From contig JBNJNM010000011.1 of assembly GCA_052426225.1 (NCBI GenBank), positions 3,286,001 to 3,350,000 of the forward strand: DNA of 64,000 bases. The letters run 5' to 3'. A program made the position numbers and the translations under genes. Source of the stretch: Zancudomyces culisetae HAW-14-8. Its lineage: Eukaryota > Fungi > Kickxellomycota. Each line of letters starts with the position of its first letter. Position 1 is the stretch's first letter. Shown here piece after piece: positions 1-64,000 of the stretch. Below the pieces are notes generated by a model. It saw nothing but the letters and a program-made list of their open reading frames with translations. It was not told where the DNA came from and searched no databases.

Positions 1-1641
1 GATCCAGGAAGCGGTATTCCAGAACGGATATTTGACGGTCAGCAATTAAAATCAAGACTGCCGGTTGAACCAGTAAACGACAGCAATGGAAATAGGCTCA
101 CCATTGAGAGTTACCAGGCGACACGGTTTCCGGATAACGAGATGTGGAAACACATGGCTAAGGGTATAGATGTGCTTAGAGATATTCGTGAGGTTGATAA
201 TCAAATCAACATTATCAAATTTAACCATTCAGTCGGCTACTATGAAAATTCTGATGGGCCAAATTCACTATACACAATGCCGAGTACTTTTCTTACACGA
301 CGTAAAAAGCGCAAACAAAAAGCAGTATCAACTAGAGATGGAGTTGGTGTTGGTGTTGGGGCTGAAGCTGAAGTCTCGTACCAGAATAATGCATTTGAAG
401 ATAATGAAGAAGACAATGAACCTGAAGGTTTGGTAGATTTTGACCACAAATGGAAAGCTCAAGCAGATCCTTTGCAGCCGTTGGTGATGGATCGAGAGTG
501 CGGAATACGACTGGTCCGACGGACATGTGCTGTGCTGCTTGCCAACGCCGGCTTTGAAAGGTTGACAACCCAGGCCCTGGATCTGCTTACTGAAGTTACC
601 CGAGATTATTTATGCAATCTAGGCCGCACACTACGCTCGTATATTGACACGCATTCTTCCGAGCTTACACCCGAAGCCATGTTGGCACACTGTCTATACG
701 AAAATGGAGTTGAACGGCTCAGTGATTTGTCGTTCTACGCTGAAACCATCTACAAGACCGATGGCAGGCTTATTGATACCTTGGAGCGACTGGAAACGGC
801 ACTTGAACAGCAAATTAGTGGTAAATCGTTTGGTAATGATGATGCCTCTGCTGCGTTCGGAAACGAATACAGCTACATGAACGGTGACCTGGCCACCCTG
901 GCTGACGATTTCTTTGGATTTCAGGAGCTGGGGTTGGATGCTGAGGTGGGTGTTGATATCAACAAGGCCATTCCACCACAACTGTGGTATGGTCGCAACT
1001 ACTCCTCGGCGGCCGCGAACAGCAAGGCTGACGATGAGCAGTACCAATACATTCCACCTCCCAAATGGCCCATGCTGGATTCACTTGATAACATGGTGGG
1101 TTTGTTTCTGCCATTCCTGGTATCTAAATTCCAACTTGATCCAATTGATCTAGTTTCTCCTGTCTCACAAACCACAAACCCTGCTATGCCTGGTAGTGCT
1201 GAAGATCCGTATTTTGTAATCTCTGAATACATCAGTAAACACAAGAAATTCAAACTAACTCATGCTGGTGCTGATGGTAATGGTGATGGTGATGGTGATC
1301 CACAGCCTTTAAAACCCTTAGTTGAAGACGATACTTTACCTCCAAAGGCTCGGTTTGGTCATTTTAGACCCAAAGTACCTCCACCGAACCGTTTAACAAA
1401 TCCCAAGCTATCTCCACAAGCTGTTGCTGCTGCTACTACTGCTACCACTACTGCTACTGCTTCTACTTCTACTTCAGCTACATCTACCAACACCAAGAAA
1501 GCTGGTAGTGGTGGGAATACAAATACCAACGCCACCACAACCACCAATTCTACCAAGAAGAGCGGTTCTGGTACTGCTGGTACTAATCGTGGTAAAGCCG
1601 AATCAAATAAAAAGGCTACTGGATCCAAGAAAAAACCTTAA
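1..1641 (+). CDS. SPT7: SAGA complex subunit Spt7-like protein, C-terminal part (5'-partial)
   Basis: Frame is open from base 1. Histone-fold segment 'LVRRTCAVLLANAGFERLTTQALDLLTEVTRDYLCNLGRTL...LAHCLYENGV' and 'GDLATLADDFFGFQELGLDAEVG' match Spt7 C-terminal motifs. Confidence 0.8.
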   Translation, partial: DPGSGIPERIFDGQQLKSRLPVEPVNDSNGNRLTIESYQATRFPDNEMWKHMAKGIDVLRDIREVDNQINIIKFNHSVGYYENSDGPNSLYTMPSTFLTRRKKRKQKAVSTRDGVGVGVGAEAEVSYQNNAFEDNEEDNEPEGLVDFDHKWKAQADPLQPLVMDRECGIRLVRRTCAVLLANAGFERLTTQALDLLTEVTRDYLCNLGRTLRSYIDTHSSELTPEAMLAHCLYENGVERLSDLSFYAETIYKTDGRLIDTLERLETALEQQISGKSFGNDDASAAFGNEYSYMNGDLATLADDFFGFQELGLDAEVGVDINKAIPPQLWYGRNYSSAAANSKADDEQYQYIPPPKWPMLDSLDNMVGLFLPFLVSKFQLDPIDLVSPVSQTTNPAMPGSAEDPYFVISEYISKHKKFKLTHAGADGNGDGDGDPQPLKPLVEDDTLPPKARFGHFRPKVPPPNRLTNPKLSPQAVAAATTATTTATASTSTSATSTNTKKAGSGGNTNTNATTTTNSTKKSGSGTAGTNRGKAESNKKATGSKKKP

Positions 1642-1974
1642 TATTTTTGTATATCTTTTTCTTGATTCTTTATTTATTTTTATGTTTGTTTGCTATTATT
1701 TACCTTTTATTTACTAATTTTATTATCAATATTGGGACTTGTCTATAAAATATATCTGAAACCCACAAAAAACAAAATTCTATGCGTATATATTTTTTTA
1801 CTCTTGTCAATGTTATTATAAATATTGACATAACTGCTATTATTACTATTGGTGATGGTATTGGTGTTAAAATACATTGTGAGTGGGGGAGAGTTGTTAA
1901 ATACCATATTCAAATAAAATAACAGAAAAAAAAAAGTTAAATAAATCTTCGCCTAGCCATCCCATCCCATTTCA

Positions 1975-2001
1975 ACTCATCCATCCATCCATCCATCCAT
2001 C
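1975..2001 (+). repeat. (CATC)n microsatellite
   Basis: Tandem catc units in intergenic DNA. Confidence 0.85.
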
Positions 2002-2368
2002 AACATCCACTTGCCACTTGCCACTTTATTAATTATTGGATTTATTTCTTTTTATTCTGACCATCATATTTAGTAGGAGCATTAATCCCAATAATAAACG
2101 GGGAAAAAACCATTAAATTAATATTAAAATGTGAATTAGAATGTTCCCGCTTTTTTTAAATAACCAAACTCCAGAATATTACAAAAAAGAATGAAAACTA
2201 TAATTCTTTTATTTCACAAGGGAGGAAGAGGAATTAAAGAAATGAACAGATTCGCTGATTAGTTGTGCCTTTATTTTTTTTTGAATTTTTTCTTTTCATT
2301 CTACCTTTATTGCGCCTGATGCTAGAATTGCGTTACAATAAATTACATTTCAATACATATATTCAATA

Positions 2369-3343
2369 ATGGGCGATGAAATCAGGCTGTTGTCGCTCTC
2401 CCAGAATCAAAATTCGGATTTTGAACTACACAACACTCACTATTTTGATCAAAATGACTCACTGCGAATGACTAGTAGCCACAGTAGGAATGGTTCCTCG
2501 GCTATATCCCATAATAAGGGCAGTGGTGACTCTAGCGATAATCTAAAAAATACACAAACTGAAAACAATTATAACCTTGTACAGAAAGAACGAACATCCT
2601 ACGACTATAGTGACGGTGTTGAAATCAATGGTAGCAGTAGTAATCCTACTAGGTACGAAAATGAACATTTACGAGGAAAAAAACAAAATTCTAAGTATTT
2701 AATCAATCGAACCTCTAATGTAGCATCGAGCGCTACGAACGTGGTGTCAACTGCACCAGGCAGCAACCGCAGTAGTACCGACAAAATGCTGTTAAATGGC
2801 GAGGATACATCCAATTCCGAAAATACCGGAAATATAGGCCAGAATAAGAATAATAATAGGGGTAGAATCAGCAACAGCAGTATTACTAGTAATGATAGTG
2901 GTGGTAGCAACAACAATGGTCGAAAAAATACATTTAATAACCTCTCAGGTAAATTTAAGAGAGAACCGCACGGAAAACCTCAATGGTGGTGGCCATGGCC
3001 ATGGATCCAAGCATTGGATCAAATGTCAACACTTGGTATTTTGTTACAAGTAGTTCCCGTCCTGTTGTTTTGTATCGTGGGTTCGATCTTTGCCGGTCAT
3101 GTACTGGACAACAATGTGAAAACCAATGCGGCATATTCGCAATATCCGGGTCTGCTGATTTTGACTCCAGTGATTATGAATATCAAGGGCAATTTGGAGG
3201 CTAATTTATCGACCCGGTTGGCGACAATTGCGAATACCCTGCTGTTGGAAGCAAAAGAACGAGCTATGGAGAAGGAAGATGATATAGAGCAATACGATAG
3301 TGGAGTAATAGATATTAGCTCCAATATTAATACTAACGACAAT

Positions 3344-3377
<34 letters not shown>

Positions 3378-5625
3378 GCAGTAGTGGTAGTAGTAGTAGT
3401 AGAAATACCAATATCAACACCAGCGGTAATAATAATAGTAATATTATTAGTATCAATAATACTCGCAATGGTAGTATAGTGGGTAAAGGAGATTGCAGCG
3501 ATAATAACAAAAATGCTGAGCCAATCGAACAAACAATAAAAAGGCATGTACTTTTGCTATTGGTTCAGAGTATGATGATGAGTATAATAGTAGGATTAAT
3601 GGTTATATTGGTTATAATACTTGCTGAGCTGCTTGGAATTCATCATCCGGGACTACCAATCAATGCTGGTGCAAATAACCTGACAGATGCCCAGAGTCAG
3701 GGACAAATTTTGGGAGGTGGCAGTGCTGAGGAAGGACTGAAGGGAGGAGGGATGGGAGTAGGCGTAGGAGGAATGTTTGGAAAGGGGAATGCCGTTGGCA
3801 GTGAAGCAAAACTTGAAAGAACAAGCATTTTGAGATTTATTATTTCCAATACTATAGTAATAATGACAACCAGCTATATTACTTCACTAGTAGGGGCACT
3901 AGGAGTGGCTACACTTGTGACAGGTGTAATTTTGGTTTGTTACAAGTTTTCTGGTGGTAAATTGGATCCGGATAATGTTACTGCACCTCTGGCATCAACA
4001 TTTGGAGATGTAACAACCTTATTGTTGATGATGGGAACCTCTACAGCAGTTTCGAAATTATTCGGAAATGGGTATACAAGTAGTAATGGTGGTATTGGTA
4101 ATGGGTTTTGGTGGAAAATTATGGGAATAACTGCAGTTTTGGTCACAATCACTGGAATTTTCATAACCATAGTATTACTGATGAGAATTCTGAGTTCAAC
4201 AGCGGGTACCACAGACGCAAAGATAGGCGGTATCGGCATCGGCATTGGAGGAGTGGGGGTTGGAGGAGGAATGGGAATTGGAGGAGGGGGAGGGGAGTAT
4301 GGGTATGATTATAATATTCTTGGTAATGAAAATGGACGTGCAAGTACTGGACAAGAGATGATTAGTGGAGGAAATGGTGAGGAGGAAATAGAATTAAAAA
4401 CATTTCACTCGATCAAATTTAATAGTATCGTAAATGGGAATGGAAATGAAAATGAAAATGAAAACAAAACCAGTATAGACAGTATACTGCCAGTACAGAA
4501 TACCACAGATGAATATAACAATATAGATTCGTCACGTCAATCAATTGATGATATGAGTAATAGTGGAAATGACATTAACAGTGCAAACTACAGTTTTTAT
4601 TACCAAAACATATTTATTGGATGGCAATCACTACTTTATGCATTAGTAACATCGTCAGTAGCAGGAATGTTACTAGAACGATATGTCGGTACGTATGCGT
4701 TACTGGCGAGTTTGGTACCTGTATTTTGTGGTACTGGAGGCAATATAGCGATTGTGTATGCTAGTCGGATATCTACAAGTTTACATTTGGAAAGGCAACA
4801 TAAAATACACATGATGCACCATTTACAACATATACAGGAAATGCAAAGAACGCAAAGTGCACGAAAAACGGCGAGTGGGATGGATGATGATCATGATCAT
4901 GAAGATGAAGGTGAAGGTGGATATGAGGGTAGAAATATAAATAAAAATATAACTGTAGGTTTCGACAAAGCTGGTACAGTAGGAAAATTAAAAGAAAACA
5001 ATAATGAGAATGAGAATGGGAATGGGAATAGAAATGGGTTGAATAGACGAATATTTTGGATACTTTTGGTATTGGCAAACTTACCTGTACAACTTTTGTT
5101 CATGATTTATTATGCCAGCTACTATATGGATTATTCAAAGATATTACCATCATCACAAACCTTACAACAAAATACCAATGCAAAGGCGGGTGTTGGTGTT
5201 GGTGGTAGTGGAGTTATATTTGGAAAGATTCAATTTGTAGTATTGTACTTGTCTGCTTGTTTTGTTCATGTAAGTTGGGAATTTATGGTTGTACTATGTA
5301 TATTTGAGTGTTGACGCTGATGCTGATATTGAAATATTCAATTGTAATAGGTATTTGTCTTGTTGTTGACTGGATTATTTGCGGCCCGAGCTACATGGCG
5401 AAAAAAGTTGGAATCAGATTACTATGTCAATCCAATAATGTAACTATTATTTTCTTTTCTGCTTTTATAATATATTGTATAGTATTGTGGATATGGTAGA
5501 GCGAGAAAAAGCTGTAAGGGGTTTAAATTAAAACCATAATAATTTAACATTATAGAGCGGGAACTGGTGACATGCTGGGAGTCTTGTTATTAGTAATAGC
5601 ATTTGGTTTATATAGTATATTGTAG
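2369..5625 (+). CDS. SLC41/MgtE-family divalent cation (Mg2+) transporter; exons 2369-5269, 5351-5439, 5556-5625
   Basis: Two MgtE repeats: 'PVIMNIKGNLEANLSTRLAT' with 'DPDNVTAPLASTFGD', and 'PVFCGTGGNIAIVYASRIST' with, after removing two GT-AG introns, 'WRKKLESDYYVNPIIAGTGDMLG'. Intron phases are consistent. Confidence 0.85.
3341..3400 (+). repeat. (AAC)n/(AGT)n coding trinucleotide repeat (poly-N, poly-S)
   Basis: Visible in sequence and translation. Confidence 0.9.
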
Positions 5626-5695
5626 AAAGGAAAGTAAAATTAAATAAATATGATATAATAAAATGGATGAAATGAAACAAAATGAAACAAATCAA

Positions 5696-8600
5696 TTAAT
5701 CACAGTCGCGGGCAGAAATCGGTTTAGGTTGACAATCGCTGAAAAAGTGTCTACAAACTCTTTCAATCAAGTAAGCACCAGCAAAATCAAGAAGAATGGT
5801 GAAAACCAACTGGTTCCTAAAGATTTCGGGCATATCCACAAGCTTGAGCATAACATTGAGGGATGGGAACATTTCAGTGGCACAAACAATAACCAGCATA
5901 CCGACAGATGCCAGCCCACGGAACAAATAGGTGTTTTCGCGAATACTCTCACGGAAAGGATGACCCTGGTAGTTGATGGCAAAAGTGGAGATTTGTTGAG
6001 ATAGCGACAATAGATACATGGCCGTATTGAGCAGGTTGGGTTCGAAAGGAGAGTCCAGATCTATTGGAGTCAGATCGGAATCTTGGGCTTGCGAAGCGTT
6101 GACCTTCATAGTCACAAAGACCAGTGCAAATATATGGACAAAGAATTGACCCAAAACAGTCAGCAAGACATAGAAATTCAAAATATTGGGTTGAGGTCTT
6201 TCACGACTCAGTTTTTCTAGTGGTGACGCCTTGGAAATACACATAAAGCAAACACTCATCAGAATGCCCATAATAGTCGCCTGGTAATCACCATACTTGA
6301 TGCCAGCCAAGTACATCACGGACATCGAATACGCACTGATCAGACAGTTGAGGGCAAGGATCTTGTACATCTGGATAGTTGCAACCAGCGTACAGCGGCC
6401 CTGTCGCACAATGTTGCATACCGCATGGATGGACCCAAGTTTGGATGTAAATGGTGATGCTACACTGGCATCGCCGAACTTGATGGTGGGAACATCTTCC
6501 TCCATGGATTCCATAGTTGCTAGCCAATCATTTACACGAGTACCAAGCTCCTGTTGAAGCTGTTCTGCTTGTTGTTGTCTGGTCTGCTGCTGTTGTGGTT
6601 GTTGTGGTTGTTGTTGTTGTGGTTGTTGTTGTTGTTGTATTTGTTGTTGGTTTTGGTTTTGGTCTTGAGATTTAGATAAAAGTTCATCCATATGCTTTTT
6701 CAGAATACTGGGAGGAGGTGGCGGTGGTTGTCCAAATCGCTTGGACAGTTTGACTTGTGCATCATAACCAGCTTTTACTCGCTCAATTTGATTACGTTTT
6801 TGGATCTTTTCCAAGTCTTCAGTGGTTCCGTTAAGCAAAGCAACACCGATATGAGCCTGCTTGAGTGCACCTACATCATTGGTTCCATCACCACACATCA
6901 ACGTACAATAACCACTGCTCTTCAACTCTGTCAAAATAAACTCTTTGTGAGCTGGACTGACACGAGCATAGACCCACACGTTATGCAGCAAGGACTCGCG
7001 CCAAAGCACAGATCCACGCAGCAAGTCGAGAGCTGGACCAGTCATACACAACTCCCAATCTGCCAAAATCTCAGAGTCCAGTGGCTCGTCAGGCAATACG
7101 CCGATATGGATATCTTCCTCGACATTGGTGCACACCAGCTTGTTGTTGCTATCAGCATCAAAAATCAGCACAGGCTTCTCAACAATTCGCACCTGGCCGG
7201 CCACATGTACAGCCGTCAACGCATTGTCGCCTGTAATCATAATGCAGCGGTGCTGTGAATCGTTCAGCATCTTGATCGCCGATGCCGAATCGGGCTTCAG
7301 TGGACAACTGAACACCAAGAATCCCTGGAACTCCAACTCGCTCTCCACACTCTCTCGCGTCCACTTGCCCAACTCCTCATGACCTATGTGTTCCCGATCA
7401 ATCCACTTACTTCCTAATGCCAACACTCTCCCTCCACGTCGACTGTAGTGCTTAAACGTCTCATCATACCACGCTGGAATATTTACAAACATCCCTCGCA
7501 GTGCTTCTGGTGCTCCCTTTACTGACACAAAGTGTTTTGCTTTCCCATTGGGTGAACTACTCGCCCAGCTGACCACTGCATTTCGCTTGAGTTCTGACAA
7601 AAATGGAAACCGGCGTTTAGGTATCAGCTTGATTCCTTCCATCCACAGGTCACGGCTGCTGCTCTTCTGCAGCCACATCGTGCCATCCTGCGCCATTTCA
7701 AACCGTGTGGATTGCAGCTGTGCCTGTTCCATCGGGTCACCAACCAGTGTGCCGTCATCCAATCGCGCCAATGCGTGTGCTGTAGCTATCGTCATCATTC
7801 CCTCTGGTCCCAAAAGATTGACCTTGATCAGCCCGTCTGCTTGCATCCCCTTCTCCCCATTTATTGGCTCCACCACTCCCGCAACTCCATCGACCACCAA
7901 CTGTTCACCCGTCAGTGTTCCTGTCTTGTCAAAGCATAACACATCCAACCTACCCGCAAATGGAATTCGGAATGGCTCTGTACAGTATATCGCATACTTT
8001 GATAATGCCATCAACGACGAGTTTACAGCCATCGACAGCTCCATTGGTAATTCGGGTGGAACTACTGATGTGATTATCAGAATACAGTCTAGCAATACCT
8101 TGGTTGTGGTTCGTCGAGCATCTTTCATCCCTTGGTGCCACACATATCCTGCTGCCAAAAACGCAAAACACAACAAAAACAATATAAATATGTACGATTC
8201 CTTGTTGTTTGCTGTCACTTGCTCAGTGCTAAATATCATGGTTCGCACCAACTCTCCCTGTGCCGTTCCAAACCCAGTCCGTAACACCACACACGTACAT
8301 CCACCATCTGGTGTCATAATTGTACCCTTCGTCTTGTGCTCAAGATCAACCTGAAGCACTTTTGTTCCTCCAAACAATACACTACCCTTATCCCGTCCTT
8401 CAATATCAAACCCAATCGCTTCTTGGGCCCGTGTCTCGGAGACTCGTTCTTTCAGTTGTGGTGTCGATTCGCCTGATAACATTGCCTCATTGACAATACA
8501 GTTTCCGCCAACCAAAACTACATCACATGGTACTGCGTTTTCTCCTTCACTGCGTACAATCGATACCACATCACCTGGCAAAAGCTCTGTGGTTTCTACC

Positions 8601-9403
8601 TCTTTCCACTTGCCCATTCTATATACATTGATCTTGTATGGTTTCATTGCTAGCGTTCGGAATTCACCTAAAGTCCTCACCCGTTGAAACACCAACGTAC
8701 TCTCAAACACAATCAACATAAACAGCGTGAACACTGAATAATACCAGTACGAATCCAAACACCATAGCCCAACGCAAAACACTTGGAACACAAAGAACGG
8801 TGCCACCGCATGTTCCTTGAATAGCTCCACAAATGTAGGAATCGGAATGTGGAACCGGTTGTCGCCATACGCATACTGCTCCTCCTCAAGCTGCTTCTCG
8901 CTACTGAGACCTTTGGCACTTCTAAAGTGTTCGACTGGGTACCCCATATCACACGGGTACTCGATTGTCTTGAACAACTTTTTGTCATCTTCATAGATAT
9001 ACTTGATCTCCTGGAATTTGAACGAAATCAACAGATCTCCCCGTTTATTGAATGTCCGGTCGATCTGCACCATCGCGTTTTTTCCCTGATGCTCTGCTGT
9101 TATGATTTTCACCAAATCTGCCTCCTGTACTGTCTCAACCTCACTACACATCAATCTGGCACGCACATTTACATCCCATTCGCACATTAGTCGCAACAGT
9201 ATGTGTGAACCTACAACAAACACCAATGACAAAAATGTATACTCGAAGCTGCCCAACACCCGTTGGTATTCTACAAAGTATATGTAGAGCCACATGGGGT
9301 AAATAAAAATGTATGGCCAGTTGTATGGTTTCTGGCTGTTGGGTAATTCCCGATACAGATTGGCCGAGGCAATCGCCTTGGATTCTACAAGTTTTCTCTT
9401 CAT
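5696..9403 (-). CDS. SPF1: P5A-type ATPase (Spf1/ATP13A1), intronless
   Basis: SGES, PPELPMEL, CFDKTGT phosphorylation motif, KGAPE, TGDN and GDGTNDVGALK; 1235 aa. Confidence 0.97.
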   Translation of the reverse strand: MKRKLVESKAIASANLYRELPNSQKPYNWPYIFIYPMWLYIYFVEYQRVLGSFEYTFLSLVFVVGSHILLRLMCEWDVNVRARLMCSEVETVQEADLVKIITAEHQGKNAMVQIDRTFNKRGDLLISFKFQEIKYIYEDDKKLFKTIEYPCDMGYPVEHFRSAKGLSSEKQLEEEQYAYGDNRFHIPIPTFVELFKEHAVAPFFVFQVFCVGLWCLDSYWYYSVFTLFMLIVFESTLVFQRVRTLGEFRTLAMKPYKINVYRMGKWKEVETTELLPGDVVSIVRSEGENAVPCDVVLVGGNCIVNEAMLSGESTPQLKERVSETRAQEAIGFDIEGRDKGSVLFGGTKVLQVDLEHKTKGTIMTPDGGCTCVVLRTGFGTAQGELVRTMIFSTEQVTANNKESYIFILFLLCFAFLAAGYVWHQGMKDARRTTTKVLLDCILIITSVVPPELPMELSMAVNSSLMALSKYAIYCTEPFRIPFAGRLDVLCFDKTGTLTGEQLVVDGVAGVVEPINGEKGMQADGLIKVNLLGPEGMMTIATAHALARLDDGTLVGDPMEQAQLQSTRFEMAQDGTMWLQKSSSRDLWMEGIKLIPKRRFPFLSELKRNAVVSWASSSPNGKAKHFVSVKGAPEALRGMFVNIPAWYDETFKHYSRRGGRVLALGSKWIDREHIGHEELGKWTRESVESELEFQGFLVFSCPLKPDSASAIKMLNDSQHRCIMITGDNALTAVHVAGQVRIVEKPVLIFDADSNNKLVCTNVEEDIHIGVLPDEPLDSEILADWELCMTGPALDLLRGSVLWRESLLHNVWVYARVSPAHKEFILTELKSSGYCTLMCGDGTNDVGALKQAHIGVALLNGTTEDLEKIQKRNQIERVKAGYDAQVKLSKRFGQPPPPPPSILKKHMDELLSKSQDQNQNQQQIQQQQQPQQQQPQQPQQQQTRQQQAEQLQQELGTRVNDWLATMESMEEDVPTIKFGDASVASPFTSKLGSIHAVCNIVRQGRCTLVATIQMYKILALNCLISAYSMSVMYLAGIKYGDYQATIMGILMSVCFMCISKASPLEKLSRERPQPNILNFYVLLTVLGQFFVHIFALVFVTMKVNASQAQDSDLTPIDLDSPFEPNLLNTAMYLLSLSQQISTFAINYQGHPFRESIRENTYLFRGLASVGMLVIVCATEMFPSLNVMLKLVDMPEIFRNQLVFTILLDFAGAYLIERVCRHFFSDCQPKPISARDCD

Positions 9404-10186
9404 TTCTGTTTTGTTCCCTTTTTTCTTTTTCTTTTTCTTTTTCCTTTTCCTTTTCCCTTTTTTCTGCTTCTGGTTTTCAACAAAGATTCGTTTTGCAAGA
9501 TAAGTGTTGTACGTTTATTTTATGAATCTTGTTACCGTTTGGCGGGTTATATTTTGTTTGGTATATTAGCCCTTTAAAAAGTAATAAAAAAATTATGGAG
9601 TAATTTATTGCAATCAGAAACAATTCTTAATTTACGCTTCTGATATTTACTATTGTTATTTTTTTTTTCATAATGGTGCTTTTTATTTTCAGCTAGGCAA
9701 ATAATTTGTATCTCTCCATAGAAATGGGAGCAATATCCTTTTCCAAGCCTTTCCTTCAAACAATTGGCAAGCTTGTTGTATTATTATTATTTTTTTTTTT
9801 AGTAGTGAACAAAGCATAATTTGCAAATATTTGATTAGCAAGTACACATCGCGTTATTCATCCACAAATCAAGTTGTTTTTATCCTCTTCCTCGCCTTCT
9901 TCTCCAACCACTACAACCACTACAACCAAACCACTTTTGCCACTTTTGCCCCCCCCCCTTTTTTTTATTTTCTTTTCTTTTCTCTTCCTAATAGTTCCAT
10001 GCATCCAACAACCTGCCATCGTTTTTTAATATTGCTGTTCTTTAATCAAAGACCAGAATATTAACCAGAACCTAACATGTCCAATAGAATCCCGTATTTT
10101 ATTTCCAACGTCATCAAAAAATGAATCAAAATCAAAGTAATAACAAATGATATATTTAAAGCAACCTTGGCTGGAAACATAAGTAA

Positions 10187-10684
10187 GCCCCAAAAAACAA
10201 AATTTATCAGATAAAAAATCTGTATGAACACGAATTGAGTTGTCTCTGACCAAAATTGAAATTAAATGAGAATCAAAAAGAGGCGATGTTGCGTACCATC
10301 AATATAGCAGCAAATACAAATTGGGAAAGTGATGTCTCGGGGCTAGCCTTCGCGCTTATCGCGTTTGCTGGTTTAGATTTCAACAGCAGATATTTAATAA
10401 AAACTGGAAATCGTTTTCACAATACTGATTCTCGAAGTACTGATATAATTATTGAAGCTCTTGTTGGTAAAAGAAAAACACTAGTTATAAAGTGTATGAA
10501 AAATGAGCCTGCTGATATTATAGGCAACGAGCAGCGATTAATCGGGTACATACAGAGTGGTAGATTTCCTAATGACATTCTAATGTATCCGAGAAATTCT
10601 TATTTTTACACTTTAGACATAACCAATGGTGAGGTTATAGTTGTTTGCGCAAGTTCACATTATTGCAATAATATTACTCAGTAA
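10187..10684 (+). pseudogene. degenerate PD-(D/E)XK restriction-endonuclease-like ORF (probable relic)
   Basis: 'ESDV..A..L...GLD...TDIII...LVIKCMK...EQRLIGY' resembles the REase-fold pattern. Reading upstream in frame hits TGA at 10247-10249 and TAA at 10184-10186, with no upstream ATG. Confidence 0.4.
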
Positions 10685-11857
10685 GAACGCATTATAAACA
10701 AAGTGTTGAATATGAGAACTGATGTACGTCCGGAATAAGCATCAACCAAATAAAACAAAATTTAAAAAGCAATATATTGCATATAAATGTATAAATTATC
10801 TGCACTGCAATGTATCTGAACTACAATATTGAATTAAAACAAATATATTCTATACACGTCCAAAGCAAGCTTGATTGGAAGCATAAATGTACCTTTTGTA
10901 AAAGTATAGCTTTGTTATATGTCAAGCATTTTGCGTTCAAATGGAGGATCCTCTGATACTAAACATGCCTCTGTAGAAACTGATAAAAATAAAACTGTAT
11001 ACACTATTGTATAGTAGAGCTTGAACATCATATTGTCAGCGATATGATCTATTCCACAATAAAAGTGCTACATAAAAATAAGAAAATTCTAGCCATGTTC
11101 GTAAATATCGTTCTAAATACCTCTCGTAGAGAAGGATGCTGGGTCGTTGGATACATTTTATGAAATACCTACACCCATCCCCAATAGTTTGTTGTTATCT
11201 GGTGAGTTTTTCCACTTTTTATGCGTTTGGATATTAAAAATCAAAGATAGAACACATATATGTACAAACATATACAAAAACAGAACCTAGACTAATGATC
11301 AAGTAGACAATGCTCGTAATATATTATAGCATTAACTAAACAATTTGTGAATGTAGTGATTCAGCTTGGTCTTTGGGTTCTATTCCTTTACTTTCCTTAT
11401 AAATATACAATTGTAAACACAGTGATGCTAATCAATACTATTTTGTTATATGTGTTGTATATCTTTACACTTTTACAGTAGAATCCCTCTTTTATCCGTT
11501 ACTGTTCCAATACCTTGTACAAAGCAGAAAAAAACTAAAAAACTAAAAAATTAAAAGTCAAAAGCCGCACTAATTGCAACTCCTCATCTCATTATCATTA
11601 GTTTCATCCATCCGAAAATTTAGATACATCGAGTGTATGTGCACATTACGGGCGGTATTCTTACCACCTTCTCTCCCAAAATGTTCATACCAAATACATT
11701 TTTTGTACTTTTCATCATTTCTAATATTCAGTTTTACTTGAATCATCTTATATATATCCCTTTATAAGTTTGAAAACTTAGATCCTCAGCAATAAAAAAA
11801 AAAAAAAAACTTTATAAGGTAAATAGAACAAAACATAACAAAGTGGCACTAGATTTT

Positions 11858-12807
11858 TCATACAACTAATTTTTGTGAGTTATCGCCATGACCTCCATCG
11901 TGTGGTTGGTATTCCAAACTATCATTTTCTCCTAATCCTAGAAGTTTCTTAAAGTGCGCACCAGTCTCCTTATTCTTAACCTTGTCGTCATTGCTCTTTA
12001 CCCATAATCCAATCTTAAACATTACTCTACGGTTGGAAAACACCAACCCACAAATGTTATCATGATCTTCAAATGTTTCGCCAATAGCACCCAGTAGCTA
12101 TATTTGCACAACAACAAGAACCGTACCCGTTAAACCTCAAATCCTCCACTTTTCCATCTCATCACATCAAATATGTACATATATGTATAGCCTTAGTGAA
12201 TGTTGTTTAAAAATACTTACTGTATTGATCCATACTTCATTGATGTTATCACCGCGTGTTCTTCCAAAGTTAAATGACCATTTACCCCCATGGGCATTGG
12301 CAGGGTCTTCCCACATTGGCTTAATTCCCTTTTTGAAAAGATGGAAATTTGCACCAAACGGAATCTCGATTGCGCTTACAACATTATTTATAACCCTATG
12401 TTTTTAAAGAATATAAAAATATTGGTGATTAGGACACTTAATCCAGATGCTGAATATCACATAAATATTCGTCAAAAGCTGTAGCTAGAAAATCTGACAC
12501 CATCACCATCACCGAAATATAAATTCAAATCCTTTAACCGTATCTGACCTTTGCACTCTTTTTCATGATAAAGAATCCAAATAAAGAAAAAGGATGATGA
12601 TAAATGGGCAAGAAAAAAAGGAAAAGGTACTTACCCCCAAAATTCTTCAACTGTAGAAATTTCGACTACCTCTTTAAGATTCTGAGACCAGTTCTGTGAA
12701 TTAATCCTTTTATTTGGAGAATCATACCACAACACCCATTCGTGTTGTAGAGGATGAAGTGAATTGAATTTTTCTTGATCTTCAAAGACTGTAACTTTGG
12801 CTGTCAT
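11858..12807 (-). CDS. CDC33: eukaryotic translation initiation factor 4E, class I (3 exons)
   Basis: Spliced translation HPLQHEWVLWYD..QNWSQNL..TVEEFWG / FHLFKKGIKPMWEDPANAHGGKW..EVWINT / LLGAIGETF..KIGLWVK; all eight conserved Trp present; GTAAGT donors. Confidence 0.95.
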
Positions 12808-13876
12808 TGTAATTTCTTTTTTTTTTATACAAGTACCCTTCTAAACCTTTCTTAGATTTTTTCTTTGTCTTTGTTTCTCCCTTTTCTTGGATCTCGTGAG
12901 TCCTTTATTCACTTGTATACAACACGAAAAGAGTTTTATTTTTTTACGAATATCTCCAAAAAACTAAACTGGCAACAGTAAAAAATAAATAATAAAAAAT
13001 AGTTTACTATATTACCTCATGCAAAATCGTTCAATTTTCTGGGATATATGGCGAGCCTAATCCAAAAATAGCCAAAATATGTGATAAATTTTGGTTCAAA
13101 AAAAATTTTTTCTACACCAATTCCAATTTCAATTTCAATTTCAATTCCACTCTCTCACTCTCGCTCTCACTTTCCCTTACCCTCTCTCCCAAATTTGGAA
13201 CTGTTAATGGAATGAGTGGAAAAGAAAAACGCTCTAAAAAGTATGGTAAAATCTAGTAGAATGTTGTTGCATTTTCAAAGAGCATAGCGTATACAGTCCC
13301 TAACCTCAAAAAACCGCACACATTGGTTATATGTGTGATAGTGGTAGCAATACCCCCTAATTGGGCGATTTTTTCGTCTCTACCCTGACATTTCCCACTA
13401 ATGCCACTCATGTATTTGCACACCTTTACCATTATCAATAAGCCTTTTGTCAACGCCCAACAAATTGGGAAAAACAAGAAAGAAGAAAATGAAAGGAGGG
13501 GGAGGGAGGGGGGAGAGTGGAGAGTGGAGAGTGGAGAGTGGATGAATGGGGTAAACGGAGATTAATTTTTATTTAACGTATTATAAGGGAACATGAACAA
13601 GTCTATACACCTTTTTTTATTATAAGCTAGACACTCATGGCTCTATGAAAGGGAGTGTAATTAATTGAAAAAGTACCAAAAGTTCTTATAATACTACTAT
13701 AACCAAAGGATGAGTAAATAATATAACCAAACTTAACCCAATCCCCACTTCTACTTCATTTCCCTCCTCCCCTCCCCCCAGTCTTGTTTTCTTCTTACTA
13801 CATTAAATACCTAAATGAATCAAATAAAAAAAACTACCAAAGAAAAAAAGAAAAAAGAAAAGAGGAAAGAAGATCA

Positions 13877-15684
13877 TCAATCACAATCAGAAAATGATGC
13901 TATATGAAAGTTTGAATTATAACTATTCAATAAACTATCATCTTCTTTTGACAACACAGTAGTAAAGTCCTGCATTGTTACGGGACGCAAATCATATGAC
14001 TCAGGTGGTGACAGCTGCTCGTCCAGGTTCAATAGCTGTTGTTGACCTTCCTCGTTGTCACCAAAGACTGGATTACTCCGCATATACTCGCAGATTGGTG
14101 CCATCATGGCCTCCCTGCACAATTCCTTAAGATCGCTGCCTGACATTCCTGTGGTTCGTTCAACAAGTTCCTCAAGGTCAAAATTGGAATCGAGTGCTGC
14201 GTTTTTCAAGTAGAGCTTCAAAATATTCTTTCTTTGCTCGCTGCCTGGAGGTTTAAGATAAAACCGTTTGGGCATTCTTCGCATTATTGCGGCATCTAAG
14301 TGTATTGAAATTTAGTTGTATACATTATTCAGATTTATTCTGCCAAAGCTAGCCAATTCAAAAAAGATAAAATAAAAATAAAATAAAATCTTTGGTAGTG
14401 ATCCAAAACTTACCAATATCATTTGGTCTATTTGTTGCTCCAATAACCTATTCAGTTCAGCATAAAATTATCATCATCAGCCACGAATACCACACCGCTA
14501 GCTAAAACATAAACAAATGAAAAGTTGCGCCAAGCAAGAACTTACCAAAACTCTGTTTCCGCTGTCGGTGGCCAACCCATCCCACAAACTCATAAACTCT
14601 GCTTTCATCATGGATGTTGCCTCATGGTCTCTACTCTCTCTTGTACGGAACAGCGAGTCGATCTCATCAATGAATATAATGGTTGGCTGCAACTTGTCTG
14701 CAAGAGTAAAAACAGCTTTGACCAAGCGATTTGATTCACCAAACTATTTTTGTATTATTGATACTTTGATATTTTGATATTTTGATATTTTTACATAATA
14801 TAAAAAGGAAAAAGGAAAAAGGAAAAAGAGGCAACAAGGCGAGAATAGGGAAAGAGAATGGTTACTTACCCATTTATCCATCAAAGTAGAAAGGTGAAGG
14901 TTGATAAAGCGGGCTCTGGATTCTTTTGCAAGTGCCTTTGCAAGCATTGTCTTTCCACACCCTAAAAACCAAAGATATAAAAAAAAAGGAGGATTGAGAT
15001 ATTGGTAACTCCACATAGTTAACTTTAAAATATATTCAAAAACCTAATGTAAGTAGATACGCTACCTGGTGGTCCATAAAGCAAAACACCCTTTGGAGAT
15101 CCAAACAGATCCATTGTGCTTGAAAATAGCTGGGGGTGGTTAAGAGGGTATATTACTGATTCCTTAAGCTCGCCAATTATATCGTCCAACCCTCCGATAT
15201 CTATCAGATTTGTCGTTATTATATTTTCGTATCAATAGCTCATCCATCCACAAACTTTATGATAATAGTAACAATAATAACAATAATAAAGGCAAATAAA
15301 TGGCAGAGTGTCAAGACACAACAAGGCAAAAATGTTTCTTCTACCACACCACACCACACCACACCACACCACACCACCACCTTCTCTTCCTCCTCCTCCC
15401 CCCGCCCTCTTTCTTTTCTCTCTCTTTTACATACCTGAAAATGTAACCTTGAGATCGTCTGGAAGGATCACTTCACCCATTATTATTTTTTCGTACTCAT
15501 TTAAGGTGATATTCTTGAGCTGTAATTTGTTCGTAAGTGTTTTGCTTTTTTCTTGAGCCTGCTTTTTCTGATCGGATTGTGGGTCGAATTTATTAACCAA
15601 GTAGCGGAATCCAATAAACACGACCACTTGGGTCAGAATTAGCATTGACACTTCTGAAATAATCTTTTTAGTTGTCGGGTTCAT
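13877..15684 (-). CDS. MSP1: mitochondrial outer-membrane AAA ATPase Msp1/ATAD1 (multi-exon)
   Basis: N-terminal TM anchor, 'LNEYEKII', 'DIGGLD', Walker A GPPGCGKT split by an intron, Walker B IIFIDEID, '[19 protein letters not shown]', 'RRMPKRF', '[10 protein letters not shown]'. Confidence 0.95.
15343..15380 (+). repeat. (CCACA)n microsatellite in MSP1 intron 1
   Basis: Tandem accac units. Confidence 0.8.
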
Positions 15685-16336
15685 TCTTTATCTATATTTT
15701 TTCTTGGTTTTTTTTTTTTTATAAAAAAAAAAAAGTGTACTTTTTGATGTATATATTGATAAAACAACTAAATATAACTATTATAAATATATATACAAAA
15801 GTGATATTGCAGATATTTTTTTCAATTAATTATCGTCCATAATCTTTTATATCGTTAAATTCTCGAATAAACTCGCGTTTCACAACATGAAGAAAACGTG
15901 TAAATGATAAAATAAAAATAAAAATCTGTGGATTTTCTTGGCCAAAACTCTCACGTGCACTTGCATTATTTTAATTTTAGTATATCATCTGCTTTTCAAA
16001 AACAAAACGAAAAAGAGAAAAAGGTCACTTAGTTGCTACATTATTTGTGTTTAGGAAAAAGTCATTTATCATGGTATATAACACACCCAAAACTTACGAG
16101 GTAGTGTGAATAAGAAATAAAAATAACGATTGTTTTTAGACACTTATTTTTTTGATACGAGTCTGATCGCTAAGATTCGACAAGAAGGACAGAAAATAAT
16201 ATAAAATTAAATAAAATGATAAAATAAAAGATAAAAAAATAAAAAAACGAATAGTAAAAAGAAACAGTAAATGGCGCTAAACTAAAAGGAGGAAAAAAGG
16301 ATGGGAAAAAGGGGGAAAATGGAGAAGATGGGTATA

Positions 16337-19300
16337 TCATGGTTTTCGTTTATAGGCTCTATTAATGGGCCGTCCACCACCACCACTGTTATTATTATTT
16401 CCATAGTATTTTTGGTTAGGATTTGGATTTCCAAAATTCCTGTTTCCACCACCAGGTACAAATCCACCCATATTATTGCCACCATTATTATTACCATAGC
16501 CCATATTATGTTGGTGTTGCTGCTGATATTGGTGCTGTTGGTGCTGTTGGTGGTGTTGTTGTTGTTGTTGATGATGGTGATGATGAGAAGGGTAGTTTAC
16601 AGTTGAGCTAGTAGTTGTAGAAACACTGGATTGGGAATTAATCCGGGGACGCTTTTTGGTGGGACCGAATCCACCTCCACCACCACCGCCGCCGCCGGAC
16701 ATGCCAAAGTTGTCATTCCCAGGTTTCCAAGACCTGTTCTTGGAATGCTGGTGCTGGTGTGACGAACTACCAGTGCCACCTTTGTTGGATGAATTAAAGA
16801 TCCTACTACCTCCTGAAGGGCCGCCACCACCACCTCCTCCTCCTCCACTACCTGAATAATGCTGTTGTTGTTGGTGTTGAGGGTATTGATTATAGTTTTT
16901 AGATGATAAAGATGGAGACAACGGGGATCTGTATGAGCTGAACTGACCACCAGCTCCACCACCAGAGGTGTTAATACCCGAAAGTGTAGAAAGTAGATTG
17001 ATTGAAGAATTCATATTTCCTACACCACCACCGCCAGCCATATTATTACTATTTCGGTTATAATTCAAAAAATTGGAGGAAGAAACAGCCGGTTTAGGCA
17101 GCTGTAAACCCAGAATACTCTCAACTAGCAGGTTTACATCAAGTGTAGGTGTGGATGAAAGAGCATGTGATGAAAGAGGCAAAGAGTTTAATCTATCAAC
17201 AACCGTCATCAACACGTCATTTCCCGCCCCTCCCCCAACACCACCAGATACAGAAGTAGGTACAGAAGTAGCTGCTGATTGTCTGAAGTTATCGTGATAT
17301 GCTGCTGAGGAAACAGATGGTGGGTAACTAACAACACTGCTGCTCTGGCTGCTAGCAGAAACCACAGAACCGCTACGCCGTCTGCCTGATCTACCATGAC
17401 CTTGTTGATGCTGGTGTTGGTGTTGAGTTTGGTGTTGGTGTTGGTGTTGAGGTTGATCAAGGTTGGGCGGGTCGGTATTTTTGTGACTGCTCCAGTGCGA
17501 CAAATCGGGCCGATACGTCTTTTGATATTTTGGTTTGACAGAGTGCAAGAGCTGGTTCCGGCTAAGGAACTTCCCATTGGTAATTGATGCCAATTTGATG
17601 GTTCTTGCATATTTGACATCTTCATCTTCATCTTCTTCATCTGCCTCCCCTCCTTCTCCTTCATCGTGCTGAGTATGATAACTGTCGGCATACTTGCCAG
17701 TCTTTCCCGCACCTTTGGATGCCAATGAAGCCTTTGCAGCGTTGGAAGATGCTAGAGCAGAGGTAGAGTTACCTGCACATGTCTCCAAAGCTATACCATC
17801 AAGGTCCAAGTATGTATACCGCTGAACTAATAGTGTAGTTGGGCTTTCTCTTTTAAATGTGTCCAGAATGCGTGAATTCAGCGCATAAATACTAGACAAG
17901 TCAAAGTACAAGTTTTCGTACTCAGAAAACAAGTCCCAAAATCCACGCAGGCTCTTTTCATCTGATACACCATCCAACTCCTTCCCTTTTTCGTTTTGAT
18001 TCTCCTTTTCTCTCTCCCTCTCCCTCTCTTGATCTCTCTCTTCCTTCCTAGAAACAACCCGCTCAAACAACGCCCGAGTATTGTTGTCGTCATTCATATT
18101 GATAAGAAACTTCAAGTACTCGGAGACATACTCGTTGCAATCAAAAAAGTGCTTCAGGCCATATTCAAAGATTCTTCCTGCGATTGTGCTGTTTTTGGTC
18201 ACGTGGAACTCAATCATTGCTGAAGCTACAAACAAATGGTATGTTATGTATTCGATATCCTTGGTTCGAGCCGTTTTGAAGATTGCTCTTGCTTCATTTA
18301 TTCCCTCCGCCCTCAGTCCAAACCTCAAGTATGCTATATAGACCATTGTATATTTTTTCTTCAGTTGTTCCACCTCCTTGTGTTCGCTAGCAGCATACTT
18401 TTCCCGGATTTTTCTATACCTGCTGTTATTACCACCATACTCGCCACGCCTATTCTCTTGGACATTACTGCTACCCTCGAAATCAGATAACCGGTCCAGT
18501 TCTGATTCACTTTCCATGTTTCCTTTACCATCCCTACCTCTACCTCTATCTCTATCTCTACCCCGACCTCTTCCTGTTTGTTGCGCATTTGTGCCCATAT
18601 CCGCTTTTACCTGTACCTGTGTCTTTGCCTTGATCCGCGCCTCTATCTTCTTGTATGTCTTGGCATACTTTTCTTTAACTTTGACTATCTGCTGTTCTAT
18701 AAGCTCCAACTGCTCCTTATAAACCTTATGACACTTTTCGTTGTTTCCAAATGATTCTTCGTATTCAGTATACAAAAACAATACACTTGAGCTTTGCGGA
18801 AGCACCTTGTTCGCTTCAATCATCAACTTTAACGCTTCATTCTTTTCGTCCAACTCCCACAAATACTGCGCCGCTTCTGTCCATATTTCTGGATAAAACC
18901 GAAGCGCCTCAACTGCCTGCTGGTATGCGTAAATCACTCTTTGCTGTAGAAGCTTTTCATCTTCCAGGTTTTGTGGATTTCCCTTTTCCCATTCAATGTA
19001 TCTTTTCCATGCGTTGTAATATTTGACCTCTTTTTCTTTGAAACTTATTGGAACAACAAGGTTGTATGCTGGCCGATATCGCTGGATCGCATCAGTGTAT
19101 TTCTTTGCCTCCCGGACCGTCGCTCTGACTGTCATGTACACTGCAGATACGTCCGCCAACTGTCGTTTTGCCATTTGCTTGTTCACTGTGTTCTCAAATA
19201 CATCGTAGTTTTTCCATATGCTTTCCACCATTGAAAGCGGCGTAGATATTGCTCGATGATAAACCTTTCTGACACTTTCGTTTTGCTTACTCTGCTCCCA

Positions 19301-19817
19301 CCCCTGTGTATACTCTCCTGATCGCAAAAACTCAATATACATCTGCCACAATGGCCCCGACTCTCTATCCAATCCCACATGATTCAAAACAAATTCATAG
19401 CACTGCTCAACAGTCGCTCTTTGCTCTGCTAACACCACTTGACCTGCCTCGTTGCTGTTGATTTTTTGAATATATTTAATATAAAACGTCCACAATTCTA
19501 TCGATTTAGTGCTAGCCAATGTTCTTGTAAATATATGCTCTACCGCTGCTAATTGTCGCTGCTTCAATTCAAAGTCGCAGTATTCTCTCCAGTGCTTCCC
19601 TGATGTCGGGTATTGCTTTAAAAACCGCTCGTATGCTTCTCGCATCATCGCTGGATCTCCTTGTGCATCTACCTCCGCCAACAGGTTTACCCAGCTTTCG
19701 CTATCATATTCATTTTGTCTGATTTTTGATTCTAGTTGCTCGATTTTCCTATTTCCTCCTGCTAGGCTTACGAATCCACTATTTAAATTCTCTTCTTCTT
19801 CTTCCTCTTCTTCCTCT

Positions 19818-19855
<38 letters not shown>

Positions 19856-20434
19856 CTCCTCCTCCTCTTCTTCTTCCTCCTGCTCCCTTTGGCCTTTCTC
19901 TTCATCGTCTTTCTTTTTTTTCTCTTCATCGTCCTCATCGTGTTGTTCCTCCTCGTTTTTCACACTTTGCTCGACTTTTTCCTCTTCTACCTCTTTTTCT
20001 TTCATTAAATTATTTTGCTGTGGAATAACTATACCTTCATGCACCTCTTCTATCTCTTCTATCTCCTCTTCCTCCTCCTCTTCCCCTTCTGCTTCCTTCT
20101 TTTCCTCTTGTTTCGCTTCCTCCTCTTCTTTTTCTTCCTCTTTTTCTACTATTTTTTCTTCCTCCTCTACCCTTTCTTCTTCTTCTGCCTTTTCTTCTAG
20201 CCTTTCTTCTTCTTCGTCTTCCTTTTGCTCTTCTTCCTGAATATCTGTCATTCCTTGCTCTATTATTTCTTCCTTCACATGTTCTGCTTCATTATCCACC
20301 TGCTCTCCTTCTTGTTCCTCCATTACCTGCTGCTCCCCCATTTCAGTGTCTTGCTGCTGATCCTCATCCATTCTTTCGATTGTTTCGGTATCATTTTCCT
20401 GTACATTTGGTATACTTCCATGATCTTCCTCCAT
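16337..20434 (-). CDS. RNA14: mRNA 3'-end processing factor Rna14/CstF-77 (HAT repeats), intronless
   Basis: HAT/Suf pattern 'REAYERFLKQYPTSGKHW', 'WKRYIEWEKGNP', 'RVIYAYQQA..LRFYPEIW', 'RAEGINEARAIF', 'RIFEYGLKHF', 'NTRALFER'. Confidence 0.93.
19789..19881 (-). repeat. (GAA/GAG)n coding repeat, about 30 consecutive Glu
   Basis: Poly-E run in the Rna14 N-terminus. Confidence 0.9.
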
Positions 20435-23400
20435 TTCGATTTTCTCTTGATTTCTTTTTTTACTCAGCTTAAATACAAGTATGTGACAGTACTGTTGATT
20501 AAATTATATTAGTTGTATTCTACCACTGAATGTTCGTATGAGTTCGTAATACCTGGCCGGCTATTTATATTCCCTTATGTTCTCCTGACTCTCAATTCCT
20601 AATCTTTACAAACCCTTAACTTTCCCAATTCTCACTTGTCTTTTTTATTATTTTCGAAGCACTTATTTTACCTAGTTTGATGTAAGTAACAAAATAAGAT
20701 TAGATCGACTGTCTATGTTTACCTTCTGAATTATCAATTGAATCTTTATATCAATTACGTGCCCCAGATTCACCAAAGTCTCCTCATTTTATTTAATCTA
20801 TCCCAGTTTGTTCATCAGTACTCATCATCTGTCAAAATCAAGACAGTAAAGCATTGATAAACACGTCATCATTCAATTTAATTTCAATCTGTGAGTACAC
20901 CAATATATCATCCGCAAATACGCAAACAAACTGCCCAATCTTCCTTTGCCTTCCCTCCACATCCATTTAATCCCATCTCCCCTTATCTCATATTTCAAAC
21001 CTTGAGCAAGCGTATCATTAGACTTTAAAAAAAGTCGGCTATGTACAGCAATAAAAGGAAATGAATCCTTTCTTCTTTTCCTTAATAATGGTATATACTG
21101 TAGAACTTTCTTTTCTTCGTGGATATAATTCAAATCCATCGCTAGTAGTAACAATACAGATTGCCAAGGAGAGAAAAAAAAAGGGTTATGGTACAACTTT
21201 CTGGCTGCCTGGATTAAACTATCAATGTCAATAAATCTTTGCTTTTCTCCCCCTCCTCATTAAATTTCATTTAGGTGAAAAAACAAACAAACAGTGATGA
21301 AATGTACACATCTCTGTCTGATTACTCGTATTGCGGTATTGTGTAACTCAATGAAACTCGTGCCTAGTACAACGTGGAAGTTTTTTTTTTCAAGCAAGTG
21401 TAGCGTGTATGGGCACACATTCAAACATTAAATTTGGAATGATGACTTTCGGGAGCATGAATGGGGCTTATCCTTTATAACTCTAGTTGTTGAACAAACT
21501 GATAACATACTTTGCCCTCTTTTTCGAGATTATGGGAGTAAAATAAAATAATCTTTCTCTTGTTCTTCGATCTTAACAAACAAACTAAAACAACAGAGGG
21601 TGATATGGCAATAATCAAATATATGTTTACTCTTTATACAAACTTACAGTTCTTTGGTGCAACGATTCAGTAAATACCCTCAAGTGTTATTTTTTGAAAA
21701 GGAAGCAGTCCAGCTAATTGCTCTTTACTTTTTGGCTTATAAATGAGCTGTAACTGAAAGTTTTCACTTTACCTACCTTTATTATTTATTTCTTTTGATT
21801 CCAATTATAAAGTAGATTAATTGTAAATTGCTTGGTAATTCTAGTTCCGAAAATATCCGTTTGTTTTTATTATTATTATTGCTAGTGTTTTTATTATTGA
21901 AAAAAAAATTTTTTTTATTATTTATTTTATTATTTTTTACTTTTTCAATTCTTCGCATTTTTTTTAAAAAGTTATAAAAAGGTCAATGTAAAGTGTGTAA
22001 AAAATCTGTAATCTACAAACAAATAAATGAGAAGTATTAAAGTCAAGCAATTTTTTTCATTCCCATTTTTTTTATATTAGTCCCTTGTTCAATACTCGTT
22101 TTCCACTCAAGATACAGAACTTCATTTTGAATTAAAACAAGCTGCAAATTACGCGAAAAAAGATAATTACGCCAAACAAGAAAAATAAATAAATAATATT
22201 ACTGTTTTTCGTACTTGCCTTTTTTTATTAAAAAAAAAAGCTCGAACATTTGAATTCTTCACTCAAGTTCTAATTAACCACATTAAACACTTTAGGTAAA
22301 CCTATGACGTGACTGCCAAGCCAATACTTAGCAAACTACAATACATTAAGAAGAAATCTGATACATCTGCAACTTTTCAAAACAGAGTTTGGAAACATAC
22401 TGAACCAAAAAACTGACATGCATATCTCCCATAACACATTGTTGATGTAGAGTTAAATCCATCAACAAAGCATCAGCATGGTTTTTTTTTCTCTGTCGCT
22501 TAAGCATGCATTGTTTATCCTCATAATACTACCTTCTTTTTTTTTTGCTGATGGCTTGAAAAAAACGTATCAGTTCTCTCTATTTCGTCCTCAAAGGTAG
22601 GTATCTGGATACTTGTAGTATTTTTTATATACATAACCAATATAATATATGCTTTTGTTCATTTTCAGTAAAGCATAGCGTGAAATCTAAAAAGGAAATG
22701 ATGAATTTGTTTAACTTTTTAGAGTTGTATCATCACAAATTATAGTTCTATAATCATAGAGCCATATTTTTTTTTCTTTTTTCTTTCTTCCCTTTTTTTT
22801 TGTCTCTTTTCCCTTTACCTTTTCAGCTCTGTTGGCTAGTACGCACATGATGATACTATTTTAACTTGGCTTACTTCTAAAAACAAAAGAGTTGCACTTA
22901 TTATATTAACGTAAATTCGATATCTCACATTTATCTAATCAATCAACAACTCGGTTCCCGTCTAGCATATATTTTCACAGTCATATGATAAAAATTTTTG
23001 CAATTAAAACGCTTTCAGCGTGGATTCAAACAACATTCTGTTACAAAAGCTATAAAACACTGCCCCTTGATCTATTAGATAACGTTATCTATCAAGATTA
23101 CATGTATTTATACTTAAAACTCTGATTACTTGCCCACCTACCCCTTTACGGCAAACAACTTCATGCGGAGTAACAGGCAATTAGATGAACTAAAGTTATC
23201 TTAGTAACTTTAGTAATTCTGATTTCACAAGAAAAGTAGATCTTGGACACTAGCATTGACCATAAGCTACCTTTTGAGATTAATTGCCTGATAAAATCTA
23301 CACTAATTAAGTTTAGTCTACTTGTGTTATTACCAATCCTACAGTTTAGAGCAAATCAATACGAGTTACGTACTCCGTTTCTAGTCTCTTATCAGTGGAC

Positions 23401-24950
23401 AATGGTTGGCTCAAGTGTCATAGCTTGCTCTTTTCACATCTAACTCTGTGTTCGAATTTCAGTAGGTAGTATCCACTATACTCTCTTTCCCCATTTTAAT
23501 AGAACAAGCATCGAGCAGCTCAAATAGCTTGAAACAAGGTTCTGCTTTTCTACACTCTGATCTTGTTCTGCTGGAAATATATCTACAATATGTCGTTTTG
23601 TTTTCACTTTACGCTGGTTTTAATAACCACTGGTGTTTGGGCAGGATTATTAAGCATATATAGTAGGTAAAGTAATGCGAATCATAATATGATATCAAAT
23701 GTTGTGGTATCCAACTAACGTAATAGATTATTCCCAAAAATCTTTACAAAGTATATACCGTTTGTTGGTCTGTTTCCAACAAGATTTATCGAATCTAATG
23801 CATAATTAAGGGGAGGTCAAAGTGTTGGCTTCTCTTATTTACTATACTTTTTTCGAATAGTTGGCTTTTATGTTGTTTTTTTTGCTTTATTTTGTTGCTG
23901 TGCAATTTCCCTTTTAGGAAATCACACCGCTTTTTGGATTTAGGTAACAGAAAGAATTTGACCACCAATTTATTTATTTATCGCCTCAATGGAATTGATG
24001 AATCAGGATTGTGCGTTTCGAAAGTGAATAACATATTACACAGCTTCGCCTTATCTTTAGCCACTGTTCCAGTAAAATAAACCAAAAAATAGAACATCAT
24101 GTGAACCTCTTAGAAAATCTTTTTGTTTGAAAATATTACGAGTTATTTTTCATTAAACACCAAAAGACAAACAACCCAAATGGGAAATTAAGCTAGTGAA
24201 ACGCAGATACAGAGCTTATCCAGCAGCCTATTAATTACCTATGTCATGTACCCATATTTTAATCAGTAAATCACCACGCCCAATAGTGAAATGATAAGGA
24301 TTAGCACCCAACCCAAACAATAGTTTTTGTACATTATATAGTTTTTCTTATCTTTAAGTATAATTGGCTTTCTTGGAGAACATTGATTTTCACCGCTGTG
24401 CTCTGATTGACGTTACTAAAATACACCAATATATTTAATTTTCCAATATCAATAAGCTTTGTTAAAGCTGCCAGGAGAGAATCTAGAAGACATGCAACTA
24501 AGTCATTAGTGTTGCAGTGTGTTGATGTGATTTTTGTTTAGCAAGCAAGGAAATCGGGCTTTATGAATTATGTTTGGTATTAAGCACAATACCCAGAGTC
24601 TAGAGTGCTTAGTTAAGAGTTCAATCAATTAAGCCAAGACACCTGGCTATGGGCTACTCCTTGGCCTATGGGGTTTTTTCTTTTGCTTAGTATTTGTCAC
24701 CTGATTTTAAATTTGTTACCCACACTTCCTCAATGCCGATAGAACTCTTTTCGTTTTTTTGTGGCGAAAGATTTTCATTTGAATGTGAGATTTCACTAAA
24801 ACGTTGTTGGGTCAGCAGTTATTTTGTTATCATGTCATAACCTCTGTTTTGGCAATTGTGTGATTAATTTGCAATTAGGTGCAATCCAGCTCAATCCAGT
24901 GCAATTCACCGCAGCTCAATGTAATTTGATACAATTCGGTGGAAGTATAG

Positions 24951-25015
24951 AAAAAAACAAAAAACAAAAAACAAAAAACAAAAAACAAAAAACAAAAAAC
25001 AAAAGACAAAAAAAT
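24951..25015 (+). repeat. (AAAAAAC)n simple repeat
   Basis: Tandem heptamer upstream of the ATO gene. Confidence 0.85.
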
Positions 25016-25581
25016 AGAGCTGAAAAAATTTTTTTTGTCAGATTCACAGTGCTTATCTAATGGAAATTGTAAAATACATATATATTGTGCCAAATCATCG
25101 GTTAATCACCAGAAAACGTAGCTAATATGGGATGGTCAAACCCTATTTTGGCCTGTTGCAACCATCCAGCACGGGCGTTAAAAGCATTGATGAGGTTGTA
25201 AAAACCAAAATCACTTGCCCATAATTTCCTATACAGGATAATATGCAAGAAATATCAAAAAAATATTTGATAATAATTACGATAATATCTGTAAAACATT
25301 ATCGTCTTGAAACTCCCAACCCCTTATATCTATGCATTGACTTTTTGTCCAAAGAAAAAAAAAAGTAAACAAACTTGGTTGTGCAGTTGATTTTCCAATC
25401 CACTTCGTGGGTACAATACAGCTAAACGCATTTTCAACTTTGGAAAACTAAAGATACAGGTCCAAAACATACCAAATACCAAAACGTTAGTCCAAAAAAA
25501 ATAATCAAAATACATTATTTGATTAGTATACCAGTGCCAAATATGCTCAAAAAGTTGAATTCAAAGAAAATATTTTTCCAA

Positions 25582-25589
25582 TATAAATA
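25582..25589 (+). promoter_or_regulatory. candidate TATA box of the ATO/GPR1 gene
   Basis: TATAAATA about 140 nt upstream of the ATG; AT-rich background lowers certainty. Confidence 0.4.
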
Positions 25590-25726
25590 TCTACAAATTT
25601 CCCCTAAAGCAACCTGACAATAAACTTCTTTACACTGGTATAATCAAATTAATTTACAAATTTAATCAAAAGTATCAACCTCTCTCTCCAAACCCAAGAG
25701 ATACAACCAAAAAAACACAATCAAAA

Positions 25727-26353
25727 ATGGTAAAACTAGCAGATCCTTCGGCAATCGGTCTATGTGGCTTCGCCTTGACCACACTCGTACTCTCCATGCA
25801 CAATGCTGGAATCGGTATCCCATATGGTAGTCCAAATAACGTCGTTGTAGGCCTTGCATTTTTCTACGGAGGGTTTGCACAATTCACAGCTGGCGTTTTC
25901 GACATATTACACAACAACATGTTCGGAGGAACCGCCTTCATCTCATATGGTGCCTTCTGGATGTCCTTTGCTTCCATCTTGACTCCAGGATTCGGTGTTA
26001 AAGCTGCATTCACAGCTGCTAACAGCAAACATCTTCCAAACGCACTCGGTATCTTCCTTCTTGGATGGACGATCTTTACATTCATCATGATGATTGCATC
26101 ATACAGAATTCACTTTGTCATGGCTACACTATTCACATTCCTTTTCGTTACCTTTGTCTTACTCACCATTGGTGAATGGAAGGCCAGCAAAGTATTCATG
26201 ACTCTTGGAGGATCATTCGGTTTTGTGACTGCTCTGATAGCATTCTACCTTGCAGCATCACTACTGATCAGCAAGAAGTCTGGATTCAGCTTCGATCTCC
26301 CAAATAAATCACTCGCAGCACCAAAGGAGCCAGTATACGACTCAGAAGCATAA
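25727..26353 (+). CDS. GPR1/FUN34/YaaH (ATO/SatP) acetate/ammonia transporter
   Basis: 'ADPSAIGLCGFALTT' (NPAPLGL variant), 'FYGGFAQF', 'SYGAFW'; six hydrophobic segments. Confidence 0.93.
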   Translation: MVKLADPSAIGLCGFALTTLVLSMHNAGIGIPYGSPNNVVVGLAFFYGGFAQFTAGVFDILHNNMFGGTAFISYGAFWMSFASILTPGFGVKAAFTAANSKHLPNALGIFLLGWTIFTFIMMIASYRIHFVMATLFTFLFVTFVLLTIGEWKASKVFMTLGGSFGFVTALIAFYLAASLLISKKSGFSFDLPNKSLAAPKEPVYDSEA

Positions 26354-27062
26354 AAAAAACACCACCGTTATGATTATATTTATGAGTAGTTTTATGGTAT
26401 AATTTTATTTATATCCAGCAACAACTAAGGGACTCTAGTCTTTTTGGTTTATACCTTTTAATCGTACATTTCAAATCGTTGTTCTGGTTATAATATATAA
26501 TATATAATTTATCTGACCACAAAAAAGGAAAAAATCGGACTTGTGTTTTTCATTCTTCAAATCTGTTGTGCACAGTCCAGATAACGATTCGTCGTAAATA
26601 GTGTCAGCAGAATGCGTCACAATTTATCTCATCAGACATCACCTGGTCTGGAGACTGCACTATACAAAAATAAAACAGCTCGTAACTCAAAAACCGAGTA
26701 CACTGACCCATAAATATCTAGCTGGTAACAGCCTTTTTGTTAAGGAAAAAAGAGGGTGGGAAAGCTGATAACACACCGGTTTTATGCCTCTGCAATCATC
26801 ATGGAGGCAATTCCCTATTTGAAGTACACAAGCATGTGTTATACCCACTTACACGAGAAAAAGTATAACTACGGAGCATAATTTTCAGGATTTTTCTTAC
26901 TATACAACCCTATATCCTTCACCAAAGCATAACTAACTGCTAGGAAATCAATATAAAGAGCCCCACAAATCACTAATCTGATCAAGTTGTATTATTTTTA
27001 CAACAAAAAAAAAACCGACACCAAGCATAAACTAATTAAATAGAAAAATGAACGATATGTAC

Positions 27063-27893
27063 TCAGGGGTTAGCTACGGCCTTATTGCTATAATAAAGCC
27101 CATTGGCCTTTAGATTTTGCAAGGGTTCTGTCACTAAGTAGTATTGGGTTTGGATACCCTCTTCAAGAGAAAGTGGTGCCTCGGATCCACCCATATCGGT
27201 TTTCACCCATCCAGGATGAAGAGCGGCAAAGAATATGTGCCTGGGGTCGTCTTTATACATTTTCGCCAAAATTCTGCAGTAGGTTGTGACGCCGGTTTTT
27301 GATACATTGTATGAATCACTGGGGTATCCCTTCTCCTTGAGTGTTCCCTCCTTAAAGGATGTCAAGAACTTCTCCTGCAGCTGGTTCAACTGGTCTACAG
27401 TCAGCGTTTCAGATAAATATTCCTCTCTGATGGAGGCGGGATATTGGCTCAAGTTTCCCAACATACTACTTACAAAGAGCACACGTCCGTTGCTTTTGAT
27501 AAGAGGCATTATTGCGTCGTTAAGCTCAATAGTACTATTGTAATTGCATCTTATCGTCTTTTCTGCATGTGCATAATCGGATGCGCCTTTAAAGTAAACA
27601 CCAGCGTTGTGTACCATTATATCAATACATGGAGTGCCCATCTTTTCCATGTGCTTAGTGAACGAGTGAATGCTTTGCTTATCTGTTATGTCTAGCGGAT
27701 AGAACTCCAGATCGACCTTGGAACCAGTAGGAAGCTCGCTTTTAATCTCTTGAAGTGCTGACATACCTTTACTGCTATCTCTAGAGGTCATATAGATAGT
27801 GAGCGGTCCTTTTGACTCTACCGCCAACTTTCTGACTAAGGCTCTTCCCAACCCCTTATTTGAACCTGTAACAACTATCAGCTTGGAACTCAT
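27063..27893 (-). CDS. short-chain dehydrogenase/reductase, carbonyl-reductase (CBR1)-like
   Basis: TGSNKGLG Rossmann motif, HNAG, VSS, YNVSK catalytic motif, HPGWVKTDMGG. Confidence 0.92.
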   Translation of the reverse strand: MSSKLIVVTGSNKGLGRALVRKLAVESKGPLTIYMTSRDSSKGMSALQEIKSELPTGSKVDLEFYPLDITDKQSIHSFTKHMEKMGTPCIDIMVHNAGVYFKGASDYAHAEKTIRCNYNSTIELNDAIMPLIKSNGRVLFVSSMLGNLSQYPASIREEYLSETLTVDQLNQLQEKFLTSFKEGTLKEKGYPSDSYNVSKTGVTTYCRILAKMYKDDPRHIFFAALHPGWVKTDMGGSEAPLSLEEGIQTQYYLVTEPLQNLKANGLYYSNKAVANP

Positions 27894-28924
27894 TTTGCAA
27901 GTAAGTTATCTTATTTGGGAGGTGTATTTGTTTGTTTACTTTTATTTTGATGTTTTTTTTTCAAAACTGTATTTAAAAGCAAGCGAAAGCGGGATAGCTG
28001 GGATATTTATATACATTGAGATGATAACTGGTATTTTGGATTTTCATTTCAGTACGAATCCTGTTTCTGCTTAGCAACTTTCCTCACAAGCATTAATAAT
28101 CAAAATTCATAATGCAAATATTGAAAATAATGAAAATATCACACATTCACACGCATTAGTAATCAAAAGGCCAATATCATCGCAGGAAAAACATGCAAAC
28201 ATTCGCAATTTTACTGTTAGCTAGGGGATTTGCTAAAGACTTAAAAGATGGCCTTTTCTGCATATGTGCTTAGCACAGCGGACTTAATATTTGCAAACCA
28301 GATTTTGGTTTTTATTGGGTATTTTCTTTTTTTGGGGTCGTATATTTTTTCTTGTTAATGATGGAAAGGCCTGTCTCAGCTCCCCGTTGAAATTAAAAAA
28401 AAGAGGGTTTATCAACGCAACAAGCTACAAGCATCGAATAGTGCGTTATATGGCAGAGTCTAGTTTGTCACTCAAGCATATTCCTATCTAATTTTCGGAA
28501 TTGTACCAATTCAAACAATCATGGTTGCTCGAAATATACAAACAAATAAACGGGTACATTACCGCTTTCAAAATTGGTGGTGCTATAAAAAAATAGTTTT
28601 CATTTTGTTTTAGAGGTAGAATAACTAAGCAAGGTGTTTTCTATAACCAAGCATTGGTAGCACACCCTCTACCTGACATTACTCTCTCTTTCTTTTTTTT
28701 ATTACAAGATCCCGTACATCCACCAACTCGAGCAAAGAGGGATCTCCTCCAAACAAATAAAAAAATTTGTGTCTTTTTCATTTTTTTGGGTTTTCGGAAA
28801 CACCAACTGCAACTCTGATGCTCTTTAGTGTTAGTACAGTTAACAAGTATAAAATAATGTATTCACAGAAAAAAATGTACACAAACTAGGGGCTAGAAAA
28901 GGGTCATAAAATGTTTAATCTTAA

Positions 28925-30751
28925 TTATTTCGACCATTGTCTGGATTTATCGTTAAATGCGGATCTGCTTTTCTGATAAAGCCTAGAAGAGGCATCAGCA
29001 GAGGAATACTTTCCATTAATACCTCCTTCCCTTCTTGCGGGCCCAGAGTTTGCTGAATTTCCTAATTTGATATTGACCTTTGGAGGAATGCTAAAGCCAA
29101 ACGATTTCGCAACTTTAACCAAGTCTAATTTATTTAGGTCAAAGATTGTCTTGAGCTGGTAACTTCCATACGCTTGGAGGTAGGATCTATAACCATCACG
29201 AGCAGATTTGTTCAAGTAGTAGTTCTTTTCAATCAGACTTTCAAGCTGAGGCTGGATCTTGGCTATTTTATTCTTTGGGAATATATATTCACTGAGGGTG
29301 ACCTTTGATTGTTTCAGATACCTTAAAAATCCTAGCTCCGAGGGAAGCAAAAAGAGCAAACTCTTTCCGCTCTTACCTGCACGAGCAGTTCGTCCCACAC
29401 GATGAATGTAATCACGTGGATCATCTGGAGGATCATATTGGATAATCCAGTCAACCTTAGGAATATCCAAACCTCTTGCCGCCACATTGGTGCATAAAAG
29501 AATACCACTCTTCGCATTAACAAATTCGAAGAATGTGTTTGTGCGTTTTTGTTGCTTCTGTTTTCCGTGAAGATCGATAACAGGGATATCGATGAAATTC
29601 AACAGCTCACTGTGATATTTTACCGAGTTGCAGGACGAGAAAAACACAATTATTTTCTTGTTGCTGGATAGATTCTTTTTCAAAAATGTAAAGAGAAGTA
29701 AAAATCTCTCATCGCTATCTGTAACTACATATCCTTGTTCCAGGTTATCCACTGTTGCTTCTTCCTTTTTGTCATCTACATTAATGTAGAGTGGTCCCTT
29801 CTTCAAAGATATCCGCGCCAAGTCCTCCACCTTTGTAGTTTGTGTTGCACTAAACAATACTGTCTGTCTTCCATCATTTTTAGGCAAAATGTTGATAATG
29901 GCTCTCATTTCATCCTCAAACCCTGCCTCCAATATCCGGTCAGCCTCGTCTATAATTAAACTCTTCAAGTTTTTGAAGACAAAGCCTTTGGTGTTTTGCA
30001 AATGATCTAACAACCTCCCTGGTGTTCCCACAACTATATTTACGCCCTTAACAAGTTTGTCTGCCTCTGCCTTTCTGTTTGCTCCACCAATAACCACACC
30101 ATAAGTTTGACTGTGGAATCGCATCAACTCTTTAAGCACGGTAAATATTTGTAGACACAATTCTCTTGTTGGTGAGATTATTATCACTCCTGTACCGTTT
30201 CTGGGCTTGTACTTGAGCTTGCTCAGTAGTTCGATCGCTGGGACCAAAAACGCTAGGGTCTTTCCTGAACCTGTCTTTGCTGCACCAAGCACATCTCTGC
30301 CCGCAAGCAATGGCGGTATTGTTCTGGCTTGCACTTCTGTCATCTTTTCAAAACCCATTTCTTTTATTCCCTGCTTTGTAAGATCTGTAATGGGTAGCTT
30401 TTCAAATTCATATTCAACTTCGACCTTTTCATTTTGCTCTGTACTTGCCTTTCCACCTTTTTTCTTTCCTTCCTTTTTGGCCTTTTTAGCTACAGGCTCT
30501 TCTGACTCTTCAGCATCCTCAACATCAGCCTCTTCCGCTTCTGCTTTTGCCTCTACTTCGGCTTCAACCTCAGCCTCCGCCTTTTGCTCTTCAGCGTTTT
30601 CAACATTTTCCTCTGTTTTATCTACACCAACAGCGGCTACAGTTTCGCTAGCCTCATTTGAATCAGCTTTCTTGTCTCCCTTGCTTCTTCTTCTCTTTCT
30701 TTTCTTCCCTTCTATGTTTTTCGTATTTGCCTCCATTGTTGTACTATTCAT
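28925..30751 (-). CDS. HAS1: DEAD-box RNA helicase Has1/DDX18, intronless
   Basis: [44 protein letters not shown], '[17 protein letters not shown]', '[15 protein letters not shown]'. Confidence 0.97.
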
Positions 30752-30802
30752 CACGTCCGTTTTTTTTTACTAATGGAAATTTAAAAGCTTTTAAATATGA
30801 TT

Positions 30803-30834
30803 AAAAATTTTTTCAAATAAAAAAAATTTTTTTA
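30803..30834 (-). promoter_or_regulatory. two RRPE-like (TGAAAAWTTTT) elements upstream of HAS1
   Basis: Minus strand reads TGAAAAAATTTTT plus a second AAAAATTTT 50-85 nt before the ATG of a ribosome-biogenesis gene. Confidence 0.45.
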
Positions 30835-31084
30835 AGTGCTAATGAATTTATCAGATCGGATAAAATCAAAATTATTTATAAACTACAACAGGCAAAGTGG
30901 ATGACTGGTGTCGATGCCACCAAATATGAGACAATTGCATGAACACCAAATCCTTGCTCTTGGGTTATACCACTAACTTGTGCTCCCTTAATTATTTTTG
31001 ACTTTTTGTATTCGTAAATATAAAGTATAATGTTTAATAACCAAAAAATCAAAGTTATTAATAAACAAGTCAGACCTAGTAAAT

Positions 31085-31981
31085 TCATTTGTTGGTGAGC
31101 ATAGCCTTGACTTGATCGTAGAATACCAGTACCAATGCACTGCCAGTACCGCGGAGAAGGTTGGATAAACCTCCGTTGAAGAAGATCTTTGACCCACTCT
31201 TCTTGTATAATTTGACGAAGCAGTCAAGAGTACCTGTGTACATAACAGTTCCAGCTCCGGACTGAATCATAAGGCAACGACGAACGGTATCAAGAGGATA
31301 TGAGATAAGACCGGCAATAACAGTGACGGTTGGGACAACCAACCATGAGGCAAAGAATCCTGGTCTCTTGGTGTTTTCCGTGAATAAAACGGATTTCAAT
31401 GTGTCATAACCTCCGAAGTATGCGGCTCTGTATACAATAATTCCCATAACTGAAACACCAAATCCTTGGTAAAGTCCATCAATTCCGTTCTTCTTGTAGA
31501 TTGTTGAAGTACAGTGTCCCAATCCGTGGAATTGATGGTTGGCACCTTTTCCGACGTCTACGGCCATACGTGTACGGGCAAAGTCAAGTGGGTATACAAA
31601 CAACAAGGATGTGGCTCCAGCAAGACCTCCTGATGCCATGTTGGTTCCAAAGAACTTCCAGAAGTCTGTACTTGGGTTGTACTTAGGGAACATGTTCTTG
31701 TACTTGTCCTTGAATGCAAAGTTCAATGCTTGTGTTGGAAAGTATCTGATTACGTTGGAAAAGTTTCCACGCCAGAAGGATGCAACACCTTGTTCAGTTG
31801 GGGTACGTCGGAATGCATCCATAATCCCCTTGTACCTCTTATCGGCAGAGATTTGCTTGTTTGAAGCTTGGACTTGGAGCAAAAGCCTGACTCTCTCAAT
31901 TAGAGCTACTGCAGTCTTTGAGGCGGCGGCTGAGATACCTCCAACCAAAAGATCGGCTTAGAAGTCAACAGCTTGCTGCAT
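31085..31981 (-). pseudogene. ADP/ATP carrier (AAC/ANT) with in-frame stop and degenerate signatures
   Basis: ATG at 31981 reads [25 protein letters not shown] (TAA at 31958-31960). '[14 protein letters not shown]' is intact, but PIERVK has become LIERVR and RRRMMM has become RRCLMI. Confidence 0.8.
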
Positions 31982-33719
31982 AGTTGTGGATTATTTTTTA
32001 TTCGGATATCCTTTCTACATATTCCTTAATAAAACCTTTTGGAAGTTGTAGTGGAGAGGAAAAAATATATAGATTTTATATATCCTAAAAAAATAAAGAA
32101 AACCAGACTTCGTTTCTTTTGGCTTGTCGTTTAGTTTCAATGCTCAAGAGCTTTCTGGTCTTATTGGTTAATTAATTGGAGATATTTCGTAGAACCTGTG
32201 TAAATGAGCTTATTGTAAATAGTTGATAAACTAACCTTTCCGAAATAAAATGTATATACGATAAATTAATATCAAATAGAAATTGACCCGATCCAAGTGA
32301 TACTTGATGCTTTTCGCTAAGTAGAACATGAAATAGTATACCATACGACAAGCCGATTATTGATCCGAAAATTTAAAAAAAAAATCAAAAGTTTTCGCGA
32401 CAATAACAGCAGGCCAGGAGTCCAGTTAAGTGCCAATTGAACACCAGAGCAGCTTACTTTATGCAATTGGATTAAGTTTACATCTACAGTACAAGTTGAT
32501 GTATAGATAGATAAATGTATCCGTAGTTTTGGGGATCTAGATTCCATGCTACCCACACAAACAATCAGTCTTGGTTCTGAACTATCAAAAAAATAAATCA
32601 TTAGTAAAAAAAGAGCCAACGGTTAGCACAGAGTGGTTGATATGTTGGTATTATAGTGCTATTCATGGCCAAAGGCCTTAAAGGTATGTTTAGACTAACT
32701 GTTCATTTTCAAAAACTGTAATTTTTTATATGATCTCCACAAAACTAAAAATATATCACTGTTTGAAACTTATGAAAAATAATTTCGGTTTTACGAGAAG
32801 AGAATGTCAGTTTGATTTTATGAAAGAGGTGAGAATACATCTGTGTTATGTGTGGTTATTGTAAATCAAAAAGTGAATGTGATGAAAGAAACCTTATAAA
32901 ATAGGAAAGATGAAGTGAAATGGATATCTTTTAACGATGCTATATTCATTCTTGATGAATTTGAATACTCAAAGCTTGAACTTTACTGCGAGAACTGCTT
33001 AAAAAAGGTGATGGATACAGTTCCATACCATTAAACGATGAGGGGTAGTACATTAGTTGCGGTGTTTATCAGCATATCTTGCGAGTTATCCGCCATACTG
33101 CTATTGAGTTATTATATTGTAACTTTGGATACCATCAAAAAAAAAATCAACAGTTAAATGTGTGGGTTAACCATTATTTTAACAGCTGGATGTGCAAGTT
33201 ATGAAAAGTTATATGTATAGGATTGATTATTAAGCACATACATAAATATGAACAAACTCAAGATAAAAAAAAATACATCACTTGTGCAAACCCCACGTAC
33301 TTCCCCATATTTATCTCGAGTCATTTACTAAGCAAGTCAGTTAACTATTAAATCTCATACCTGATAAAAATTGAGAGAAAATGCAGTAATTTAAGCTCAG
33401 GTAAATAGCGAGAGCGGGGGAGAAGCGGAAATAAAAATGGTTTCACTGCAGTTATTTCAAAGTTATAAGTTAATGAAGTGGTTACTACTTAATAATGAGA
33501 GTTCAAGGTTTACCAAAATGATAAAGAAAAAGTATATAAACGTTGTATATCCATCGAAAACCCGACAAACCAAAAAAAAATACTCTAGCTATCCCAAACA
33601 GAGGTTCAACTGGTAGAAAGAACAACACCGATAAGTATATCTAATAGATACAGACTTGAAAAGCCATCAATTGATTAGGAGCAAGTATTGACAAAATCTC
33701 CGACTTATTACTCGAGAAA

Positions 33720-35222
33720 ATGATTTCGATATTGACTGCAGGTGGTGGAGAAAAGAGATCCAGAGGTAGAAATGCTAGAAAACCTAAGATGCTGAAGGGA
33801 ACAAAGAACAAATGCCTCAAGGGCAAGGTAAGTGTCCAAATTTTTTGTGTTTATGATTTTATATATTTATTAGTGTAATACTGACAGTTTAATCATAAAA
33901 ATAACATATAGCTAAACATACTCTCCAAAACGCACAACGAAGATGAAGAAATAGTTAAAATGAGAAAAGGAGCGGAGGCTGAGCGTGTGCCCAGTTTGGG
34001 ATCAAAGTCCAGCTTGTTTAAGTCAGCCATTTTTGGTAGCTCAGGATCAAAAAGTACGCTTAACCCTAAAGCAATTTTTGGAGGATCTGATTATACTTTG
34101 TTCAACTGGGTTGGTATAACGAACAGAAATTCAGTCAAAAATGCATCTTCACCAAATACTCAGGCTCATACATATGGTATTCTCTGTAACAATAAAAAAA
34201 GCGAAAAATCTTTTAGAAAAGATAAAAAGGCTGTCAGATTTAGCGAAAATGTTGGGTTAAAGGATGTGATTAGTAATCCACTTGACTATAATGGCAGCAT
34301 AGACCCTTTGAAGAGACAATACATGACCGGAGACTGTGCAGATGCCGATGTGTTATATCTGGATATAAATAAGGAAAAAGGGGTGCTTTCGTTTAATGGG
34401 GCTGACTTAGACAAGAGCGTAGTGGAAAAACTCAAGAGTGGCCTTCCGGTTACCAATATACTCAAGCAAAGAGAAATACAGGAGGAAGCTAAGAAAATAA
34501 ATCTCGGGTTCGAGATGAGCCCTGTTAGCAATACCAACCTGGTTGCAATGCAAAATTACTGTAGCATGACCAGCTCATTTGCAGTTCGGGAAACCCAGTT
34601 CAGAAAGGAGAGTCAGCTAGGCTGCACTGGAGATCTTGAAACCCCAACATCGCAGCCACTATTGAACCTGATGAAACCACAACGCAAAGGGCAAAATAAA
34701 CAATTTAACACACAGGTTCCAATATATGCAGTAGATAACGACGACGATACAACCAGTATAATGAGTTTGACATTATCCGATCTTTCTCTCAGCGACCAGG
34801 AAATAGAGGATATTGTATCAAAAGGACCAAGGATCATTCTTAAAAGCACGAGTACAGTAGACTTCTCAATATTAGATTCTGCTGTAGAAAGCATGAGAAA
34901 CACCTCCAAAGCAGAGAAAATAGGTGCTTTACACTTCCAATTGATTGATGGACCTACAAAAAGGTATAGCAAGGCCTTGGCACTCAACAAAAAGCGTGAT
35001 AGGGACAACAGTACCTATACCTGGAAAGATGGCCTTGTCCATATTTCGACAAAAAACCCCACCCAAGATAGTAGTTGTTCTTTTAGTGACACGCTGAATG
35101 ACGTGTTGGTGGAGGTAAAAAATGCTGGTGTTTTTGGCATTGATGATTTAATGAAGGCAGTTTTGGAACAAAGTTACGCTAAGGAGGACGAGGCAAAATC
35201 AAATTTATATTACAATCCTTAA
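33720..35222 (+). CDS. hypothetical protein; exons 33720-33827 and 33912-35222; contains KAVRF (RVxF-type) motif
   Basis: Phase-0 GTAAGT...TAG intron joins a 36-codon exon to the 420-aa ORF; no recognisable family. Confidence 0.65.
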
Positions 35223-35520
35223 CCAATGCCGCATGCATTAAACCCCTCAGTATACAGTCTACACCTCACAGAATGATGAAGCAAATGGGTTGGGAAGTAG
35301 GGGATAAACGGTTTTATTATTTTTAATTTAATTTTTATCATTTTCAATATACACAAATGGCAATATAAGTGAAAAACACAACTCTGTAATCGCCATGAAG
35401 CAGTTTTCGTTTTACAACACACATTTCTACACATTAATAAATGTAAAATATAGTAAAATAAAGGCAGATGTTTAAATCATGGATTCTAAATACAAGTGAC
35501 GCGGTACCAGTGGTGTTATA

Positions 35521-37586
35521 TTAGTCCAAATAAGCCAATTTTGTAGGTGTTATGTTTAGTTGGGTATAAAGGCCTCTCATTCTGCCCTCAGGGAGGGAAT
35601 CGCTTGTGTTGAAAACGATGGTGATGGCTTTCCCAGTGCTGTTAAACCTACCGGTTCTTCCTGCCATGTGAATGTAGCTATTTTTAGATTTTGGAACATC
35701 TAAAATAAGAACATGTGATACATCAGGAATATCAATTCCTCTACCGGCGGTATCAGTGGTAATAAACACATTATAGCTCTTAGAAGTTGGTTTTGAACTA
35801 CTACTAGTATTCTCGCTTGGAAGTGTTTTGGTGTATTTCTCAAATAACCCAATAGCGGTAATGCCTTGTTTATACAAAGCTTCAAGGAAATCGTAGTATT
35901 TTTTTCCAGTCTGCATGAAGATTACCACATTTTTGACAGACTCAGCTTCGCTACCCAGCACATTAGCTATACATTCAGTCACATACTGGTTATACTGTGC
36001 CTCAGTGATTTTTAACTTCGGTTTTGCAATCGCTTTCTGGGCCATTTCTTCGAGGTCTGAAAGTTCAGCTAAATCGTTTTCTTGTTCTACAGGAATATTC
36101 TCAAAAGAAGAATTTAGAGGATTGCCACCATTGTTAAAGTCTGTAACACCAAATATGTCCACAACTTTTTGTTCAAGATGCGAGTCATCAGTAATGGTAG
36201 AGCTTGAAAAAGGTTGTTCAGCTTTTTTCTCGAAAGGTGTTGACGCAGAGACCTGCTTCAAAGTTTTTTCTTTGATGTTTCTGACTGTCTCTAGATCATC
36301 AACAACTATACAGCTGTGCTCAATAGATGATGGCACAAAAGAACCTTGTGCTTTTAACTCAATATTTTCCAGATCGGTGGGGAACCACCCGCGGGATTTT
36401 AAATATTTTATCAAGTCACTGTTTACTGTTGCAGAGGAAATAAACAACGAGTAAAATTTTGTTGACTTGTATTCAACCGGCTTGTACTTGGGGTTCTGAA
36501 TATAGTCTATTCTTTCCAACTCCTTTAAAATATAGCTTTTCTTTTCGCCATCCCAAAGCTTTTCAGCCAGACTTTTCAAATACGCGACTTGTCGAGGCTT
36601 GGTGCTGGATTTCTGTAACTCAAACTGCTCGACTCTGTTTTCGGCCTCCAGTCTCTTTCTCAGCATCGAAGTGATTCTTTTTTCGCTAAACCCATATTTT
36701 TTGTAATTTAGTTCATTTATCTGTTTTAATACAGACTCAACAAAAATCTGTCCCTCTTTCAGATTTTTCAACTTGTTCAGTTTTTTCTTGATTGATGCGT
36801 ACCGATTTGCGAGTTGGATCATGCTATCTACTTCATCCACAAATATCCGCTGAAGCCTACCGTCTATTTTTATTTTTTTGTGTGTAATCATATTATCCAT
36901 AAGCTGTATCCCTGTACCCACAACCAGTGACGGAGATCCGAATTCCATTAGTGTTTTCTCCTGTTTCTCTATATAGTCCGCCCCTCCAATAAAGGTTTGA
37001 ACCAAATTATTCTTGTGAGCCAGAGGAAATGCCTCTTGAACCAAGTTAGTTGCCCATTCGTCAATTTGAAGAGCCAATTCCCTGTTAGGCACTAATAGTA
37101 CACCCATAGGACTAGATAGAGCGTGTTTCTCCTTTTCTGTCTCATCACTTTTGACAAACGAATTTTCTAGAAAATCTTTGTAGGCCATTCCCAACATAGC
37201 CAAAAGAATAGAGAAAGTTTTGCCAGAACCTGTTTCTTGTATTAACAGATAATCCTTCCCCCCTTCGATAATTGCAGGAATAAGCCTCTTTTGTAACTCG
37301 GTAGGTTCTTTCACCCCATAAAGTTTTTCGGCAGCTAGAGCGAGTGGCTTTGGAACGCCTAACTCCTAAAGAAAGTATAGACAATTGATATTAAATATCT
37401 AAAACAAAATACTGTTCATTCTGATAATTGGAGTACATACATGGGAATGTCTTTCAAAAATGATGTTTTAAGTCTTACCTCAAACGTGATAGTGCTATTA
37501 AATCTCTTCCACACCGAGGTACATTTTGTCGTCCTTAATACATACAAGCCAAGGCTTGGATTTACTCTCGATTTCATAATAAACAT
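35521..37586 (-). CDS. mitochondrial DEAD-box RNA helicase (Mrh4/DDX28-like); intron 37366-37478
   Basis: Exon 1 is a basic presequence ending 'KRFNSTITFE'. Splicing yields Q-motif 'FEELGV...PTELQ'. Also ETGSGKT, PNRELA, DEVD, SAT, GRGIDIP and HMAGRTGR. Confidence 0.85.
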
Positions 37587-38488
37587 TTTGATTTGATTAT
37601 GCACTAAAGTTCATACTAATTCTTATTAAGTTCCGAATATCTTTTGAATTTTACGAGTTCCTCTAGTATACGACTGAAAGCCAACGCTAGCTTGTAGTTG
37701 TCGTTGCTATATATATACAATGCTAAATTCTGAATATTTGTTTAAGGTTTTTTTTCTGGAAATCGCACCTTGGCGATTTGCCACAAATCAACCTCACCAT
37801 TTCGAAAAAAAAATTTTCAACCAAACCACGATTGAGGCCAAAAACTTGATCAAAAGTAGATCCTGCTCAAATCACTAGAAAAGAGTGTATACTTTTGGTG
37901 TTAGTGTGGTTACCCATGTTTTAACTTAATACTGTCTTCTCTTTTCCTCCCACAACATGGTTATGAAAGTTTAATATATGGGTACTTTTTTACCTCATTT
38001 TTTTAGTTTAACAACAGAAACTTCATAAAAAAACAGTCATCAACAAGGTTTTAACAGCTGGGCATTGAAGCCGAGATTTGTAGCTCTTACCCAGTAACTA
38101 GTTTTACCACTATGACTTAACGATGGGATGATCTAGGGCTGGGTAATCTAGTTGAACTCAAACATTCGCAAGATCTGCATCCTCCAATTCTGTGTTTCTA
38201 TCTAGTTTACTTGATTGATGATGGCTTTAAGAGATAAATTAATTTGCAAAAAGAGCCGAGAGTGAGCAGTAGTTGCAAAGCGAATGAAATTACGAGGTTT
38301 TTAATCAATAAATCTTTCGAATCAGCTGCCGCATTGCTCGAATATACCAAAGTTGATAGCATCTTTTCAATTCTTTTCTTTTTTCTTTTTTTGCTTCCAA
38401 GTTCTCGGAAACTATATAAAAGTAGACAGTGTTTATAAAACCATACCAGCTAGGGGTGGACTAGTGTAAAAAAAAACAAAAGGAGAAT

Positions 38489-39106
38489 ATGGAGAACAAC
38501 ACACAGACTAAACCCACGAATACTGACGATATTGAAGCGGTTGTAAAGTCAGATAAAATGATTGAGGTTGCTCGTTGGGTATGCTAGTTGTTTTTTTTTT
38601 CAGTTGTTTTTTTCCCTTTTAGATTTGGTTGATTATAACAGCTTTGAGCGCATTTCTGGGTGAAGGGGATGGGGAGAAAAGAGTAAAATAATAATAGACT
38701 AAACCATTTTTACATCATAGAGGAGAATTGTTGGTCATGCATTTGCTGGGGTCACGGAATCGGAGGAGATTTTGGTTAAATTCAATCCCACTACATTTGA
38801 TAGCGAAACGGAGGTGACAAATAGGTATATTCAAAATGGCACAACCCTGAGCATGTTCGCGATTTCAGCATTCTCATTCTATAAAAGACGACAAATCAAC
38901 AAGAAAATGCTGGGGAAAATTTCGCTGGTGGGAGCCGCGCCCACCATTTTTGCAGGTTTGGGTTCAGGTAAGGATATATACTTTTACTGATATTCTCTTC
39001 TTGGTTTTTGTTTTCTAACAAAAAAGTGTTATTAAAAATAGTGACACTGATATTTGGGCTTATGAATGGACGAACATTCCGTATCTTAGAAAGCAAAACC
39101 GAATAG
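38489..39106 (+). CDS. small hypothetical membrane protein (3 exons)
   Basis: Exons join in frame via GTATGC..TAG and GTAAGG..TAG introns: MENNTQ...VARW/RRIVGHAF...AGLGS/VTLIFGLMNG...KTE*; two hydrophobic stretches. Confidence 0.6.
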
Positions 39107-39700
39107 ACATTAGCGCAGCTTTCTTTTTTCTTCCCTGTGCATTTTGCACTTTTGGCGTTGAAAATATATGTAGTTTTATCTTGTTTCCATCTATATTTAC
39201 AAACGGATAATGCATGAGGACGGAGAAAGCACGCAGAAACAGCTAATACACAGATTAATACTTCAATAGCAAATAACTATCTAGACATTTATGGAAGGGA
39301 CTAAAATATTGACAGATTATGTTTATTTGTAGTGAATATGTATATTCTTTCATATTTTATCTTCCTCCTGACTTTTCAGTGTCAAATAACTCACGTTGAC
39401 AGGTATACCAGTTTGTCAAAAATAAAAATGATACAGAAAAGTAAGACTGATGCAGTTCAAAACAAAAACCTGTCAATTAGGGTGTTTTTTTTTGTTGACC
39501 GGAAGTACGGGCTTGCCTGGTATATATTAGGGTTTGATAGTTTAGACAGATTAAAATACGCCTGTTTGTTTTCACTATATTTTGTGGAAGTATATATATT
39601 TGCAGCACATTGATCTTTAAGGCGTAGAATTATAAAGTTTTTTTTTCAAACGTTTCTATTTTCCAATCTCTGGGTTGCTAAGAAAAAAAAGAAGGGATAA

Positions 39701-42700
39701 ATGGATAATATTGATTTGGAGGAGATAAAAGAGCTTGAGCATTATTTTCGAACGGAAAATAGGGGGAAAAACATCAACCCAGTTGCTACACGTTCTGATA
39801 CAAGTAATAGTACAAATGGAAGAGTAGCGCATAGGCTTGAAAAAACTAATTCAAAATACCAGCATCAAAAAATCCTTGAACTTGACTCTATTAACCAGCA
39901 AAGTCTGATATTAAAGAAACTATCCGCTATTGGAGTCAAGAAAAAGCCAATAACAGAAGAGGGTATTGAAAAGAGATTATGTGAGATAGAGAAGGCTGGT
40001 GACGAGAGTGGTCAGAAATGTAAAGTATAAGGCTTGACCCTGTTCATTATTTATTTTATTTTACAAAACATGGTTTAGTATATCTACAATATTTATATAA
40101 ATGCGAAGAAAAAAAGATGAGAGGATGAGAGGATGCGAGAGTGAGAGAGTGAGAGAGTGAGAGGTTGGTGTGAATATCTCTTATCTTAACGCCTTTTATA
40201 TTAAAAATAAGCATGATATGGTATAGTAATCGTTAGACATGTTCAGGAGGAAATGCCGTTTGAGGGAGCGATTTCAACAGATGTACTGGGTAAACGATTC
40301 TGCCATTTTTTCCTAATAAAGCGATGTTTAGCAAAGAACACAGATGTAATGTTCTAAAAAAAGACTAAAAACTAAAAACTAAAAACTAAAAACTAAAAAC
40401 AACTCGACTGGTTCAAAATAAAACTCAGGAAAAGATATGAAAAAGGCATTCAAGTACGGATACTTTAACAGAGTACAAACTCAGTGTTTTGATGTTGTGA
40501 GTTATTTCTATTTTTGTATTGCTAAAATAAAAACTAGATATTTTTGGTTGCAAGCTCGGAAAAAATACTAAATGAAAAAACATATTGGTGAAATAGGTCT
40601 ACAAATCTTCAAAAAATTATGTGTTGAGTGGTAAGTTTACAGGCTAAGGCATCCATTACGTCGAAAGAAAAGGGATGAGAGGGTGAGAGAGAGGATGACA
40701 AAAAAAGTAGAGGATAAAGATATTGGGTATTATGAATAGCGCCAACTGGAACAGGAAAAACAGGTGTGATGGAACTGTCATTTATGGCAATGTTGTTGAA
40801 ATATAAAAACAAAGAGTCAAAGGCGGTGTATTTATCACCCACCAAGGTTAGCTAAATTTTGCAATTTATATCTTGTATCTTGTATCTTGTAAAAAAAATG
40901 AACAAGCGAGGAAACATGTATTGATGAGTGAATAAATGATGTATGTATGTTAATCAGGCACTATGTAGTGAGAAAGCTCATGATTGGAATAAGAGATTTG
41001 GAGCAATAGGTGCTGAATGTAAGAAAGCACAAACACTTTCTTTTAAAAACTAAAGAAATAAAGAAGAGGAGTAGATTGTGATTTGAACCATTCGCGTTTA
41101 TTTACACTTCGTCATATACAAGAAATATATAAAGAAAACACTAAAATAAAAAATTTCCCACTTAGGTTATGAGTTCACGGGGGATACAGAATATTTTAGT
41201 ACAAAGGATGTTAAAGACAAGAGGTTAATGTAACCAACCATGATTAGTTTGATATTGTTAGAGTATATAAATATATCCCGTAAATGTGATTGTAGAGTTA
41301 CTACACCAGAGAAATGGGATTGTTACTCAAGAAAGTGGAAGAGCCACTATAAGTTTATTAAAAACATTGAGCTTTTAATGGTAAGGAATGGTAGCTGGTA
41401 TAAGAAATCTAAATATGTTGGGAGCTTAGAGAATAAAGGTTGGATTGCATATATATTTGTGTAGATTGATGAAGTACATGTACTACAAGAAATGAGAGGA
41501 GGTGCAATTGAAGCAATAGTAAGTATCAACAAAATGTACCAGCTAAAAGACTAAAAAGCATAGAAATAAATGAATACAAAAACAAAACTAGGTGAGCAGA
41601 ATGAAAATGGTTAATAACAGAATAAGGATAGTTGCAGTGTCGGCAACAATAACCAATATTTGTGATGTGGCGGCATGGATAGGAAACAATAGCATTGAAA
41701 ACAACAAAGAGTGTCATCTAAGCGCTAAGAGTATGGCTCATACTTTTAATTTTGGCGATGAGTATCGGAGTGTTCCAATTAAGAAAGTGGTATTGGGATA
41801 TGCCAACTCAAAATCACCATTTCTCTTTCAAAGAAATCTTGATTTCAGGTAAATAATATACAAAGAAACACATAACATTTGGTTATTAGGAGAAATATTG
41901 AGCATAATAATTTGTGAGGATTAAAAAAATAGGGTTGCAAGTGTGATTGAGAAATACTCAAGCGGAAGATCAACAATAGTAGTACGTGGTTATGTATTCT
42001 TTTGCGCAATGATGTTATCCGGAGAAAGTGGTGGTAAATGTATTGAAAAGAAAAAAACAAACACTAAATAGTTTTGCTGTACAAGAAAAGCGGTGCAGGA
42101 CCTATGCTCAAAGTTAGCAAACCATGAATTTGCATGTTATTCGATAAACAGAGCAGAAATCGGGTAAGTTAATGAGGATGGCAGGATACCTCTATTGTAT
42201 ATTATTTGTGGTGCCTGTGTTATTACTATAAACTTGGATCTTTCACAAAGAATATCTTTAACCCATATAAATTTAGGGATAGAATCCAGAACAAAAAGCT
42301 GGCAGGTAATAAAAGAGCTCAACAAGATAATCATATCTTTAATAAAAATAAAATGGAATAAGTCTCAAATAAAAACGAATCAAAAACTGGTAAAATAGAA
42401 TATGTTAGAAAGGGGATTGGGTTTCATCACGCGGGGCTGGAAGTGAATGATAGAAAAGCAGTGGAGGAAATGTTTATAAAAGGTGATATCAAGGTTATAT
42501 GCACAACCTCGACGCTTGCAGTTGGGGTAAATCTACCAGCACATTTGGTAATTATAAAGGGAACTATGGGATACAACAACACCAATTTCTGCGAGTATTC
42601 GCAGTTAGAAATAGTTCAAATGATGGGACGAGCAGGGAGGCCGCAATATGACGAGTTTGGCGTGGCAGTGTTAATGACGACACACCAGGATAAGAGTAAA

Positions 42701-44572
42701 TACGAAGCAGTTTTTGAAAAGGGCGAGATTCTGGAATCAACATTGCACCATAATATTGAATTTTATCTTGGAGCAGAGATATGCATGGGCGAGATAGCAA
42801 GCAAAACAGCAGCAATGACTTGGATGAAATCGTCATTTCTTTATCAAAGATTGTTAAAAAATCCGACGCATTACAGAATTCTGGCACCTGGAACTGTAGA
42901 TCCTGAGGATTTTGAAAATGAATTGATTAGATATCTTGATTTAAAGATCGATGAGCTGTTGAGATACGGTGTGATAAAAGTAGATGAGTATGGGTCAATA
43001 TCACCTACAGGTAAGTATGTACCAATTTTAGAAATGTGGGTATGGTTTTAAATAAATTGGTTGCTAATTATAGAGATAGGAAAAGCTATGGGTAGGTTTT
43101 ATTTGAAGTTGCCAACAATCTCAATGATAACAAATCTAAAAGAAGCACCAAACCAGCGATACATTCTACAACAACTAAGCAAGGCTGCGGAATTTTCTGA
43201 CCATCGGTTGTTGCAGGGAGAAAAAGGAGTGCTGAATTTGGTTAACCAAAACTCTGAACTCAAGTACACAGTTGGAGAAAGCGATTTAAGTACAGTTGGG
43301 GGCGGAGGAACGGGAGCGGTAAGAGAAATATCAGACAAGGTGTTTTTGCTAATTCAGTGCTATTTGCTAGGAATAGTTATTAGAGATGCGGCCGAGGCAG
43401 CTTCTCTAAACCGAGAAATGGCCAAAATTATAACTACAAGCAAACGTGTAATAAAGGCATTTGTTGAACACTATGTTGTAAAACGAGACTGTATTGGAAT
43501 AAAAGCATGTCTGGATATAAACCGGTACTTAAACAGCGGCTGTTTTGATGCTAGAAATACATCTGGCTCTCCCAAAATTCTTGCACAAATTCCAAATCTA
43601 GGTACTAAATACTCCCAAATATTGTTCGATTCTGGAATCCGCTCAATTGCTGCCCTGAAACAAACACCCCCATCAACCATCGAAAATCTATTGAAACGCA
43701 ACCCGCCCTTTGGATTTCATGTTATTGATTCCGTGAACTCGTTTCCAGTTCCTTCAATTACTATTTCTAAATCCAAAACTAACCGTAATGAACTCGACCT
43801 ATTTGTTGGAGTTGCAAACTATGAAAAGGTTGCTCAGAGCAAAAAATCCCTTCTTTTGTCTTGGATTTCTGTGTTGGTTTATTCCAATAGTAACACTCTT
43901 CTCATTTACTGTAGAGCTCCTGTTTCCAAACTTAGACATCCTCAGAAACTCACTATTGATCTTTCTATCCCATCTCATCAGTTTCAATCTATCCAGATTT
44001 TTTCCTCTTCTGATAACCATGGTATGTTTATAAAATTTCTTTTTTCCCCCTACTTTTATTTATTCTACTCATCATTATTTGTACACTTTGTTTTCACTCC
44101 TACTGACAAACACACACAAACACACACACACATATGTATATGTTTATATATCTACACTATTGCTAGTTGGTGTTGATCTAGCTATGGATATTCCTCTTGA
44201 TCCAAGCACTGATTTTTCAATTACATCATCCGCCTCCAACTTTTTTCCAGCTCAACCTTCACTTCCGGAAACACAGCACCCAATTTTTGGTAAGCTCTCT
44301 TTCTCGTTTCACTCCTAGCTTTTCTCATTGGGCTTCTCCTAGAGCCTCCTAGTATTACTAACATTTTCTGATCATTCTCTATCCACAGATCAATCCTATG
44401 GCTACACTCCCTCCCAATCTGCTTCGCCTGATACTCACAGAAAATTATTGACTTTACAGCATTATTTTAAAAAGGTATTTATTTCTCCTCATATTCAATT
44501 ATAAATGTCAAATATTTCTAAAACAAACTAATTCTGCTATATATTTTACACTGTTAGCCCAAACTTTGCTAG
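39701..44572 (+). CDS. MER3: meiotic Ski2-like DNA helicase Mer3/HFM1 with Sec63 domain (many introns; 3' end tentative)
   Basis: Spliced motifs YFNRVQTQCF, APTGTGKT, YLSPTK/ALCSEK, VTTPEKWD, IDEVH, VSAT, FGDEYR, FHHAGL, STLAVGVNLPAHLVIIKGT and QMMGRAGRPQYD, followed by the Sec63 region. Confidence 0.92.
40364..40400 (+). repeat. (AAAACT)n microsatellite in a MER3 intron
   Basis: Tandem actaaa units. Confidence 0.8.
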
Positions 44573-44587
44573 GTGCACCACATCACT

Positions 44588-44663
44588 GTTTTTGTTTTTG
44601 TTTTTGTTTTTGTTTTTGTTTTTGTTTTTGTTTTTGTTTTTGTTTTTGTTTTTGTTTTTGTTT
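44588..44663 (+). repeat. (GTTTTT)n microsatellite, about 12 copies
   Basis: Perfect hexamer array between two convergent genes. Confidence 0.95.
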
Positions 44664-44777
44664 CTATATCTATTTTTCTCCGAATAATAGTATATTTTTC
44701 TCGTACTTTACCATCTGGTGTAATTATGTATGATAATTACTGCCCACAACACAGGTAAAATGAGGGTTTATGACTGT

Positions 44778-45884
44778 TCAACCCGCAAAAAGTCTTTTCA
44801 AATGATTTGAAAATATCACGCTCCTACTTTTTGTGAGTTTAAACTTTGGCAACGCATAAAAACTCTTTTTAGTTTTTCTATACTCCTCCAGCTTTGTGCC
44901 AAAAGTAGAATCGTAGTTGTTGAATGCTCCAGCCACTTTACTTTTGTCAAACATTTTTTTCAATGAATCGTTGATACCAGTTCCTTTTACACTATCAACA
45001 TATTCTTTTTTAGTTATGCTTTCTGCATCAACACTTGGGATACTTCTGAATCCGCCATCCCCTTGTCCAGCCAACTCGTACATATCAATCTTTTCCTGCA
45101 ACTCTCCATTTTTTGTGCTTGCCGTCACCGGCTTGCTTATCAATCTTTTGTCCAGATTAGCATAATATTTTTTCCCATCAATTATTTTGGCTTTTGGTTT
45201 TTTAGGTTTGTTTTCATCATGGTCGATGCTGAAGATTGTCGACTTGGTTTTCCTCAGTATCTCTTTCATTGAAAGAATACTCTTCTTAGTTGGTTTTGAA
45301 AATACTTTAGTTTGTGTTTTAAAGTAGTTCTCGCTTTCAAATGGGTCATTTTTCGGTACCTGAAGCCAAAATTCTAGCTTGTCCTCATCTTTATCTTCAC
45401 CTCTGCCTTCACCTGTGCCTTCATCATCATCCTTGCTTTGAAACTCATCTTTACCCACGTTCTGACATTCATTCTCGTTTACATTCCCATTCCTATTCCC
45501 ATTTATACTTTTATCCTTATCTGTGACCCTATTTATGTCCTTTTCAGCTTCATCCTCCCTTACCCTGGTCTTATTATTCAACTCTTTCTGGTCAAACCCA
45601 TTTCCTATATTACATGCCTTATTCTTTATTGCGCCATCCGATTGTACTTTTTTGAGAACTTCCTCTTTACATAACCTCTGCCTAATCATAAAGGTACTCA
45701 TCATCTTTTTAGGTCTTTTGTGGACAACATCTGTGCTTCTATCCACACCACTATAGGTTTCCTTTCCTATACCTTTGATGTCATCCTGAAACCGGCTCTC
45801 TTGACGAGTTTCTACTTTTTTACCACCGCCATCCGCATACTTCAGCAACTTTTCTTTGTTTTTGCCGCTCATCATATTCAGCAC
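44778..45884 (-). CDS. hypothetical Lys-rich protein (first ATG 45875; possible upstream exon)
   Basis: 368-codon ORF with purine-rich coding strand. The ORF start is directly preceded by CAG, which could be an acceptor. Confidence 0.6.
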   Translation of the reverse strand: MLNMMSGKNKEKLLKYADGGGKKVETRQESRFQDDIKGIGKETYSGVDRSTDVVHKRPKKMMSTFMIRQRLCKEEVLKKVQSDGAIKNKACNIGNGFDQKELNNKTRVREDEAEKDINRVTDKDKSINGNRNGNVNENECQNVGKDEFQSKDDDEGTGEGRGEDKDEDKLEFWLQVPKNDPFESENYFKTQTKVFSKPTKKSILSMKEILRKTKSTIFSIDHDENKPKKPKAKIIDGKKYYANLDKRLISKPVTASTKNGELQEKIDMYELAGQGDGGFRSIPSVDAESITKKEYVDSVKGTGINDSLKKMFDKSKVAGAFNNYDSTFGTKLEEYRKTKKSFYALPKFKLTKSRSVIFSNHLKRLFAG

Positions 45885-47368
45885 CTGTTGTATATATTTT
45901 TTTTATTATTGAAATAAAGGTGCTTAAATATATCGATATAAAAAACCGATACCGCTTTTTAATATATATATACTATTATACCACAAACCACTTTTTCTCT
46001 TTTTTTTTGTTTAAAGGATAAAACAGGGGTTCACATAGGATAAAAAGCGCAATATTTAAACAAAGAAATACTCCGAGCAGGCAGTATTTATTCCTAATTG
46101 ATGTATTCAATAATTGTGTGTGTGTGTGTGTTTGAATCGGTTTACTGGTTAGAGCTAATCATCATCCACTATCCACCATAAAACACATCCATTTTGATGT
46201 AAAGCTGCTGTTGCTTTTATATCCCGAAATTTATGTTTTTATTCTTGTTTTTGCTTTGTTTTATTCTAGTAACTCTAAAAAAATAGGGAGAACAATCATG
46301 GTTTTAACAACCAATTTCTAAATGCATTCATACCTATACCCTCACTACAATCATAGTATTCAACACAAAACGACTTGTTTAGCTGCTACCGCGGTTGTAG
46401 CTAGCATTGGGCTTTTCTGGTGCAAATACCAATCAAATATTTCTTTTTTTCAATAACAACAGCAACAAAAAAGCGTGTGGAAATACCGCTATTAAAAACC
46501 CATTTAAAAACAGATAGTTAATACTGCACCTATTGTTATAGATTTGTGAAATAATGGTTTAGCTTTTACAACGCTTTGCACTACTTATTTTTATCGCTTT
46601 TCATCCAAAAAAAGGAGAATAAAAAACAATAAGCGTTTAAATAGCACTCATAGTTGCGCACAACTTGTACTACGCTTTATTTGTCTACTCAAGGTCGCCT
46701 ATTTGCAACAAATGAAAAAAGAGGAGATCAATGCAAAACGCATATATTACATCATCACAATATATACTTTTGTTTTTTTGGTGGGGGGTTTGATATTGGT
46801 TTATGTTAAAAATTTGAAATATTATACGACTTAATCATAAAAATACTGTAGAAAAAAGCTGCAAAATGAGTTTATTGTTTGTTTACTTGAATGATGCTAA
46901 GGTAATCCAGTAGTTTACAAACAGTATATGCTTGATTTATTGTAAACAAAAAAATAACCAATTTTCTCGTCAAGGATAGCACTTATATACTTCAGCTACG
47001 TAATTGTGTTGTTTTCAAGCATCTATCATCTAAATGGTTGGGTGTAACCATTAATATACAAAAAAAAAAGCAGAAATAAGCTAGTAAGACGCATTTAACC
47101 ATGTTCTGCCATACAACATCAACAGCTTGTCCCAAATTACTGTTTCGTTTTTTTTTGCGTGTTACAAAGTTTCTGAGGCTTTTTGCTCTGTTAGTTTAAT
47201 TTGCTCCAATCCAGTATTCGTTCTTTTTTTTTGTGCTCATTTTTGTTAAATCGCCAGGATTTGATGGATGGGGTTGATTTTAGCGATGTTTTTCTCTTGG
47301 ATTTACCAATGCAAATGATATTTTTAGACTTTTGGAGAAGGTAATACCAATTTAAATCGAAAAGTGTA

Positions 47369-48422
47369 ATGATGTTTGCAAGGGTTACAACTCATTTCAG
47401 ACTTTTAAGGTATACCCCGAGTATAACGCGCATAAAACAGTACAATGTATTTCTAAATGGTTTAGGGTAAGAGCATTTATACTCGAATTACTTTTGCAAA
47501 CTAGCCGATCTTTTCCGGAAATAGAATGAACTTTACATGTGGATACGAATTAGATCAAATTCAACGACTTTGATGAGACAGTATTCCGACAAAGCCGGTG
47601 GTGTGGAATACAAATATAAAGTTGAATACGATAGAAATGTGGTTGGCGACAGTGGAAAGGATAAGATTTCTGAGGCGATAAATTCGGATCCTATAAAATA
47701 CTTCAAGGTATGTGAAGTAATAACTTTTATCTTTTTACACTTATAAATCAAAAAAGAATAAATAAAAAAATGATTTGGACGGTTGCGGGGGGGATGAAAC
47801 TATAGCCAAAGGGAATAAAATCCGAGGAATTCATCGAGTTTCTTCAAGGAAAAAGAGTAGGTTATGTCAACCAACCTCTGTTTACCATAAAGCACCGATA
47901 TTGGCCCAAAAGTGGGTTATTGATGGGTAATTTTAATTTTTTTTATACCTTTTCTAACCGTTTTTGGCCTTTACTTTGGTATAATACAACGCTTGCGAAC
48001 GTTTCACCCACTTTTTTAATCATACATGGATAATAGATTCAAAGGGCAGTGAAGTCAAAAAATATCGGTTCGGAATATTTTCGAGTAAAAAAGAGATTTC
48101 AAAGCTAGCTGTGGTGAGAAACAGGTGTAGAAGAAAGATCAGGAACTGCATGCAATACCTGGGTCCAGACTATGCTCCAAAAAGTAACTTTTTTTATTGT
48201 TTGCCACTTTGAACTGTATATTTGTAATTAAGTATTCTCACGATATTTTTACGGTTGTGTATGATGCAGGCTAATATGTTTTATTGTGATACCTTTTATG
48301 AACTAGATTCAGACTATATTGTTATTCTGAAACGGGGGATTGTAGATGCTACATACACCGAGGTATTAAACCAGCTTAAGGCAGCGTTGATCAAGATATC
48401 CAAAACAAAAACTAATAGATAG
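47369..48422 (+). CDS. rnpA: bacterial-type ribonuclease P protein (RnpA-like), predicted mitochondrial; exons 47369-47466, 47554-47707, 47806-47926, 48037-48183, 48307-48422 (211 aa)
   Basis: Four GT-AG introns splice in frame (636 nt including stop). Protein includes 'IKSEEFIEFLQGKRV..NQPLFTI', 'RFGIFSSKK', 'AVVRNRCRRKIR' (RNR motif) and 'DYIVILKRGIVDATYTEVLNQLKAAL'. N-terminal 44 aa have no acidic residue. Confidence 0.85.
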
Positions 48423-50480
48423 AGGGGTGAAACTCACTTTGCTTTAGTATTAGATGCAATCATGGCTATTGTTTTAATTCCTGCAAAGTACATTTAAATG
48501 TAGAATAATAAATACTTTCTTTTGAAATTAACTATCATCCTTTCCCCACTTTCATCAAAAAGAAAAGAGATGCGTAAACCAAGAGTGATAAATGAACGAG
48601 ATAACGCCAAAAGTATACCGATTATAGATTCATTAAATGATTGATAGCATGTAGTACTGGAAAATTACTGACTACTGCCCCCTCTTTGTTCATTGTGGTG
48701 CTTGTATTTTACCAATTATTTTCTTAGTTTTGTCTTTTCGGATGTATTTTTGATGATAAGAACTAGAAGAAAGAAAAAAAGGAGAACCAAAAAAAATATT
48801 AAGGCTTTCACAACAATTATACCTCTGCACCTGACGATTCTTTTTGGATACATTGATTGTTGGTTTATAGCATACAATTATTATATACTATCGTTTTAGC
48901 TTTTTTTGGGATAAACACCAATATTCACACTTCCTGGTGTATTTTTATTCATTAAAGCTGTAAGTATTTTCCGTTCAACTTTCATTTCAGCCCGCTGTAG
49001 GGCCGAGAACAAATAAAATGAACTCACCTCAGTTTAATAAGTTTGTAAAAAAAAGGGAGGGTTGGATCTGGACTTTTCAAAAAAAAAAGATCCACGTATA
49101 ATAGTGTCAATTAATATCCTAAGCCTTAGTCTATTATTATAGATGCAAGTATATCGGTTAACATTGACATGGATTAAGATTGAGGTTGTAGTTTTGCTTT
49201 ATCTCTCGCGAACCTGGAAACAAATTTGAGTGAAGAAGGGGGGGGGGGGAAGTGCTATCTAGACGCAAGAGAGTATCATCCAATTAACTGGCATTAGGGG
49301 TGTGTGTGTTTTTTTTAATATATAGAAAGTACAAGCTAGTAAAACGTTTTTTAAAAGCTTTTTCTGGAGTTACACAATTGACACGTTTGAGGACAGGTTG
49401 TTATTTTTTTTTTGGCTGAGTTTTTATCACTTGTAGCTCTTCCAATGATATATAGCCTTTTTTGCCTGGAATTGAAAAAAAGCACATTTTTTATAGTTGA
49501 CTCAAAATGAACATTAGAAGAGTTATTCTAGGGCACGAGGAACTATAATGGTACAAAAATGAATACTATTGTTTATAAAACATATATACTTAGTGTCGCG
49601 ATGTACACAACAAAATGATAAGCAAAGAATGTGATACACCCTGGAAGAAAAATGGTTTCAATAACACTAGCCCTTTTTTAAATGAAGCAGAGGTATTAGC
49701 CCTTAGCAGCGCGTTAAAGCCTAATAAAGCTTAGTGCTATCTATCATTTTCTTTCTATACGATTAATTGTCTGAAAGGCAAATAATGAAAATTGATGCTT
49801 CAACCCAGCGGTACATTGTTTTCAGTTGCTCAATTGTTTTTTACCTTTTAAAAATAAAAAAACAATCTCATGATGGGGGGGCGTAACCAAAAAAAAATTA
49901 AAAAAATAAATAAACGAGTAAATGGGGGTATAGTGATGAGGGGGTGAAGGTGTGAGGGTGTGAGGGGTGAATGTTTTGTGGTGTTAACAACAATCGAGTC
50001 TGTTCATGATTTAAGCTTCAAATAATCGCTTTGCAATTAATATCGAACTAGTCTAGATGAAATATGATATATAATTATGGCGGTCTACTCTTGCAGCCAA
50101 GTTCTTAATTTTTTTTATACTCCAACTTTCTCCATTAAATTATTAAATTGATAATAGTGCTATTTACTAGAAAACTAATTTCTCTAGAACAAAATTAATA
50201 CAGTGAAAGCTGACAGAAATTTCTCCATAAAAGGCTAAACACTTGTCATACTAGTTATATCCTAATAAACACGATCATAGAAGAGAGTAATCTTATTATT
50301 ATTACAAAAACAAACCACATATAAATAGAAAGTTTAATCACAAGTCATAAAGGTAACCAGATAACACTAATGATACTAGTACCATAAAAACCTGATAAAT
50401 ATATCGATTGTCACACCAGGATATATCTTTGTATTTTTTTTCTTTGCAAGAAGTATTTTATCAGTATATTTATTTAATAG

Positions 50481-52079
50481 ATGGAAACAATGGGAAACGC
50501 TTATGAATACAAATTTCTACACGAAGCAGAGTTTATAGTGGGCGAGGACGATCCAAATACTAAGGAGACTCCAAATGATACTGCTGCCGGAAAAAAGGGA
50601 GAAGAAGGTAGCAAAGACGGCAAGGATGACAGCAATAAGGCAGAAGAATCAGCAGAAGATAATGAAAAGGACGGCAAAAGTAAGAAGGATTCTTCAAAAT
50701 CCAAGGAAAATGAAGGAGAGGAGGAGCAGAGACAGGAGGAAGAAGAGCAGGAGGTATACACGCTAGATGATCTTATTAGCAATGCATTGTTTGTAAACGG
50801 GCAGCTGGCAAGTGGAGCTATAGATTACGAAGTTGACAAGGAACCATCACGCCGTATGTCTGTTTCGAAAAAAATAGTCGAGAGTGGCGGTGCCAAGAAG
50901 ACAGTGCCTGTTCAGCAAGACTCTGAAAAGCAAAAGTCTGCTCCTGTAGAAACTGAAACTGAAGAGCCAAATAAAAAATCCAACATTGCCAGTGAAGATA
51001 ACAATAAGGATGAGGAGGCCAGCAAAGATGTGGTTGAAAAGAAGCTAGAAGCTGCAAATGCCGAAAACCCAGGAAATAACGAAAACAAGCTGATGGAGTT
51101 ATTTAATTCACAAAATGGTAATATGGAGAATGTAGAACTGAATAAAAAATCATCTGCTAATAAATCATCAGACAATGTAAATGCTGTTGAAAGTCCGTCT
51201 GATAACAAAAAGTCAGAAAATACTGAAAAAGCCGAAGAAAAGCCTCGGGTGGTATCTACTGAGCCGGAACAAGCACAGGCTGCAACTGGAGTTGAAGAAA
51301 GCATAGATCGTGGAAATGCAGTCAACCACCCTCTGCCTAGAGCCAGTGAAGCCATGTCATTTTCCAACATTAGTAAAGGAATGAATGCCACTGACACAAG
51401 TCAAATCCTTTTCACAGATACTGAGATTAGTCTGGCCAACTTGGATGATCTAAGTGCAAGCTACAATCGCGATCATGCAAATTCCCGTGCTAGAGAAAAA
51501 AATAGATCCCAGTTTTCCAGAATTGCAAATGTGCTTGCTCAGAGTTCGCACAATATACGAAGAAATATAGAGGATCTTGAGCAGCATTCAGCAAGATTCA
51601 GAATGAAAACAAAGAGTTTTATTATGGAGCCAACAAGAAGCTTTGCTTCGTTAGGTGTATCTGGATTTAATCAAAGTCACTCAAACATGAACGCGAATGC
51701 AAACACAAACTCGGTACATATAGTTGACTTACAAGATGCCATCAACAAAAATTCGTCAAACAATGCTAAAGAAAGACTCACCACTTTCCAAAAACTTATG
51801 GAACCTTTCAAATCCCTACAGCTACCAAATACAAAGACCAACAAAGCAAAAAACACAAAAAAAAGCACACAAGACCAAACACTGTTTTCGGCTGCTCCAG
51901 CCTCGTTTGGAAAGGATATTAGAAATATTATGAGTGATGCAGAGATTGCCGCCTGTACCCAAGACATGGCACCGTCGATTAACGAAAAGACTAACCAAAA
52001 AAATAAAAACAGCGATCCTTCTAAAAAAAGTATTTTTGATATTTCAAAGAGTTTCAAACTTTTTGGAATCAAAAAGTAA
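50481..52079 (+). CDS. hypothetical hydrophilic low-complexity protein
   Basis: 532-aa ORF rich in E/K/S/N; no recognised domain. Confidence 0.75.
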   Translation: METMGNAYEYKFLHEAEFIVGEDDPNTKETPNDTAAGKKGEEGSKDGKDDSNKAEESAEDNEKDGKSKKDSSKSKENEGEEEQRQEEEEQEVYTLDDLISNALFVNGQLASGAIDYEVDKEPSRRMSVSKKIVESGGAKKTVPVQQDSEKQKSAPVETETEEPNKKSNIASEDNNKDEEASKDVVEKKLEAANAENPGNNENKLMELFNSQNGNMENVELNKKSSANKSSDNVNAVESPSDNKKSENTEKAEEKPRVVSTEPEQAQAATGVEESIDRGNAVNHPLPRASEAMSFSNISKGMNATDTSQILFTDTEISLANLDDLSASYNRDHANSRAREKNRSQFSRIANVLAQSSHNIRRNIEDLEQHSARFRMKTKSFIMEPTRSFASLGVSGFNQSHSNMNANANTNSVHIVDLQDAINKNSSNNAKERLTTFQKLMEPFKSLQLPNTKTNKAKNTKKSTQDQTLFSAAPASFGKDIRNIMSDAEIAACTQDMAPSINEKTNQKNKNSDPSKKSIFDISKSFKLFGIKK

Positions 52080-53283
52080 TCCTTGTTAGCATCACAATCA
52101 CAATACCAGTACAAGAGCAAAATGCACACCTAAAAAATCTGGCAAAAATCTTATACTACCGATACCTTCTCCCTCACTTGTTCTTTTCTTTTTTTTCGTT
52201 TCTATTTTTTTTTGAATATTTACTAGCTATAAAATTGTAATAAAAATAATAATGTCAAGTACATTTTACTTTAAAAAAAAACATCAATGCTACATGGTGC
52301 TCATCTTATTTTTCGTGTCTGAATAATTTATTAGCTGGGTAGAAGTGAGGCAAAAGGGTAGATATGTATTTAATGAGCAAACAGCCTTTGGTAATTGTTC
52401 AAAAGAAGAAAAAGATGTTTTTTGCTTGTTTATCACTTATTTTGAAATAATACAAATACACACATTTTGATAGATATAATACAAAGCATACCCTGTTAAA
52501 ATAGGAGTGTTTTTGGTATATGGGGGTAAAACGTTTCTTGAAAATATATACTTGAAATATCTTCATTCCTCTGCATTCTTCTCAAAAATAAAAATAAAAG
52601 TAAGTACAAATGCACAAATATGCACACAGTGCAGTACAATCCATAAAAGAAAATGCGTTCTTGAAATACTTCCCAACGAGGATCAAGGCTAGCAACAATA
52701 AGAACCGCATTTCATGCTTTACACGTCACTTATACCACTATACCGCCAAAATAACGACTGGCACATTGCTGCAGTGCTATGATCCATATTTTTGCACTAC
52801 ACATCCAATGGCGACAAACACTTTGCAGACTCCGTATATTATTTCTTTCGGGCTTTCTAATGTTCTTGGAATACAGCTGAAAAATCATAACCAGTACCTT
52901 CTGTAAGGATTGTCTGTATGCTTTTTGCGTTTTTTTCATTTCATTTCATTTCGTCCACCACCATTGAATTTTGCACGCTGTTTACGCACTTGACCGATTT
53001 TTACACGCTATTTAAAAGTAAACAAAAAAATTTTTTGCTTTTTTTTTATAAACCAGTCCTATTCGCTCGTGGTCAGAGAAATAAATGGCAAGTAAATGTT
53101 CTGGAGATTTTTTTTTTCACAGTAAAGAATTGGTGATATTTGAACTTTTTTAGAACAAAAATATTTAGTTTATATTAGAGGAAAAAGGCTGTTCCCGTTG
53201 TGTTTATAAATTTGGCCTAGAAATAAAAGGACAGTAGAAGTAAATGCCGCATTAGTACCATCTGATAGAAAATTAAAGTAAAT

Positions 53284-54957
53284 ATGCTTGAAGATTCAAA
53301 GAGATTGGTAGGAAATAGTGTTAGATTTTCCGACATGAGCGAAACATCCAATCCGCAATTTAGATCAGATTTCAGTTTGGCTCCACAGCGATCGTTTCTC
53401 AGCGACACGATTGGGAGTAAAAATGCTGAAACACCTCTTTTCAGGCCACGCAAACTAGATAGCACCGGTTTCGGTGGGTCTGGATACAAGCTAGTGGGTA
53501 GCAGCGGAGGGAGTGCTGGGATTTTGGATTATAGACTAGAAGGAAAAGTTGATGGGCAACCTGGAAATTTGGGACAATTCAGATTCGATTCTATTTTTGG
53601 GAAGGGGAGAGAGAGAGGAATGGCATTAGAAACGGGAACGCCAACACCGACAGCCACAACAGCAACAACGACAACGAGAGGAGTAAGTAGGTGGGATGGG
53701 TTAGGAAAGCAAACCGGTGGTGATTCAGGCTCCCTTTTCGGAGGGGAATATCAGAGAGTTGGAGGGGATCAACAGACAGGATCCAAGGCGTTTTTCTCAC
53801 AAGGCCAGCCTGTAGATGTGGATGCTAGATATGATTTTTCACCACACAGGCTGATGGGGACGAAAGAGAGGAGGCGTGAGCAGCCCTTCCCAAATAGAGG
53901 CTACGAATTCATGCCGAATGTAAGTGGAGATGCAATCAGTGATAAAAAGACTGAAATTCCACCATTTTTACTGAGCTTGGCACAGGGGAAGGTGCCATTA
54001 AATACGCGAGGTCAAAATACTGGAATGAAAAATATTGGGCTGTACAAAAGGAAAGTAGGAGGAGACGACGGGTTGGGCGAAGAGAAAGATGTTGGTAATG
54101 ATATTGAAAAAATATATCGAATCGGAAGGAGTCAGCTTGAACAGAGGAGAACAACGCCATCATTGCTGAGCTATAAAAATCTAAGAACTTCGCGGAGGGG
54201 GTTTCAATTTGAGGAAGTTCCACCTAGTAAAACGCTAGACGAAGACGAATTACTAAAGACAGGCAGAAGGAGCATGTTTTCTGAAGAAGTGGTTACACCT
54301 GGAACGAAGAGAATGGATGCACTACAGATGTTCGATTCGGATGTTTTGAAAATGGAGCCTACAGGGGTGGTTGGCCAAGCCGTATTGCTTTTTGGTATAA
54401 ATTGGGATATGATAGATATCTTGATTGAGCATTTTGGGGGTTTCGGGAAGATAATGGCATTGTTGCCAGGAACTTCAGATAGTAACTGGGGGGTTTTAGT
54501 GTTCTCTGAAAAAGAAAGTTCACAAAAGCTTTTGGAGAGTGTAATTAGTACAAATGGTAAAATATCGATAGACGATGGAAGAATTATTCTTGGGGTTAGT
54601 CCTGCCGAACTAAACTCGCTGGAAATTTCTTTAACAAATTACAAGAAAATTAGACGGATAAGTGCAGCGCAGGATCAAGCGCTTGTCCAGGAAAAACATG
54701 CTGAGAAGGAAGAGGAAGATCCCTTTTCTTTTAGCAGAAAGCACGCGCAGTCTAGAAAACTTGCATCAAAGGATTCGTTGTTTTCTGCGTTCAGGAGAGG
54801 TCCCGACTCTGCATTGGATGGGCAGGTAAATGATATTGCAAGCAATGGAACCAGTTTGGAACGGTTATATGAGCTTTCCGTTGCTAAGGATAATGTAATG
54901 CAAATAAAATCTGATTCTGGGTTTTTGAAGCCGATTCTCAACTTTTTTTTTAAGTAG
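53284..54957 (+). CDS. NUP53: nucleoporin Nup53/Nup35-like (RRM-like domain, C-terminal amphipathic helix)
   Basis: 'AVLLFGI...LIEHFGGFGKI...SNWGVLVF...NGKISID..IILGVSP' fits the Nup35 RRM; C-terminus 'GFLKPILNFFFK' is amphipathic. Confidence 0.65.
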   Translation: MLEDSKRLVGNSVRFSDMSETSNPQFRSDFSLAPQRSFLSDTIGSKNAETPLFRPRKLDSTGFGGSGYKLVGSSGGSAGILDYRLEGKVDGQPGNLGQFRFDSIFGKGRERGMALETGTPTPTATTATTTTRGVSRWDGLGKQTGGDSGSLFGGEYQRVGGDQQTGSKAFFSQGQPVDVDARYDFSPHRLMGTKERRREQPFPNRGYEFMPNVSGDAISDKKTEIPPFLLSLAQGKVPLNTRGQNTGMKNIGLYKRKVGGDDGLGEEKDVGNDIEKIYRIGRSQLEQRRTTPSLLSYKNLRTSRRGFQFEEVPPSKTLDEDELLKTGRRSMFSEEVVTPGTKRMDALQMFDSDVLKMEPTGVVGQAVLLFGINWDMIDILIEHFGGFGKIMALLPGTSDSNWGVLVFSEKESSQKLLESVISTNGKISIDDGRIILGVSPAELNSLEISLTNYKKIRRISAAQDQALVQEKHAEKEEEDPFSFSRKHAQSRKLASKDSLFSAFRRGPDSALDGQVNDIASNGTSLERLYELSVAKDNVMQIKSDSGFLKPILNFFFK

Positions 54958-56082
54958 CTGTTTAGTTTTCTGGTTCAGTTATCAGTATATTAAATAAACC
55001 ATGCCATTTTTGATCGTACATTCGTGAGAAAAGAGGCAGATCCTAGCTTATTCCTATAAAAACAGCCGATATATCTACTCTTTTTTTACGGCTATTCTAT
55101 CCTCACTCCTGTACCAATCCTAATTCTTGACCTTATTGTGTTAGGTCATATTAAACAAAGCGAGGTATCAAGGGCAAATTCCATTTTCTCCCCTTTGTGA
55201 GTACATCTATGTATGTATGTACGTATGTCGAGAGGAGTGGGTATATTACAATACGGCTCTTTCTATAAAGAATTTTTTATATCCGCGTCTTTGAATAATA
55301 AACCTTGCCCTTGAATTGCTGCTTAGGGATTTGAGACATTGTAAAAATAAAACATCATTGTCCCAATTGAACAGCATTTTTTTGCTTGCTGGATTAAGCA
55401 ACTGAACACAAAAAAAATTCTTGGATTACTGAAAAGCGTATGAATTGGCATCCACGTTTTTATGTCAATATGAAACGAAAATTGAGGCGAATAACGAAAA
55501 GAAAAATGCCGCCGCAAAGAAAAGAAAAGAAAAGATAAGCATTTTTATTGGGTCTGAGCTGGTCCTGAAGTAAAATAAGCAAATCACCTTATGGTATCCT
55601 CCATCCTCCACCTCCCCAAAACCACGAGTTTGTGCATTACAAAGAACGCAATGTGAGGCCTGGATGGGCTCTTATTTTTAAATTCATGCATTTTCTTTGT
55701 TGGATATATCAGTTTTGTATTTATAGCAGAAAGTGTATAGTGAATGCAATATAAATCAATTTTGAACAATAAGACAAGAGGTAAAGATCAAATATAGAAG
55801 AAAGACCATACAATTCTGGTTGAAAAAACAGTAATTTTAGATAGATTCAATTTCGCAAACTGTGCATGTGTATGCAAGAGTGAATTACGTCAGTGTATCG
55901 AACTGCGAATGTTTTATTTTACTCTTGATGCGAGGGTATGTGTTGTTATCTGAAGAGAAATAAGATCAGATATATTATTCCAGAGGATTATATTATATTT
56001 CAAAGTCAAAGAAGCGTGGAAAGAAATAAAGATAAATATTAAAAGCCGAGTATAGAGAAAGGATCAGACAGAAAGGCCAAAA

Positions 56083-59000
56083 ATGTGGGGGTTTGTTCTT
56101 ACGTATATATCCGGACTATTGACACTTCCGACAGTTATAGCAATTACAATTCTGGTTTGGTACCTTAAGTCACCAAAGGTCAATCTTGCAACGAAAAAAA
56201 CGACAAAAACAACCTCTGATGAAAAATATGTGAATATAGCAGAAAAAAAGGTAGAAGATATTAGAGGCGGACGAAGGAAGTATGTCGATGGAAAACCAGC
56301 ACTGGCCAAGGAGGGAATGGAGATACCGAAAAAGGAGCGTGTTTCCCCCGAGAAAAAATACACTGTAGGAAGCAGTGAAGAGATAATATCAGGATGGATC
56401 AGAGTATCCCAGCCGGAATCAGCGAGTATTCTGACAGCTAGTGGACGGGTAATTTCAAGGGGAGGCACTATTTTTGCCAAAAATAAGAAGAAAGATCAGA
56501 ATAGAAAAGATGAAGAGCCGGAGAAACAGAGTTTTTCGCTTGAGAACAAAAACCGGATAAAAGGGGCGGTATCGTGTTTTGCACGACTACTAGGAGGTAC
56601 TCTGTCCTTGTATGATTGTGATGAGGAAAAAAAACAGTGTATAGGGACTTACTTGTTGTCAGAGTATGAAGTAAAACTACATACTGATGAGGAGTTTAGA
56701 GAAAGCAGAATTTATTCGAAAAAGTCACCAATAATTCTTCAAACCAAACAAGCACAATATGTATATGGTACTGAGACAAGCGATATAAAGGATGACAAAG
56801 AAACTGCGGAAGGTACACAAAAGCAACAAACTTTGAGTAAAAAAAAGGATGTCGCTACTAGAAAAGAAGAAAATGAAAAAATAGAAAGGAATAAAGAGGT
56901 AGTTTTATATATTTATACAGAGACTTCAATTAACAAAGAGGATTGGTATCTCGAACTACTGACATCATCCTTGATCAATGATGACAATCAAGAAAACGTG
57001 AGAAACAAAACAATAATATGTGAAGGGCTTCGATATGCAGCAGAAGACGATGAAAGGTTCGGGAAATGGGAGAATGAGATCGGGGAGACAAGTTGTGTTA
57101 TAGAAAGGGCAATAGAGAGATACTGCATCGGGATGCTAAAAACAAAAAAAATAAGGGATCTTTTTATTACCAAGCTACGACAAAAGTTTTCCAAACTTAA
57201 ATTACCAACGCTATTCTCAAGTATGACAATGACAGGGCTAGAAGTAGGAGAAGAAATACCAAAAATCAGCAATATCAGAATGAGCAGAGATAAGAATAAA
57301 CTAGGGCGCTTGGAGGTGGATTTTGATATGGAATATACAGGAGGATTCACTGTTACTGTGGATGTAGAAGTTAAATTGGTGAATATAACTTTGACGTTTA
57401 AAGTGATGTTTGAAAGCTTTGTTGGTCAAGGGAAGTTGGTTGTAAAGCGGCCACCATCGAACAGAATTTGGGTTGGGTTTAAAAGCTTGGATAGTCTAAA
57501 ACTGGAAATGCAGCACACAATTCTACAAAAGGAGATTAAATACAGAAAACTGATAAATGCTCTAAAGACAAGGCTTATAGAGTCGTTCAAGAGCTCAACT
57601 GAGTTACCAAATATGATGGATATCCTGTTTTTAAAAGCAAATGACACTGGTGGAATATATGAGGATATGCTGTATTATGGAGGTGACGAAGAGGATATTC
57701 CGTTTGTTGAAAGTAGTACAGGAACAGATTTCAACGGTTCACTCGCTACATCAGCAACACAAACTGCTGACGCGATCGTGGAACCAACAGATAAACTGAT
57801 ATCTGGAGGTAGTACGGAGAACATTAATGCTGGGGGAGTTGTAAAAACAAGTAGTTTTATTAACAAAGTATCAAGCATAAGAAGCAGGGTAAATAAAATA
57901 TTGACAGATAAGAGCCTGTCAACTGTAAGAACCGAGCCTTCTAATGTGGTTACCAGTGAGGGTAAGAAGAGCGTGATTACAGGGCATCTGGTCCAAGACA
58001 AACAGCAGGAGCAGATAATCAAATCGATGTTAAAGGAGCGGGACAATCGAAAGAGGACAAACTCCAACGTTTCGGCAATATCGTTGGAGGATGACCAAGC
58101 TGCTTCCAAGCTCCACCAAAAGTCCTCAGAATCGATGTTTTCGGATTCTGACAAGAAGTCAAAGGATGAACCAAAGAATCAGGCCAGAGAAGACGCCTAT
58201 TATTTGGCAGGCTCTAGTGGTACTGAGTCTAGAAGGAGTGTTTTGAAAGATACAACTACAAAAGACAATGCTCGTACTGAAGGCATTATTAAAAACAAGA
58301 CTACAGCATCACCAAATAAAATTCAACAGGATGCAAGTATTATACAAGATGTAGTCGACCAATATGCTAGTGTCAAACCCATACAATCTGGTCCTGAATC
58401 AAGTGCATCCAGAGCTGTGGATACAAAAGTACTAACGAAACCCAGCAAAGCTGCAATCACCCTTGCTAATGCTAATGCTGGTGTTGATGTCAACACAAAT
58501 ACACCAACAAACCCAATCATAAATCAAACCATAAAGCAAACCGTAAATCAAACTTTAAATCAAGACACAAACCCAACCGTCAACACCAAATCTAATTCTA
58601 GCTCTAGTTCTAGTTCTACTTCCAGTACACCTTTTCCTTCTAGTATAAGCACCACTACTACTCTTGTTGGGAACGCTGCTGAGCGGGCGGTCACAGATAC
58701 CAAAAACCATCTGACAGATAGCTCTCGTCCAAATACTGTTGATAGGATTTCACAGAAGCTAGAAATGGCAAGAAAGGGTAAAATGTCAGATGCTGATGGG
58801 TTTAGTGCTAGACTGCGAGCGAAAAATCAGTTGCTAGCAAGTTTGAAAAGCACCACGGCCACTAAAATACCATCCGATGATGACGATAATATCTCGATCA
58901 ACACAACTGCGTCCACAAGCACCTCTAGTAGTACCGACTCAAAACGGTCGGTTTTTGGTAAAACTAAGCACGGAATTTCTGGTCTCTTTTCAGCTGGCAA

Positions 59001-60288
59001 AAGCAAGCTGAGAAGTAAAAACTCAAATATCACCAACCCTACCATCAATGAAGGCACTAAAAATGACAGCATGTATCTTAAAACCAAGAAAATTGATCAT
59101 GCAACGCATGTAGAAGACCAGGTTGGCCATAAAGATCATTTTCTTGGGGACAGTGAATTTAAGCTTGCAGATCCAAAGATCTCCAATCCGCCCAACACTC
59201 AACAACTTAAAGACAAAAGCATGAACCATGATGGTACCCCTGCAATTGTCAATATGGATATCAATACCACTAAGCCCACCACTTCACAGTCACAGCAAGG
59301 TACACTCCGTCCTTCGCATATACATGACTCATCGGATACTCCCGAAGCTTCTTTAGAGCACCCACCTAGTTCTCTCGCCACCACTCCCCCCAAGGTCACA
59401 GCTGCATTTCCGCCGATAAATACAGACTCTTCCAATACTGGTACAGATACGAATGCTCCCACTTCAGATATCACAAAGAACAACGTTGGCGAGCCTGCCA
59501 CACCAAAACTCCCTGTAAATCAGGTGGGATATACTCCTGTTTCCATCAGTTTTCAAAAGCAACCAGATCAACCACCTACTACTGATGTTAGTCAACCCTC
59601 TTTACCTTTTCCCGACACTCACCTTCGCCGCACCTTTGACCTGAGTTCTCTTCCCGCCCTTGATGCAGCTTTACCTAAATATCCCTCGAGATCCGTTCAC
59701 GCCGCTCGCAACAACAGTGTTGATAGGACGGGAAAAGCCGCCTATACCTACCCAACCGATACACCTGCACTTGCAGCTAAGTCTGGTTCACAGCTCAGCA
59801 ATTCTACATCTCCACGATCTCCGTTGTTAATTGCAAGTCACAATTCTCCCAATACTGATCATCCTTTTTTTGGAGGTAGCAATAGTCTATACTCCTATCC
59901 CTCCGCTTCAAGTAAAAAAAGCTCCTTGAGAAGCTCCTTGGATTATACTGCGTCCCCATCACTAACATCAAATGTATTTTCTTCATCCACATATAGCGAT
60001 CGAAGCCCCTTAAATTCCGTTAAAGTTGACGATATAACCAATTTCGAGCGTTTGATGTCCCAGCCTCACCAAAATCCTGGATCCAGAAATCGGAGTGTAG
60101 TCCTAGACTTCGATGTACACTCTACCCCACAAAATACTATCTCTGGTGGTGGCGGTGGTACTAATGATGGCTTAAAGATCAATAACAACAGCGATGCTAT
60201 CAACAAGACTCTTGATTCCAATGGTAAAGAGAAGAAAGTTTTGGGCTCATATTCAGTGCTATTACAGCCTTTACCTAGACTTGAATAA
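56083..60288 (+). CDS. NVJ2: PH + SMP domain membrane-contact-site lipid transfer protein (Nvj2/TEX2-like)
   Basis: N-terminal TM 'YISGLLTLP', PH domain ending 'KEDWYLELL', SMP domain with 'KRPPSNRIWVGF' and 'LPNMMDI', long S/T-rich tail. Confidence 0.8.
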   Translation: MWGFVLTYISGLLTLPTVIAITILVWYLKSPKVNLATKKTTKTTSDEKYVNIAEKKVEDIRGGRRKYVDGKPALAKEGMEIPKKERVSPEKKYTVGSSEEIISGWIRVSQPESASILTASGRVISRGGTIFAKNKKKDQNRKDEEPEKQSFSLENKNRIKGAVSCFARLLGGTLSLYDCDEEKKQCIGTYLLSEYEVKLHTDEEFRESRIYSKKSPIILQTKQAQYVYGTETSDIKDDKETAEGTQKQQTLSKKKDVATRKEENEKIERNKEVVLYIYTETSINKEDWYLELLTSSLINDDNQENVRNKTIICEGLRYAAEDDERFGKWENEIGETSCVIERAIERYCIGMLKTKKIRDLFITKLRQKFSKLKLPTLFSSMTMTGLEVGEEIPKISNIRMSRDKNKLGRLEVDFDMEYTGGFTVTVDVEVKLVNITLTFKVMFESFVGQGKLVVKRPPSNRIWVGFKSLDSLKLEMQHTILQKEIKYRKLINALKTRLIESFKSSTELPNMMDILFLKANDTGGIYEDMLYYGGDEEDIPFVESSTGTDFNGSLATSATQTADAIVEPTDKLISGGSTENINAGGVVKTSSFINKVSSIRSRVNKILTDKSLSTVRTEPSNVVTSEGKKSVITGHLVQDKQQEQIIKSMLKERDNRKRTNSNVSAISLEDDQAASKLHQKSSESMFSDSDKKSKDEPKNQAREDAYYLAGSSGTESRRSVLKDTTTKDNARTEGIIKNKTTASPNKIQQDASIIQDVVDQYASVKPIQSGPESSASRAVDTKVLTKPSKAAITLANANAGVDVNTNTPTNPIINQTIKQTVNQTLNQDTNPTVNTKSNSSSSSSSTSSTPFPSSISTTTTLVGNAAERAVTDTKNHLTDSSRPNTVDRISQKLEMARKGKMSDADGFSARLRAKNQLLASLKSTTATKIPSDDDDNISINTTASTSTSSSTDSKRSVFGKTKHGISGLFSAGKSKLRSKNSNITNPTINEGTKNDSMYLKTKKIDHATHVEDQVGHKDHFLGDSEFKLADPKISNPPNTQQLKDKSMNHDGTPAIVNMDINTTKPTTSQSQQGTLRPSHIHDSSDTPEASLEHPPSSLATTPPKVTAAFPPINTDSSNTGTDTNAPTSDITKNNVGEPATPKLPVNQVGYTPVSISFQKQPDQPPTTDVSQPSLPFPDTHLRRTFDLSSLPALDAALPKYPSRSVHAARNNSVDRTGKAAYTYPTDTPALAAKSGSQLSNSTSPRSPLLIASHNSPNTDHPFFGGSNSLYSYPSASSKKSSLRSSLDYTASPSLTSNVFSSSTYSDRSPLNSVKVDDITNFERLMSQPHQNPGSRNRSVVLDFDVHSTPQNTISGGGGGTNDGLKINNNSDAINKTLDSNGKEKKVLGSYSVLLQPLPRLE

Positions 60289-60778
60289 TTTATTTTTTCC
60301 TTTTTCCTTTTTTCCTTCAATTCTCTTGATTTATTTTTCTTGGCATTAATCTGGCTGGAGTAAATGAAATATCACACGATTTCAAGGATCTCCAACTTTA
60401 GGCTCATCTACTCACCAAATAAAAAAAAAACAATATGAACTCTGATTATCACAAAAGTAAACAAAAACACAATGTAAAAAATCAGCCCAAATGAGATCAC
60501 TGATTGGGCTGGAGGCTTGTATCCTTTTCACATTCATATTTGTGGTTGTTTTTTTCAGTATTTCGTACTTTCCAGTTACTTTATTTAACATATAATTGTT
60601 ATTTTAAACATTTTGAGCGCTGATAGTATTTGCTATAAGAATCAATAAGTAAAGCGTGTCAAGTAAACAAACACATTCTCGGTCCTATTTTTAAAACATA
60701 TGGAAGAAGAATAACGATTAGGAAAAAGGGTAAAAGTAAAAATAACGACAATAATAATAACAGTGTCTGGCGGCCAAC

Positions 60779-62446
60779 ATGAATCGGCAGAGAAAACAAC
60801 AATTACATGCACACCAAGGCTCCAATAGTATCGGAGCTGAGGCTAGCAGCAAAAGCGAGTCTTTGAATCCAAAAACAATTGAATTAGAATTTTTTGGAAT
60901 TCCAGGAGTTGTCCTGGTAATGTTTGGTATGTCCTCCACGATCTTTTTCCTGTACCATTCCTGTAATGAAAAGGTGGGTTGTTCATTGCCAGCAAGTGCA
61001 GCCTCATTAAATCTGCTGTTAACCAGATTGCTGGACTTTTCCAACGCCTTTGATTTCAAGGCCTGTCTCGTCTACGCTTGCTGGTACGCGTTCCAGGCAT
61101 TGCTGTATTTGTATCTTCCAGGAGAAATTGTAAATGGGACTGTTCTGCGTAATGGGGATGTACTGAAATACAAAATCAATGGTAAGAAATTCTTCTTTTA
61201 TATTATCCTTTCTATAGATAAAATTAGGAAAAAAAGCAATTCATTTGAGCCATGCTGATTCCATGACTTTGTTTAAAATAAAAAGGCTTTAGAGCGATAA
61301 CCGTCACACTGATTTCCATGTATCTTGCGTACTCTGTATTCGGGTTCACTCCATTTATCTACGTCGCCGATCACTACCTCCAGCTTGCCACCGCCTCATA
61401 TATCTTTTCAACAATGCAATCAGTATTTCTATATGTTTACTCATTCAGAAAAAGCACAGATCCATCCTCACCAGAAACCATGTTGGCATTGGGTGGGAAT
61501 AGTGGAAGTCCATTATACGATTTTTTTATGGGTAGGGAACTTAATCCTAGGGTTGGGTCCATTTTTGATTTGAAATACTTTTGCGAGCTTAGACCGGGGC
61601 TGATAGGATGGGTAGTACTCAACATGTGCCTTGCAGTCAAGCAATATGTCACCTTTGGATATATTACCAACTCTATGGTTATTGTCTTGCTTACCCAAAA
61701 CTTTTATGTACTTGAGTCTCTTTGGAATGAGGTAACTAGCAACACGCACTAACCACTGTATGGATCGATATGCTTAAACAGAACCCTCTTGGCTAATATG
61801 CAAAATAATAATATATTTTTTATAGAGCAAAGTCTTGACTACCATGGATATCACTACTGACGGGTTTGGGTGGATGCTTTCCGTTGGTGATCTGAGCTGG
61901 GTTCCATTCACTTATACATTGCAAGCCCGCTACTTGTCATTTACACCTGTAGACCTTAGCTTTTTTTATGCCACCTGCGTATTCCTTCTCTCCATCACTG
62001 GATATCTTGTATTTAGACTAAGTAACACTCAGAAAAATGCTTTTAGAACCAATCCAAATAACCCAAAACTGAAACGTAAGTACTTCTACTTTTGTTTTTT
62101 TTTTCTTTACCCAGTTCAACTATAAAAAAAAAGTAAATTATTTGTACGTCTTGTTGATTTAGATTTGAGATACATTGAAACCAGAGCCAAAACCAAATTG
62201 CTGGTGAGTGGTTGGTGGGGCCTCGCACGGCACATCAACTACACTGGAGACTGGCTTTTAGGTCTTTCTCAGTGTCTCGCCACAGGATTTTCGACGCCGA
62301 TCACCTATTTCTTTTCTATATACTTTTTGATTCTGTTGGTACATCGTTTTTATAGGGATGAACACAAGTGTAAAGTGAAGTATGGCGATGACTGGGTCAA
62401 ATACTGCAGCCTAGTTCCTTACAAGTTTATCCCATATATCTACTAG
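60779..62446 (+). CDS. ERG24: sterol C-14 reductase (ERG24/LBR family); exons 60779-61181, 61286-61731, 61826-62075, 62163-62446
   Basis: 'LEFFG', 'YDFFMGRELNPR', 'DLKYFCELRPGLIGW', 'TTMDITTDGFGWML', 'LLVSGWWGLARHINYTGDW', 'KYGDDW.KY...VPY'. Confidence 0.93.
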
Positions 62447-62707
62447 TTTTAATTGCTCTATAAAAACATTTACTTTTTTTTCCAGGTATTCTGGCTATCT
62501 TCTATTATCCTTGGTATAGAATACTAACAGAATTTCTCAAGTCTTTCTTGATATTAGCATATAAAGGTTTTTCCATTAAACAAAACAAAAAAAAACAGGT
62601 GGGTAAAAATAAACATTTGAGATATCTGTACTTTATTTGGTATACAATCTTAAAGTCCTTTTAGTATCATATTAAAAGGTATATTATGCACGCTGACTCA
62701 AAGATCA

Positions 62708-64000
62708 CTAAGGACTAATATGCGCACCCAGGCCTAGTATTCTTGTTGATAGAGAATTCAACTTTGAAATAATAATCTCCAACTTCCCCTGTTTTTGCTT
62801 TGCAACATCCCTCAAATCACACAATCTTTTCTCTACTTCGTACAGCCTTTTATTCACCTCGATTAACTCGGAATCGCTAGGATTGTAAGTACTTAGTAAT
62901 GACTGCATACCATATTCTTCACTTTTTTCGTCACATGCTTGTGCTCGACCTTCGAACTCTGAGTCCTTTTTCATTAGCATTATTTCGGACTTTGTTCTTT
63001 TGATTTCAGATGGCCTTGTTTTCTCTCGGAAAAAGTAATCAAACTCGTAATCACTCTTAGGCGAGTCTTTTTTGATTTCATTGTTTCCTCCAATGCACAA
63101 ATTGTTTGTAGTATGAGGGTTGATAGTATCCGTAGTGGTGGCTGTAGTAGTGGTGATGGCTGTGGCTGTGGTGTTACATTTATTTTTCATACTTATCAAA
63201 GCCTCGCACAGTTCGTCAAGTATCACTTCGCAACTTTCTACGCCTCCATAAAGGTTCAAGCTTCTGGGTTTTTTATTATCAGGTTGTGTTGTAGGGGTGC
63301 TTTCGGACTCTCTGCTTTTGGTGTGCTCAGATCCCTCTTTTTCTGTACCCGTATGGCACTTCATAGCTGTAGTATTTTCATCCTTGTAGTTCACCCTCGT
63401 ACGCTTGGCAAAATGTATACACCGGTCCATTTCCTCCCTATCCACCACAGTAGGTCTTTCTGTATACATTTGTGAACAGTGTTCGACTTCCCGACTACCA
63501 ATATCATACTGAGACTTTCGCTGCGAGCTGTCTCTGGATTTCGCCTTATACCAGTCGTAGTGCCTCTCGTTGTAGACTCCTTTGGGTATATATGGCATGT
63601 TGTGTCTATAGCTCATATTTGGAGTGTAGAAGTCTGGAAAATAGGCCTCATGATCCTGTGTTACTGACGGGTACCCTTTATCTACACTACTTAGCGCTGC
63701 TCTTGAGAAACCAAAGGCCCTGGAGTTTCCCCTATTACCAGCCAAGTTATAACTTTTATTTCCTTGGAAATAGCCGCGCTCAGAACATGGTAAACTTTTG
63801 TCTCCAACTACTGAAGAAAGTTCGTGACCCTTTGGCGCGAGATAAACGTTGGCGGTACTTTTTGTTTGGCGATTAACATTGGTTACCTGCATTTTAGATT
63901 CTTTATATCGTTTATACAATCCTTTAGTGTCCAAATCCTCCCTACTTCCAGAATTTTGGTTGGGCGTGTATTTTCTCAGATACATGGGAGGATCGTATGC
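62708..64000 (-). CDS. hypothetical protein with C-terminal coiled coil (may extend beyond window)
   Basis: 425-aa ORF whose frame stays open to the window edge; heptad-like 'LIEVNKRLYEVEKRLCDL..LEIIISKL'. Confidence 0.7.
   Translation of the reverse strand, partial: AYDPPMYLRKYTPNQNSGSREDLDTKGLYKRYKESKMQVTNVNRQTKSTANVYLAPKGHELSSVVGDKSLPCSERGYFQGNKSYNLAGNRGNSRAFGFSRAALSSVDKGYPSVTQDHEAYFPDFYTPNMSYRHNMPYIPKGVYNERHYDWYKAKSRDSSQRKSQYDIGSREVEHCSQMYTERPTVVDREEMDRCIHFAKRTRVNYKDENTTAMKCHTGTEKEGSEHTKSRESESTPTTQPDNKKPRSLNLYGGVESCEVILDELCEALISMKNKCNTTATAITTTTATTTDTINPHTTNNLCIGGNNEIKKDSPKSDYEFDYFFREKTRPSEIKRTKSEIMLMKKDSEFEGRAQACDEKSEEYGMQSLLSTYNPSDSELIEVNKRLYEVEKRLCDLRDVAKQKQGKLEIIISKLNSLSTRILGLGAHISP

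What the first reader, a model, noticed from the sequence alone, without database searches (positions are those of the whole stretch)
47369..48422. Hidden 5-exon nuclear gene encoding a bacterial-type RNase P protein (RnpA) in a fungus
Seen in sequence: four canonical GT-AG introns (47467-47553, 47708-47805, 47927-48036, 48184-48306; phases 2, 0, 1, 1) splice into a stop-free 211-aa frame. The ORF track catches only exon 2. The C-terminal ~125 aa follow RnpA element by element: helix 'IKSEEFIEFLQGKRV', strand 'RFGIFSSKK', the signature 'AVVRNRCRRKIR' (RNR at 48117-48125), strand 'DYIVIL' and final helix 'ATYTEVLNQLKAALIKI'. Established: RnpA is the single protein of bacterial RNase P. Eukaryotic nuclear RNase P uses Pop/Rpp proteins, budding-yeast mitochondria use the unrelated Rpm2, and animal mitochondria use protein-only PRORP. 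Mitochondrial genomes of several zygomycete fungi encode bacteria-like RNase P RNAs. Inference: this protein partners a mitochondrion-encoded rnpB, giving a bacterial-style ribozyme split between two genomes. The introns argue against bacterial contamination. I cannot check whether orthologues are already described.
Basis: partly seen in the sequence, partly recalled or inferred. Interest (0 to 1): 0.92.

Follow-up and report, generated by a model that had tools for sequence, protein, structure and literature searches.

The report
Bacterial-type RNase P protein in fungi
An insect-gut fungus carries an intron-containing nuclear gene for the bacterial protein subunit of the tRNA-trimming enzyme RNase P, most likely the unidentified partner of the tiny RNase P RNA in its mitochondrial genome; this arrangement is known from a green alga and a protist but is not described for fungi in the papers I could read.

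Summary
Confirmed. The genome is Zancudomyces culisetae (mtDNA period 58,654 bp). Four GT-AG introns give a stop-free 211-codon frame. Exon 4 alone passes the Pfam Ribonuclease_P cut-off. Syntenic orthologues in Smittium and Furculomyces are 32-50% identical per exon, have saturated synonymous sites, and share intron positions 2, 3 and 4. A model of the S. culicis orthologue matches only RnpA structures, and an ESM Atlas cluster of 77 eukaryotic proteins (mostly Zoopagomycota) is its nearest shape. The mitochondrial contig holds a ~180-nt rnpB with P1 and a perfect P4 (3 of 1000 shuffles); no PRORP or Rpm2 was found. Corrections: exon 1/intron 1 has no orthologue support (an in-frame ATG at 47537 gives a 4-exon, 184-aa alternative), and the partner RNA is the published minimal type (P1+P4), not a bacteria-like one, so most bacterial RnpA contact sites are missing. 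Origin (endosymbiont or lateral transfer) is unresolved. Nuclear RnpA with organellar rnpB is known in Ostreococcus and Andalucia; the S. culicis protein already has the automatic database name. I found no paper on fungal RnpA but could not read Lechner 2015. No RNA runs were listed; localisation and activity are untested. The scan has no earlier finding of this on other DNA.

The parts
47369..47466 (+). Putative exon 1 (32 codons, 5 R/K, no D/E; presequence-like). Not supported by orthologues
   Evidence: best ATG context is 47372 (A at -3); GGTAAG donor follows
47467..47553 (+). Putative intron 1 (87 nt, GT-AG, phase 2); contains the alternative in-frame ATG at 47537
   Evidence: no orthologue or read support
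47537..47539 (+). Alternative start codon, in frame with exon 2 (4-exon, 184-aa model with a short presequence ending R-Q-Y|S)
47554..47707 (+). Exon 2: end of presequence-like part (R-Q-Y|S), charged linker, conserved K-Y-F-K just before intron 2
   Evidence: KYFK shared with both orthologues
47708..47805 (+). Intron 2 (98 nt, phase 0), same position in S. culicis and F. boomerangus
47806..47926 (+). Exon 3: helix alpha1, strands beta1-beta2 and start of a lineage-specific 10-14 aa loop insertion
   Evidence: 47% identical to F. boomerangus, 39% to S. culicis; elements from the orthologue model
47927..48036 (+). Intron 3 (110 nt, phase 1), same position in F. boomerangus, absent in S. culicis
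48037..48183 (+). Exon 4: strand beta3 and RNR helix (RNR at 48117-48125)
   Evidence: PF00825 28.1 bits > 22.3; only PDB hit is RnpA; 50% identical to both orthologues
48184..48306 (+). Intron 4 (123 nt, phase 1), same position in both orthologues
48307..48422 (+). Exon 5: strand beta4, C-terminal helix, stop
   Evidence: PF00825 model 80-108, E 0.08; 32-41% identical to orthologues

Best explanation
[quoted passage not shown] The protein is imported into mitochondria, binds the mitochondrion-encoded ~180-nt RNase P RNA (rnpB between cox1 and cox3 on contig C18) and the 5' leaders of precursor tRNAs, and so lets the RNA's P4 centre cut the 5' ends of the clustered mitochondrial tRNAs. Because that RNA has lost P2/P3 and any recognisable specificity domain, further proteins probably complete the enzyme. 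Shown: gene structure of exons 2-5, homology, purifying selection, the rnpB gene. Inferred: import, binding, catalysis, extra subunits.
For: [quoted passage not shown]
Against: No expression, localisation or activity data. The mt RNA lacks P2, P3 and J18/2, three of the four RNA elements that RnpA binds in bacteria. The N-terminal Arg of the bacterial R-L-K-K motif is Gly in all three fungi. Presequence was judged by composition only (hydrophobic moment 0.35-0.5). The PRORP/Rpm2 searches had no positive control. The fold was predicted for the orthologue with bacterial RnpA rows in the alignment, which biases it.
Confidence: 0.78

Rival explanations
1. A repurposed mitochondrial RNA-binding protein of RnpA descent (for example a group I intron splicing aid, RNA-decay factor or mitoribosome accessory) while other proteins serve the minimal P RNA, as Rpm2 does in yeast.
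For: The RNA partner lacks P2/P3; the mtDNA has split cox1 with intron ORFs; a Staphylococcus RnpA has a reported mRNA-degradation activity (PDB title); lineage-specific KYFKPxG motif and loop insertion.
Against: RNR motif and flanking K/A/R positions are invariant; CR-V, the fourth RnpA contact, is intact in the RNA; no Rpm2 or PRORP found.
Confidence: 0.13
2. The protein works outside mitochondria (nucleus or cytosol), for example with the unusually large nuclear RNase P RNA noted elsewhere in this genome.
For: Targeting is unproven and the first exon is uncertain.
Against: Presequence-like N-termini in three species; Pop4 and Pop5 genes are present; no known case of a bacterial-type organellar RNase P co-opted to another compartment (PMC10941002).
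Confidence: 0.05
3. On origin only: the gene came by lateral transfer from a non-mitochondrial bacterium into an early zoopagomycete, not from the mitochondrial endosymbiont. It could still act in mitochondrial RNase P.
For: AU test rejects none of five bacterial groups as sister (p 0.37-0.60); group HMM scores for Patescibacteria equal those for Alphaproteobacteria; RnpA is described as lost or very patchy in eukaryotes.
Against: Alphaproteobacterial HMM scores are among the two highest (51-52 bits); one quick tree put the fungi inside Alphaproteobacteria, though it was not the best tree; the cognate rnpB is retained in mtDNA, which makes continuous inheritance the simpler account (inference).
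Confidence: 0.3
4. Bacterial contamination, pseudogene or chance splice model.
For: No RNA reads seen.
Against: Conserved introns, synteny and purifying selection in three genera; chromosome-scale eukaryotic contig (16).
Confidence: 0.01

Closest known systems
Bacterial RnpA (PF00825, TIGR00188; B. subtilis 1a6f, S. aureus 6d1r, T. maritima 1nz0/3q1q)
   Same: Fold, element order, RNR motif, size of the core domain
   Different: Nuclear, spliced, N-terminal extension of 50-85 aa, 10-14 aa insertion between strands 2 and 3, 1-2 aa insertion before the RNR helix, only about 20-25% identity; RNA partner lacks P2/P3
[quoted passage not shown] 2011, via PMC4919922)
   Same: Nuclear RnpA with organelle-encoded P RNA
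   Different: Green alga with two organellar P RNAs and a PRORP; activity shown there, compartment not established; here a fungus with one minimal mt RNA and no PRORP found
Andalucia godoyi mitochondrion-targeted RnpA (PMC7050145)
   Same: Diverged nuclear RnpA predicted mitochondrial, with mtDNA rnpB
   Different: Jakobid with a fully bacterial-type P RNA; listed there as a primitive trait lost in most eukaryotes
Saccharomyces mitochondrial RNase P (RPM1 RNA + Rpm2)
   Same: Equally reduced mt RNA (P1+P4) needing a nuclear-encoded protein
   Different: Rpm2 is large and unrelated to RnpA; no Rpm2 hit here
Smittium culicis OMJ07481.1 / UniProt A0A1R1WYN4
   Same: Orthologue, automatically named 'Ribonuclease P protein component'
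   Different: Database label only; lacks intron 3; no paper found

Membership tests
RnpA / PF00825 | Score above the Pfam gathering cut-off | tested here: met
   Exon 4 alone 28.1 bits > 22.3; orthologues 44-49 bits
RnpA / TIGR00188 equivalog | Whole-protein score above 38.35 | tested here: inconclusive
   Exon 4 alone 27.7; joined protein not searched; orthologues 40.2 (met) and 34.9 (not met)
RnpA / PF00825 | RNR motif with flanking K, A and R positions | tested here: met
   A-V-x-R-N-R-x-x-R invariant in alignments, with a 1-2 residue insertion upstream
RnpA / PF00825 | [quoted passage not shown] | tested here: met
   On the S. culicis orthologue: pLDDT 83.6, Foldseek E 5e-8, TM 0.63/0.76; alignment contained bacterial RnpA; a shallow-alignment model failed; the Atlas's own model gives the same neighbour. 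The window's joined protein was not folded
RnpA / PF00825 | Central cleft with aromatic residues on helix 1 that binds the pre-tRNA leader | tested here: inconclusive
   Helix 1 keeps F at the first and L at the second conserved hydrophobic position; N-terminal Arg replaced by Gly (role of these positions from my own knowledge)
Bacterial-type RNase P holoenzyme | Cognate P RNA with CR-I, CR-V and helix P4 | tested here: met
   G000:C18:27855-28033 (+), unique in genome, 3/1000 shuffles
Bacterial-type RNase P holoenzyme | P RNA with P2, P3, J18/2 and a specificity domain | tested here: not met
   Only 8 nt lie between the P1 5' strand and CR-I; Rfam RF00010 finds nothing; literature: confined to P1 and P4
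Bacterial-type RNase P holoenzyme | One RNA plus one protein suffice for pre-tRNA cleavage | not testable with these tools
   Needs reconstitution
Mitochondrial matrix protein | Cleavable basic amphipathic presequence and import | tested here: inconclusive
   Basic, acid-poor N-termini and R-x-Y|S/T in three species; moment 0.35-0.5; no predictor or experiment

The most novel reading that the evidence does not exclude
Zoopagomycete fungi have kept the mitochondrial endosymbiont's own RnpA, unreported in the animal-fungal lineage, and in Z. culisetae it forms an active RNase P with a ~180-nt RNA reduced to P1 and P4, the smallest bacterial-type ribonucleoprotein RNase P, docking without the P2/P3 elements used in bacteria.
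Probability: 0.3. Interest if true: 0.85.

Novelty: new variant of a known kind. Interest (0 to 1): 0.64.

Why it matters
Reviews state that the proteins of fungal mitochondrial RNase P are unknown outside budding yeast (PMC3790967) and appear distinct from the bacterial one (PMC4394434), and RnpA is counted among primitive traits of jakobids and prasinophytes (PMC7050145). A conserved fungal RnpA names a concrete candidate, makes the composition of zygomycete mitochondrial RNase P testable by reconstitution and E. coli rnpA49 complementation, and suggests Rpm2 is a later replacement. Its pairing with one of the smallest P RNAs offers a natural test of how little RNA the bacterial protein needs.

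Tried and rejected
RNA runs: none listed, so no reads were laid. Rfam did not detect the mt rnpB; a motif and pairing scan did. Folding energy of the RNA is no better than shuffles (z -0.38), so it gives no support by itself. Word-index protein searches did not reach fungal homologues outside Harpellales; metagenome scans gave only bacterial-looking RnpA loci. A shallow-alignment structure model was unusable. Trees on 115 columns were unresolved; the starred alphaproteobacterial grouping was rejected as evidence because constrained trees scored higher. The Sec63-RnpA 'fusion' in Furculomyces and S. angustum is rejected as a gene-calling merge with the upstream MER3 (own ATG at L013:7062). P0003 (fish Ig protein) is a chance hit. 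Ten paper searches found no report of fungal RnpA; Lechner 2015, Seif 2003 and Seif 2005 were not held.

Full report
Observation. The four introns are at the stated coordinates, all GT-AG, phases 2, 0, 1, 1, each with stops in all three frames; the join is 211 codons plus stop. The join was made once in a script to check the frame. Exon 4 (48 aa) passes the Pfam Ribonuclease_P cut-off alone (28.1 against 22.3 bits, E 2e-6, model 39-69) and exon 5 matches model 80-108 weakly. TIGR00188 rnpA is the only NCBIfam hit and the only PDB sequence hit is an RnpA. The gene is single copy in a 27.1-Mb, 25-contig assembly and lies 3.3 Mb into contig C11.

Organism. Contig C18 is the mtDNA: 61,188 nt, 18% GC, repeating at 58,654. 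Both numbers match the published Zancudomyces culisetae assembly (PMC12611240), a harpellid insect-gut fungus (Zoopagomycota).

Orthologues. Exon 4 against 1.84 billion representatives found two real relatives: Smittium culicis OMJ07481.1 (178 aa, automatically named Ribonuclease P protein component) and the C-terminus of Furculomyces boomerangus PVU88580.1, with S. angustum PVZ97555.1 in its cluster. The latter two are gene-calling merges with the upstream MER3 helicase; F. boomerangus has its own ATG at L013:7062. All loci lie downstream of MER3 and of a shared 135-aa gene. Introns 2 and 4 are at the same position and phase in all three genera, intron 3 is shared with F. boomerangus, and S. 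culicis reads through exons 3-4 without it. Per exon, amino-acid identity is 32-50% with synonymous sites saturated (pS 0.62-0.98) and pN 0.32-0.45. This excludes contamination, a pseudogene and a chance splice model for exons 2-5. The ESM Atlas's nearest shape is a 77-member cluster, all eukaryotic, mostly Zoopagomycota, 82% PF00825, so the family extends well beyond these three genera; I could not fetch its members or test Mucoromycota.

First exon. Orthologues have one exon of 51 or 79 codons before the conserved K-Y-F-K intron. Both N-termini are basic and acid-poor and end in R-Q-Y|S, matching R-S-Y|T and R-L-Y|S in the orthologues. The strong GGTAAG donor, the better ATG context at 47372 and the T-rich stretch just upstream favour the 5-exon model modestly (my estimate about 60:40). 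No RNA run was listed.

Fold. A model of the S. culicis core from a 51-row alignment reached pLDDT 83.6 with the RnpA order of elements; all 16 Foldseek hits at E<=0.001 are RnpA structures, best E 5e-8, and the next hit is at 0.03. The alignment held bacterial RnpA rows, so this is not fully independent; a 5-row model failed. The orthologue-only profile also finds only RnpA in the PDB, weakly. Differences from bacteria: a 10-14 aa low-confidence loop between strands 2 and 3, one or two extra residues before the RNR helix, Gly for the N-terminal Arg, and a conserved KYFKPxG motif before helix 1.

Partner RNA. Rfam finds no RNase P RNA on the mtDNA. A motif scan finds CR-I at C18:27870 and CR-V at C18:28002, which pair into an 8-bp P4 with the bulged U; this combination occurs once and in 3 of 1000 shuffles. 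P1 closes 27855-27861 with 28027-28033; the gene lies between cox1 and a cox3-like ORF. This fits the published minimal RNA of this species, confined to P1 and P4 (PMC3790967; shortest zygomycete length 188 nt). So rnpB itself is known, and it is not one of the bacteria-like zygomycete RNAs. In bacteria RnpA binds P2, P3, J18/2 and CR-V (PMC4919922); only CR-V is recognisable here. The mtDNA carries a full tRNA set, many in clusters with spacers of a few bases, so 5' processing is needed. PRORP and Rpm2 models found nothing, without a positive control; PRORP is reported absent from fungi. Pop4 and Pop5 family genes are present for the nuclear enzyme.

Mechanism. Most likely (0.78) the protein is imported, loses its presequence, binds the rnpB RNA near CR-V/P4 through the RNR helix and holds the pre-tRNA leader in its cleft, while the RNA supplies the catalytic centre. 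Further proteins probably replace the lost RNA domains. Gene, homology, selection and RNA gene are shown; import, binding and catalysis are inferred from the bacterial and algal enzymes. The main rival (0.13) is a repurposed mitochondrial RNA-binding role.

Origin. With evenly drawn RnpA from five bacterial groups, group HMMs score the orthologues highest for Alphaproteobacteria and Patescibacteria. The fungi sit on a long branch in an open fork. One quick tree placed them in Alphaproteobacteria but was not the best tree, and an AU test rejects no group (p 0.37-0.60). Endosymbiotic origin is the simpler account because rnpB is still in the mtDNA, but it is not shown; Bacteroidota and other phyla were not sampled.

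Comparison and novelty. Nuclear RnpA with organellar rnpB is established in Ostreococcus tauri, with in vitro activity and E. coli complementation, and predicted in Andalucia godoyi, whose authors name only prasinophytes as precedent (still listed as an Andalucia trait in 2025). Reviews call the proteins of fungal mitochondrial RNase P largely unknown and distinct from the bacterial one. Ten searches found no paper on fungal RnpA, but the survey most likely to mention it (Lechner 2015) is not held, and the S. culicis orthologue already has the automatic name. I rate it a new variant of a known kind: known architecture, new kingdom as far as I can check, with an unusually small RNA. Interest 0.64.

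Noticed in passing
L013:6001-7904 and L243:3001-4904: F. boomerangus PVU88580.1 and S. angustum PVZ97555.1 are annotated as Sec63 + RNase P fusions; they are merges of the MER3 3' part with the RnpA gene, which hides it in databases.
   Followed up: yes
window 44778-45884 (-): 368-aa charged ORF without Pfam hit between MER3 and the RnpA gene; in F. boomerangus the two genes are only about 300 nt apart and no match was seen in either orthologous locus.
   Followed up: partly
window about 44590-44670: Hexanucleotide microsatellite just downstream of MER3 (reads as FC/VF repeats in the ORF list).
   Followed up: no
G000:C18:27855-28033: The minimal mitochondrial RNase P RNA is missed by all Rfam models even at E 5; only a P4 motif scan finds it.
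   Followed up: yes
G000:C18:1-2534 and 58655-61188: The mitochondrial contig repeats its start after 58,654 nt (assembly overlap).
   Followed up: yes
G000:C18:5669 (-), 27042 (+), 11036 (-), 13631 (+): tRNA-Gly(TCC) occurs twice, and two tRNA-like elements have a defective anticodon loop.
   Followed up: no
ESM Atlas: Two unnamed clusters, mostly Ascomycota (136 and 196 aa), score 0.78 and 0.75 by features against the Furculomyces RnpA region; below the reliable range, but worth testing as very diverged ascomycete RnpA.
   Followed up: no
window 38721-38972: Small gene upstream of MER3 conserved in position in Smittium and Furculomyces (135-aa product, no Pfam).
   Followed up: partly
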